Assembly (NCBI RefSeq): GCF_000015945.1
Contig: NC_009033.1
Coordinates: 930,001-962,000, forward strand
DNA length: 32,000 bases
From: Staphylothermus marinus F1
GTDB lineage: Archaea; Thermoproteota; Thermoprotei_A; Sulfolobales; Desulfurococcaceae
Direction of reading: 5' to 3'
Shown one piece after another: positions 1-32,000 of this stretch; position 1 is the first letter of the stretch; every line of letters begins with the position of its first letter. The translations under genes were made by a program, and so were the position numbers. The notes beneath the pieces were generated by a model. That model made no database searches. It was not told the origin of the DNA and saw only the letters and a list, made by a program, of their open reading frames with translations.

Positions 1-911
1 CCAGCAACCATTCCTTCAGCTACAGCCATTCCAAAATGTTCATATTTCATAGTATGCAATAATACACGTGAATGTATTAATAATTCTAATAGTTCTCTAC
101 GAGAAGCATTAGGGACTAGTGTCAAGTTTGATAAGTTATGTTTATGTTTTAAAGCAAGTATTTTTAGGAAATAAGATTTATTCCTTGGATTACTAACGCT
201 TCCAACAATAATGAATCTTAAGTTTCTTAATCTCTTAGCAATCTCAACAATAAACTCATAGTTTTTCTCTGGCGAAAACCTACCTATTGAAACTATATTA
301 TAGGGTTCACTACCTTTTTTCTCAAAATATGCTTTTCCAAAAAACTCAACATCGATAGGTGGATATACTACTTGAGCGTCTATGTTAAGCTTGAGCTTGA
401 TGACTGCTCTGCTAAAACTAGAATTACATAAAACAATTGAGTTCTCAAAGCTTGGGATTAGATGTCTTCTTAAAAGATCATATCCTGCAAGATATATTTT
501 GTTAACTAATGAGCTAATACTTCCATGTTTATAAGGGTAGAATTCTTCGGCTATAAAACCTGGGAAATGCATATATACTATATCGGTAGCTATGGGTAAT
601 GCGTCTCCATGAGTATTAATAACAATATTGAATCCCCGCTTGATCTTTAACTCCATGATTTTAGAAGCTATTAAACGAGTATAAATTGTAAATTTCCTTA
701 TATGGAATGGGAGCAAGTAATAGTATTCATGAGGTAAAGTTTCAGATTCTATATTGAAAACCTTGATTAATTGTTTCCAATTAGTAGGCTCCACCGTAAA
801 TAGTTTCACATAATAGTTCATTTTCTTCAACGATTCGATAATAGCTAAAGATACCTTCTCCGCACCACCTAAACCGCTTAGACTAGTATGTATAACCAAT
901 GCTTTCCTCAT
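1..911 (-). CDS. Glycosyltransferase, GT4/GT-B type (C-terminal end runs off the left window edge)
   Basis: My own minus-strand translation starts at ATG 911..909: MRKALVIHTSLSGLGGAEKVSLAII...GRFSPEKNYEFIVEIAKRL...MKYEHFGMAVAEGMVAG. The frame stays open to position 1. The glycine-rich N-terminal loop and the EHFGxAxxEGM motif are typical of GT4 enzymes. It is absent from the ORF track because no stop lies inside the window. Confidence 0.8.
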   Translation of the reverse strand, partial: MRKALVIHTSLSGLGGAEKVSLAIIESLKKMNYYVKLFTVEPTNWKQLIKVFNIESETLPHEYYYLLPFHIRKFTIYTRLIASKIMELKIKRGFNIVINTHGDALPIATDIVYMHFPGFIAEEFYPYKHGSISSLVNKIYLAGYDLLRRHLIPSFENSIVLCNSSFSRAVIKLKLNIDAQVVYPPIDVEFFGKAYFEKKGSEPYNIVSIGRFSPEKNYEFIVEIAKRLRNLRFIIVGSVSNPRNKSYFLKILALKHKHNLSNLTLVPNASRRELLELLIHSRVLLHTMKYEHFGMAVAEGMVA

Positions 912-914
912 ACT

Positions 915-1940
915 TCACAACTCGTTGAGTCTATTTATTATCCTCTTCAATTTTTCTATGCTATTCCTAGATAATGTCTTCATCTTATCTTTTAGAGCAA
1001 CTATTTTTCTCTGCAGGTAAAATATACACTCATCATTATTCAAACATGTATCTAATAGTTTTCTAAGAGAGCCTTCCTTGTAGGTATAATATAGCGTGCT
1101 ACCACCTAGAATCTTACCCAGTGTACGTGTATAACTTGTAATAAACGGTTTCTCGAGCGCTATAGATTCCCATATACTTGAAAGCATTGTATATTCTCTA
1201 GTAGTCCCTGTAATTACCAGTTTTGAATGTTTTAAGATCCAGTAGTATTCTTCGCTTCCTATGTAGCCTGTTAAAACTATTTTATCACTGCTTCCTCTCC
1301 TAATTTTTTCAGCTAATTTCTTTCTTCTATTATAATTACCTGTTAACAATAACTTATAGGTTCTACTAGTGGTTGAAGACAGGAATTCCCTAACGATAAA
1401 TTCTAGGTTTTCATCAGGATCCCATGCTGCTGGGAAAACTATGTATTTTAATGGCTCGACATCTATGTTAGTAGGTTTTTTAAGATTTTCAGGAATTTGA
1501 GGGAAGGGATCGTATACAGTAATCACTCTACCCGGATCTAATCCTTTATATTTAATTAAATATTCTCGGAAAGGCTCATTATGTGCTATAACTAGTTCAC
1601 AGTATTTGAGAAAATTATGAAATGGTTTATTAAGGATAAGGCTTTTCCAAGAATCATATATGGAGAATCCTGTATGAACATCTGCTATGATACTATAGTG
1701 ATGTTTTTTCTTGTATATAAATGAACTAAATAACAACGGCCCCTGAGGCAATTGGAGAATTATTGTTTTAGGTCGAAATTCTAACAAGAATTTTTTGGTT
1801 TTAAAATATGCTTTTAAATATGGGGGTCTATCAGGTATAAATAATAAGTAAGAGTTAAGCTCCCTAGATAACTCAATAGTTCTTCTACCAATCCTGCCCC
1901 AAGCTAAAAACATTGTTTTCACTTTGTTTCTGCCCCTCAC
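915..1940 (-). CDS. Putative glycosyltransferase (GT-B-like), likely in an operon with the downstream GT4 gene
   Basis: This is the 341-aa track ORF. Its stop lies 3 nt before the ATG of the next GT gene. The C-terminal half (KLLLTGNY...VLTGYIGSEEYYWILKHSKLVITGT...ESIALEKPFI) resembles a GT-B C-terminal domain. The true start may be the internal MFLAWGRIGRR. Confidence 0.5.
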   Translation of the reverse strand: MRGRNKVKTMFLAWGRIGRRTIELSRELNSYLLFIPDRPPYLKAYFKTKKFLLEFRPKTIILQLPQGPLLFSSFIYKKKHHYSIIADVHTGFSIYDSWKSLILNKPFHNFLKYCELVIAHNEPFREYLIKYKGLDPGRVITVYDPFPQIPENLKKPTNIDVEPLKYIVFPAAWDPDENLEFIVREFLSSTTSRTYKLLLTGNYNRRKKLAEKIRRGSSDKIVLTGYIGSEEYYWILKHSKLVITGTTREYTMLSSIWESIALEKPFITSYTRTLGKILGGSTLYYTYKEGSLRKLLDTCLNNDECIFYLQRKIVALKDKMKTLSRNSIEKLKRIINRLNEL

Positions 1941-2152
1941 AATTGATTCGAGAATATAAGATGTGTTTCAAATAGTTAAAAATATCTTCAAGAACATGGT
2001 CTTCATTTTCTAAAATCTGATAGTCAATATACTATGATAGAACTATAATAGAGATTAGGAACTTATAATTCCCCAGCAATGATTTCGTTTATATGTCTCT
2101 ATTAGAGCATAGTGTTAAGTAAATAAAAAACATTGATGGATGTGTTTGAGAA

Positions 2153-2776
2153 TTGAGCCGGGGGATTCGAAGAGATAAGTTCTTGTTGGAGCTGGCTAGG
2201 AGAAGAAAAAGTATTAGGAGATTTAAAGCTGGAGTAGAGATTCCTTTAGCTCGTGTACTTGAAGCAATTGAGGTTGCTCTTGAAGCCCCTTCGGGAATGA
2301 ATTGTCAGCCTTGGCAATTTATAGTTGTGAGTGATAGAGAATTAAAGCATAGAATTAGAATTGCTTGTGAAGAAGCTGAGAAGAAGCTTCATGGGAACGT
2401 GAGAGGTGAATTCAAGAAATGGCTTGAGCAGAGAAATATAACTTGGGAAAAACCGTTTTTGGAGGATGCGACTTATCTAATAATTGTGTATGCTGATAAA
2501 CATTGTCCATATACAATTCAATCAACGTGGCTAGCAATAGGATACCTATTACTGGCTCTAGAGGAAAACGGTCTTGCATCATTAACATATACTCCCCCCG
2601 ACGCTGAGAAAGTGAATAGTTTACTAAAGGTTCCTAAGAGATATAAGTTAGAAACCATAATACCAGTAGGGTATCCCTTAGAGGAGAAAATAAAAGAACC
2701 CAGAGAACCCCTCATTAATAAGGTATACTTGAATAAATGGGGTAAACGAATAATTTTGAAAACTATGAATACTTGA
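2153..2776 (+). CDS. Nitroreductase family protein
   Basis: The 207-aa ORF contains RRSIRRFK...PSGMNCQPWQFIVV..., the classic FMN nitroreductase N-terminal signature. It has a TTG start, so the start position is uncertain. Confidence 0.8.
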   Translation: MSRGIRRDKFLLELARRRKSIRRFKAGVEIPLARVLEAIEVALEAPSGMNCQPWQFIVVSDRELKHRIRIACEEAEKKLHGNVRGEFKKWLEQRNITWEKPFLEDATYLIIVYADKHCPYTIQSTWLAIGYLLLALEENGLASLTYTPPDAEKVNSLLKVPKRYKLETIIPVGYPLEEKIKEPREPLINKVYLNKWGKRIILKTMNT

Positions 2777-2918
2777 ATTTATAATATAACATTCTTAAAC
2801 CATTAATACCTAAATAAATTATGCCCATCCATCTATTCTACATGGGAAACTATTAATGAATACGGCAAAAATATATAACAGGGTCCTGTATTGATTCATT
2901 ATATGAAGACTTAAGGGT

Positions 2919-3035
<117 letters not shown>

Positions 3036-3059
3036 TATATTTTCTAGACTTATATTTTT

Positions 3060-3842
3060 GTGAATACATTATTTCATAATTGCTTGGTTGTTTGGATGGT
3101 GGTTTTCATGGTTTCTGCAGAGGTTTTAAATGGTTATGGTGTTTTAGGCATTGATAAAGAATATATTGTTGGCAAATACTTGTTGTCTTTGGAGAAGATT
3201 AGAGATGAAATTATAGTTTATCGTAGATCTATTAATAATAATGTTTTAGTTGAGCAAAAAATCATAGGTTTTGACAAGGTTTTAATTACTCCATTCTATC
3301 CTGTCCTACTACCTCGTAAAATAACTAGTTTTGTCCTCGTAGACTTCTCGGAGAAAATAAGGCTTGCCCCCAACTCATATACTGAAATCTACATATATAT
3401 ACCCGTTGATATCGCAGTATATGTTTATCGAGATACGAATTTTGACATAATAGATGTTATTGAGGGGGCTGATCCAAAATATGCATTATATGGATCAACT
3501 AGTATGGGTGTTATAGCTAGATATAGTGTTTCAAAAACATATGTATCTGAACCAGAACCTGTTTTTGGAAAAGCAGTTTCACTACTCAAAATACATAATA
3601 CATTGGATGAATGGGTATTATTCACACAGATCCTCCTAGATTCAAATAATCTATCAATATATTACCGGGAGAAATCATGGAAAGCTTATACTCAAGAAAT
3701 AAATGTAACCATAAACTCTAAAACAACTGCTTCAATAAAATATGGTAGATCTTTTAGGAAAGGTCTTAGAAGAATAGATGATCCAAAAGATTTTAAGCCT
3801 CCCCGTATAAGTCCTGGAACCGAAATGTTGTGGGGGATATGA
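3060..3842 (+). CDS. Hypothetical protein (conserved-looking, no family recognised)
   Basis: This is the 260-aa track ORF with a GTG start. Alternative ATG starts lie at 3096 and 3108. Its stop lies directly before the mscS-like gene. Confidence 0.5.
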   Translation: MNTLFHNCLVVWMVVFMVSAEVLNGYGVLGIDKEYIVGKYLLSLEKIRDEIIVYRRSINNNVLVEQKIIGFDKVLITPFYPVLLPRKITSFVLVDFSEKIRLAPNSYTEIYIYIPVDIAVYVYRDTNFDIIDVIEGADPKYALYGSTSMGVIARYSVSKTYVSEPEPVFGKAVSLLKIHNTLDEWVLFTQILLDSNNLSIYYREKSWKAYTQEINVTINSKTTASIKYGRSFRKGLRRIDDPKDFKPPRISPGTEMLWGI

Positions 3843-3843
3843 G

Positions 3844-4725
3844 TTGAGTGAACAATTAAATATTACATCTGGCTTCACGTGGTTGGAGACAATTAATTGG
3901 CTAGGAATATTGTCTGCAACAATAATATTGGTTATAGGCTTATTCATATCAATAATTACCAAGAAGATAATATATAGGGTATCAATAAGATTCATGCCTC
4001 AAACAATAGCTTATAATCTCGCGAGAATAATCTATTATACACTAGTAATTATATTTGCAATATCAGCACTAAGCATCTTAGGAATAAACCTTACAGGGCT
4101 AATAATAGCTGGTGGATTCCTAGGCATAATACTCGGCTTCGCACTACAAAGCATAACGGCAAACCTAGTATCAGGAATATTCCTCTACTGGGAGAGACCA
4201 TTGAAACCAGGTGATTTCGTAGATATTAATGGACAACTAGGGATTGTTGAGGATATATCGATAATGTCCACTAAGATCCGGGGTTTAGACGGTGTATTAA
4301 TAAGGATACCGAATAATGAAGTATTCAACTCAGTCATTAAAAACATTGGAGCAACACCTGCTAGAAGACTAGAATTCATTGTAGGAATAGCTTATAGTGA
4401 AGATGCTGAGAAAGCATACCAGATCATCAGGAATGAATTATCTAAACACCCATTCATACTAGCCAAGCCGGAGCCAGATGTTTATGTTGAAGAATTAGGG
4501 GATAGTAGTGTGAATATAAGGGTTAGAATGTGGGTTCCAAGCAGTGAATGGTATAATGTGAAGAAGGAAATTATTTGGAGAATTAAGAAAGCAATAACAG
4601 AGGCAGGAATAGAGATTCCGTTCCCACAAAACGATGTATGGTTTAGGTCGCCGTTGAAAATAATTGTTAAAAAAGAAGATAGTGGTTATAAAAATATTGT
4701 GAATGATGAGAAAAAGAATAGTTAA
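3844..4725 (+). CDS. mscS: Small-conductance mechanosensitive channel, MscS family
   Basis: The 293-aa ORF has three N-terminal TM helices. These are followed by GFALQSITANLVSGIFLYWERPLKPGDFVDINGQLGIVEDISIMSTKIRGLDGVLIRIPNNEVFN, the MscS pore-helix/beta-domain signature. Confidence 0.9.
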   Translation: MSEQLNITSGFTWLETINWLGILSATIILVIGLFISIITKKIIYRVSIRFMPQTIAYNLARIIYYTLVIIFAISALSILGINLTGLIIAGGFLGIILGFALQSITANLVSGIFLYWERPLKPGDFVDINGQLGIVEDISIMSTKIRGLDGVLIRIPNNEVFNSVIKNIGATPARRLEFIVGIAYSEDAEKAYQIIRNELSKHPFILAKPEPDVYVEELGDSSVNIRVRMWVPSSEWYNVKKEIIWRIKKAITEAGIEIPFPQNDVWFRSPLKIIVKKEDSGYKNIVNDEKKNS

Positions 4726-4748
4726 TATAACCAATTATGATTCATTTA

Positions 4749-5000
4749 CTACTTCTTAATTCTCTCCTCAACAATAACCATTGTACTAGTTGTCCTAATA
4801 TCTGGGAGCTTCCTGATCTTATTGGTTATTACTTCTCTTATCTTCTCGAGGCTTCCAGCCTCGATCTTAACTATTATATCATATATTCCATAAACTATGT
4901 ATGCCTCAGTGATCTCAGGTATTTTGATGAGCTCCTCCATAACACGTGATTCCGCACCAATATCTGTTTGGATAAGGACTATTGCTCCGGCTTTAGCCAA
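4749..5000 (-). CDS. Stand-alone Lrp/AsnC ligand-binding (RAM) domain protein
   Basis: The 83-aa ORF reads AIVLIQTDIGAESRVMEELIKIPEITEAYIVYGIYDIIVKIEAGSLEKIREVITNKIRKLPDIRTTSTMVIV. This is the beta-alpha-beta-beta-alpha-beta pattern of AsnC_trans_reg-only proteins common in archaea. Confidence 0.8.
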   Translation of the reverse strand: MAKAGAIVLIQTDIGAESRVMEELIKIPEITEAYIVYGIYDIIVKIEAGSLEKIREVITNKIRKLPDIRTTSTMVIVEERIKK

Positions 5001-5129
5001 TTAAACCACCTATTCTTCACTGTGTCCAATATATATTTTGGGGGTTTTATGGATTATAATTGTTTAGCTTATAGTATGGTTTATGGGATTGAACAAGTCT
5101 TGGCTCAACGGAGACATTTACCTAGGATA

Positions 5130-5636
5130 ATGATTGTTTATTACCGAGAAGATGATCCTGCTAAGAATACTGCTTTAAAAATGATCCGTAAAAACCTAGC
5201 CATACATATATATCCACGTAGAATACATGGTTCACCAATAATACTCGACCCCTACAGCAACAAGTATTTGGGGCCATGGGATCACATATATGTGGAGAAA
5301 CATGGTATAGTCGTAGTCGATGCTAGCTGGAAAAAATTAGCTCCTAGAAAAACAATTATGATTAGGGGACAACATAGAAAACTCCCACCCCTCCTACCAG
5401 GCAACCCTATAAACTATGGTAAACCATGTATATTATCAAGTATTGAAGCAGTAGCTGCAACACTATATATAACAGGTTTTATTGAAGCATATGAGAAACT
5501 ATTAGGACTATATAAATGGATGAAAACATTTCATACATTAAATAATGAAGTGTTAGAAGCATATCGCAGAACAAGAAATTATAATGAATTATTGGAAACA
5601 ATAAAGGATTATTGGGGAGAAAAACCCCCATGCTAA
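5130..5636 (+). CDS. tsr3: 16S rRNA aminocarboxypropyltransferase Tsr3 (DUF367)
   Basis: The sequence MIVYYREDDPAKNTALKM...VVDASWKKL...RKLPPLLPGNPINYGKPCILSSIEAVAATLYITG matches Tsr3 motifs (DxSW, R-LP-L-AxNPxNYG, EAxAAxLY). The track ORF starts at 4968 but that extension overlaps the divergent Lrp gene. I chose the ATG at 5130. ATGs at 5049 and 5076 are also possible. Confidence 0.85.
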   Translation: MIVYYREDDPAKNTALKMIRKNLAIHIYPRRIHGSPIILDPYSNKYLGPWDHIYVEKHGIVVVDASWKKLAPRKTIMIRGQHRKLPPLLPGNPINYGKPCILSSIEAVAATLYITGFIEAYEKLLGLYKWMKTFHTLNNEVLEAYRRTRNYNELLETIKDYWGEKPPC

Positions 5637-5699
5637 CTATCAATTATCCATTTATAAATATCTAAATAAATAATATATTGATGAAAACACTCATAACAG

Positions 5700-6032
5700 G
5701 TGAGAAAAGCCTTGAACATAGAGGATCTAAGTAAGGAGAAAATAGAGGAAATAATAAATGATTATAAGAAAGGATTACCGGTAAAGGAAATAGTTAAGAA
5801 ACACAACATATACTTAGCTCTCCTCTATGAAATACTTAGAAAATACAACATACCATTAAGGAAAACAGAAAAACAAAAAATGCCAACACATAAGAGGAAA
5901 AAGAAATCAATCATAAAGAAAATAGTGAAAATGTATAGGAGAGGAACAAGCATATACAAGATAAGCAAACAACTAGGATTACCAACATCAACAGTATACT
6001 ATATATTAAAGAGACAAGGACTCAAAAAATAA
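5700..6032 (+). CDS. Small basic DNA-binding protein with two helix-turn-helix motifs
   Basis: The 110-aa ORF has a GTG start. It carries two HTH-like segments (LPVKEIVKKHNIYLALLYEILRK and TSIYKISKQLGLPTSTVYYILKRQG) joined by a lysine-rich linker. Confidence 0.55.
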   Translation: MRKALNIEDLSKEKIEEIINDYKKGLPVKEIVKKHNIYLALLYEILRKYNIPLRKTEKQKMPTHKRKKKSIIKKIVKMYRRGTSIYKISKQLGLPTSTVYYILKRQGLKK

Positions 6033-6040
6033 GAAAATAC

Positions 6041-6404
6041 AATAGAGGGGAGGGGCGGGCCATAACCCGCATTCTGTACAAGCTGCATTAGACTATGCGG
6101 CCCCCAACAGGGGGTTGCGCGGCCACCTCATCCCCCCTAATAATTAGGGGGGCCTTGCACCCCACGGGACCGGCCGTTTCAACGCATCCACCGCCGTCCT
6201 CAACGGGTTGCTGAGCCCCCGTTGCCGGGGGCTCCTCACCGCTTCATCGCCATCCGAGCGGTGGCCGTGTCGTTTCTGTGCCGGAGCCGCGGCTACTCGC
6301 CGCGCCCCGTTTCGGGGCCGTGGAGCCGCGGGGTGTGCGGAGTTTCCTCACCCCCTCTCCTAGAGTAGGGGGCGTGAGCAGCTGACCCGCCCCTCCCCTC
6401 TATT
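6041..6404 (-). ncRNA. rnpB: RNase P RNA (archaeal type A-like)
   Basis: This is a GC-rich block in AT-rich DNA. Read on the minus strand it gives GAGGGGAGGGGCGGGUC...GGUGAGGAAACUCCGCAC (CR-I, compare GAGGAAAGUCC), then ...GGCACAGAAAC..., then ...GGGGUGCAAGGCC..., then ...UGUACAGAAUGCGGGUUAUGGCCCGCCCCUCCCCUC (CR-V, compare ACAGAAnnCGGCUUA). The two ends pair to form a long P1 helix. Confidence 0.85.
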
Positions 6405-6494
6405 ATTCATTAATTTATATAGGACCCGTATAATGGTTTGGTTTATTGTTTCGTAGCTGGGGGGTTGATGGTTGTGTTTTTGTATGTATAGGGT

Positions 6495-6526
6495 GTGAAC
6501 TCCCCAGTTTCACGGTATGGTTTCGA
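6495..6526 (-). repeat. ORB-like element (long form)
   Basis: The plus strand reads gtgaactccccagtttcacggtatggtttcga. Its reverse complement is TCGAAACCATACCGTGAAACTGGGGAGTTCAC. Confidence 0.6.
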
Positions 6527-6558
6527 CTGAACCCACCATACATCTCAACGAATCTGGT

Positions 6559-6577
6559 CCATGGAGAGGGGGGTTTT
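6559..6577 (+). repeat. Short ORB-like element
   Basis: The sequence ccatggagaggggggtttt shares CCAT-GAGAGG...GGGGTT with the long elements but lacks the AACC spacer. Confidence 0.35.
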
Positions 6578-6605
6578 GGCGGGGTTGTTTTCTATGGAAA
6601 AATGA

Positions 6606-6634
6606 GAACTCCCCGGTTCCTCTCTATGGCTTCG
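6606..6634 (-). repeat. ORB-like element (long form)
   Basis: The plus strand reads gaactccccggttcctctctatggcttcg. Its reverse complement CGAAGCCATAGAGAGGAACCGGGGAGTTC is near-identical to the top-strand copy at 7004-7031. Confidence 0.6.
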
Positions 6635-6645
6635 CCTCGAAGAGG

Positions 6646-6669
6646 CCTTTATAAACCCCTTTATAAACC
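6646..6669. repeat. Perfect tandem 12-mer (CCTTTATAAACC x2), each unit containing the palindrome TTTATAAA
   Basis: I read this directly from the sequence: cctttataaacc cctttataaacc. Confidence 0.8.
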
Positions 6670-6673
6670 CCCT

Positions 6674-6693
6674 CTCCCCCCTGTTTCATATGG
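6674..6693 (-). repeat. ORB-like element abutting the left edge of the AT-rich core
   Basis: The plus strand reads ctcccccctgtttcatatgg. Its reverse complement is CCATATGAAACAGGGGGGAG. Confidence 0.55.
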
Positions 6694-6696
6694 AAC

Positions 6697-6855
6697 AACT
6701 AGAAAGCAGTATTATTAATTATTTATTATCGATAACATATACTTGTTTGTATAATGAGATCAATGTATTTAAACCATAAAAATAAAAAATCCTTTCATAA
6801 ATACAGATTTATTTTACTAATCAAATATTTTCTCAAATAAACCAATTATGCTTTC
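6697..6855. other. AT-rich core (candidate duplex unwinding element)
   Basis: By hand count there are 28 G/C in the 150 nt of 6701-6850, about 81% A+T. The stretch contains A/T tracts such as aaaataaaaaat and atttattttac. Confidence 0.6.
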
Positions 6856-6875
6856 TCCACAGGAAATTAAGGGGT
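6856..6875 (+). repeat. ORB element closest to the canonical archaeal consensus, abutting the right edge of the AT-rich core
   Basis: The sequence is TCCACAGGAAATTAAGGGGT. As I recall them, the Aeropyrum ORB is CTCCACAGGAAACGGAGGGGT and the Sulfolobus/Pyrococcus ORB is TCCAGTGGAAACGAAA...GGGGT. Confidence 0.6.
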
Positions 6876-6947
6876 GAGGGTTTCTATATTGAAACATGAT
6901 CTTATGAAGGGGGCTTGTCCGGTCTTCTATTGATATGTTCTATTTGG

Positions 6948-6975
6948 GAACCGGGGGGTTAGCCTCTATGGTTTC
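6948..6975. repeat. Composite of two ORB half-sites in divergent orientation
   Basis: The sequence gaaccggggggtt is the 3' half of a top-strand ORB. It is followed by gcctctatggtttcg, the 5' half in bottom-strand orientation. The second half forms an imperfect inverted repeat with 7004-7019. Confidence 0.5.
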
Positions 6976-7003
6976 GCCTCGACGAGCCCCTGGATTCTGG
7001 AGT

Positions 7004-7031
7004 CGAAACCATACAGAGGAACCGGGGGGTT
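7004..7031 (+). repeat. ORB-like element (long form)
   Basis: The sequence is CGAAACCATACAGAGGAACCGGGGGGTT. Confidence 0.6.
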
Positions 7032-7090
7032 TCCAATGTAAGATCCTTCCAACCCGTGATCCCCAAGCCCCCTTCCATTTAGTTCTTGCT

Positions 7091-7117
7091 TAACATAGGG
7101 GAAACCGGGGGGTTCAC
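7091..7117 (+). repeat. ORB-like element
   Basis: In taacataggggaaaccggggggttcac, the GAAACCGGGGGGTTCAC part mirrors the reverse complement of 6495-6511. Confidence 0.5.
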
Positions 7118-7207
7118 ATCCAGTCATTAACAACACACTAATTTTCAGCCCCCTCCAAGATATGTGTTCAATTAGGATTTTGTTTGATCGATTTGATCCG
7201 TAGGGGT

Positions 7208-7233
7208 GGAACTCCCCGGTTCTAAATGGTTTT
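7208..7233 (-). repeat. ORB-like element (outlier orientation)
   Basis: The plus strand reads ggaactccccggttctaaatggtttt. Its reverse complement is AAAACCATTTAGAACCGGGGAGTTCC. Confidence 0.45.
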
Positions 7234-7297
7234 ACTAGTCTGAGATTCCAAATCGTTAAATAAAATTTTAGTAGAGAAGGGAGGAGGTAAAAATTGT

Positions 7298-7786
7298 TTA
7301 TGAAATCGATAATACTAGTATGTATATTAGTGGTAATCCTATGATTAAGTATGCTATTGTTATTAGTAGTGTTGGGTTTAGTAGTGTCTCTTTGAGTCTA
7401 TCAATTCTCAGCATCAATGTTATTATGCTTAATACTGTACCTATACCTAGTAGTAGGTGTGCTGTTGCATATGTGTAGATGTTTTTGTAGAATTTCATGT
7501 CAACACTGTATTTAACAGTGGATCCTTTGATTTGATTAATTGTTATTGCATAGAATCTTCTACCAACAAATGTTGTATATTCATAATTTATTATTGTGTT
7601 TTTGAAAGAAGCTTTTCCCGCTGTAGGTGATAAATCTACGAGTTTCCATCCTGTTCCTGGTATTTCGTCTTCTAATTGAAGCGTTCCAGTCTGTATATTT
7701 GGTGGTAGTGCTAGATAGTATGATGCTATAGCTATTCCAGCTACTAGTATTGCTAATAATATTGTGTCCATTATTCCAAGCTTCAA
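7298..7786 (-). CDS. Hypothetical membrane protein
   Basis: The 162-aa ORF has an N-terminal TM helix (ILLAILVAGIAIASYYL), a central soluble segment and two C-terminal TM helices. Confidence 0.5.
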   Translation of the reverse strand: MKLGIMDTILLAILVAGIAIASYYLALPPNIQTGTLQLEDEIPGTGWKLVDLSPTAGKASFKNTIINYEYTTFVGRRFYAITINQIKGSTVKYSVDMKFYKNIYTYATAHLLLGIGTVLSIITLMLRIDRLKETLLNPTLLITIAYLIIGLPLIYILVLSIS

Positions 7787-7867
7787 CTATTATCACCGTC
7801 TCTTTCAAAAATATGTTTTCCACATATATTCGGATTAACGGGTTTCAAGTATTTAAACAATTATATT

Positions 7868-8644
7868 CTATACAGGTGTTAAGCTGGGGTGTTTTTTGAG
7901 GATTTCTTTGAATCTCATAGAATCATCCAGCATGTATACATTGTTGAATAATACATATGCTGTTTCAAAAACTCTCTGCTCAAGTATTGTGGCGAGTTTC
8001 TCGAGGTCTTCAACACTATATTTATACCTATAATTTACTTCGCCCCCTCCTATACCATGCAACCTATAATACGCGACTCCATCAACTATGCTTACTGGTT
8101 CATACCTAAACGGGTCAACTACATGTATTATGCGGTGTTCACGGAGGATCTCCCCGTATTCGCTAATGTGTTTAGCCCATTCACCCCTCGGTTCCCATCC
8201 AATCAAATACTTGTTAGAAATAATTTCTCCAGTTTTATCGAAGAATTCTAATATCCATTTCTTTGATTCTTCATTGTAAGGCATTGATCCAGGTGTTTGT
8301 AAAACTATGATTTTAGCTTCTAGAACATCTGCTATCTCCAATGTCTTTATTAATGCTTCAAGGTTTTCTCTTGTTGGTTTAAGCCATCCATAGTTTTCAA
8401 TATTTCCAGCTGGTTTGTTTTTGAGTTTTCTCCATGTAGGGCTTCTATATGGATGAGTTATTACTTGCCATGCTTTAACTGTGAACTCGAATTCTCGGGG
8501 GGCTTCAGCTCTGATTTTCTCAGCCCATTCCCTGCTTGGTAAGTTATAGAATGTATTTTGTAGCTCTACTAATCTATGTATTTTATAGTATTTTCTCCTA
8601 GAAACAGGGAATCCACAGCATCCTATCTTCACTACTTTACCCAA
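7868..8644 (-). CDS. DUF72 (UPF0759) family protein
   Basis: The 258-aa ORF reads IGCCGFPVSRRKYYKIHRLVELQNTFYNLP...FEFTVKAW...YYRLHG, which matches the DUF72 TIM-barrel family pattern. Confidence 0.7.
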   Translation of the reverse strand: MGKVVKIGCCGFPVSRRKYYKIHRLVELQNTFYNLPSREWAEKIRAEAPREFEFTVKAWQVITHPYRSPTWRKLKNKPAGNIENYGWLKPTRENLEALIKTLEIADVLEAKIIVLQTPGSMPYNEESKKWILEFFDKTGEIISNKYLIGWEPRGEWAKHISEYGEILREHRIIHVVDPFRYEPVSIVDGVAYYRLHGIGGGEVNYRYKYSVEDLEKLATILEQRVFETAYVLFNNVYMLDDSMRFKEILKKHPSLTPV

Positions 8645-8686
8645 AGATTACTAGCCTCCTACTAGTTGATTTATTGTTTAGAATAG

Positions 8687-9103
8687 TTAGCTATGTATTT
8701 CTTGTGCTCTAACTTCTCTGACTGGTTCTAATTTTTTCAATGAATCCTCTAATTCTTTTAGATTAGTTATTAGTGAACGGGAGAGGTCGACCACCATATA
8801 GCATTCTCCGATTTCTCCTCGTTTCAACACTATACATTTTGTTGCTATAATATCTATTCCTCTATCAGCTAGTTCTCTTGTTAGCTCAGCTAATACTCCC
8901 GGCCGATCCTCTACTCTAATCGATAACTCTACAAGTTTTGCTCTTTCAGGTATTGGGGACACAATTATTTCTTTCTTCTCTTTATCAGCTATTAATAGAA
9001 CAGTCATTCCCTCCCTTATATCTAGGGCTTCACGTATTGTTAGGGGAATAGTTATTCTGCCTTTAGAATCAACTTTCACGATCTCCCTTATCTTCATAAG
9101 CAA
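8687..9103 (-). CDS. AbrB/SpoVT-type DNA-binding domain fused to an ACT domain (putative ligand-responsive regulator)
   Basis: VKVDSKGRITIPLTIREALDIREGMTVLL is a SpoVT-AbrB swapped-hairpin motif. ELSIRVEDRPGVLAELTRELADRGIDIIATKC is an ACT domain signature. Confidence 0.75.
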   Translation of the reverse strand: MLMKIREIVKVDSKGRITIPLTIREALDIREGMTVLLIADKEKKEIIVSPIPERAKLVELSIRVEDRPGVLAELTRELADRGIDIIATKCIVLKRGEIGECYMVVDLSRSLITNLKELEDSLKKLEPVREVRAQEIHS

Positions 9104-9223
9104 TACACCGTTGAGAACTCGTTTCTATATTTCTCTTTATGAGTAATTATATTGTTTTATATATAAAAATAAGTTGCCCACCATGTTCCCAAATATTTGA
9201 TTCTTCCATTATTAAAAAACATG

Positions 9224-10045
9224 TTAGAAGGGGTATGGTATTTTTGTTAATGGTTTAACATTGTATTCTTCTAGTCTTGTCTTCCATTTTTCTCCGAGTG
9301 CTAGTATGACTATTATATCCGATATCTTTGCTCTAGCTCTTTCAAGTAAACTTATTACTCCACTAAGTGTTTTACCCGTATATACTACATCTGCTAATAC
9401 TAGGACATTATCTCTTTTATTGATAAGGTCTTTGTCTAGGAATAGTGTTTCGGATTCCTTAGGTGATCTAACAATTATTGCGCTATAATAGTTTACTCCT
9501 GGATATGCTCTTCTCTTAACCAATACTATTGGTGTATTCAATTCTAATCCGATCATTGTTGCTAATGGTAATACTGATTCAGCTGTAGCTATTATTTTCG
9601 TAATATTCCTACCGGCAAGCTCGAGTATTAACATAATAGTTAGTAATCTTATAATATATGGGTCTTTGAGAACACGTGATAAATCAATAATTGTGCTTTT
9701 CTCTCTTTCAACAAGTTCTCTAAGCAGATAATCTATGTCTATGGATAAAGATATTTTAGCTAAAATATTTACTGCTTGTTCATAGCTTGGAATAATGTTT
9801 CCACGAACATAGCGGCACAATACTGATTCAGGTATTCCTGTGAGGATTGATAATGATTTATAGGAGAAGCTGGGTTTTAATAGTCTTAGAATCTCGTTAG
9901 CCATTAATCTTGCTTTTAACTTGTTGAGCTTTGGTGAACTATATATTTTATTTATTCTCTCAACCATATAGTTTATTTCTGCTTGACTAGGAATTCTAAC
10001 CTTTATTTTTCTACCCGATACTTTACGTCCCAACTCCCTGTACAC
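9224..10045 (-). CDS. HTH domain plus phosphoribosyltransferase-like domain protein (PyrE-like/GfcR-type putative regulator)
   Basis: The 273-aa ORF has an N-terminal HTH (SLSILTGIPESVLCRYVRG). Its C-terminal PRTase PRPP-binding motif is VLVLADVVYTGKTL. Confidence 0.7.
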   Translation of the reverse strand: MYRELGRKVSGRKIKVRIPSQAEINYMVERINKIYSSPKLNKLKARLMANEILRLLKPSFSYKSLSILTGIPESVLCRYVRGNIIPSYEQAVNILAKISLSIDIDYLLRELVEREKSTIIDLSRVLKDPYIIRLLTIMLILELAGRNITKIIATAESVLPLATMIGLELNTPIVLVKRRAYPGVNYYSAIIVRSPKESETLFLDKDLINKRDNVLVLADVVYTGKTLSGVISLLERARAKISDIIVILALGEKWKTRLEEYNVKPLTKIPYPF

Positions 10046-10133
10046 CTTTCCCGCAATAATTATTTTTTACATTATTTGATTTAAAACATAGTATTAGGTT
10101 TTTAAATATGTGTTTTAAACCCATTATTTATTG

Positions 10134-10191
10134 GGGGATGAGCATGGTTTTAAGTGCTGATCTGGTGAAGAATAACCCACGCGGTGACCCC
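10134..10191 (+). ncRNA. C/D-box sRNA candidate (non-canonical terminal box pair)
   Basis: The layout is GGGG-AUGAGCA(C)-12 nt UGGUUUUAAGUG-CUGA(D')-UCUG-GUGAAGA(C')-12 nt AUAACCCACGCG-GUGA(D)-CCCC. Both guides have exact 12-nt spacing and a 4-bp GGGG/CCCC closing stem is present. The TATA-like TTTAAATA at 10102-10109 lies about 29 nt upstream. Confidence 0.55.
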
Positions 10192-10195
10192 TGTA

Positions 10196-10615
10196 TTGAT
10201 TAAATCAATAGAGTTTGACCCGATTCTTTCATTGTTTAATATTAGAAGAGATCATTTATACGAGGTTGTAGGAGAATCTATTAGTTCGGGAGAACCATAT
10301 GTTTTAATGTGTCGTAGATGTGGGGATTTCGAGGTATGCTTGTTTCTCCAAGCATCTCCTCTAGGAGGGGATGAGTATAGGGTTTTGTTTCATGGAGTAA
10401 TAGTTTCCGTAAGCCACGATAAACAATTGGATCGGGATCTAGAATATGTTTTTAGATTAACAGATACTGTTCGCAGTGTTAAGGGTAGGGTCTATTTTTA
10501 TATACCAAGGAATATTTCTGTAAAGGCATACAGGTTTTTATGTGGATCTGGTGGATTGAATAATGTGTATTACCGTATATTACCTGTTGAGGAAGCAATG
10601 ATTTATTTGGGATAA
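10196..10615 (+). CDS. Hypothetical protein immediately upstream of XPB
   Basis: The track ORF is 10184-10615 (143 aa) with a GTG start that sits inside the D box of the sRNA candidate. I therefore prefer the TTG at 10196 (MIKSIEFDP...). The protein contains CRRCGDFEVC, and no family is recognised. Confidence 0.45.
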   Translation: MIKSIEFDPILSLFNIRRDHLYEVVGESISSGEPYVLMCRRCGDFEVCLFLQASPLGGDEYRVLFHGVIVSVSHDKQLDRDLEYVFRLTDTVRSVKGRVYFYIPRNISVKAYRFLCGSGGLNNVYYRILPVEEAMIYLG

Positions 10616-10637
10616 GTATGGTGTTGGTGATTGTTTA

Positions 10638-12284
10638 TTGATCATTTTCAAGTCTAAGCGTTGGCTTGAAAACGATGAGTTTAAAGAGATTCTACGTGTG
10701 GCTGATTATAATGGTTTTGAAAAGGGTGTTGGAGGAGTTTTTGTTTTTAATATTGATAAAGCGTTAAGGAATGGTTATGGTTTAGAAGATGTTTTAAAAT
10801 TAATAGAGGATTATGGTTTGGAAATTGATTCTTCTAGTTTAGAGGAGTTGAAGTCTCTTTATAAATCATTATCTATACTTGTTATGTGGAATAGTAGTAA
10901 TGGTTTTGTCGAATTACACGTTCCAACAAGTATTGATCGTAGGATTAAAAGTGTTTTGAGAGAGAGCGGTGCTCGTTTCAGAGGTTATCGTGGAGACCGT
11001 GTTGTTTATAAATTGATCCCTTATAAACTATGGGATCTAATAGGTGTTCTTAGAGGAAAAGGGTTTGAAATAATTGATCGTAGCGGATTGTTACGGGATA
11101 AAAAACTACCCTACAAGATCGAGCTTAGAAAGGTAGAGCTTAGACCTTATCAGAGAGAAGCATTGGAGGCTTGGATAAAGAATAATGGTAAAGGAATAGT
11201 TGCTCTCCCCACAGGTTCTGGTAAAACACTCATAGGTATAGCAGCTATTGCTCAAACGAGTCTTAGAACATTGATAATAACTTATACTAGAGAACAAATG
11301 TTTCAGTGGCGGGAACAAATATATAAGTATACAACTGCTGAGCCTGGCTTGGTAGGTCTTATTTATAGTAGGGAGAAAAGATTAGCTCCAATAACTATAA
11401 CTACTTATCAGAGCGGTTTCAGGAATATTAAGGAATTATCTCCTTTCTTCGACTTATTAATTGTTGATGAAGTTCATCATTTACCAGCTGATAAATTCAG
11501 ATACATAGCTATACATAGTATTTCAAGGTATCGAATGGGTTTATCGGCTACTCCTGTGCGTGAGGATGGACGGCATGAAGAACTTTTCCCCTTACTAGGT
11601 GGAATAATTTATTATCGATCAGCAGCTGAGCTGGCAAATATGGGTTATCTTGCTCGTTATCGTGTATTAACTATCAAGGTCGGTCTTAGAAAGGATGAGA
11701 AAAAATTATTTGAAGACTTAAGGAAAACATATAAAGTTTTAAGTGGTGGTAGAAGCTTCAACGAAGTCTTGGATTCTGCTCTTAAAGGAGATGAGAAAGC
11801 TAAGAATGCTTTGAGAATACATAATCAGATGAGAATGATTCTTGCTAAATCTAAGTCTAAAATAGATAAAGCAGTTGAGATCGCTGAGAAAGAGTATAGA
11901 AGGGGGTCAAAAATAATAATCTTTACCCAATACATTGAACAAGCCAAGGAGATCGCTGAGAAACTTAACGCTTATCTCTTAACAGGCGAGGTTCCAGTTG
12001 AGAAGAGGAAAAGAGTGCTTGAAGAATTCAAAAATAGGGATAATGGAATACTTGTTGTAACAACAGTTGGTGATGAAGGATTAGATATACCTGATGCAAA
12101 TGTGGGAATAATTGTTTCAGGAACTGGTTCGCGTAGACAGTTTATTCAGAGGCTTGGAAGAATTCTTAGACCTAAACCTAATGGTGTAGAGGCTAGGCTG
12201 TATGAAATTGTTCTCGAGAAGACTCCGGAAGAGTATCATGCTAGGAAACGTAAACGTGTTGATCTCGATGAATACTTATATTAG
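10638..12284 (+). CDS. xpb: XPB/Rad25-type SF2 DNA helicase (3'-5' translocase)
   Basis: The 548-aa ORF has an N-terminal DRD-like domain. It is followed by RPYQREAL, ALPTGSGKT (motif I), DEVHH (motif II), GLSATP (III), VTTVGDEGLDIP (V) and QRLGRILR (VI). Confidence 0.9.
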   Translation: MIIFKSKRWLENDEFKEILRVADYNGFEKGVGGVFVFNIDKALRNGYGLEDVLKLIEDYGLEIDSSSLEELKSLYKSLSILVMWNSSNGFVELHVPTSIDRRIKSVLRESGARFRGYRGDRVVYKLIPYKLWDLIGVLRGKGFEIIDRSGLLRDKKLPYKIELRKVELRPYQREALEAWIKNNGKGIVALPTGSGKTLIGIAAIAQTSLRTLIITYTREQMFQWREQIYKYTTAEPGLVGLIYSREKRLAPITITTYQSGFRNIKELSPFFDLLIVDEVHHLPADKFRYIAIHSISRYRMGLSATPVREDGRHEELFPLLGGIIYYRSAAELANMGYLARYRVLTIKVGLRKDEKKLFEDLRKTYKVLSGGRSFNEVLDSALKGDEKAKNALRIHNQMRMILAKSKSKIDKAVEIAEKEYRRGSKIIIFTQYIEQAKEIAEKLNAYLLTGEVPVEKRKRVLEEFKNRDNGILVVTTVGDEGLDIPDANVGIIVSGTGSRRQFIQRLGRILRPKPNGVEARLYEIVLEKTPEEYHARKRKRVDLDEYLY

Positions 12285-12295
12285 TTACTGATTTT

Positions 12296-12988
12296 CTATA
12301 ATAGTATGTCGACCATGTGCCAGAAAAGTATTTTCTCTATTCTCGGTTTAGCTGGTTTATATGCTTCTACATGGATCTCGTTATTTCTACGTTCAATAAC
12401 TATGTATGGCTCAACTATATTATTTTCTCTGATCAGGAAGCCGAGCATGATTTTTCGAGGATATTCTTTAGTATATTTTTTTAGAGCGCTTCTATAAATT
12501 GGATCAGTGAATTCTCTTCTTCTGGAAAGCCATGTTAGTGGGGTATTAATGTAGTCTATAACCATGTAATCAATATATTCTTCATTAATGTTTTCGACGT
12601 GTATGGTAAGGTTAGTTCTTAGTTCTTCTCGGCCACTTTTTTCTATTAACTTATACGTTCTATAGAGGATCTCTATATTTATAGGTGATATGTCTAGCCA
12701 TGTATCTCTTAATAGTTCGATACATCTACTGTTTTCTAGTATAGAACACATTGTTAGAATGGTTTCTCTACTGATTTCTTTAAACACTATTGTGAGAGGG
12801 GCTATTGGTTGATAAAATGTTTTCTTACCTATTCTTAGCAGTGAATATCCTGGCTTAGTATTGAAATGAATTTGTTTAATATCTTGCTTAATTGCTTCTA
12901 ATAATAGTTTTCCGATTTCATCATAGCTTAAACTATATGGTTCCATCAATATTGTCCCGGAAACTATTCTCGGCATATTTTTTCCCAT
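12296..12988 (-). CDS. Hypothetical protein (convergent with XPB)
   Basis: This is the 230-aa track ORF with no recognisable motifs. Its codon usage and length are consistent with a real gene. Confidence 0.5.
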   Translation of the reverse strand: MGKNMPRIVSGTILMEPYSLSYDEIGKLLLEAIKQDIKQIHFNTKPGYSLLRIGKKTFYQPIAPLTIVFKEISRETILTMCSILENSRCIELLRDTWLDISPINIEILYRTYKLIEKSGREELRTNLTIHVENINEEYIDYMVIDYINTPLTWLSRRREFTDPIYRSALKKYTKEYPRKIMLGFLIRENNIVEPYIVIERRNNEIHVEAYKPAKPRIEKILFWHMVDILL

Positions 12989-13045
12989 AAAGTACTGTTG
13001 AGGGATTACAATATATAGCTGTTATAGTTTATAGATAGGTTTAGG

Positions 13046-13420
13046 GTGTTATATATGGGTAGCTATGATGAACACGGGTTTAAAGTATTAAGAGTGTTTC
13101 AGGCTAAGGCTCGTATTGGACAAGTTCTTAATGGTGCTAGTCATCTTGTTTTGAAGCCTGAAGACCTGTCTAGTCCTGTTGCTTTTCAAATGGCGATTAC
13201 TAGGATTATGGATACGTTGATGAAGAGTCTTCAGGAAGGACCTAAGAGAAGATATGTTGCTGAGATAAGATTTAAGGATAGCATGGGTAATCCTGTTGTT
13301 ATAGCCGTTGATCTAGGGGAGTCTCCTCCCCCATTTAGTAGTAAAGAGGTTAAGGCTAGGATAATTGTGGAACTATACGAGGAGGAGCAGGGTACTGGTG
13401 GGTTAGAAGAGTATACGTGA
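13046..13420 (+). CDS. Hypothetical protein
   Basis: The 124-aa ORF has a GTG start, with an ATG at 13055 as an alternative. Its stop overlaps the start of the next ORF (GTGA overlap). Confidence 0.5.
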   Translation: MLYMGSYDEHGFKVLRVFQAKARIGQVLNGASHLVLKPEDLSSPVAFQMAITRIMDTLMKSLQEGPKRRYVAEIRFKDSMGNPVVIAVDLGESPPPFSSKEVKARIIVELYEEEQGTGGLEEYT

Positions 13421-13740
13421 GGAAAAATAGATTGGTTATTAGTGAAGAATGTAGATCTCGTTGGAGCAGGTTACTGAAGAAAAGAGAGCTTATAGCATAT
13501 TATCTATTATGTGTTAAAAAGAAGAATGATGTATGGAATACTGGTGATATAGTAGATGTTCTAGTTAATGAGTTATTGCTTAACAATAAAACTGCATATA
13601 ACGTTTTCCGTAGACTTAAAAGAATTGGTTTACTTGTTCGCGTAGGGGAATATATGTATAAATGTATAGATTTCACTGAGTATTTTGATGAGTTATTGAA
13701 GAGTTATGTATGTGTTAAAAAGTTGAGGAGAAAACCCTAG
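13417..13740 (+). CDS. Hypothetical protein, possible winged-helix DNA-binding fold
   Basis: The 107-aa ORF has a 4-nt overlap with the upstream ORF. The segment NKTAYNVFRRLKRIGLLVRVGE resembles a wHTH recognition helix plus wing. Confidence 0.5.
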   Translation: MRKNRLVISEECRSRWSRLLKKRELIAYYLLCVKKKNDVWNTGDIVDVLVNELLLNNKTAYNVFRRLKRIGLLVRVGEYMYKCIDFTEYFDELLKSYVCVKKLRRKP

Positions 13741-13807
13741 AGCTCTATATATGGTGTTTTATTTAGAAAAACTACTTCGTATTATTGTACTGGTTTAACT
13801 GGCTTCT

Positions 13808-14104
13808 TTACTCTTTAACTTTGAGTTTTATCTCGATAGTGCTTACTCTGGTTTCGCGTCCGGCTGGGTTTGTTACTGTTTGGCTGCCGATGTTGATGTC
13901 TTCAATGTCTACTTTGCCTGGTAGGAATCTGTTCCTAACTATTTCAACTGTGTCTACTGCTTTGCTTATTGCTCTTCCCCTAGCTTTTACAACGATTTCT
14001 TTGACGCCTTGGTGTATTAGGGTTAATACTGCGATTACATAGTTCATTACGGGTTTTTTACCTACTAATACAGTATTTGCAGCTTGTGGTTGTGCCTCGG
14101 CCAT
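13808..14104 (-). CDS. albA: Chromatin protein Alba (Sso10b family)
   Basis: The 98-aa ORF reads [56 protein letters not shown]...[10 protein letters not shown], a full-length Alba signature. Confidence 0.9.
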
Positions 14105-14224
14105 TTTTGTTTCACCTAGTTGATTAGTTGTTTCTTTGTCTGGGAGTCTTTAAATACTATATAGTCTATAAAAGCTTTTCTCTCATCTTTTAATCGGTGT
14201 TATCGGGTCTTTTCTTTTTAAACT

Positions 14225-14241
14225 AATTGTTTAAAACAATT
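14225..14241. promoter_or_regulatory. Perfect 8-1-8 inverted repeat AATTGTTT-A-AAACAATT overlapping the likely TATA box of reverse gyrase
   Basis: I read this directly from the sequence. Its centre lies about 32 nt upstream of the TTG start at 14265, consistent with a leaderless or short-leader promoter. Confidence 0.35.
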
Positions 14242-14264
14242 CTTTCAACGAGGGTGTTTATAAG

Positions 14265-17200
14265 TTGGAGAAAATACTTGATCCTATATATAAAAATCTT
14301 TGTCCAACTTGTCGTGGAGATGTTTTTGCTAATAGTTTATGGGATTTTGGAGTATGTGGAAAATGTAGTGATGAACCGGGAAATTCTATTAACGCGGTCA
14401 CTTTATATCATGCTTTTAAGGAGGATTTAGAAGATTTTACGCATTTCTTCGGAAAAGCTACCGGAGATCTCAATCCTTGGGGTGCTCAGTTAACGTGGGC
14501 TAAGAGATTATTGAATGGTGAGAACACAGTTATTGTTGCACCAACAGGCATGGGTAAAACAACTCTTCTAATAGTTTATAGTGTATATGTTGCTAAGAAC
14601 TATAATAAAAAAGTATTATTCCTCGCACCTACACGGGCGTTAGCTAAACAGATCTATACCAGGATTATTGAGGCCGTTAAAAATGTTTGTGGGACATGTA
14701 TTAATGTATTGTTTTATGATTCAGGATTAAGCAAGAAAAGAAGAGAAGAAGTACTCCTAAAGATTAAGAATAATGAGTATGATATACTTGTTTTAACAAA
14801 TCATTTCTTAATCAGACACTATGATCTCCTTGATCCGAATCATATTGGGTTAATAGTTATAGACGATGTTGACTCGTTGATGAGGAGCTCCAAGAATATA
14901 TTGAGGCTTATGAAACTCCTTGGTTTTCGAGAGGAATTAATTGAGAAAGCCAAGAAGAGAAACTCTATTATATGGAAACTAATGCTTTCAAAGTCGTTGA
15001 ATAAGGAGGAAGATTATAGAAAATATATTGAGGAATTAATAGAGATTGAAGCAGAGATAGATGAACTGCTGAGGAATTCTAGCAGGAAACAAGTAGTAAT
15101 AGCTTCCGCTACTGGTAGGATGAAGGGTATTTATGCAAAGGTTATGCGGGATCTCTTAAGAATAGATGTTTCAGGGATCACTATTTATGGTAGAAACATA
15201 ACTGATACATATCTATTAATAAGTGATCATGTAAGAGACACTGATAAAATACTAGGCTTTATAGAGACTCTTGGCCCAGGAGCTTTAATTTTCATAAGCC
15301 CAAGACATCCTTTAAAGAAGAATTTAATTGAATTAGTCGGGCTATTAAGGAGGAAGCTTGAAGAGAAAGGATACCGTGTTGCTGAAGCTAATCCTTCAAC
15401 TATTAAAAAGTTTGTTAGAGGCGAATATGATTTTCTAATAGGTAGTTCCAGCTATTATGGAGTTAGTGTCCGCGGCATAGATGCTCCTGAAACCATAAAA
15501 TACGTATTATTTATTGGTACTCCACTATTCACAGTCGAGCTTGGCTCGTTTCTTGCATCTCCTAATATGCTTATACGTGTCTCGTTAATGTTAAGTGAAG
15601 TTCTTGGTGATCAAAGGTTTCGTGGAGTTGCCTCTACAATAAGAAAGCTAGTTTTTCCACTCAATAATGGCGAGATAAAACTATTATCTATGTTGTTAAA
15701 AAATAAGATAACAATTAATGATCTTGGCAAGGATTCCCGTATAGTTAAGGTTTATGAACAAATACTGGATTTCTATAATGATATAAGAAAATCTCTTGAA
15801 GAATTATTATCTAAGAAAAAAGTTGTTGATATGAATACTATTACCTTCTACCACGATAATAACAAGTTCTACGCTTTAATTCCAGATGTAATGACATATA
15901 TACAGGCAAGCGGTAGATGTAGCAGATTATATTTAGGAAAAATGACTCATGGATTATCCTTGGTTGTAGAATATGATTTTCTAAGTAATTTAGTTAATGG
16001 ATTAAGTCTTAAGATGAACATGTTTAGCCGTGGTTTTGGTTTCAAAGATATTAATGATATTGATTTATATGAGGAGAAAAAGCTTTTAGAAAAGACTAGG
16101 AAAGAACTGAAAGGACTTGTTTTAACTTATAGAAACATATTAGTAATAGTTGAATCTCCTACTAAAGCAAAAACTATTGCTAGGTTTTTCGGAAAACCTG
16201 TTAGGAGAAAAATTGGTTCAATAAGTGTTTATGAGATACCTTTTGTTAAAGACTCTGAAGTTATACATTTAAATATTGTAGCTACTCGTGGACACTTATT
16301 CGATTTAACAACTGATCCCTCTATTCCTAATCATGGTGTTCTAATAGAGAATAACAGAATATCCCCTGTATATACTTCAATCAAGCGTTGTAGAGTTTGT
16401 GGTTATCAATTCACTTATGGAGATAGATGTCCTAGATGTGGTAGTACAAGTTTTACGGATTCATATGAGGTTGTAAATGTACTTAGAAAACTTGCTCAAG
16501 AAGCTGATGAAGTATATATTGCTACTGATCCAGATATTGAAGGTGAAAAAATAGCTTATGACGTCTACTTGACTATTAAGGGGTTCGTAGATAGGGTTTG
16601 GCGTATAGAACTACATGAAATAACACTTAATGAGTTCTTGAATGCTTTGGAGAATAAAAGAAATATTAATCTAAAACTTGTTGAAGCCGAGATTTATCGT
16701 AGAGTGCTGGATAGAGTTATAGGTTTTAGTTTAAGCCAAGAACTTTGGAGAAAATATTCTAAGAACTGGTTAGGGGCTGGAAGAGTACAGACTCCCGTGT
16801 TGGGATGGATCATTGATCACTACAATAAATATGTTTCTAATAAGTGTAGGAAAATAATATATATTACTGAGCGTGAAGGCCTCAAGTTCTCTATATGTAT
16901 TGATTTAAAAGATAGAGATCTCTACGAGAAAATGCGTAGCGTAGAATATGTAACACTTGTATTGAAGAATTCTAGAATAGAAACATTTAATCCTCCACCA
17001 CCATATACCACAGATGAACTATTATATGATGCTTCCCGTATAGGTATACCTTCAACCCTCACTATGAAGATAGCTCAAGAACTCTTTGAATCGGGGCTAA
17101 TAACTTATCATAGAACAAGTTATCACTACGTATCATCAGCTGGTATAAGTGTTGCTTCTAAATATCTTGAAAACAAGAATCTATCGAAACATTTTCATCC

Positions 17201-17927
17201 AAGCCATTGGGGCAATAAAGGGGCTCATGAGGCAATACGTCCGGTTCATCCTCTTGATAGGGAGGATCTCGAGAAAGCTGTTGTTGAGGGAATAATTACT
17301 CCTACAATCCCGTTGACTTGGCTACATTATCGCATATATGACTTAATCTTTAAGAGATTCATATCTAGTCAAATGAATCCATATAAAGCTCTTATCAGCG
17401 AATACGATGTTGTAATCAATAATGAGATAGTTAAAACACTTGTTTTACCTATTGAAGTAGTTGAGGAAGGATTTAACATTGTTATGAGACCGAAGACCTA
17501 TGGTTTCCTTAAAGGACATGATAGGATCGATATAAGCATTAAAGATATTAAGACGATGATTACTTCCACAAAGCCTCTCTGTTCAGAAGGAGGCTTAGTT
17601 AAGTTAATGAGGGAGCATGGATTAGGTAGGCCAAGTACTTATTCCAAGATCATAAGTAATATTGTGCGTCACGGATATGTTATTAGATCTAAGAAGAGAG
17701 GATTCTTAATACCTACTAAGACCGGTATAGAAGTATATGATTATTTATCTAATAGTTTTCCAGAGCTGGTATCTATTGATACAACTAGGGATATGGAGAT
17801 GAGGATCGATTTGATAGCTAAGGGAGAGATGAGAGCGGCTGATGAGATAAGTAGAGTTATAGATAGAATTAGGAGATATAAGTTGCCATTATCGATAAGG
17901 GAGGTTGTAGCAGAAGCTTCCGCCTAG
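14265..17927 (+). CDS. rgy: Reverse gyrase (helicase-like domain fused to type IA topoisomerase)
   Basis: The 1220-aa ORF has an N-terminal zinc finger (CPTCRGD...CGKC), then helicase motifs APTGMGKT and DDVD. A Toprim/topo IA module follows (VESPTKAKTIARFFG, ATDPDIEGEKIA, TYHRTSY with the catalytic Tyr) with an internal Zn ribbon CRVCG...CPRCG. Confidence 0.95.
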   Translation: MEKILDPIYKNLCPTCRGDVFANSLWDFGVCGKCSDEPGNSINAVTLYHAFKEDLEDFTHFFGKATGDLNPWGAQLTWAKRLLNGENTVIVAPTGMGKTTLLIVYSVYVAKNYNKKVLFLAPTRALAKQIYTRIIEAVKNVCGTCINVLFYDSGLSKKRREEVLLKIKNNEYDILVLTNHFLIRHYDLLDPNHIGLIVIDDVDSLMRSSKNILRLMKLLGFREELIEKAKKRNSIIWKLMLSKSLNKEEDYRKYIEELIEIEAEIDELLRNSSRKQVVIASATGRMKGIYAKVMRDLLRIDVSGITIYGRNITDTYLLISDHVRDTDKILGFIETLGPGALIFISPRHPLKKNLIELVGLLRRKLEEKGYRVAEANPSTIKKFVRGEYDFLIGSSSYYGVSVRGIDAPETIKYVLFIGTPLFTVELGSFLASPNMLIRVSLMLSEVLGDQRFRGVASTIRKLVFPLNNGEIKLLSMLLKNKITINDLGKDSRIVKVYEQILDFYNDIRKSLEELLSKKKVVDMNTITFYHDNNKFYALIPDVMTYIQASGRCSRLYLGKMTHGLSLVVEYDFLSNLVNGLSLKMNMFSRGFGFKDINDIDLYEEKKLLEKTRKELKGLVLTYRNILVIVESPTKAKTIARFFGKPVRRKIGSISVYEIPFVKDSEVIHLNIVATRGHLFDLTTDPSIPNHGVLIENNRISPVYTSIKRCRVCGYQFTYGDRCPRCGSTSFTDSYEVVNVLRKLAQEADEVYIATDPDIEGEKIAYDVYLTIKGFVDRVWRIELHEITLNEFLNALENKRNINLKLVEAEIYRRVLDRVIGFSLSQELWRKYSKNWLGAGRVQTPVLGWIIDHYNKYVSNKCRKIIYITEREGLKFSICIDLKDRDLYEKMRSVEYVTLVLKNSRIETFNPPPPYTTDELLYDASRIGIPSTLTMKIAQELFESGLITYHRTSYHYVSSAGISVASKYLENKNLSKHFHPSHWGNKGAHEAIRPVHPLDREDLEKAVVEGIITPTIPLTWLHYRIYDLIFKRFISSQMNPYKALISEYDVVINNEIVKTLVLPIEVVEEGFNIVMRPKTYGFLKGHDRIDISIKDIKTMITSTKPLCSEGGLVKLMREHGLGRPSTYSKIISNIVRHGYVIRSKKRGFLIPTKTGIEVYDYLSNSFPELVSIDTTRDMEMRIDLIAKGEMRAADEISRVIDRIRRYKLPLSIREVVAEASA

Positions 17928-18193
17928 TATTTTCTCCTGATCTTCAATGCAATATATGATCTCATTCTTCCCCTTACTCTCTCGCTTCCAATTTCAATAT
18001 CTACTAATTCAATACTGTTTCCAAGACGATCCTTTAATGCCCAATACACGTCTATGGCTCTACTTATAAAGTCTCCTCTCCCCTTTAATATAATATTATC
18101 TACTCCTTCTTGAAAACTAATTATTGCTTCAAATACATAGTCATCAATTGGTCTTTTACCAATATCAATTATTTTTGTTGTCGGCGAATACAA
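17924..18193 (-). CDS. Alba paralogue (Alba2/Sso10b2-like)
   Basis: The 89-aa ORF reads IDIGKRPIDDYVFEAIISFQEGVDNIILKGRGDFISRAIDVYWALKDRL...YIALKIRR. This is the Alba fold pattern but is divergent from the 13808-14104 copy. Confidence 0.85.
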   Translation of the reverse strand: MYSPTTKIIDIGKRPIDDYVFEAIISFQEGVDNIILKGRGDFISRAIDVYWALKDRLGNSIELVDIEIGSERVRGRMRSYIALKIRRKY

Positions 18194-18264
18194 TTCTTCT
18201 ACCTCCTCCCCCTCAGTATCTTAACTGTGTATTGTTAAGGTCTATACCTAATATTTAAGGTCTT

Positions 18265-18896
18265 CTACAATGGTGCAACTAATACGAGCAATATTATAGC
18301 TATATTGGATATTGCAACCTCACTATTAACTGAGCCACCTAAAAAAGCAATGAACAAATGCTTATATTGAAGGCTTGGTTGCAAGTATTAAGGTAACGAA
18401 TACTGATGCAGCAATAGCTTCATAGACTATTCGTTTATTTAAATACTATAATTGTTTTGGAGATTGTGAAAACCATGATTGTTTTAATTATTGAGTTCGC
18501 TTTGTAAACCCCTATAATATAATGGTTAATGGAACGTGGATGAAGGGCTCTGTATGATCTGTGTCGAGCCCCAATAGCTCCCTCAATGAAGAGAGTGAAA
18601 ACCCAACCCAAGAGGGGGAAGCCCGCGCATCATAAAGCACGGGCAATCACTGTTAATACAATACGTACATCAGAATAACTTGTATTGAATGATGTATATG
18701 ATAATATCATTCCATATAAGCTTAGTAAGCCGAAAGAACATATTCCCGGCAATATAGAATATTCTTTACCACTACTCTTTTTCTCAAAAAGTACGATACG
18801 AGTTCTTTCTCTTTTTAAACCTATTAGAGCGCCCATTAGAAATGAAATAATAATTTTGAAAACAATGTCTGTTGTGGGATCATTAAGGAACAACAT
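18265..18896 (-). pseudogene. Decayed MgtC/SapB-DUF4010-type membrane protein gene
   Basis: The N-terminal 88-aa ORF (KIIISFLMGALIGLKRER...) matches the MgtC N-terminus and ends at an in-frame TGA (18630-18632). The same frame then continues another 64 codons (CAGFPLLGWVFTLFIEGAIGA...). Further downstream, membrane-like fragments lie in other frames (RIVYEAIAASVFVTLILATKPSI*, then HLFIAFLGGSVNSEVAISNIAIILLVLVAPL*). Confidence 0.55.
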
Positions 18897-18919
18897 AGTT
18901 ACTGCTTATGATGTAATGT

Positions 18920-18977
18920 TCAGCTTGGGTTCGATGATTCATCATCCCATATGGTCTAGGGATAGGGCGTTCATCAC
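18920..18977 (-). ncRNA. C/D-box sRNA candidate (weaker, with a 15-nt D guide)
   Basis: On the minus strand the layout is GUGAUGA(C)-12 nt ACGCCCUAUCCC-UAGA(D')-CCAUAUGGG-AUGAUGA(C')-15 nt AUCAUCGAACCCAAG-CUGA(D). The C box contains the TGA stop of the 18974 gene. Confidence 0.4.
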
Positions 18978-19567
18978 TTGGTGTCCCGTAATATATTCTT
19001 AATAAATGCTTCTATATTATATCTAATTCGTTCAATATCTTCAGCATGTTCTTCTTCGATGCATTTTATGAATAATGTTTTAGGTAGTTGTAGAAGATCG
19101 CTATTTATGATCTTTTCTTTTTCTAAGAACCTTATAGTTTGATACCTTTTATCTAATCTACAATAAATATACGCTACAATATCGTCGTTGATCTCCATCA
19201 AACAAAATGTTTTTGATCCTAGGACTTCTCTTCTAATTATTTTATTCTTGTATACACTGCATAAGCACATATTGTTTTTTAAAGTAATATAGTAATCTAT
19301 ACAAATACTCGAGGTTTTCATAGATAAATCTCTAATTGTAGATTCTATCTTATTGAGTAATTCAGAAAGCAGTCTTATAGGCATACTTATCCGTGCTTCT
19401 AGCGAATATGGAGATGTGATCATGGTTTTATAGCCGTATTCTCTTGACAGAACCTTCTCTATCTTGGTTAGGGGAATTTGCCTAGGAGTTTCTACGAGTA
19501 ATCTAATTATTAACATAGGCTCGGATGGGGATAACTTCTTCACCGAATAAGCATCCGTCTCGGGCAT
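18974..19567 (-). CDS. Hypothetical protein
   Basis: The track ORF runs to 19627 with a GTG start, but that start lies inside the guide of a textbook C/D sRNA. The first ATG (MPETDAYSV..., 19567) is the more likely start, giving 197 aa. No family is recognised. Confidence 0.5.
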   Translation of the reverse strand: MPETDAYSVKKLSPSEPMLIIRLLVETPRQIPLTKIEKVLSREYGYKTMITSPYSLEARISMPIRLLSELLNKIESTIRDLSMKTSSICIDYYITLKNNMCLCSVYKNKIIRREVLGSKTFCLMEINDDIVAYIYCRLDKRYQTIRFLEKEKIINSDLLQLPKTLFIKCIEEEHAEDIERIRYNIEAFIKNILRDTK

Positions 19568-19614
19568 TTCCTCATCGCCTTTTCCATTATTGTAATCATA
19601 ATGATTAATAAGAT

Positions 19615-19672
19615 GTGTCAGTAACACGGACCCTCTTCACAACTATCTGATAAGTGGCGATTCATCATCCAC
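19615..19672 (-). ncRNA. C/D-box sRNA
   Basis: On the minus strand the layout is GUGG-AUGAUGA(C)-12 nt AUCGCCACUUAU-CAGA(D')-UAGUU-GUGAAGA(C')-12 nt GGGUCCGUGUUA-CUGA(D)-CAC. It has a terminal GUG/CAC stem. The AT-rich TATA-like AATATAAT lies about 30 nt upstream. Confidence 0.7.
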
Positions 19673-19790
19673 TATTATGGTTTTGTTTTAGGAGTATTAT
19701 ATTATCTGCTAGTAAAAATTGATTTATAAAGGAGTATTAATAGTTAATACTGTACAGTTTATTTACAGTTTAAGAATTGTGTGATCTAAT

Positions 19791-20519
19791 ATGATGAAAC
19801 AACCATCACGTAAAACCTCGCTACTTATAAGTCAGGTAAGTATATTGTTGATTTCTTTAGTGACAGCTTTCATTCCACAATATTACATATATATTTTCAT
19901 ATTATACTTCATCATAATAATGGCTTTCATGTTTAGAAGTACTAGGAAAATGAGCAAGATACCTCCTAAGAAAGAACTGGGATCGCCATTGTTCAAGGAA
20001 AATAATGCTATAAAAATAGCAATGCTGGATAAACTCTTAACAGCTGAGTTAAAAAAACAGTTTACAGCATCTATGAGTTTACTATTATTAACTTTCTTAG
20101 TGTTCATAATATTTCCTCTCTATAGACAATTCGTATTTGTCCCAGTACATGAGCTATTATCGAGTATTATAGGCAATCCCGTCCTCGTCAACTTCTTAGA
20201 CTTCTTTATAATGTATGAATTTGTATTCGGTATCCTCAGTATACTTAGATTCTTTATTATGGGTAAAATGAGCGGAGTCAACATTATGTTGCCACAGAAC
20301 TTCATACTCTATAAAAAGGGGATCATCGCCAATGATAGGTTCTTCATAGAATTAACAAGCGATCTATGCTATAAATATGATTTAAAGAGGCATTTCGTAG
20401 AGTTAAGGAGTAGAACTAATAAGAATTTCAGAGTAAGATTATATACTGATTCTACATCTGACCTGTTAAACAAGATTAAGGATTTAGGGGTTGTTCAGTG
20501 TGCCGAAGAAGAAGTATAA
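19791..20519 (+). CDS. Hypothetical membrane protein
   Basis: The 242-aa ORF has about 4 predicted TM helices followed by a soluble C-terminal domain. No family is recognised. Confidence 0.5.
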   Translation: MMKQPSRKTSLLISQVSILLISLVTAFIPQYYIYIFILYFIIIMAFMFRSTRKMSKIPPKKELGSPLFKENNAIKIAMLDKLLTAELKKQFTASMSLLLLTFLVFIIFPLYRQFVFVPVHELLSSIIGNPVLVNFLDFFIMYEFVFGILSILRFFIMGKMSGVNIMLPQNFILYKKGIIANDRFFIELTSDLCYKYDLKRHFVELRSRTNKNFRVRLYTDSTSDLLNKIKDLGVVQCAEEEV

Positions 20520-20742
20520 CTGTATAGTTTGCGGTAGAGTATTTCCTGAGGGACAAGGTATTATTATAGAATATGATGGTCTACTACTTACCTTCCATAG
20601 CAATAGATGTGCATCCAAGTTTTTCAGGGAACTGCTTGAAAGAGTTCCTCCCGACGAGTTAAAAGATTATATTAAACGCTTAGTTTCAGAGTATAATGAA
20701 AGGCTGGAGGCTTTTAGAAAGCTTAGATCAAAGAAGATATGA
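20491..20742 (+). CDS. L24e-like/TRASH-type zinc-ribbon protein with a helical basic tail
   Basis: YNCIVCGRVFPEGQGIIIEYDGLLLTFHSNRCASKFF follows the ribosomal L24e pattern C-x2-C-G-x3-P-G-x-G...DG...F-x-S-x-x-C-x3-F. It lacks the usual L24e C-terminus and operon context. The start is TTG 20491 or GTG 20500, and the ORF overlaps the upstream membrane-protein gene. Confidence 0.55.
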   Translation: MFSVPKKKYNCIVCGRVFPEGQGIIIEYDGLLLTFHSNRCASKFFRELLERVPPDELKDYIKRLVSEYNERLEAFRKLRSKKI

Positions 20743-20799
20743 TCAGTTCGCGGTAATGTCTTCATCCCCTACGGGTCTCTGGGGGGCAAGTGTCTTCAT
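20743..20799 (-). ncRNA. C/D-box sRNA candidate with variant AUGAAGA C and C' boxes
   Basis: On the minus strand the layout is AUGAAGA(C)-CACUUGCCCCC-CAGA(D')-GACCCGUAGGGG (small CCC/GGG hairpin)-AUGAAGA(C')-12 nt CAUUACCGCGAA-CUGA(D). It is a GC-rich island in AT-rich DNA. The D box abuts the stop codon of the convergent 20491-20742 gene. Confidence 0.5.
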
Positions 20800-21056
20800 C
20801 TCGTAAAGAAATTATTGTTTCTGCAGTGTTTTAATTCTATTCTTTATATCTTCTACTATCTTATCTGTTATGCCCATTTTTACTGCTAATGAGTAAGCTT
20901 TTTCTAATGCTTCTTTCTCACTAGAAGCTTTAACATTAAATATTATGTTTGTCCCAATTATTGCTACTCTATATCTTGTATCGCCTAGGAAAATATATGA
21001 TTCAATTATTCGGAAATGTGATTTGCTGAGCAGTTTTATTCACCTATGTATTGTTT

Positions 21057-21106
21057 TCAGCTAAACCCTGCCTTCATCACTAATCAGTGATCGAGGGCTT
21101 CTTCAC
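21057..21106 (-). ncRNA. C/D-box sRNA
   Basis: On the minus strand the layout is GUGAAGA(C)-12 nt AGCCCUCGAUCA-CUGA(D')-UUA-GUGAUGA(C')-13 nt AGGCAGGGUUUAG-CUGA(D). It starts 9 nt downstream of the HIT gene stop codon. Confidence 0.7.
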
Positions 21107-21115
21107 CATTAATAA

Positions 21116-21598
21116 TCATTCCCAGTTTTCCCTTATTATCCTATATGTTTCTTGTAGGCTAATAGGCAGTGTCTTTGTTGAAGCAATTATAGCCATGAAA
21201 TTAGAGTCTCCAACCCATCTAGGAACAACGTGTATGTGTACATGTTCTTCTACACCTGCACCTGCGGCTCTCCCAATGTTTAATCCTATGTTGAAACCAT
21301 CTGGGGTAAATGATTTACGTAATGCTTTTATGGATCTGTTAAGTAGTTCTATCATCTCCGTCAGAATTTCTGGTTCTAGATCCTCTATTGAAGGCGTATG
21401 TTTATATGGTACTATGAGTAGATGCCCACTATTATATGGGTAAGCATTGAGTACTACATAGGAGTATTTTCCTCTGTAAACAATATATGCTTCATTATCT
21501 TTTTTCTTAGGTAATTCACAGAATATGCATATCCTCTTGGGTTTTAATGTGGAACGTATATATTCGTATCTCCAAGGGTTCCAGAGTATTCTGTACAA
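21116..21598 (-). CDS. HIT (histidine triad) family nucleotide hydrolase/transferase
   Basis: The 160-aa ORF contains CIFC..., NAYPYNSGHLLIVP, and the histidine triad VEEHVHIHVVPRW. Confidence 0.85.
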   Translation of the reverse strand: MYRILWNPWRYEYIRSTLKPKRICIFCELPKKKDNEAYIVYRGKYSYVVLNAYPYNSGHLLIVPYKHTPSIEDLEPEILTEMIELLNRSIKALRKSFTPDGFNIGLNIGRAAGAGVEEHVHIHVVPRWVGDSNFMAIIASTKTLPISLQETYRIIRENWE

Positions 21599-21601
21599 TT
21601 T

Positions 21602-21976
21602 TTATTTCACCATGAAATATTCTAGTGGGTTATTGTTTATATCAGCAACTATTTTAATTATTAGTGGTGAGTCTATGGTTTTTATCCTAAAATAGGTCCC
21701 GTCCCAATATATTTGTATAAATACTTTGTTTCCATGTATGATACTTGCTTCTTTGAGATTAATTGTTAAACCGCTTAGATAATCTATTGTTTTCCTCTTA
21801 TAGTATCTAGTAACGGGTTTATCATATGCTAGAACTATGTATTTGGTATTGTTTTCGAAGATAATATAAAGAGAAACTTTATTTTTGATTAATGGTTTTA
21901 TTCTTTTAAGAATGCTTTTTATGTTGCGGCTTTTCATATCGGTGCTTATAATGTTTAACATTGGGTGTTTGTTCAT
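21602..21976 (-). CDS. Hypothetical protein
   Basis: This is the 124-aa track ORF, 3 nt upstream of the HIT gene and so probably in an operon with it. No family is recognised. Its start may be an internal Met (M6 or M14). Confidence 0.45.
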   Translation of the reverse strand: MNKHPMLNIISTDMKSRNIKSILKRIKPLIKNKVSLYIIFENNTKYIVLAYDKPVTRYYKRKTIDYLSGLTINLKEASIIHGNKVFIQIYWDGTYFRIKTIDSPLIIKIVADINNNPLEYFMVK

Positions 21977-22790
21977 GGCTATACCCTTGGATATACATGT
22001 ATTGATCGATTTGGTTAAAATAGTGTTTTCCTTAATTGTTTTATTTATTTTTTCTATATATGATATTAAGTATCGGGATATACCAGATATTTATGTATGG
22101 TCTTTTCTGGGAATTAGTATTGTATTGTTTATTTTTACTATTACACAGTATGAGTTTACAGTGTTTCTTATAAGTTTTATAATGATGTCATTATTGTTTG
22201 GCGGGGGGGTTCCTTTAGCACTTTATTTCCTAGGCTATATGGGTGCTGCAGATGTAATAGCTATTGTTTCGCTCGCTTTTCTGTTTCCTTACACGGATAT
22301 TTATAAGTATTCTTTACTAACTAGTGGTGTGGAAGGTGTACATATTCCCCCAGTTTTTGTTATAATATTGTATTCTACTATAGTGTATTTGGTATATCTA
22401 CCATTTAAAATAATGTATATATTACTGGTTCACCGAGATAAGCTTCCGAGAAACATTAGCTATTTACTTAAGCTCATATATTTGCTTACTGGTACACCTA
22501 TGAAGATATCAGATTATTTGAGGAAAAAACATTATTATCCGTTAACAGTTTTCAAGGAGAATGACCAGGGTGTTGAGGTAATATATAGGAGCTCATTTAG
22601 TGTTGAAGAAGACTATATTGATCATCATGAAAACCTTAAACGCTTAATTAGTAAAGGCAAAATTTCTCCGAATAACTATATATGGGTAACTTATGGTATT
22701 CCGTATATTGTCCTATTATTATTTGGATTAGTTATGTTATTGATTATAGGGGATTATCCATTATTGTTGTTTCTCAAGTTTTTAGTTTAA
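21975..22790 (+). CDS. A24-family aspartic peptidase (archaeal prepilin/preflagellin peptidase, PibD/FlaK-like)
   Basis: The protein is polytopic. It has the first catalytic Asp motif SIYDIKYRDIPD and the second motif GYMGAADVIAIVSLAF (compare GxGDxK). The track ORF start at 21885 overlaps the divergent gene, so I chose the ATG at 21975 (MAIPLDIH...). Confidence 0.7.
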   Translation: MAIPLDIHVLIDLVKIVFSLIVLFIFSIYDIKYRDIPDIYVWSFLGISIVLFIFTITQYEFTVFLISFIMMSLLFGGGVPLALYFLGYMGAADVIAIVSLAFLFPYTDIYKYSLLTSGVEGVHIPPVFVIILYSTIVYLVYLPFKIMYILLVHRDKLPRNISYLLKLIYLLTGTPMKISDYLRKKHYYPLTVFKENDQGVEVIYRSSFSVEEDYIDHHENLKRLISKGKISPNNYIWVTYGIPYIVLLLFGLVMLLIIGDYPLLLFLKFLV

Positions 22791-22807
22791 TATATATTAA
22801 TTCTGCC

Positions 22808-23767
22808 TTACTCTTCGGGATCACGTATTCCTTCATCAACTATTACAAATATAGCTTCTCCTTCTGGAAGGTGTGGTGCGTCTACTACTCTTGCTATGCG
22901 TTTGTGTCCCTTAGCTTTTCTCAGCTGGACTCTAACTCCTGGAGTGTGAGCTAATACGTGTCCTCCAACTGCTTGTGTTGGGTCTCCATAGAACACGTCT
23001 GGCCTAGCCATTACCTGGTTTGTTACTACTACCGCGATATTGTATGCTTCAGCGAGTCTTACTAGTTGGTGTAAGTGTTTGTTGAGTTTCTGTTGTCTCG
23101 CCGCTAAATTTTCTCTTCCCGGATATTCTGCTCTGAAATGACTTGTTACAGAATCAATTACTACTAGTTTCACATTGTGTTCCGGCACGAACGAGAATAG
23201 TTCTTCAACTATTGCTATTTGGTGATCGCTATTATATGCTCTCTGATAATAAATATTCTCCATCACTTCATCTGGATCTAGTCCTAATCCTCTAGCCATA
23301 GCTTCTATTCTTTCCCATCTAAAGGTTCCCTCGGTATCTATATAGACAGCTCTACCGGATAATCCTCCTCTCTCAGGTGGTAGCTGTACATTAACACTTA
23401 GCTGGTGACATATCTGTGTTTTCCCAGTACCATATTCTCCGAAGAATTCTGTGATTGTTTTTGTTTCAATACCTCCCCCCAATAAGTCATCTAGGTTCTT
23501 GCTACCTGTGGTTATTTTTCTAACGCTTAGTCTCTCGAGTTTTACTTCTTTAGCTGTTTTGAATCTTATGCCTAGTAATTTTCTAGCATTAGCTATTATT
23601 CTTTCCGCTGTATGTAAGGGTATTCCTACTTTTTCAGCTAGTTCTTCTGCACGACTTACAACTATTGCCCATGGTGTTGTGAATCCTGCAGCTTCTAGTT
23701 TATCAGCTATGCTTGGGCCTACCCCTGGAATATCTCTTATGGATTTGATTTCTTTCTCTTTGGACAT
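22808..23767 (-). CDS. radA: DNA repair and recombination protein RadA
   Basis: The 319-aa ORF has an N-terminal HhH ([19 protein letters not shown]), Walker [10 protein letters not shown] and Walker B KLVVIDS. The rest reads as a typical RadA/Rad51 core. Confidence 0.95.
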
Positions 23768-23906
23768 TTTCTCCCCAACCCAATATATGGTGTTTATAAA
23801 TAGACCTATAATACTTTCGCTGCACTACTCACATTTAGTATAAACAATATGGGTTAATAAATATAGTCATCTATCAATATAATAGGCCATATTTATTTCA
23901 TATAAA

Positions 23907-24347
23907 ATGAGGGGTGCAGAGTTGTTTACTGTATCAGTTCAGCTTTCAAGCATTAATGCAGAGAGATTATCCGAGAATTTACCTCCAAAAATACAGTTCA
24001 ATGTTAACTTAGCGCTTCCAGCCAGTAATCCATACAGGAGAAATAATCAATACCTTATACCATTCACCTTCACCGTTTCATCTATGCCTCCTGTTGTACA
24101 GATAGTATTGAAGGGAAACGCTATTGTTATCACTACTAATAAAAACGAGTTAGAAAAGCTTGAAAAAGATATTAGGAATAAGAAGATCCCGCCTCCAATC
24201 GTACAAGCGGTTTTCACAAACATGCTTGCAGAAAGTATATTGTTAACTAGATCCCTAGGTGTGCCTCCACCATTACCTGGATTACCACAAATTCAACCTA
24301 TGCAATCTAGAGATAAAATAGGCCAACAACCAAGCACAGTTATTTAG
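23907..24347 (+). CDS. Hypothetical protein with a proline-rich C-terminus
   Basis: This is the 146-aa track ORF, divergent from radA. No family is recognised. Confidence 0.5.
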   Translation: MRGAELFTVSVQLSSINAERLSENLPPKIQFNVNLALPASNPYRRNNQYLIPFTFTVSSMPPVVQIVLKGNAIVITTNKNELEKLEKDIRNKKIPPPIVQAVFTNMLAESILLTRSLGVPPPLPGLPQIQPMQSRDKIGQQPSTVI

Positions 24348-24436
24348 TCAGAATAGGTTTTGGAATAGAAGATTTTTATCCAGTATATTTGATATGAGAA
24401 TTACTAAGCAAGAAGTATCTGTGTGGTGTATACTAA

Positions 24437-26281
24437 TTGAGGATATTAACAATACATGCTAGAAAATTTCATTATAAAGCATTATCACAAGCTCTAGATA
24501 AACCCGAGGAACTTACTAATGAAAATAAAGAGGGTTTCTTTGAGAACGTTTTAGTTGTCTTTACAAGTGTTGAGGAAGGAGATAATGAAAAAGTTGTTGA
24601 GAAAGCTGTTACTGAAATACTCGATATAGCTAATAGGGTTAAGCCGAAAACTATATTGTTATATCCATATGCTCATTTATCATCTGATCTAGCATCGCCT
24701 AGTCAAGCACTAGAAATTATGAAGTTGTTGGAGCAGAAACTACGTGGTAAAACAGATTTAGAAGTTTATAGAGCACCTTTTGGATGGTATAAGGAATTTA
24801 TGCTTGACTGCTACGGCCACCCATTAAGCGAGTTATCTAAAACGATAAGAATCACTGGAGGCGGAGAAGTTGTTAGGCGGGAATTGAAGAAGGAATTCTA
24901 TATATTGACGCCGGACGGTAAGGTTTATGATCCAGAAAAGTTTAACTACGATAAATATCCTGATCTAAAAATACTTGTTGATAAAGAGGTTTTTGGAAAA
25001 GAACTTCCTGGAGGAGTTAATAGAGTAAATGATTACTGTAGGAAATTCGGGTTTGAATGGGAACCCATGAGTGATCATGGACATATGAGGTATGGGCCTC
25101 ACGCAGTAATTATAATGGAGTCTATTATGCAGTATTCATGGAATATTGTGAGAAGTCTAGGAATACCAGTTTACAAGGTTATGGGTACTAATATGTTCAA
25201 TTTATCAGAAAAACCTGTTCTTGAACATGCTCTATTATTTGGTGATAGATTATATGAGCTTAAAGTTGATAATGAGAAATTTGTATTAAGATATGCTGCT
25301 TGTCATCAACAATTCGCTATGTTAAGGGATTGGATTATTAGTTATAAGAACTTACCATTTGGAATGTTTGAAGTAGCTGATAGTTATCGTCTTGAGCAGA
25401 GGGGAGAACTCAACCTGTGTTTCAGACTTAGAAAATTCTATATGCCCGATCTACATATCTTGAATAGAGATCTAAATGAAGCAATTAAGATATCACGTAT
25501 AGTGCAGGATAAGATTCTCGAAGAAATAGCTAAGATTGGTAGAAAATATGTGGCACTATATAATGTTACTAGTGATTTCTTCGATAAATACCGGGATATT
25601 CTCATAGAGTTTGTGCGCAGAGAAAATTATCCAGTACTAGTATCTGTTATACCTAGTGGAATATATTATTGGGTGCTAAACGTTGAATACCATATTATAG
25701 ATAATTTGAATAGACCACGCGAGATTGCAACGTTTCAGATAGATATTGGTAATGGTGAAAGATTCAATATTACATATACTGATGAGAAAGGAGAAAAACA
25801 TCATCCAGTAATCATACATACAGCAATTATTGGTGGTATTGAGAGGTTCATATATACAATATTTGATACAGCGGCATTAATGGAGAAAGAGGGTAAGACA
25901 CCATATATACCAACATGGTTAGCCCCGGTGCAGGTAAGAATTATACCTATAAAGAACGAGTATTTGGATTATGCAGAAAAAGTTGCTGAGAAAATAGAGA
26001 ATGCTGGGTTTAGAGTAGATATAGATGATCGTGGTGAGAGCTTAGGGAAAAAGATAAGGGATGCTGGTAGAGAGTGGATACCATACATAGTAGTCATTGG
26101 CGAAAGAGAAGTTAGGAGTAATACTATAAATGTTAGAATAAGGAGAACAAATGATCAAAAAGTTATGGTTACCGACGAGCTGATAAGGATCTTAGAGGAG
26201 GAAACAAAGAATTATCCCAGAGTATCCTTAACAATGCCTAAGTATCTGAGTAAAAGACCTATACCTAGTTATCATGCATGA
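24437..26281 (+). CDS. thrS: Threonyl-tRNA synthetase, archaeal type with N-terminal editing domain
   Basis: The 614-aa ORF has an archaeal editing domain (MRILTIHARKFHYKA...YPYAHLSSDLASP...APFGWYKEF). The class II core follows (AACHQQF, YRLEQRGELN..RLRKFYMPDLH, HTAIIGGIERF), then an anticodon-binding domain (PVQVRIIPI...). Confidence 0.9.
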   Translation: MRILTIHARKFHYKALSQALDKPEELTNENKEGFFENVLVVFTSVEEGDNEKVVEKAVTEILDIANRVKPKTILLYPYAHLSSDLASPSQALEIMKLLEQKLRGKTDLEVYRAPFGWYKEFMLDCYGHPLSELSKTIRITGGGEVVRRELKKEFYILTPDGKVYDPEKFNYDKYPDLKILVDKEVFGKELPGGVNRVNDYCRKFGFEWEPMSDHGHMRYGPHAVIIMESIMQYSWNIVRSLGIPVYKVMGTNMFNLSEKPVLEHALLFGDRLYELKVDNEKFVLRYAACHQQFAMLRDWIISYKNLPFGMFEVADSYRLEQRGELNLCFRLRKFYMPDLHILNRDLNEAIKISRIVQDKILEEIAKIGRKYVALYNVTSDFFDKYRDILIEFVRRENYPVLVSVIPSGIYYWVLNVEYHIIDNLNRPREIATFQIDIGNGERFNITYTDEKGEKHHPVIIHTAIIGGIERFIYTIFDTAALMEKEGKTPYIPTWLAPVQVRIIPIKNEYLDYAEKVAEKIENAGFRVDIDDRGESLGKKIRDAGREWIPYIVVIGEREVRSNTINVRIRRTNDQKVMVTDELIRILEEETKNYPRVSLTMPKYLSKRPIPSYHA

Positions 26282-26360
26282 ATTTTTAATTAATTCTCCT
26301 CAATGATTGGGGAGCAATTTGACGACTAGGGGATCTAAGAAATTTATTGGAAGACATTTA

Positions 26361-26921
26361 ATGGTTAAGGGGAAATATATAAATGATATTCTTAGCGGTA
26401 GAAAGAAAGCTACTATTAGGAGAGGAATTGTCAAACCTAGATATAAAGAAATAATAGTTCATGGGGCAGGAAGACCTATAGCGAAAATCTCTGTTGAGAA
26501 AGTATATTATAAACGCTTATATGAATTAACAGATGAAGATGCTGTGAAAGATGGTTTTTCTAGCCGTAGAGAACTAATTGATGAGTTGAAAAAAGTTTAT
26601 CCAGACATAAAAGATGATGAATGGGTAACAATTATTGAGTTCAAGGTTGTTCAGAGACTGGATCATTTAGAAACCGAGGATCCTTATCTAGGACTAGAAC
26701 CAGCAGACATTGCCCGCATAGCACTTAGGTATTTAGAGAATGAATTAGATGAAAAAGATAAGGAGATCCTATTAGATCTTACGAGGACAGGCAGCATCCG
26801 ATCAACTACGGTAAGATTATTCGGAACAATTGATAAAAGATATGTTGTGAGAAAAGTTTTAAGAAAAGCCCTTAATAAACTGGTCGAAAAAGGAATAATT
26901 AAGGTTAGGAAGGGAAAATAA
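26361..26921 (+). CDS. ASCH (PUA-like) domain protein with a C-terminal helical/wHTH-like extension
   Basis: MVKGKYINDILSGRKKATIRRG...DAVKDGFSSRRELIDELKKVY matches the ASCH pattern. The track ORF begins at TTG 26307, but the ATG at 26361 is the more likely start. Confidence 0.7.
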   Translation: MVKGKYINDILSGRKKATIRRGIVKPRYKEIIVHGAGRPIAKISVEKVYYKRLYELTDEDAVKDGFSSRRELIDELKKVYPDIKDDEWVTIIEFKVVQRLDHLETEDPYLGLEPADIARIALRYLENELDEKDKEILLDLTRTGSIRSTTVRLFGTIDKRYVVRKVLRKALNKLVEKGIIKVRKGK

Positions 26922-27077
26922 ATGACATACTGGATACTTCGATGTAAAACATGCGGGAATAAATGGAAACTACTAGTAAGCTATCCGTTGAAGAAGGAGT
27001 TTAAAGAGCTCTATCATTATTGCCCATACTGTAAAAGAAATACTTACCATGAAATAATTGAATATATAGAAGAATGA
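26922..27077 (+). CDS. Unannotated 51-aa zinc-ribbon protein
   Basis: My translation is MTYWILRCKTCGNKWKLLVSYPLKKEFKELYHYCPYCKRNTYHEIIEYIEE*. It has two CxxC knuckles 22 residues apart. The ATG directly follows the TAA of the upstream ASCH gene. It falls below the ORF track length cut-off. Confidence 0.55.
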   Translation: MTYWILRCKTCGNKWKLLVSYPLKKEFKELYHYCPYCKRNTYHEIIEYIEE

Positions 27078-27134
27078 TGATTCCACGGGAAAGACCCATA
27101 TAGGGGATGAATAAACCTGTCTCAGCTGATCTTT
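27069..27134 (+). ncRNA. C/D-box sRNA candidate
   Basis: The layout is GAAGA-AUGAUGA(C)-UUCCACGGGA-AAGA(D'?)-CCCAUAUAGGGG (hairpin)-AUGAAUA(C')-12 nt AACCUGUCUCAG-CUGA(D)-UCUUU. It has a 5-bp terminal stem (GAAGA/UCUUU, including one G-U pair). The C box includes the TGA stop of the 51-aa ORF. Confidence 0.6.
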
Positions 27135-27187
27135 ACAAATTTCTTCGTAGTTAAATTCATTATTCTCCTTTGATGAGCCTAATTAAT

Positions 27188-28492
27188 TTAATCTATCCAG
27201 TCTCCTACATTGATTTTTTCAGGTATGTATTTGTCTGCGAGGAATTTGAGGCCTTTGCTTGCCATAGCTTCTATTTCGAGTTTTGATAGTGTTTTGAAGA
27301 ATATGCATAGTTCTCTGATCCATTCTGGTGTTCTAAACCATGGATATCCTGCTAATCCCTCCTTTTTTCTCCTGATCTTACTCTTTAGTTCTTTGTTCTC
27401 GAGACAAGCTTCTGCAACATCGTATCCTATTAGTTCGACTGCTCTTTCAATATCTTTTGGTTTTGCCTTGATAATGTAGTTTCTACGTTCTTGTTCTGTT
27501 AGATATGGTTTCTTTCTTGGTAGTTTTCGTAGTGTGGAGGATGATATTGTTTTGATTGATTTTAGATCCTTTATTTTCTCTCTAATGATTTCGTCTCCAA
27601 ATACATCTGTCATTGTTACACCTATGAATTTAGCACTTGGTGTTGCTAATCTTTCGCTTTCATAGGATAATGTTATTGATCCTATTTTGAATACGCTATA
27701 TATATACCATCCATAGGGATCAGCATCTGCTAAAATATATACTGGCAGTTTTAGTTCTTCATTTAATCTCCTAACAAATCTACGAGTTGCTCTATCTGGT
27801 TGACCAGCACTTGTTATTAGTATTGCTTTTTGTTTCTTCCAGAAGCCGTATCGATGTAGTTGTTGGAAGACAGCATCTTTTTCAACAACTAATACATATT
27901 CGGCATCTACATCCTTGAACTCTATCAGGTCAGGTGTTGGTTCTATAGAGTATGCTCCATGACCCATTTTACTCAGATCAATTGTGTCGTCTCCGCTTTT
28001 AATAACTAAGTTACCTACTACTTTGCCTTTCTCTTTGCTTAATATGAGCATTTCTTCTCTTAGTACTCCCAGGTATACTTCTAAATCTCTAATTACAGAA
28101 TCAGATTCTCGCTGTTCATCCCATGTGTTTTCATGATGAGTTCTACCATGTAGGTCTCTATATATTATTGTGTGTTTACCTCTATAGTAGAGATCACGTA
28201 TTGTTGGATATTCATTGTTAGCTAGTGCTTCATATATTATTGATGCCATTAGAAGTGTTTGCATAAATTTTCTTGCCTCATTTACGTCTAAGAAGCTTCT
28301 GCGTTGCATTTCTGGTCCTAGAAGAAGTAATTTGTTTTTTTCATCATAGATTGTATTGCTCAGTATTCTCTTTGGCATGACTATAACTGGTCTTTTTCCT
28401 TCAATTATTCTTTTAGCCAGTAATCTGAATTTCTTCCTCAATATTTCGATACTTTTATCACGCGCGAGTTTATCGATACTGGAAATAACCAT
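27188..28492 (-). CDS. top6A: DNA topoisomerase VI subunit A (Spo11-like)
   Basis: The 434-aa ORF has the catalytic Tyr context TIRDLYYRG and the Toprim region VLVVEKDAVF...ILADADPYGWYI. It lies 13 nt downstream of top6B. Confidence 0.9.
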   Translation of the reverse strand: MVISSIDKLARDKSIEILRKKFRLLAKRIIEGKRPVIVMPKRILSNTIYDEKNKLLLLGPEMQRRSFLDVNEARKFMQTLLMASIIYEALANNEYPTIRDLYYRGKHTIIYRDLHGRTHHENTWDEQRESDSVIRDLEVYLGVLREEMLILSKEKGKVVGNLVIKSGDDTIDLSKMGHGAYSIEPTPDLIEFKDVDAEYVLVVEKDAVFQQLHRYGFWKKQKAILITSAGQPDRATRRFVRRLNEELKLPVYILADADPYGWYIYSVFKIGSITLSYESERLATPSAKFIGVTMTDVFGDEIIREKIKDLKSIKTISSSTLRKLPRKKPYLTEQERRNYIIKAKPKDIERAVELIGYDVAEACLENKELKSKIRRKKEGLAGYPWFRTPEWIRELCIFFKTLSKLEIEAMASKGLKFLADKYIPEKINVGDWID

Positions 28493-28505
28493 TTTATCTC
28501 ACCCT

Positions 28506-30101
28506 TCATGTTCCGATCTCTACATTTTTAATTACTTTTTCAACTTCATTCTTCGGAATACCTGTTCTAGTAGCTGTTATTTCAGCTAATTTATCAAGAA
28601 TAGTATTGTAGTCTAAACCGTCCTCGCCTATTATAATTGACAATGCCCGTGCAACTTCCGGAATATATTTTGCAAGATTAACTATTTTCTTCTTCTTTTC
28701 CTCTTCCCTGATTTTCTTGGATAAATGGTTTCGTAGCTTGCGGGCAACTTCTGAGATTGCTAGTTTTATTTCTTTCCTTATCTCTGGAACATCGGCTATG
28801 CTTTCTTTGCCTACTCCTTTAAAGGGTACTTTGGTGCTACATATATGTACTAAGACAATTATTGGTGCAGGAAGGTGTACTAGGTAATTATCCCAGTTGA
28901 TATCTTCTTTTATCACAGCGGTTATTACATCGCTCCCCTCATCATATAGGAGGGGTATCTTGTTAGCATATCTCAGTAGGTTAGGCTTATCAGATGGGCT
29001 CATAGGAACTTTTCCACCATAAGCTATGCCTGCTTCAACTATAAAGGGGTGTCCCTGATAAGCTGATGGTTTTCTTGTAGTTGCCTCCACGAACTCCGGC
29101 TCATATATTCTTGTTAATCCTGCTTTTATTATGTCTGGGCCTAGGGGAGATAGTGCTTGGGCTGTTGGAGGTCTGTATTTATCGTATTTTTTCATTGTAT
29201 TTACTAGTTTTAGAAGATCTTTATCGCTGATTTTCATGGGGTCAATGCTGGGATCCAGACCTGCCTGTGAGATAAGTGTTCTTGCTGTAACATCTCCTAC
29301 ACTTTGGAAACTCTTAATTAATAAATCGTATAATGTTGCATATTTGCCTGTTTCACGTATTCTCTTCAATAATTCTAGATCAACACCGTATGGGTGAGGC
29401 TTCACCTGTTTAGGTGGCGAGGGCAATTTATCGATTGCTCTCTTATAATAATATATTTCTCCCTCAGGAGTCATGAACACTATGTTTGCATAGGGGGTTA
29501 CAACAGCTGTTCTCAAAATATAGTCTTTTACCCTGAATCTAGCTCTGCTCCAATCACCTTCTATTGTTAATGAAACAATTGTTCCATGCCAATCTCTATT
29601 CTTTCTCCAACTACCTCTCTCCAGTATTATTGGCTGGTTCTTGTTAATGTCTATTCTTAATTTATAGTAGTATATTCTTCTAAGTCCTGGCTGGCTAGTA
29701 ATTATCTCCACTGGTCTACCAGTGGTCATTTGACCATATAGAACCGCTACTTTAACTCCTAAACCAAACATTCCACGTGTTTGTCTAAGAACATATTTTG
29801 AGCTAAACAATACTCTACCAAATGCTTCGGGAACTATGTGTGGAGGTATCCCTATACCATTGTCTTCAACGGTTATTTTATAATACTCATGTATTTGATC
29901 AGCTTTCTCAATAGTTACCTTAATATTAGGCAATATTCCATGAGCATCAGTTGCATCCAGAGCATTTTCTACTAGTTCTCTAATTGTTTGATATAGAGCT
30001 CTAGCTGGGTTAGCAAATCCAGCTATTTCCTTGTATTTGTAAAAGAATTCTGCAGCACTAATCGCTTTGTAATTCTCTGCTGTCTCGCTAGTAGCTGCCA
30101 A
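28506..30101 (-). CDS. top6B: DNA topoisomerase VI subunit B (GHKL ATPase)
   Basis: The 531-aa ORF has Bergerat-fold motifs ELVENALDA, DNGIGI and GMFGLGVK, followed by an H2TH and a transducer domain. Confidence 0.95.
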   Translation of the reverse strand: MAATSETAENYKAISAAEFFYKYKEIAGFANPARALYQTIRELVENALDATDAHGILPNIKVTIEKADQIHEYYKITVEDNGIGIPPHIVPEAFGRVLFSSKYVLRQTRGMFGLGVKVAVLYGQMTTGRPVEIITSQPGLRRIYYYKLRIDINKNQPIILERGSWRKNRDWHGTIVSLTIEGDWSRARFRVKDYILRTAVVTPYANIVFMTPEGEIYYYKRAIDKLPSPPKQVKPHPYGVDLELLKRIRETGKYATLYDLLIKSFQSVGDVTARTLISQAGLDPSIDPMKISDKDLLKLVNTMKKYDKYRPPTAQALSPLGPDIIKAGLTRIYEPEFVEATTRKPSAYQGHPFIVEAGIAYGGKVPMSPSDKPNLLRYANKIPLLYDEGSDVITAVIKEDINWDNYLVHLPAPIIVLVHICSTKVPFKGVGKESIADVPEIRKEIKLAISEVARKLRNHLSKKIREEEKKKKIVNLAKYIPEVARALSIIIGEDGLDYNTILDKLAEITATRTGIPKNEVEKVIKNVEIGT

Positions 30102-30276
30102 TATATAATCACCACTGTTTTATCATCCTTAAATATAATACTTTTTGTAACACTTTATAAGCAAAAGTATATATCAGAAAATACAATATATAGTAATACT
30201 TTCACTCTTCTCCCACACTCTCATAGAAATAAATCTTTTTCATTAATGCACAGCTTTAATGGTTTTTCAACAGTAA

Positions 30277-30687
30277 ATGGTGAGACATAATATGAATGCG
30301 ATATCACCACTAATAGCGGCAGCATTATTGTTAATAATAACTGTTGCAGGCGGCGTAATTATATATAACTATGTAATGAACACGTTGCAAGCACCCCAAC
30401 AATTTGCATCAATAACAGTATTATCTGCAAAAATGCTAGTAGATAATGGTCAAACAATACTCAATATAAAGGCAACCAATATTGGAACCACATCAGCAAA
30501 AATAACTGGAGTGAGGATCCTGCCGGACAATTTATCGGTTAATACCGATGTGACTATAGAACCAGGTGTTACTAAAAGCATAAACCTATACATAAACCAA
30601 ACATTAGACACAACCACAAACCACTATGTAATTATTGAATATGATAACGGAGAAACAGAACCTGTCATGATAAATATTATTAAGTAA
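30277..30687 (+). CDS. Archaeal type IV pilin-like protein (class III signal peptide)
   Basis: The N-terminus MNAISPLIAAALLLIITVAGG matches the archaeal pilin/flagellin N-terminal motif (xISPVIATVLLIAITV). The likely start is the ATG at 30292. The remainder is beta-rich. Confidence 0.7.
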   Translation: MVRHNMNAISPLIAAALLLIITVAGGVIIYNYVMNTLQAPQQFASITVLSAKMLVDNGQTILNIKATNIGTTSAKITGVRILPDNLSVNTDVTIEPGVTKSINLYINQTLDTTTNHYVIIEYDNGETEPVMINIIK

Positions 30688-30708
30688 CTATTTGAGGAAT
30701 GAGCAAAA

Positions 30709-32000
30709 ATGAGGATAAATAAATTTAATTCTTTTTTTAAATTTCTCAAACATCAATTCACCCGTAAAAGGTCTTTTGAAGTAAAAAAGCTAATTATTAA
30801 AGAAGCATTTCACGAAATAATAAAAGAATACATTGAGAAAACAGTAATCATCCCAGTTAAGCCTGTAAATATAGTTGAAGAATATGTTGTCGGAAACGTT
30901 GTAAGAATATATATTAATAGAACAGGTAAAAGCCTTCTACAATACATAGTTCACGAGCCAAGCTATGATAAAGACACTATATATGCTGTCTCCAAGCTGT
31001 ACATAGAAAACCCTAATTGTAAAAATAATATATGCATTCAGGAGACGCTCTCAAATATTAATGATAAAAAACTTCATAAAATATATTCCGAACAGCCGAT
31101 CCGAGTTAACTATTATTATTTCAAGATATCAAGTGGATATGGATCACTGTATCCACTAATAATTGATCCGTATATTGAGGAAATAGCTGTCAATGCATCT
31201 GATAAAATTGTATCGATAATAAATAGGAAATACTCATGGTATGGATGGATGAATACTAATATCTACATAGATGAAAAAGTAATTGATAGACTAGTCCTAA
31301 GTATTGCGCGTAAGATGGGTAAGCATTTATCAATAGCACAACCATTAGCAGAAGGCTTAACAAATGATGGTCTAAGAATTAGCTTAACCTATGGCCGGGA
31401 AATATCTAGGAAAGGTAGTAGCGTGGTTATTAGGAAAAAACCTAGCACTCCATGGACTATTACAAGACTAATAGATATGAAAATGTTATCATCATTGATA
31501 GCAGCATATGCATGGTTAGTTCTTGAGCTACGAGGCTCAATACTTATTGTTGGAGGCATGAGTACTGGGAAAACGACTCTTCTTCAAGGATTACTAACAC
31601 TTATACCGCCCACGAGAAGAGTTGTAACGATAGAGGATACACCTGAAATAACGGGATCGACTGGTTTATGGGATCCCTTGGTTGAGAGAATAGTTAGTAT
31701 TGGTGAAAGCATTAATGTTTCCATGTATGATTTATTAAAGTTTAGCTTGCGTAGAAGAGCAGATTATATAGTTGTTGGCGAGGTAAGGGGGAGGGAAGCG
31801 CGTCTCTTATTACAAGCTAGTAGGCTGGGTCACGGGGTTTTAGCAACTTTTCATGGTGAAGACGCAGAGACTGTTATTGAAAGACTTATTTCTCCACCAA
31901 TATCAATTCCGAAAAACATGTTATCTAGTATATGGAGCATTATTGTTTTAGAAAACATTAATGGTGTAAGAAGAGTTAGAAGTGTATATGAGATTACCAA
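30709..32000 (+). CDS. Type II/IV secretion-family ATPase (FlaI/PilB/VirB11-like pilus assembly ATPase), runs off the right window edge
   Basis: My own translation starts at ATG 30709: MRINKFNSFF...IDPYIEEIAVNASDKIV...ILIVGGMSTGKTTLLQ (Walker A)...ADYIVVGEVRGREA (Walker B/Asp box)...GHGVLATFHG (His box). The frame is open to position 32000. Confidence 0.9.
   Translation, partial: MRINKFNSFFKFLKHQFTRKRSFEVKKLIIKEAFHEIIKEYIEKTVIIPVKPVNIVEEYVVGNVVRIYINRTGKSLLQYIVHEPSYDKDTIYAVSKLYIENPNCKNNICIQETLSNINDKKLHKIYSEQPIRVNYYYFKISSGYGSLYPLIIDPYIEEIAVNASDKIVSIINRKYSWYGWMNTNIYIDEKVIDRLVLSIARKMGKHLSIAQPLAEGLTNDGLRISLTYGREISRKGSSVVIRKKPSTPWTITRLIDMKMLSSLIAAYAWLVLELRGSILIVGGMSTGKTTLLQGLLTLIPPTRRVVTIEDTPEITGSTGLWDPLVERIVSIGESINVSMYDLLKFSLRRRADYIVVGEVRGREARLLLQASRLGHGVLATFHGEDAETVIERLISPPISIPKNMLSSIWSIIVLENINGVRRVRSVYEIT

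Follow-up and report, generated by a model that had tools for sequence, protein, structure and literature searches.

A predicted oriC1-type replication origin beside rnpB in Staphylothermus marinus F1, with outer ORB-like repeats carrying a spaced dyad

Gene organization of the rnpB region

The window analysed in this study is a 32-kb stretch of the Staphylothermus marinus F1 chromosome, and all coordinates are counted from its first letter. In this window, a gene-free spacer of 903 bp (6395-7297) separates the 5' end of rnpB, which encodes the RNase P RNA, from a membrane-protein ORF (7298-7786), whose stop codon end faces the spacer. The 5' end of rnpB faces the spacer as well, and its transcription runs away from it. 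The TATA-like box just upstream of rnpB is presumed to be the rnpB promoter, which would be the sole promoter needed by the spacer. An HTH gene, weakly Cbp1-like or transposase-like, lies at 5700-6032. The features identified in and beside the spacer are as follows (ORB, origin recognition box).

6051-6394, minus strand: rnpB (RNase P RNA gene), Rfam RF00373, 167.4 bits, full length
6414-6421, minus strand: TATA-like box TTTATATA (top-strand reading), approximately 20-27 bp upstream of the rnpB 5' end
6442-6466, plus strand: degenerate ORB-like/G-string element TTTATTGTTTCGTAGCTGGGGGGTT, ORB matrix 13.2 bits, repeat family D2/D7
6489-6528, minus strand: composite repeat 1, dyad AACTCCCCAGTT (6498-6509), repeat families D1, D3 and I3
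6598-6638, minus strand: composite repeat 2, dyad AACTCCCCGGTT (6607-6618) and arm CCTCTCTATGGCTTCGCCTC, families D1 and I1
6646-6669, plus strand: tandem 12-mer CCTTTATAAACC in two copies, in direct contact with the inner-left ORB at its G-string, family D9
6675-6698, minus strand: inner-left ORB TTGTTCCATATGAAACAGGGGGGA (bottom strand), ORB matrix 12.7 bits
6699-6851, no strand: AT-rich core, 153 bp, 17-19% G+C in 100-bp windows
6745-6756, plus strand: ucm motif GTTTGTATAATG, inside the AT-rich core
6852-6875, plus strand: inner-right ORB TTTCTCCACAGGAAATTAAGGGGT, ORB matrix 22.6 bits, TCCA end beside the core
6947-6980, minus strand: composite repeat 3, dyad AACCGGGGGGTT (6949-6960) and arm CCTCTATGGTTTCGCCTC, families D1 and I2
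7000-7031, plus strand: composite repeat 4, arm GAGTCGAAACCATACAGAGG and dyad AACCGGGGGGTT (7020-7031), families I1, I2 and I3
7090-7117, plus strand: composite repeat 5 (degenerate), CATAGGGG and dyad AACCGGGGGGTT (7103-7114), family D2, 14.8 bits
7184-7233, plus strand: composite repeat 6, ORB-like arm ending TAGGGGT (7184-7207) and dyad AACTCCCCGGTT (7210-7221), 14.5 bits

The original prediction, made from the sequence of the window alone, had proposed that no credible ORF exists between rnpB and the 7298-7786 gene, and indeed no conserved ORF was found in the spacer. It had also stated that a 90-aa ORF (6446-6718) is built from the repeats, which was confirmed. Outside the window, this ORF gave tblastn matches (E<0.01) to two pieces only, both located in the origin spacer of a Staphylothermus metagenome-assembled genome (MAG; locus L003), where they sit across the AT core from rnpB. 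From the repeat size and the position of these matching pieces, the ORF is not conserved. The mean G+C content is 35% in the window and 70% in rnpB, whereas two blocks of the spacer region (6440-6696 and 6856-7235) have a G+C content of 47-48%.

A gene table was also taken from an identical 15-kb contig in a Logan assembly. No Orc1/Cdc6 domain was detected in the scanned window ORFs (≥80 aa), in both end fragments or in the gene table of this contig. WhiP-dependent origins (Sulfolobus oriC3 and A. pernix oriC2 type) adjoin a whiP gene, which encodes a cdt1-like winged-helix protein. No WhiP family match was obtained for the window ORFs with libraries that are not known to hold a WhiP model, and a WhiP protein may be among the ORFs without a family match. 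The ORFs of 230, 217, 146, 143, 124 and 107 aa matched no Pfam or NCBIfam family, and a PDB sequence search with all of these but the 146-aa ORF yielded no significant match; the small conserved proteins near the origin that were considered as candidates for the ucm-binding protein (UBP) described below (107, 124 and 143 aa) are among those searched. The DUF72 protein encoded at 7868-8644 has its best relatives, at most 65% identical among 185,579 species-representative genomes, in Staphylothermus, Thermogladius and Desulfurococcaceae MAGs. The cluster of DNA topology and repair genes to which attention had been drawn around the locus shows conserved synteny, but no evidence was found that ties it functionally to the origin.

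The AT-rich core and the inner ORB pair

The AT-rich core is presumed to be a duplex unwinding element (DUE). Its base composition had been estimated with good accuracy (approximately 81% A+T, 28 G/C): we counted exactly 28 G/C in 6701-6850, and 6697-6855 is 80.5% A+T. The ucm motif in the core and the ucm region of the footprinting probe used for S. islandicus oriC1 have an uninterrupted stretch of 11 bases in common (TTTGTATAATG; supplement, PMC12141716), and this 11-mer has a single exact match in the 32-kb window, inside the core. The crystallised ucm 12-mer is ATTATACAAAAG/CTTTTGTATAAT, and the same supplement also gives the sequence of an ORB3-DUE-ORB2 probe (PMC12141716). In S. islandicus, ucm is required for the activity of oriC1, as its mutation abolishes detectable firing (Dhanaraju et al. 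2025, PMC12141716). The motif is bound by the protein UBP, which has been reported only for Desulfurococcales and Sulfolobales, and it is also present in the other Sulfolobus origins and in both origins of A. pernix (PMC12141716). The ucm motif at 6745-6756 is marked here as a presumed UBP-binding site.

ORBs were searched for using a weight matrix that was trained only on loci other than the window and that replaced a strict ORB regular expression, which misses many real sites. On this matrix, the experimentally defined ORB2 of S. islandicus oriC1 scores 17.3 bits. The inner-right ORB (6852-6875) is the best match of the whole window, the runner-up scoring 14.8 bits; the inner-right ORB also resembles the A. 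pernix ORB as given in the original prediction. Scores of 12 bits or more occur at only 7 of the 63,954 positions in the window, and the 903-bp spacer contains 6 of the 8 positions with at least 10 bits and 8 of the 12 best matches. With the inner pair, the spacer contains at least two ORBs that conform to the consensus tested, in which a GGGGT G-string comes after a TCCA-N-GGAA dyad region. The two inner ORBs are inverted around the AT-rich DUE with their G-strings outward, and their polarity and spacing match those of the S. islandicus ORB3-DUE-ORB2 probe. The inner-left ORB has its TCCA end beside the core and its G-string distal, the polarity of ORB3 of S. islandicus oriC1. It is, however, only a moderate match to the matrix, which is a point against the origin reading.

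Composite repeats outside the inner pair

The six repeats that had been listed in the original prediction were all recovered with the same coordinates and strands. The description of the repeats as arrays inverted about the core needs to be corrected, however, because it overlooked composite repeat 3 (6947-6980), which lies to the right of the core and yet carries an arm in the orientation of those on the left. A G-string-plus-dyad copy at 7184-7221 and the degenerate copy at 6442-6466 had also been missed. In the long repeats, the G-string lies within a near-palindrome, AAC-N6-GTT (AACTCCCCGGTT and AACCGGGGAGTT are reverse complements), and its strand therefore says little about orientation. 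The clean inverted ORB pair is the innermost pair only (6675-6698, minus; 6852-6875, plus).

The long repeats had been interpreted as ORBs that are extended by CGAAACCATA and carry an AACC spacer. Instead, each is composed of a degenerate ORB arm fused to an AAC-N6-GTT dyad. In composite repeat 1, the right-hand neighbour of the dyad is the arm TCACGGTATGGTTTCGACT, in bottom-strand orientation, and to the left of the dyad lies TAGGGTGT, a G-string on the top strand. Composite repeat 2 is 88% complementary to 7000-7031, and composite repeat 6 (repeat families D3 and I10-I12) has an arm-like remnant, CTAAATGGTTTTAC, after the dyad. The strict 12-mer AAC[CT]GGGG[GA]GTT occurs six times in the 32-kb window, always within 6498-7221, and five of the six window occurrences of CGAA[AG]C[CA]ATA are inside the spacer. 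The G/C-rich flanking repeats are found nowhere else in the window.

The long repeat form had been thought to be lineage-specific, but the composite is conserved well beyond the lineage of the window. Its consensus, TCCAGTGGAA-N4-5-AGGGGT directly followed by GGAAC-N5-6-GTT, was found in 48 instances from approximately 30 related origins. In a tally that took all ORB-matrix matches regardless of their downstream sequence, the dyad accompanies 14 of the 69 ORBs located within 140 bp of ucm in canonical polarity (the class that includes the innermost pair) and 46 of the 64 remaining ORBs; in the latter group, GAAC starts two bases after the G-string in 58-84% of cases. The density of a loose dyad pattern is 3.07 per kb in the origin spacers and 0.063 per kb elsewhere (±10-kb flanks of the relatives), the latter value being as predicted by a random-sequence estimate. 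Across the approximately 30 related origins, the dyad is mostly a feature of the outer ORBs rather than of the inner ones.

The window carries six strict dyads, whereas the maximum at any other locus is four. Because the ORB arm has decayed in the repeats of the window (GTCGAAACCATA.AGAGG) while the six dyad copies stay nearly perfect, it is suggested that the dyad, and not the ORB, may be the selected part of these repeats. No description of the ORB-plus-dyad composite was found in the literature searched. We tentatively consider that the dyad (AAC-N5-7-GTT), phase-fixed to the G-string of the outer ORBs, might be the site of an undescribed and probably dimeric second origin factor, or might represent an extended Orc1 footprint class, although this proposal is less likely to be right than wrong.

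Conservation of the module in related genomes

For comparison, 36 loci were added by scanning metagenome contigs with a Tsr3 alignment. The 120 best Tsr3 matches are almost all Desulfurococcaceae-like, and four more distant loci (L118-L121) represent other lineages, not A. pernix. The ORB-ucm-ORB layout adjoins rnpB in 33 of the 36 related loci. In L003, the gene order is the same as in the window, and an AT core of 120 bp next to rnpB has a canonical ORB on each side (TCTCCAAAGGAAATGAGGGGGT and TCTCCACAAGAAATATAGGGGT). The spacers of the window and L003 are conserved only in motifs (three short HSPs), whereas their rnpB genes are 84% identical. In one segment (window positions 6890-6990), the mean column identity to L003 is 84%, and the block of composite repeat 3 is near-identical; the tandem 12-mer CCTTTATAAACC was not seen in the L003 spacer sequence.

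In other Desulfurococcaceae, the DUF72 gene is located approximately 9 kb away, and the ORB cluster and the AT dip are still at the 5' end of rnpB. Therefore, it is the linkage to rnpB that is conserved. Each of the four more distant loci contains an ORB(-)-ucm-ORB(+) unit whose ORBs are separated by 116-143 bp, and the cluster of ORBs, dyads and ucm lies there 2-3 kb from Tsr3-rnpB, with other genes between and the layout kept. Wherever it was found, the ucm cluster is within approximately 3 kb of the Tsr3-rnpB pair; none was found in 3 of the 36 rnpB-bearing loci. The non-coding module is thus conserved in synteny in related genomes. No usable prior description of the rnpB-origin linkage, or of a Desulfurococcus origin, was found in the literature searched.

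The ucm motif accounts for the most widely shared set of 8-mers among the compared origin spacers. In 33 of the 36 rnpB-bearing loci, the 9-mer TTTGTATAA is found no more than 700 bp from the 5' end of rnpB, with 38 matches in the 24.7 kb near rnpB (1.54 per kb) versus 17 in the remaining 1.46 Mb (0.012 per kb), an approximately 130-fold enrichment across the loci. Among the elements of the rnpB-linked origins, conservation is highest for ucm, a motif that was identified by experiments in Sulfolobus.

The proposal of an origin with Orc1/Cdc6-type ORBs around a DUE is strongly supported by the best ORB match at 6852-6875, the presence of ucm in the core and the conservation of the layout. From these motifs and their arrangement, we consider it very probable that this spacer serves as an oriC1-type origin of chromosome replication, as known from crenarchaea.

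Comparison with characterized archaeal origins

The oriC1 of Sulfolobus/Saccharolobus (S. islandicus REY15A and S. solfataricus P2) consists of ORB3-DUE(ucm)-ORB2 plus ORB1 and needs Orc1-1 and UBP. The S. marinus spacer resembles it in having inverted ORBs with their TCCA ends toward an AT core of approximately 110-150 bp and in having ucm inside this core. There are also two differences. The orc1-1 gene abuts the origin in Sulfolobus, whereas the 32-kb window contains no initiator gene, and the two S. islandicus ORBs with readable flanks lack the AAC-N6-GTT dyad, in contrast to the six dyad-bearing outer repeats found here.

The oriC1 of A. pernix was reportedly characterized by Grainge et al. 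2006 and by Robinson and Bell 2007, and a crystal structure of ORC1 on ORB4 (2V1U) is said to be available. Like the S. marinus spacer, it is an origin of the Desulfurococcales with several ORBs around an AT-rich region. The A. pernix origins also share with it the presence of ucm (PMC12141716) and, according to a review, cdc6 genes that are not adjacent (PMC5333045). Orthology with the mapped A. pernix origin would rest on motif architecture and literature statements rather than on alignment.

The lack of a nearby orc1/cdc6 gene had been regarded as unusual. The absence holds for the 32-kb window, and no Cdc6 domain was found in the related 12-kb loci with gene tables either, but it is not unusual: according to the review, which cites Robinson and Bell 2007, neither cdc6 gene of A. 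pernix adjoins its origins (PMC5333045). Because A. pernix is also reported as an exception, an adjacent orc1/cdc6 gene, which is typical but not universal, is not a defining feature of oriC1-class origins in Desulfurococcales.

At oriC2 of S. solfataricus, an mORB bound by Orc1-1 overlaps C3 sites bound by Orc1-3, and C2 sites for Orc1-2 are also present (PMC3089459). In that origin too, an ORB-type site is joined to a different second site and two proteins can bind at once, and the mORB/C3 arrangement is the nearest precedent for the ORB-plus-dyad composite (PMC3089459). However, the C3 sites are asymmetric and bound by a monomer of an Orc1 paralogue, unlike the spaced dyad described here, which suggests a dimer, and Orc1-3 has been reported to be restricted to Sulfolobales (PMC3607249). 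The oriC of Pyrococcus likewise has two kinds of ORB-class repeats, ORB and mini-ORB, around an AT-rich region (PMC1904270). It differs in being a euryarchaeal single origin that is linked to cdc6 and for which no ucm is reported.

Alternative explanations

Genes around active origins are often co-oriented away from the origin. The flanking genes on both sides of the spacer are mostly oriented toward it, which counts against the origin reading; on the right side, this orientation stems from a recent inversion, and displaced ORB copies, which were looked for at the other inversion breakpoint (18150-19020), were not found there. The strand skew over 32 kb tracks gene orientation and gives no usable signal at the scale of the window. 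Inward-facing genes and the degeneration of several ORB arms in the window would suit a dormant, relic or rarely firing Orc1-binding cluster, or a cluster serving mainly in the Orc1-dependent transcriptional control of its neighbours. Both have counterparts in the literature, where dormant origins have been reported from haloarchaea (PMC4595724) and Orc1-2 is described as a regulator of transcription in Sulfolobus (PMC9738581). Nevertheless, the joint conservation of the inner ORBs, the AT core and ucm across many lineages points to selection acting on the initiation module as a whole, and a relic origin would not retain an exact ucm, so that we regard this explanation as unlikely. It is extremely improbable that the array is an upstream regulatory region of rnpB, in which a dimeric transcription factor would bind the AAC-N6-GTT dyads. 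Dyad symmetry is typical of dimeric regulators and a G-string-plus-dyad copy is located 67-127 bp from the rnpB 5' end at many loci, but the majority of the dyads lie well away from the promoter, phase-locked to ORBs, and in L118-L121 the cluster keeps its layout at 2-3 kb from rnpB despite the intervening genes.

Structured RNA genes are expected to appear as G/C-rich islands in the AT-rich genomes of hyperthermophiles. The elevated G+C content of the blocks at 6440-6696 and 6856-7235 relative to the window (47-48 versus 35%) could be understood if they were stable structured RNA genes, and hairpins might arise from inverted repeats, for example 6944-6980/7000-7036. These hairpins, however, are mere pairs of inverted repeat copies, and the G+C content of the blocks is far below that of rnpB. 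The top strand of the left block folds at z = -2.0, whereas the other three strand/block combinations give z values of -1.6, -1.0 and -0.2. Conservation is confined to short motifs resembling protein sites, whose order and orientation vary between relatives. The Rfam matches of the spacer are at chance level only (E up to 10) and its folding is not significantly better than that of shuffled sequence; structured RNA, which we consider highly improbable, was rejected. The presence of many copies in both orientations, the inversions of the cassette and flank, and the HTH gene mentioned above may raise the further question of whether the repeats were left behind by a mobile element or by dispersed, MITE-like repeats that landed beside rnpB by chance. 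Copies at unrelated loci, as expected of a MITE, were not found in the 32-kb window or in the flanks of the relatives: all strict copies of the window are inside the spacer, the dyad is at chance density in the ±10-kb flanks (0.063 versus 3.07 per kb in origin regions), and the motifs occupy an orthologous position in dozens of genomes. There is hardly any likelihood left for a chance landing of this kind.

Proposed mechanism of initiation

If the spacer is an oriC1-type origin, as we prefer to interpret it, its function may be modelled on what is described for Sulfolobus and Aeropyrum. The Orc1-1 (Cdc6-1) protein, whose gene would lie elsewhere in the genome, would bind each ORB as a monomer, with its winged helix on TCCA-N-GGAA and the AAA+ initiator-specific motif on the G-string. 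Its ATP form at the two inner ORBs would recruit MCM onto the 153-bp AT core, and UBP bound to ucm would help MCM to leave the origin. Extra Orc1-1 could bind the outer composites, as could a second factor specific for the AAC-N6-GTT dyad, alone or together with Orc1-1, and these repeats may set origin strength or timing.

Conclusions

In this study, we obtained a sequence-level prediction of a replication origin for a Desulfurococcaceae lineage. The ORB-ucm-ORB origin in the window belongs to an already known type and is mostly ordinary, whereas the ORB-plus-dyad composite is a possible variant beyond the known origin layout. The stable linkage to rnpB and this composite are the parts of most value for follow-up. 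The ORB-ucm-ORB signature picked out one spacer in every examined related locus with ucm near rnpB and could be used to annotate origins in Thermoprotei metagenome-assembled genomes whose initiator genes are unlinked. The composite provides a concrete DNA-affinity target for a possible additional origin factor, and, if our proposal regarding the dyad is true, this element would separate 'outer' from 'inner' ORBs in Desulfurococcaceae-type origins.

Gene order around the candidate origin

Comparison with related loci (L002, L020, L022, L028 and L029) gave Tsr3-rnpB-origin-alba-rgy-alba-...-XPB-...-DUF72-DUF2208 as the usual gene order. Relative to this order, an approximately 11-kb block extending from alba (17924-18193) to the DUF72 gene (7868-8644) is inverted both in the window and in L003, a locus from a Staphylothermus metagenome-assembled genome. 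One breakpoint of this inversion lies at the right edge of the candidate origin (7234-7297 of the window), where an extra membrane-protein gene (7298-7786) is located; the region of the other breakpoint is approximately 18194-18974.

In four loci from more distant lineages (L118-L121), the unit composed of two origin recognition boxes (ORBs) and the intervening core motif (ucm) is separated from the Tsr3-rnpB pair by 2-3 kb containing other genes, whereas in the window it lies directly beside rnpB. The regions containing this unit are as follows:

L118, 4196-4698: ORB-ucm-ORB
L119, 2735-3656: ORB-ucm-ORB
L120, 3893-4279: ORB-ucm-ORB
L121, 3888-4265: ORB-ucm-ORB

In three metagenome loci (L109, L112 and L113), a distance of approximately 3.5 kb separates rnpB from Tsr3, and rnpB is in the opposite orientation. 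The 1 kb next to the 5' end of rnpB in these loci holds neither a ucm nor an ORB match.

Features adjoining the candidate origin

5700-6032, + strand: double-HTH protein of 110 aa, encoded between Tsr3 and rnpB
6646-6669: perfect tandem repeat, two copies of CCTTTATAAACC, directly abutting the inner-left ORB

The double-HTH protein shows weak likeness to Cbp1, a CRISPR repeat-binding protein (NCBIfam NF040595, E = 6e-11, 42 bits; cut-off 140), and also weakly resembles transposase HTH domains. A tblastn comparison of this protein with L003 and seven further related loci gave no match. Its gene adjoins the origin with the highest number of repeat copies. Each unit of the tandem repeat contains a TATA-like TTTATAAA; no such tandem was seen on reading the L003 spacer.

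Other features of the window

2919-3032, + strand: tRNA match
18530-18640: G/C-rich patch within an AT-rich, gene-poor stretch
30277-32000, + strand: 136-aa pilin with weak likeness to UpsA, and downstream of it a type II/IV secretion ATPase

Because the tRNA match is 114 nt long against a 71-position model, it suggests a tRNA gene containing an intron. The G/C-rich patch, which has no Rfam match at the gathering threshold, could represent a small RNA. The pilin and ATPase genes, the latter incomplete and continuing past the window end, look like a pilus operon adjoining the topoisomerase VI genes.

Flipping of the origin cassette

When the window (6498-6990) was compared with L003 (11505-11962), the origin cassette itself was found to be reversed relative to its flanks: the right-hand block of the window (6906-6990) has its counterpart in the L003 block nearest to rnpB, and the ucm is in the opposite orientation. 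Either ucm orientation is found across the loci, which is consistent with repeated flipping of the cassette through recombination between inverted repeats.

Follow-up and report, generated by a model that had tools for sequence, protein, structure and literature searches.

Directly downstream of a HIT-family hydrolase gene on the minus strand of the genome of Staphylothermus marinus F1, an archaeon from hot vents, two apparent box C/D small RNA (sRNA) genes bracket an open reading frame that has no conventional start codon near its beginning, which raises the question of what these elements are, how they are transcribed, and whether the frame is a working gene or the remnant of one. The window analyzed is a stretch of 32,000 nucleotides, and positions given below are those of the window unless prefixed by G000, for the genome as a whole. 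The genome is a single contig of 1,570,485 bp with 35.7% GC, as published (PMC2678158). Three small functional units are held in 360 bp: sRNA A (21106-21057), a small gene (21033-20812) and sRNA B (20799-20743). The explanation considered likely for the whole locus is that of two C/D guides for 16S rRNA and a CUG-initiated gene whose leader is sRNA A, sRNA B having a promoter of its own. All of the features are of known kinds; modest follow-up is warranted for the CUG start and for the unnamed protein family.

The HIT gene (21116..21598, minus strand, 160 aa; Pfam HIT E=1e-18) ends with a TGA at 21118-21116, and a gap of 9 nt then precedes the C box of sRNA A, as a preliminary description of the locus had reported. 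Gaps of 23 nt and 12 nt follow between sRNA A and the small gene, and between the small gene and sRNA B, respectively. On the plus strand, a convergent gene for an 83-aa L24e/TRASH-like zinc-ribbon protein (20491..20742; Pfam L24e E=0.019, below the cut-off) has its stop codon directly against the sRNA B D box of the opposite strand; synteny shows this gene beside the small gene in most of the order, including places from which HIT is absent.

By pairing and orthology, sRNAs A and B are archaeal box C/D methylation guide sRNAs of the ordinary type. In both, C, D', C' and D boxes occur in order with guides of about 10-13 nt (in sRNA B the D' box is degenerate, with an invariant GA), and a strict C/D pattern was found three times in the window, on A, on B and at 19668-19618, versus 0 in 200 third-order Markov copies. 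All boxes of the two same-strand sRNAs first described stand where they were placed. Aligned with the rRNAs of S. marinus itself, both sRNAs showed pairing with 16S: complementarity of at least 9 bases, covering the +5 base, was found for the D' guide of A (11 nt), the D' guide of B (11 nt) and the D guide of B (9 nt), and the D guide of A pairs over 3+6 nt with one mismatch, which is allowed for double guides. The two D' guides had been overlooked in the preliminary description. Boxes and guides of A and B are kept in relatives, with published orthologues, and RNA-seq support comes from these orthologues in other species (PMC4644070). L7Ae, Nop5 and fibrillarin would assemble on the boxes, and 2'-O-methylation of 16S is predicted five bases from each D or D' box, at C1308 and probably A1289 for sRNA A (helices 41/42) and at C528 and G504 for sRNA B (helix 18). 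E. coli 16S numbers derive from the PMC4644070 alignment and from counting without gaps from the 515F site. The literature yielded no map of rRNA modifications for S. marinus.

Searches with Rfam C/D families left both sRNAs sub-threshold (A, E=0.004; B, E=0.17), with scores below gathering thresholds for snoPyro_CD (28.3 vs 45 bits) and sR17 (19.6 vs 36 bits); since the Pyrococcus models are guide-specific, a fit was not expected. The third C/D sRNA of the window, at 19668-19618 on the minus strand, keeps its synteny across the family, matches Rfam sR5 (E=1e-5), and has a D guide that pairs 12/12 with 23S (G000:1121063). A simple pattern scan of the S. marinus genome gave 12 C/D sRNA candidates with at least 9 nt of complementarity to rRNA; in the genome paper, the RNA genes listed total only 45 (PMC2678158).

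The boxes of sRNA A, read on the minus strand, are C GTGAAGA at 21106-21100, D' CTGA at 21087-21084, C' GTGATGA at 21080-21074 and D CTGA at 21060-21057. The D' guide (21099-21088) has an 11-nt pairing with 16S that 0.2% of shuffled guides match, and its predicted target is Cm1308 (G000:1118793). The D guide (21073-21061) pairs over its 3+6 nt with the adjoining upstream stretch of 16S, with one A.C mismatch at C1293, and probably targets Am1289 (G000:1118774); taken alone, this pairing does not reach significance against shuffled guides. A 23S target for the D guide (8 nt, G000:1122403) was rejected, as it falls in an intron-like insertion of S. marinus and misses the +5 base. Introns in S. 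marinus 23S are known, and the intron-like hairpin insertion in domain V lies at G000:about 1122360-1122415.

Homologues of sRNA A were found across the order, with boxes and guides kept and spacers variable. sRNA A is an orthologue of Sac-sR112 of Sulfolobus acidocaldarius, which shares both guides and the site directly after the HIT gene, and which was represented by 4172 RNA-seq reads and mapped to the 16S 1280-1310 region (PMC4644070 supplement). The two systems differ in that U1293 of Sulfolobaceae 16S pairs with the guide A, in place of the A.C mismatch of S. marinus, and in that the small gene was not found in 10 Sulfolobaceae genomes beyond one marginal match.

In sRNA B, the C box (ATGAAGA, 20799-20793), C' box (ATGAAGA, 20765-20759) and D box (CTGA, 20746-20743) are clear on the minus strand. 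Its D guide had been described as complementary to the 530 loop over 9 contiguous nt, and this holds against the organism's own 16S, with 9 contiguous Watson-Crick bases at G000:1117943-51; 3% of shuffles equal it, and the predicted target is Cm528 (G000:1117945). The D' guide makes an 11-nt pairing with 16S at G000:1117918-28, just upstream of the 530-loop match. The D' box is most likely GAGA at 20779-20776, and the target Gm504, since an invariant GA stands at near-fixed guide distance in most of 45 homologues; for the same reason CAGA at 20781-78, which would target Gm506, is less likely. Per-sequence folding places a short stem-loop between D' and C' that is variable and often present in the 45 homologues. 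The two sRNA B targets cover both strands of the 16S pseudoknot 505-507/524-526, and as it covers both, sRNA B may pace the folding of the helix-18 pseudoknot.

A model built from homologues finds sRNA B in 13/13 family genomes sampled and in most other families; the same search did not find it in Sulfolobaceae. On the evidence of guides and targets, sRNA B is an orthologue of Ignicoccus hospitalis sR206 and Pyrobaculum calidifontis sR07, the guides being near-identical, in the same order and directed to the same helix-18 positions (C528 and about G504/505). For sR206, 3400 RNA-seq reads, targets at 16S 505 and 482 in the paper's numbering (about E. coli 528 and 505) and a proposed chaperone role have been reported (PMC4644070). 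sRNA B differs in its degenerate D' box and the stem-loop before C', in the conserved register that would set the D' target at G504 and not G505, and in being tied to the small gene in Desulfurococcaceae, unlike sR206 and sR07. A hairpin insertion of about 55 nt in 16S (G000:1117965), just 3' of the sRNA B target, is absent from the congener, presumably S. hellenicus, and matches the known Staphylothermus intron locus 548.

The nesting of sRNA genes at gene ends and their fluid synteny are well described. Archaeal C/D sRNA genes at the ends of protein genes (Tripp 2017, reviewed in PMC7994747; PMC6009581) lie near or overlap 3' and 5' ends, as here, and have in common with this locus stop codons within boxes, antisense contact with a convergent gene, and a shifting synteny. 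From these nested genes there is no difference of kind, the only extra being an uncalled gene in the middle. At loci L003, L004, L005, L006, L019 and L030, and in several Sulfolobaceae, the HIT frame extends into sRNA A, through its C box and D' guide, and is closed by the TGA within the D' box; the HIT frame of Staphylothermus ends sooner, which has freed sRNA A.

The preliminary description proposed a polycistronic transcript from which the sRNAs are excised. Of this, co-transcription of sRNA A and the frame very probably stands, and the message of the small gene must begin in or before sRNA A, because only 23 nt lie between the D box and the start and a Shine-Dalgarno sequence is used. A single polycistron running from the HIT operon promoter through HIT, sRNA A, the small gene and sRNA B, with both sRNAs excised, is the strongest of the rival explanations and is nonetheless thought rather unlikely. 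It would account for the shared strand and the tight gaps, for the full order being present in 12/29 family loci, and for a HIT-sRNA A link that reaches Sulfolobaceae, with HIT often ending inside the sRNA. Co-transcription of archaeal sRNAs is also common, and no terminator-like hairpin was found at the locus in a bacterial-type scan (sigma-70 promoter/terminator), which is ill-suited to archaea.

Against one obligatory polycistron, each sRNA has a TATA-like signal some 30 nt upstream, which is the distance expected of a promoter element. The element inferred for sRNA A (21132..21140, minus strand) is within the HIT coding sequence at approximately -34 to -26 from the C box, and that for sRNA B (20828..20836, minus strand) is within the 3' end of the small gene. 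When homologues are aligned on the C box, A/T peaks at 89-97% at -32..-28 for sRNA A (37 sequences) and at 79-87% at -33..-30 for sRNA B (47 sequences), and in relatives whose corresponding stretch before sRNA B is intergenic, clear TATA boxes are present. HIT leucine codons in the sRNA A TATA window are TTA in 19/21 cases versus 73/271 (27%) elsewhere in the same HIT genes, a comparison of related sequences and not an independent test. TATA-like words are common at 64% A+T, and clear TATA boxes precede only about 20% of archaeal sRNA genes according to a review. The arrangement is also fluid: sRNA B follows the frame in 25/29 family loci and sRNA A precedes it in 14/29, sRNA B is inverted in one genus, two genomes of another have both sRNAs inverted side by side, a third genus has B at a different site, and A was not found in a fourth. 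In view of these signals and the rearranged layout, it is more likely that sRNA A forms the 5' leader of the small-gene message and that sRNA B has a separate promoter. A promoter in the 3' end of HIT would then make a two-part RNA of sRNA A leader and small gene; with sRNA A cut free a few nucleotides beyond its D box, the message would retain the Shine-Dalgarno; sRNA B would be transcribed from its own promoter within the 3' end of the small gene; and read-through from HIT may add longer transcripts.

As described, the middle frame (21039-20812, minus strand) is open for 75 codons and has no early canonical start, although the first ATG, GTG or TTG (ATG 20877, codon 55) opens the last 21 codons and not the last 20. 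Its resemblance to a real protein is borne out by conservation, with a single copy in 42/42 good-quality Desulfurococcaceae genomes and one match each in 51/61 relatives. It is present in most other non-Sulfolobaceae families searched within the order, and in a 301-genome sample of the phylum it was confined to the order apart from two marginal matches. The frame's third codon is a CTG (21033-21031), missed earlier, which lies 6 nt downstream of GGTGA (21040..21044, minus strand, within AGGTGA), a Shine-Dalgarno sequence complementary to the 16S 3' end; the genome-wide mode of Shine-Dalgarno spacing in S. marinus is 5-7 nt. Intact starts sought in relatives were found exactly at the CTG position in 18/28 other orthologues (ATG/TTG/GTG) and within codons 1-3 in 27/28. 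Both Staphylothermus species have CTG at codon 3 and the nearest outside relative, 90% identical, has TTG there. A change from TTG to CUG that predates the divergence of the two species is the most likely origin of this start.

It is thus most likely, judging from this alignment with canonical starts in orthologues, the lack of a canonical start nearby, a stop just upstream, the usual Shine-Dalgarno spacing and purifying selection after CUG arose, that the small gene (20812..21033, minus strand) starts at CUG 21033 and encodes a 73-aa product. Translation would proceed from this codon via the normally spaced Shine-Dalgarno. The 23-nt spacer before CTG is 22/23 identical in the congener, and the comparison of the two coding sequences gave 9 synonymous and 8 non-synonymous differences (dN/dS 0.22, binomial p=0.004). 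By branch, S. marinus has 5 synonymous and 0 non-synonymous changes, and the congener 4 of each. The conservation, together with this dN/dS between CTG-bearing species, indicates that the gene is alive; on conservation, position and selection, it is a real, family-wide functional gene and not a pseudogene.

The start-less pseudogene put forward in the preliminary description is accordingly set aside. A recent Staphylothermus pseudogene, with its start lost and its frame decaying, would be consistent with the absent canonical start, with the equal changes on the congener branch, and with a review that has sRNAs overlapping 5' ends depressing the downstream gene and perhaps creating pseudogenes; it is very improbable for a gene core to the family, with a frame intact in both species at dS 0.22, and an almost unchanged Shine-Dalgarno spacer. 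The idea of a non-canonical start was well founded, but not the ATA or ATT suggested for it: initiation at ATA 21039, which is the first codon of the frame and has a precedent in the ATC start known in S. marinus, or at GTG 21043-21041 followed by a frameshift, is given hardly any credence, as ATA directly adjoins GGTGA (a 0-nt spacing shared by 5 of about 360 cases in the genome), the GTG belongs to the Shine-Dalgarno and opens a frame of just 13 codons with no matching extension in relatives, and orthologues begin at the CTG position.

A probable consequence of the rare CUG start is that the small gene was missed by gene finders; a gene caller left it out of S. marinus Logan contig L091, and the homologue search returned nothing above 90% identity to the small protein. 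A Desulfurococcaceae core gene appears to be missing from Staphylothermus gene calls due to its CUG start, and sRNAs A and B, having published orthologues, make two added annotations.

CUG is listed as a start in NCBI translation table 11. For archaea, a review of initiation names AUG, GUG and UUG and no other start (PMC7531240), and start codons of S. marinus are given as 59% AUG, 8% GUG and 33% UUG, with CUG not listed. Odd starts appear to be tolerated in Staphylothermus, which lends support to that of the small gene. A 1038-aa gene at G000:582825 (minus strand, locus L180/L181) is probably a second CUG-start gene: in S. marinus and the congener alike it shows AGGTGA-N6-CTG, closely preceded by an in-frame stop, and in most relatives a canonical start lies no more than four codons away. 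The rpl12 gene (G000:1052934, plus strand) has an ATC start behind a strong Shine-Dalgarno, as published for S. marinus (PMC2678158). Known prokaryotic near-cognate starts, rpl12 ATC included, resemble that of the small gene in being Shine-Dalgarno-led, one base off AUG and in a conserved gene. The difference here is the apparent use of CUG, in two genes in which both Staphylothermus species share that codon. With these CUG genes and the rpl12 ATC, this cultured hyperthermophile lends itself to experiments on near-cognate initiation in archaea.

AlphaFold predicts for the small protein a three-stranded beta meander followed by two helices (pLDDT 94.7). The protein is basic, with a pI of 9.7 (medians of 9.0 in closer orthologues and 8.1 in the wider family). 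R20, R22 and N33 do not vary among close orthologues, and E11 and Y13 hardly do; by strand register these five residues are inferred to share an exposed face of the sheet. Structure comparison yielded weak matches (Z up to 4.2, Foldseek E above 0.09, an atlas TM of about 0.5); dsRNA-binding domains were frequent among them, followed by HicB-like, eL20 and PurS domains. The dsRBD, HicB/TTHA0281, eL20/LX and PurS folds all have, like the model of the small protein, a three-stranded meander packed on a helix (Z 3-4), and LX and PurS also have a short strand-helix motif in common with it; in contrast, none gives a significant sequence or profile match, and the N-terminal helix of the dsRBD is absent. 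Nothing significant was found in PDB sequences, Pfam, NCBIfam, ESM Atlas, Foldseek (PDB, viral) or VIA-align, and no family model reaches its cut-off. A ribosomal eL20/LX paralogue was rejected (hhalign probability 24% over 21 columns, with the true LX elsewhere in the genome), as was PurS (PRK05783, 16 vs 96 bits; best Pfam PurS E 0.005), for which there was no match in 4 family genomes and for which the S. marinus genome shows none. Named homologues are all hypothetical except for one automatic "small metal-binding protein" label, which the sequence does not support.

From the predicted fold, the basic charge and the conserved residues, a role in nucleic-acid binding via the exposed sheet face, for example as a lineage-specific accessory protein of the ribosome or an RNP, is tentatively proposed, at somewhat less than even confidence. 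A more specific version is doubtful: that the protein is an unrecognized, order-specific factor in ribosome or sRNP biogenesis, kept for that reason between two 16S guides beside the L24e-like gene, and that its synthesis is coupled to guide assembly, with L7Ae binding and processing of the sRNA A leader setting translation. Control by L7Ae through k-turns in 5' leaders is well described. Under such coupling, the CUG start in Staphylothermus would damp translation in place of a Shine-Dalgarno within the D guide. At loci L007, L008, L013, L015 and L034, from two genera, the small gene starts 0-3 nt after the D box of sRNA A, so that any Shine-Dalgarno there must be the GGGGT inside the D guide. 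As lineage-specific crenarchaeal ribosomal proteins have turned up among unannotated small genes, this unnamed family of the order is worth a look in ribosome proteomics.

There remains the unpaired A in the D guide of sRNA A, for which the plain explanation is a tolerated mismatch or guide-guide pairing. In several families with C opposite it in 16S, most guides retain the A, and a perfect GGCGGGG guide was not seen among the homologues; in some of these, either the A or the target C is bulged out. A separate role for this A, leaving C1293 open for acetylation or pairing with an edited U, has in its favor that pattern of retention, that C1293 is the middle C of a CCG, the motif on which ac4C sits in Pyrococcus, and that snR4, snR45 and SNORD13 are eukaryotic analogues, but is scarcely credible given that single mismatches are tolerated in C/D double guides, that Pyrobaculum sR135 covers the site with a perfect guide (PMC4644070 for both), that the same A pairs with U in Sulfolobaceae and can pair with the D' guide inside the sRNA, and that Pyrobaculum ribosomes carry few ac4C. 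Two further genomic matches fall in near-identical, GC-rich structured repeats at G000:1516051 and 440536 (minus strand), which resemble the ends of insertion elements.

Follow-up and report, generated by a model that had tools for sequence, protein, structure and literature searches.

A box C/D guide sRNA of Staphylothermus marinus whose predicted 23S rRNA target overlaps an intron

Omer et al. 2000 reportedly included Sulfolobus acidocaldarius sR3 (Sac sR3) among their 18 RNAs. For this RNA and for Ignicoccus hospitalis sR411 (Iho sR411), expression is documented by 2048 and 1880 reads, respectively; both carry a D guide of the type described here for Staphylothermus marinus and have alignment position G2873 as their predicted target (Dennis et al. 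2015, PMC4644070 supplement). G2873 corresponds to E. coli G2599, since it lies seven bases before alignment position 2880, which is E. coli C2606; the same supplement prints the sR3 target as 'G28713', which we read as a typographical error for G2873, the alignment file marking S3 above I411. From what PMC3608112 cites of Kjems and Garrett 1991, archaeal bulge-helix-bulge (BHB) rRNA introns are also known from S. marinus, with two 23S introns that are short and similar in length to the 56 and 54 nt found here.

Here, we analysed a 32,000-nt stretch of the S. marinus genome (1,570,485 bp, 35.7% G+C), hereafter the window, for which a preliminary description had proposed a C/D-box sRNA at positions 27069-27134. 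Very probably, this element is a box C/D methylation-guide sRNA orthologous to Sac sR3 and Iho sR411 that acts by the mechanism set out below, and its boxes, its conservation, compensation between guide and rRNA, and the expression of its orthologs all support the original call. On every feature that can be tested in the sequence, it belongs to the sR3/sR411 family. Its D guide is identical to that of Sac sR3 but for one compensatory base, with the same D box register and predicted site, whereas Sac sR3 has another D' guide (no target listed) and another gene neighbourhood (synteny with Sulfolobus is not kept), and the S. acidocaldarius 23S target, unlike that of S. marinus, is without an intron. 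Iho sR411 (locus L113) shares the D guide core, the predicted 23S G2873, and the D' core CCACGGG, but differs in its CCGA D box and shorter internal loop, and its authors gave no D' target. Descent from a common ancestor, rather than convergence on one site, may be reflected in a near-universal single copy in the order, in a D box that adjoins the guide in every hit read, and in the D' core common to this RNA and Iho sR411. The features of the locus are as follows (window coordinates; WC, Watson-Crick).

26307-26921: ASCH-domain gene, upstream of the 51-aa open reading frame (ORF)
26922-27077 (+): zinc-ribbon-like 51-aa ORF that encodes two CxxC motifs and ends with its stop codon inside the C box of the sRNA
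27069-27134 (+): box C/D guide sRNA, very probable Sac sR3/Iho sR411 ortholog; ends inferred from the terminal stem
27069-27073 (+): terminal stem, 5' strand, partner of 27130-27134 (4 WC and 1 G-U pair)
27074-27080 (+): C box ATGATGA, perfect consensus; the upstream 51-aa ORF has its TGA stop within it (27075-27077)
27081-27090 (+): D' guide, 10 nt; 8 WC and 1 G-U pair with 23S C2064-G2072; position -5 is C27086, opposite G2067 (genome C1:1121826)
27091-27094 (+): D' box AAGA, degenerate; register set by homologs with CTGA, ATGA, or TTGA in identical columns
27095-27105 (+): 3-bp CCC/GGG hairpin that separates D' from C' and is the canonical internal k-turn stem, with compensatory changes among the homologs
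27107-27113 (+): C' box ATGAATA, degenerate, in register with the canonical boxes of homologs
27114-27125 (+): D guide, 12 nt, of which 27115-27124 pair with mature 23S U2596-U2605
27126-27129 (+): D box CTGA
27130-27134 (+): terminal stem, 3' strand

Most of what the preliminary description had said of the anatomy held, i.e., the C box is perfect, a GC hairpin does lie between D' and C', and the closing stem does have five pairs, though one of the five is a G-U. The D' box, which had been judged poorly defined, can be defined as AAGA, as 14 aligned homologs have a canonical CTGA, ATGA, or TTGA opposite it. The C-to-D box spacing fits the 45-70 nt expected of archaeal C/D guides, and the degenerate AAGA and ATGAATA together with the covarying stem between them should be able to form a D'/C' k-turn or k-loop. 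In the homolog alignment, 94% of the cells of this hairpin are paired and both sides change in two of the three pairs (kin that are not independent of one another), while the terminal stem is paired in only 59% of cells. The folding energy is unremarkable (z +1.28), as is expected of a k-turn RNA, and Rfam gave no match at 27069-27134 and none above gathering score in the window for this RNA or for six homologs.

The sRNA occupies the gap between the 51-aa ORF and a convergent top6A gene, whose stop codon lies 54 nt beyond it. The ASCH gene and the 51-aa ORF would probably constitute its host transcript, from the 3' end of which the sRNA is probably released, because the stop codon overlaps the C box; a stop codon within the C box is the commonest type of 3' overlap among archaeal C/D genes (PMC7994747). 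The 51-aa ORF, which is shorter than the 80-aa listing limit, is conserved and sits between the ASCH-domain gene and the sRNA in at least eight genomes of the family; it has no Pfam match, and its NCBIfam matches (HypA, L44e, and L33) are weak and all below cut-off. A promoter scan, which models bacterial-type promoters, returned nothing above chance. In the established C/D sRNP pathway, L7Ae binds first, followed by Nop5 and fibrillarin; fibrillarin, Nop5, and two L7Ae-family genes (candidate L7Ae) are encoded in the S. marinus genome, and L7Ae would bind the C/D and C'/D' k-turns of the sRNA, with Nop5 and fibrillarin joining next.

Elsewhere in the window lie an intron-containing tRNA gene (2919-3032, +), an RNase P RNA gene (6051-6394, -), and three further C/D sRNAs. 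The first of these sRNAs (19617-19671, -) has a weak Rfam sR5 match and a D guide that pairs at 12 of 12 positions with mature 23S (position 1584 of the spliced sequence, an A). The second (20743-20803, -) is a typical double guide with two 16S targets ~23 nt apart (466/468 and 490), and the third (21054-21110, -) has a D' guide with 11 pairs to 16S (position 1338, a C) and no D-guide target of at least 8 bp.

The D guide and its predicted helix 93 target

As the preliminary description had claimed, the D guide finds its target in domain V of 23S rRNA, and this target, at U2596-U2605 of helix 93 (E. coli numbering from rrlB), is upheld by conservation across the order and by compensatory change. 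The duplex with mature 23S comprises 10 contiguous WC pairs, with spacer positions 1 and 12 left unpaired. Eleven of 12 contiguous pairs had been anticipated if the rRNA read GGUU; the mature S. marinus target reads GGUC, hence 10. A match of fewer than nine contiguous pairs had been set as the point at which the target should be abandoned, and here the two forms of the rRNA part company: the unspliced gene gives 8 bp, below that limit, while the mature rRNA, with 10 bp covering position -5, lies above it. In the active geometry of the archaeal enzyme, the 10 bp involve positions 2-11 of the 12-nt spacer (PMC9670817), and the S. marinus duplex, with the same positions paired, matches it. Position -5 (C27121) stands opposite G2599 (genome C1:1122358), which by pairing is the second G of UGAG, the very residue that had been predicted. 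By the N+5 rule, the predicted 2'-O-methylation directed by the D guide is thus at G2599, which belongs to helix 93 in the peptidyl transferase centre (PTC); a limited literature search found no direct demonstration of Gm2599. When mature 23S, 16S, tRNAs, and RNase P RNA were compared, this 10-bp site was the best target, and 10 bp on mature 23S plus 16S was reached by 7 of 1000 shuffled D guides.

Across the class, the D guide plus D box motif occurs in 167 of 301 genomes, nearly always once (reversed control, 9), and of 65 hits that were inspected, 61 show a C box at the upstream distance expected of an sRNA. With a relaxed guide+D pattern, the motif was found in 28 of the 29 order genomes with a completeness of 95% or more; the remaining one carries it with an ACAGA variant of the D box. 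Outside the order there were two matches in about 120 genomes, neither with a convincing C box. The gene neighbourhoods of this order-wide single-copy sRNA are varied. The unpaired -1 base of the guide varies (37 G, 14 A, 6 T, and 4 C), and the conserved ACC at positions -9 to -11 pairs in full with 23S only. In Sulfolobaceae, a family recognised as such by its match to Sac sR3, G replaces A at -2 of the guide (8/8 genomes) and C replaces U at 2596 of the 23S (6/6 checked). This guide/rRNA change is compensatory, as the proposed target predicts, and counts as one evolutionary event rather than eight.

A second C/D-like candidate directed at the same helix lies outside the window (G000:C1:458950-459001, +). 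It can form 9 bp with 23S G2595-G2603, on precursor and mature 23S alike, and places -5 on U2596. Close to its D box, TTGA, there are two mismatches, and its 5' spacer looks like the complement of 23S 2581-2589.

The D' guide

For the D' guide, the probable partner is C2064-G2072, a segment of helix 74 about 530 nt upstream of the D-guide target, which yet borders the same catalytic loop. We lean, by a small degree, towards this pairing, through which the D' guide may methylate G2067. The duplex falls below the 9-WC criterion and is equalled by 161 of 1000 shuffles (p about 0.16), which is not significant alone. These figures also fit a single-guide RNA, with a D guide that alone is active and a D' segment that lacks a target, being orphaned or in decay, an alternative that we rate at somewhat below even chances. 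Consistent with it, Dennis et al. (PMC4644070) list a D' target for neither Sac sR3 nor Iho sR411. Across the order the D' guides are highly variable, and the match to 2062-2076 is lost in many homologs, including Sac sR3. Against it stand three observations. First, the 7-nt D' core CCACGGG is invariant while its -1 base varies (14 aligned homologs of two families, in rows selected for the core). Second, unrelated D' sequences from other genera reach the 2062-2076 segment in shifted registers, with up to 9 bp. Third, this segment, with at least 7 pairs for 21 of 58 distinct homolog D' guides, comes first of all the 23S windows, by the narrow margin of 21 vs 20 homologs.

If the D' guide does pair with helix 74, the sRNA would resemble the long-range double guides that have been proposed as rRNA chaperones (Neq sR15/sR17 and Iho sR114; PMC4644070 Table 3), whose sites, like 2067 and 2599, are distant in sequence and close in the folded rRNA; the 2067/2599 pair is absent from that table, and the S. 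marinus D' duplex is under the 9-bp criterion used there. In one clade (L025-L030), the D' guide instead looks, by eye, as if it could pair with 23S about 2507-2515, which is a further strand of the catalytic loop.

The target intron and the order of splicing and methylation

The single 23S gene of S. marinus carries a 54-nt insert within the D-guide target, after C2601, and excising this insert yields the exact sequence of the sister species, which has no insert. Folding of the precursor predicts a BHB in which U2596-G2599 and CUCA of the intron form a 4-bp helix between the bulges ACA and AAA; the insert thus has the two 3-nt bulges, the 4-bp helix, and the restoration of conserved rRNA upon removal that define BHB introns. 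By the established rule, BHB cleavage falls between the second and the third base of a bulge, which, with the predicted bulges, puts the junction between C2601 and A2602, where sequence alone permits three positions. The genome has two splicing-endonuclease genes. The intron begins with AG, a repeat of the start of exon 2, and the guide can therefore pair over 8 bp with the precursor (U2596-C2601 plus AG), a pairing that would require opening of the splicing helix.

Among 301 genomes, of which 190 yielded the site, an insert at 2601 occurs in 10, from three families, with lengths of 40-631 nt, and folding predicts the same BHB in all ten. The guide is present in eight of these ten genomes and was not found in the other two, G227 (91% complete) and G248 (81% complete). 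The sRNA of the sister species has boxes and guides identical to those of S. marinus, and its target is without the intron. Most likely, the intron landed in a pre-existing guide target, because the intron has a patchy distribution and is missing even from the sister species, in contrast to the widespread guide.

Of the ten carriers of the 2601 intron, six (L078, L079, and L081-L084) have another insert ~12 nt upstream, near 2588-2590, and the two introns flank a very short helix 93 exon (whole in four loci). The longest 2601 introns (L078 and L080; 418 and 631 nt) contain reading frames with a LAGLIDADG-like motif, found by pattern match, which suggests homing as a possible route of spread. 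A second 23S intron of S. marinus, 56 nt long (G000:C1:1121630-1121687; L001 about 3647-3704), lies near E. coli 1927-1928 and is also present in the sister species, not in G004.

The intron would trim precursor pairing to 8 bp and lock U2596-G2599 in the BHB helix, so that productive binding would most likely be post-splicing. That methylation follows splicing in S. marinus is the simpler reading, and one we hold to be reasonably likely, because the precursor offers 8 bp and keeps G2599 in the splicing helix. Nearest-neighbour estimates of net binding (duplex minus opening cost), made for naked RNA without proteins, give -2.9 kcal/mol for the precursor vs -9.6 for the mature rRNA at 37 C, and +0.2 vs -3.9 kcal/mol at 85 C, i.e., they favour the spliced 23S by 4 to 7 kcal/mol. 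These estimates speak against the opposite order, in which the guide binds 8 nt of the nascent precursor before the 3' half of the intron is made methylates G2599 ahead of splicing, and briefly delays BHB folding, an order that seems to us less likely. The full archaeal RNP still efficiently methylates 8-bp substrates in vitro at 70 C (PMC9670817), so duplex length alone does not exclude the precursor as substrate. It also fits the earlier action of the guide that AG starts all 10 introns at 2601, so that the 8 bp are preserved, and that, although the S. marinus intron has 54 nt, others reach up to 631 nt and would offer a time window; the leading AG is, however, accounted for by BHB geometry (the bulge A and the first G of the stem).

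Methylation after splicing, the order we prefer, would also fit a broader and tentative proposal, which taken jointly we consider doubtful: splicing would gate PTC ribose methylation, with the guide and the endonuclease both requiring U2596-G2599 and the sRNP therefore restricted to spliced 23S, in S. marinus and at least seven other genomes with the intron, and the second guide would tie helix 74 to helix 93 while the catalytic centre is assembled.

Remaining alternatives and significance

It is quite improbable that the D' guide targets RNase P RNA or that the D guide also serves a 16S site. Both matches are present in S. marinus (RNase P, 8 WC and 2 G-U; 16S, 8 WC including -1), but the RNase P site differs in three of the four readable relatives that share the guide core, and RNase P RNA was ruled out as a D' target for this want of conservation. 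The 16S duplex breaks at -9, short of the ACC that pairs fully with 23S, which leaves 16S less favoured as a second target of the D guide. That the motifs are chance box-like sequences at a gene end, with no RNA gene, is effectively refuted, since the absent Rfam match, the z-score of +1.28, and the overlap of C box and stop codon, which could be cited in its favour, are set against the order-wide retention of a single copy amid differing gene neighbourhoods, the compensatory guide/rRNA change, and orthologs known to be expressed.

The S. marinus sRNA is then another member of a published guide family, and the RNA itself is ordinary. A limited literature search turned up no earlier account of a target that overlaps a BHB intron or of the possible long-range D' target, nor of any guide RNA aimed across the junction of one of the S. 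marinus rRNA introns. Gm2599 is likely a conserved mark adjoining the catalytic A2602, because the guide is near-universal in the order and changes in compensation with the rRNA. Guides with intron-split targets are missed when unspliced rRNA genes are searched, and the sister pair, with identical boxes and guides and a target with or without the intron, provides a clean natural system for ordering rRNA splicing relative to guided methylation.
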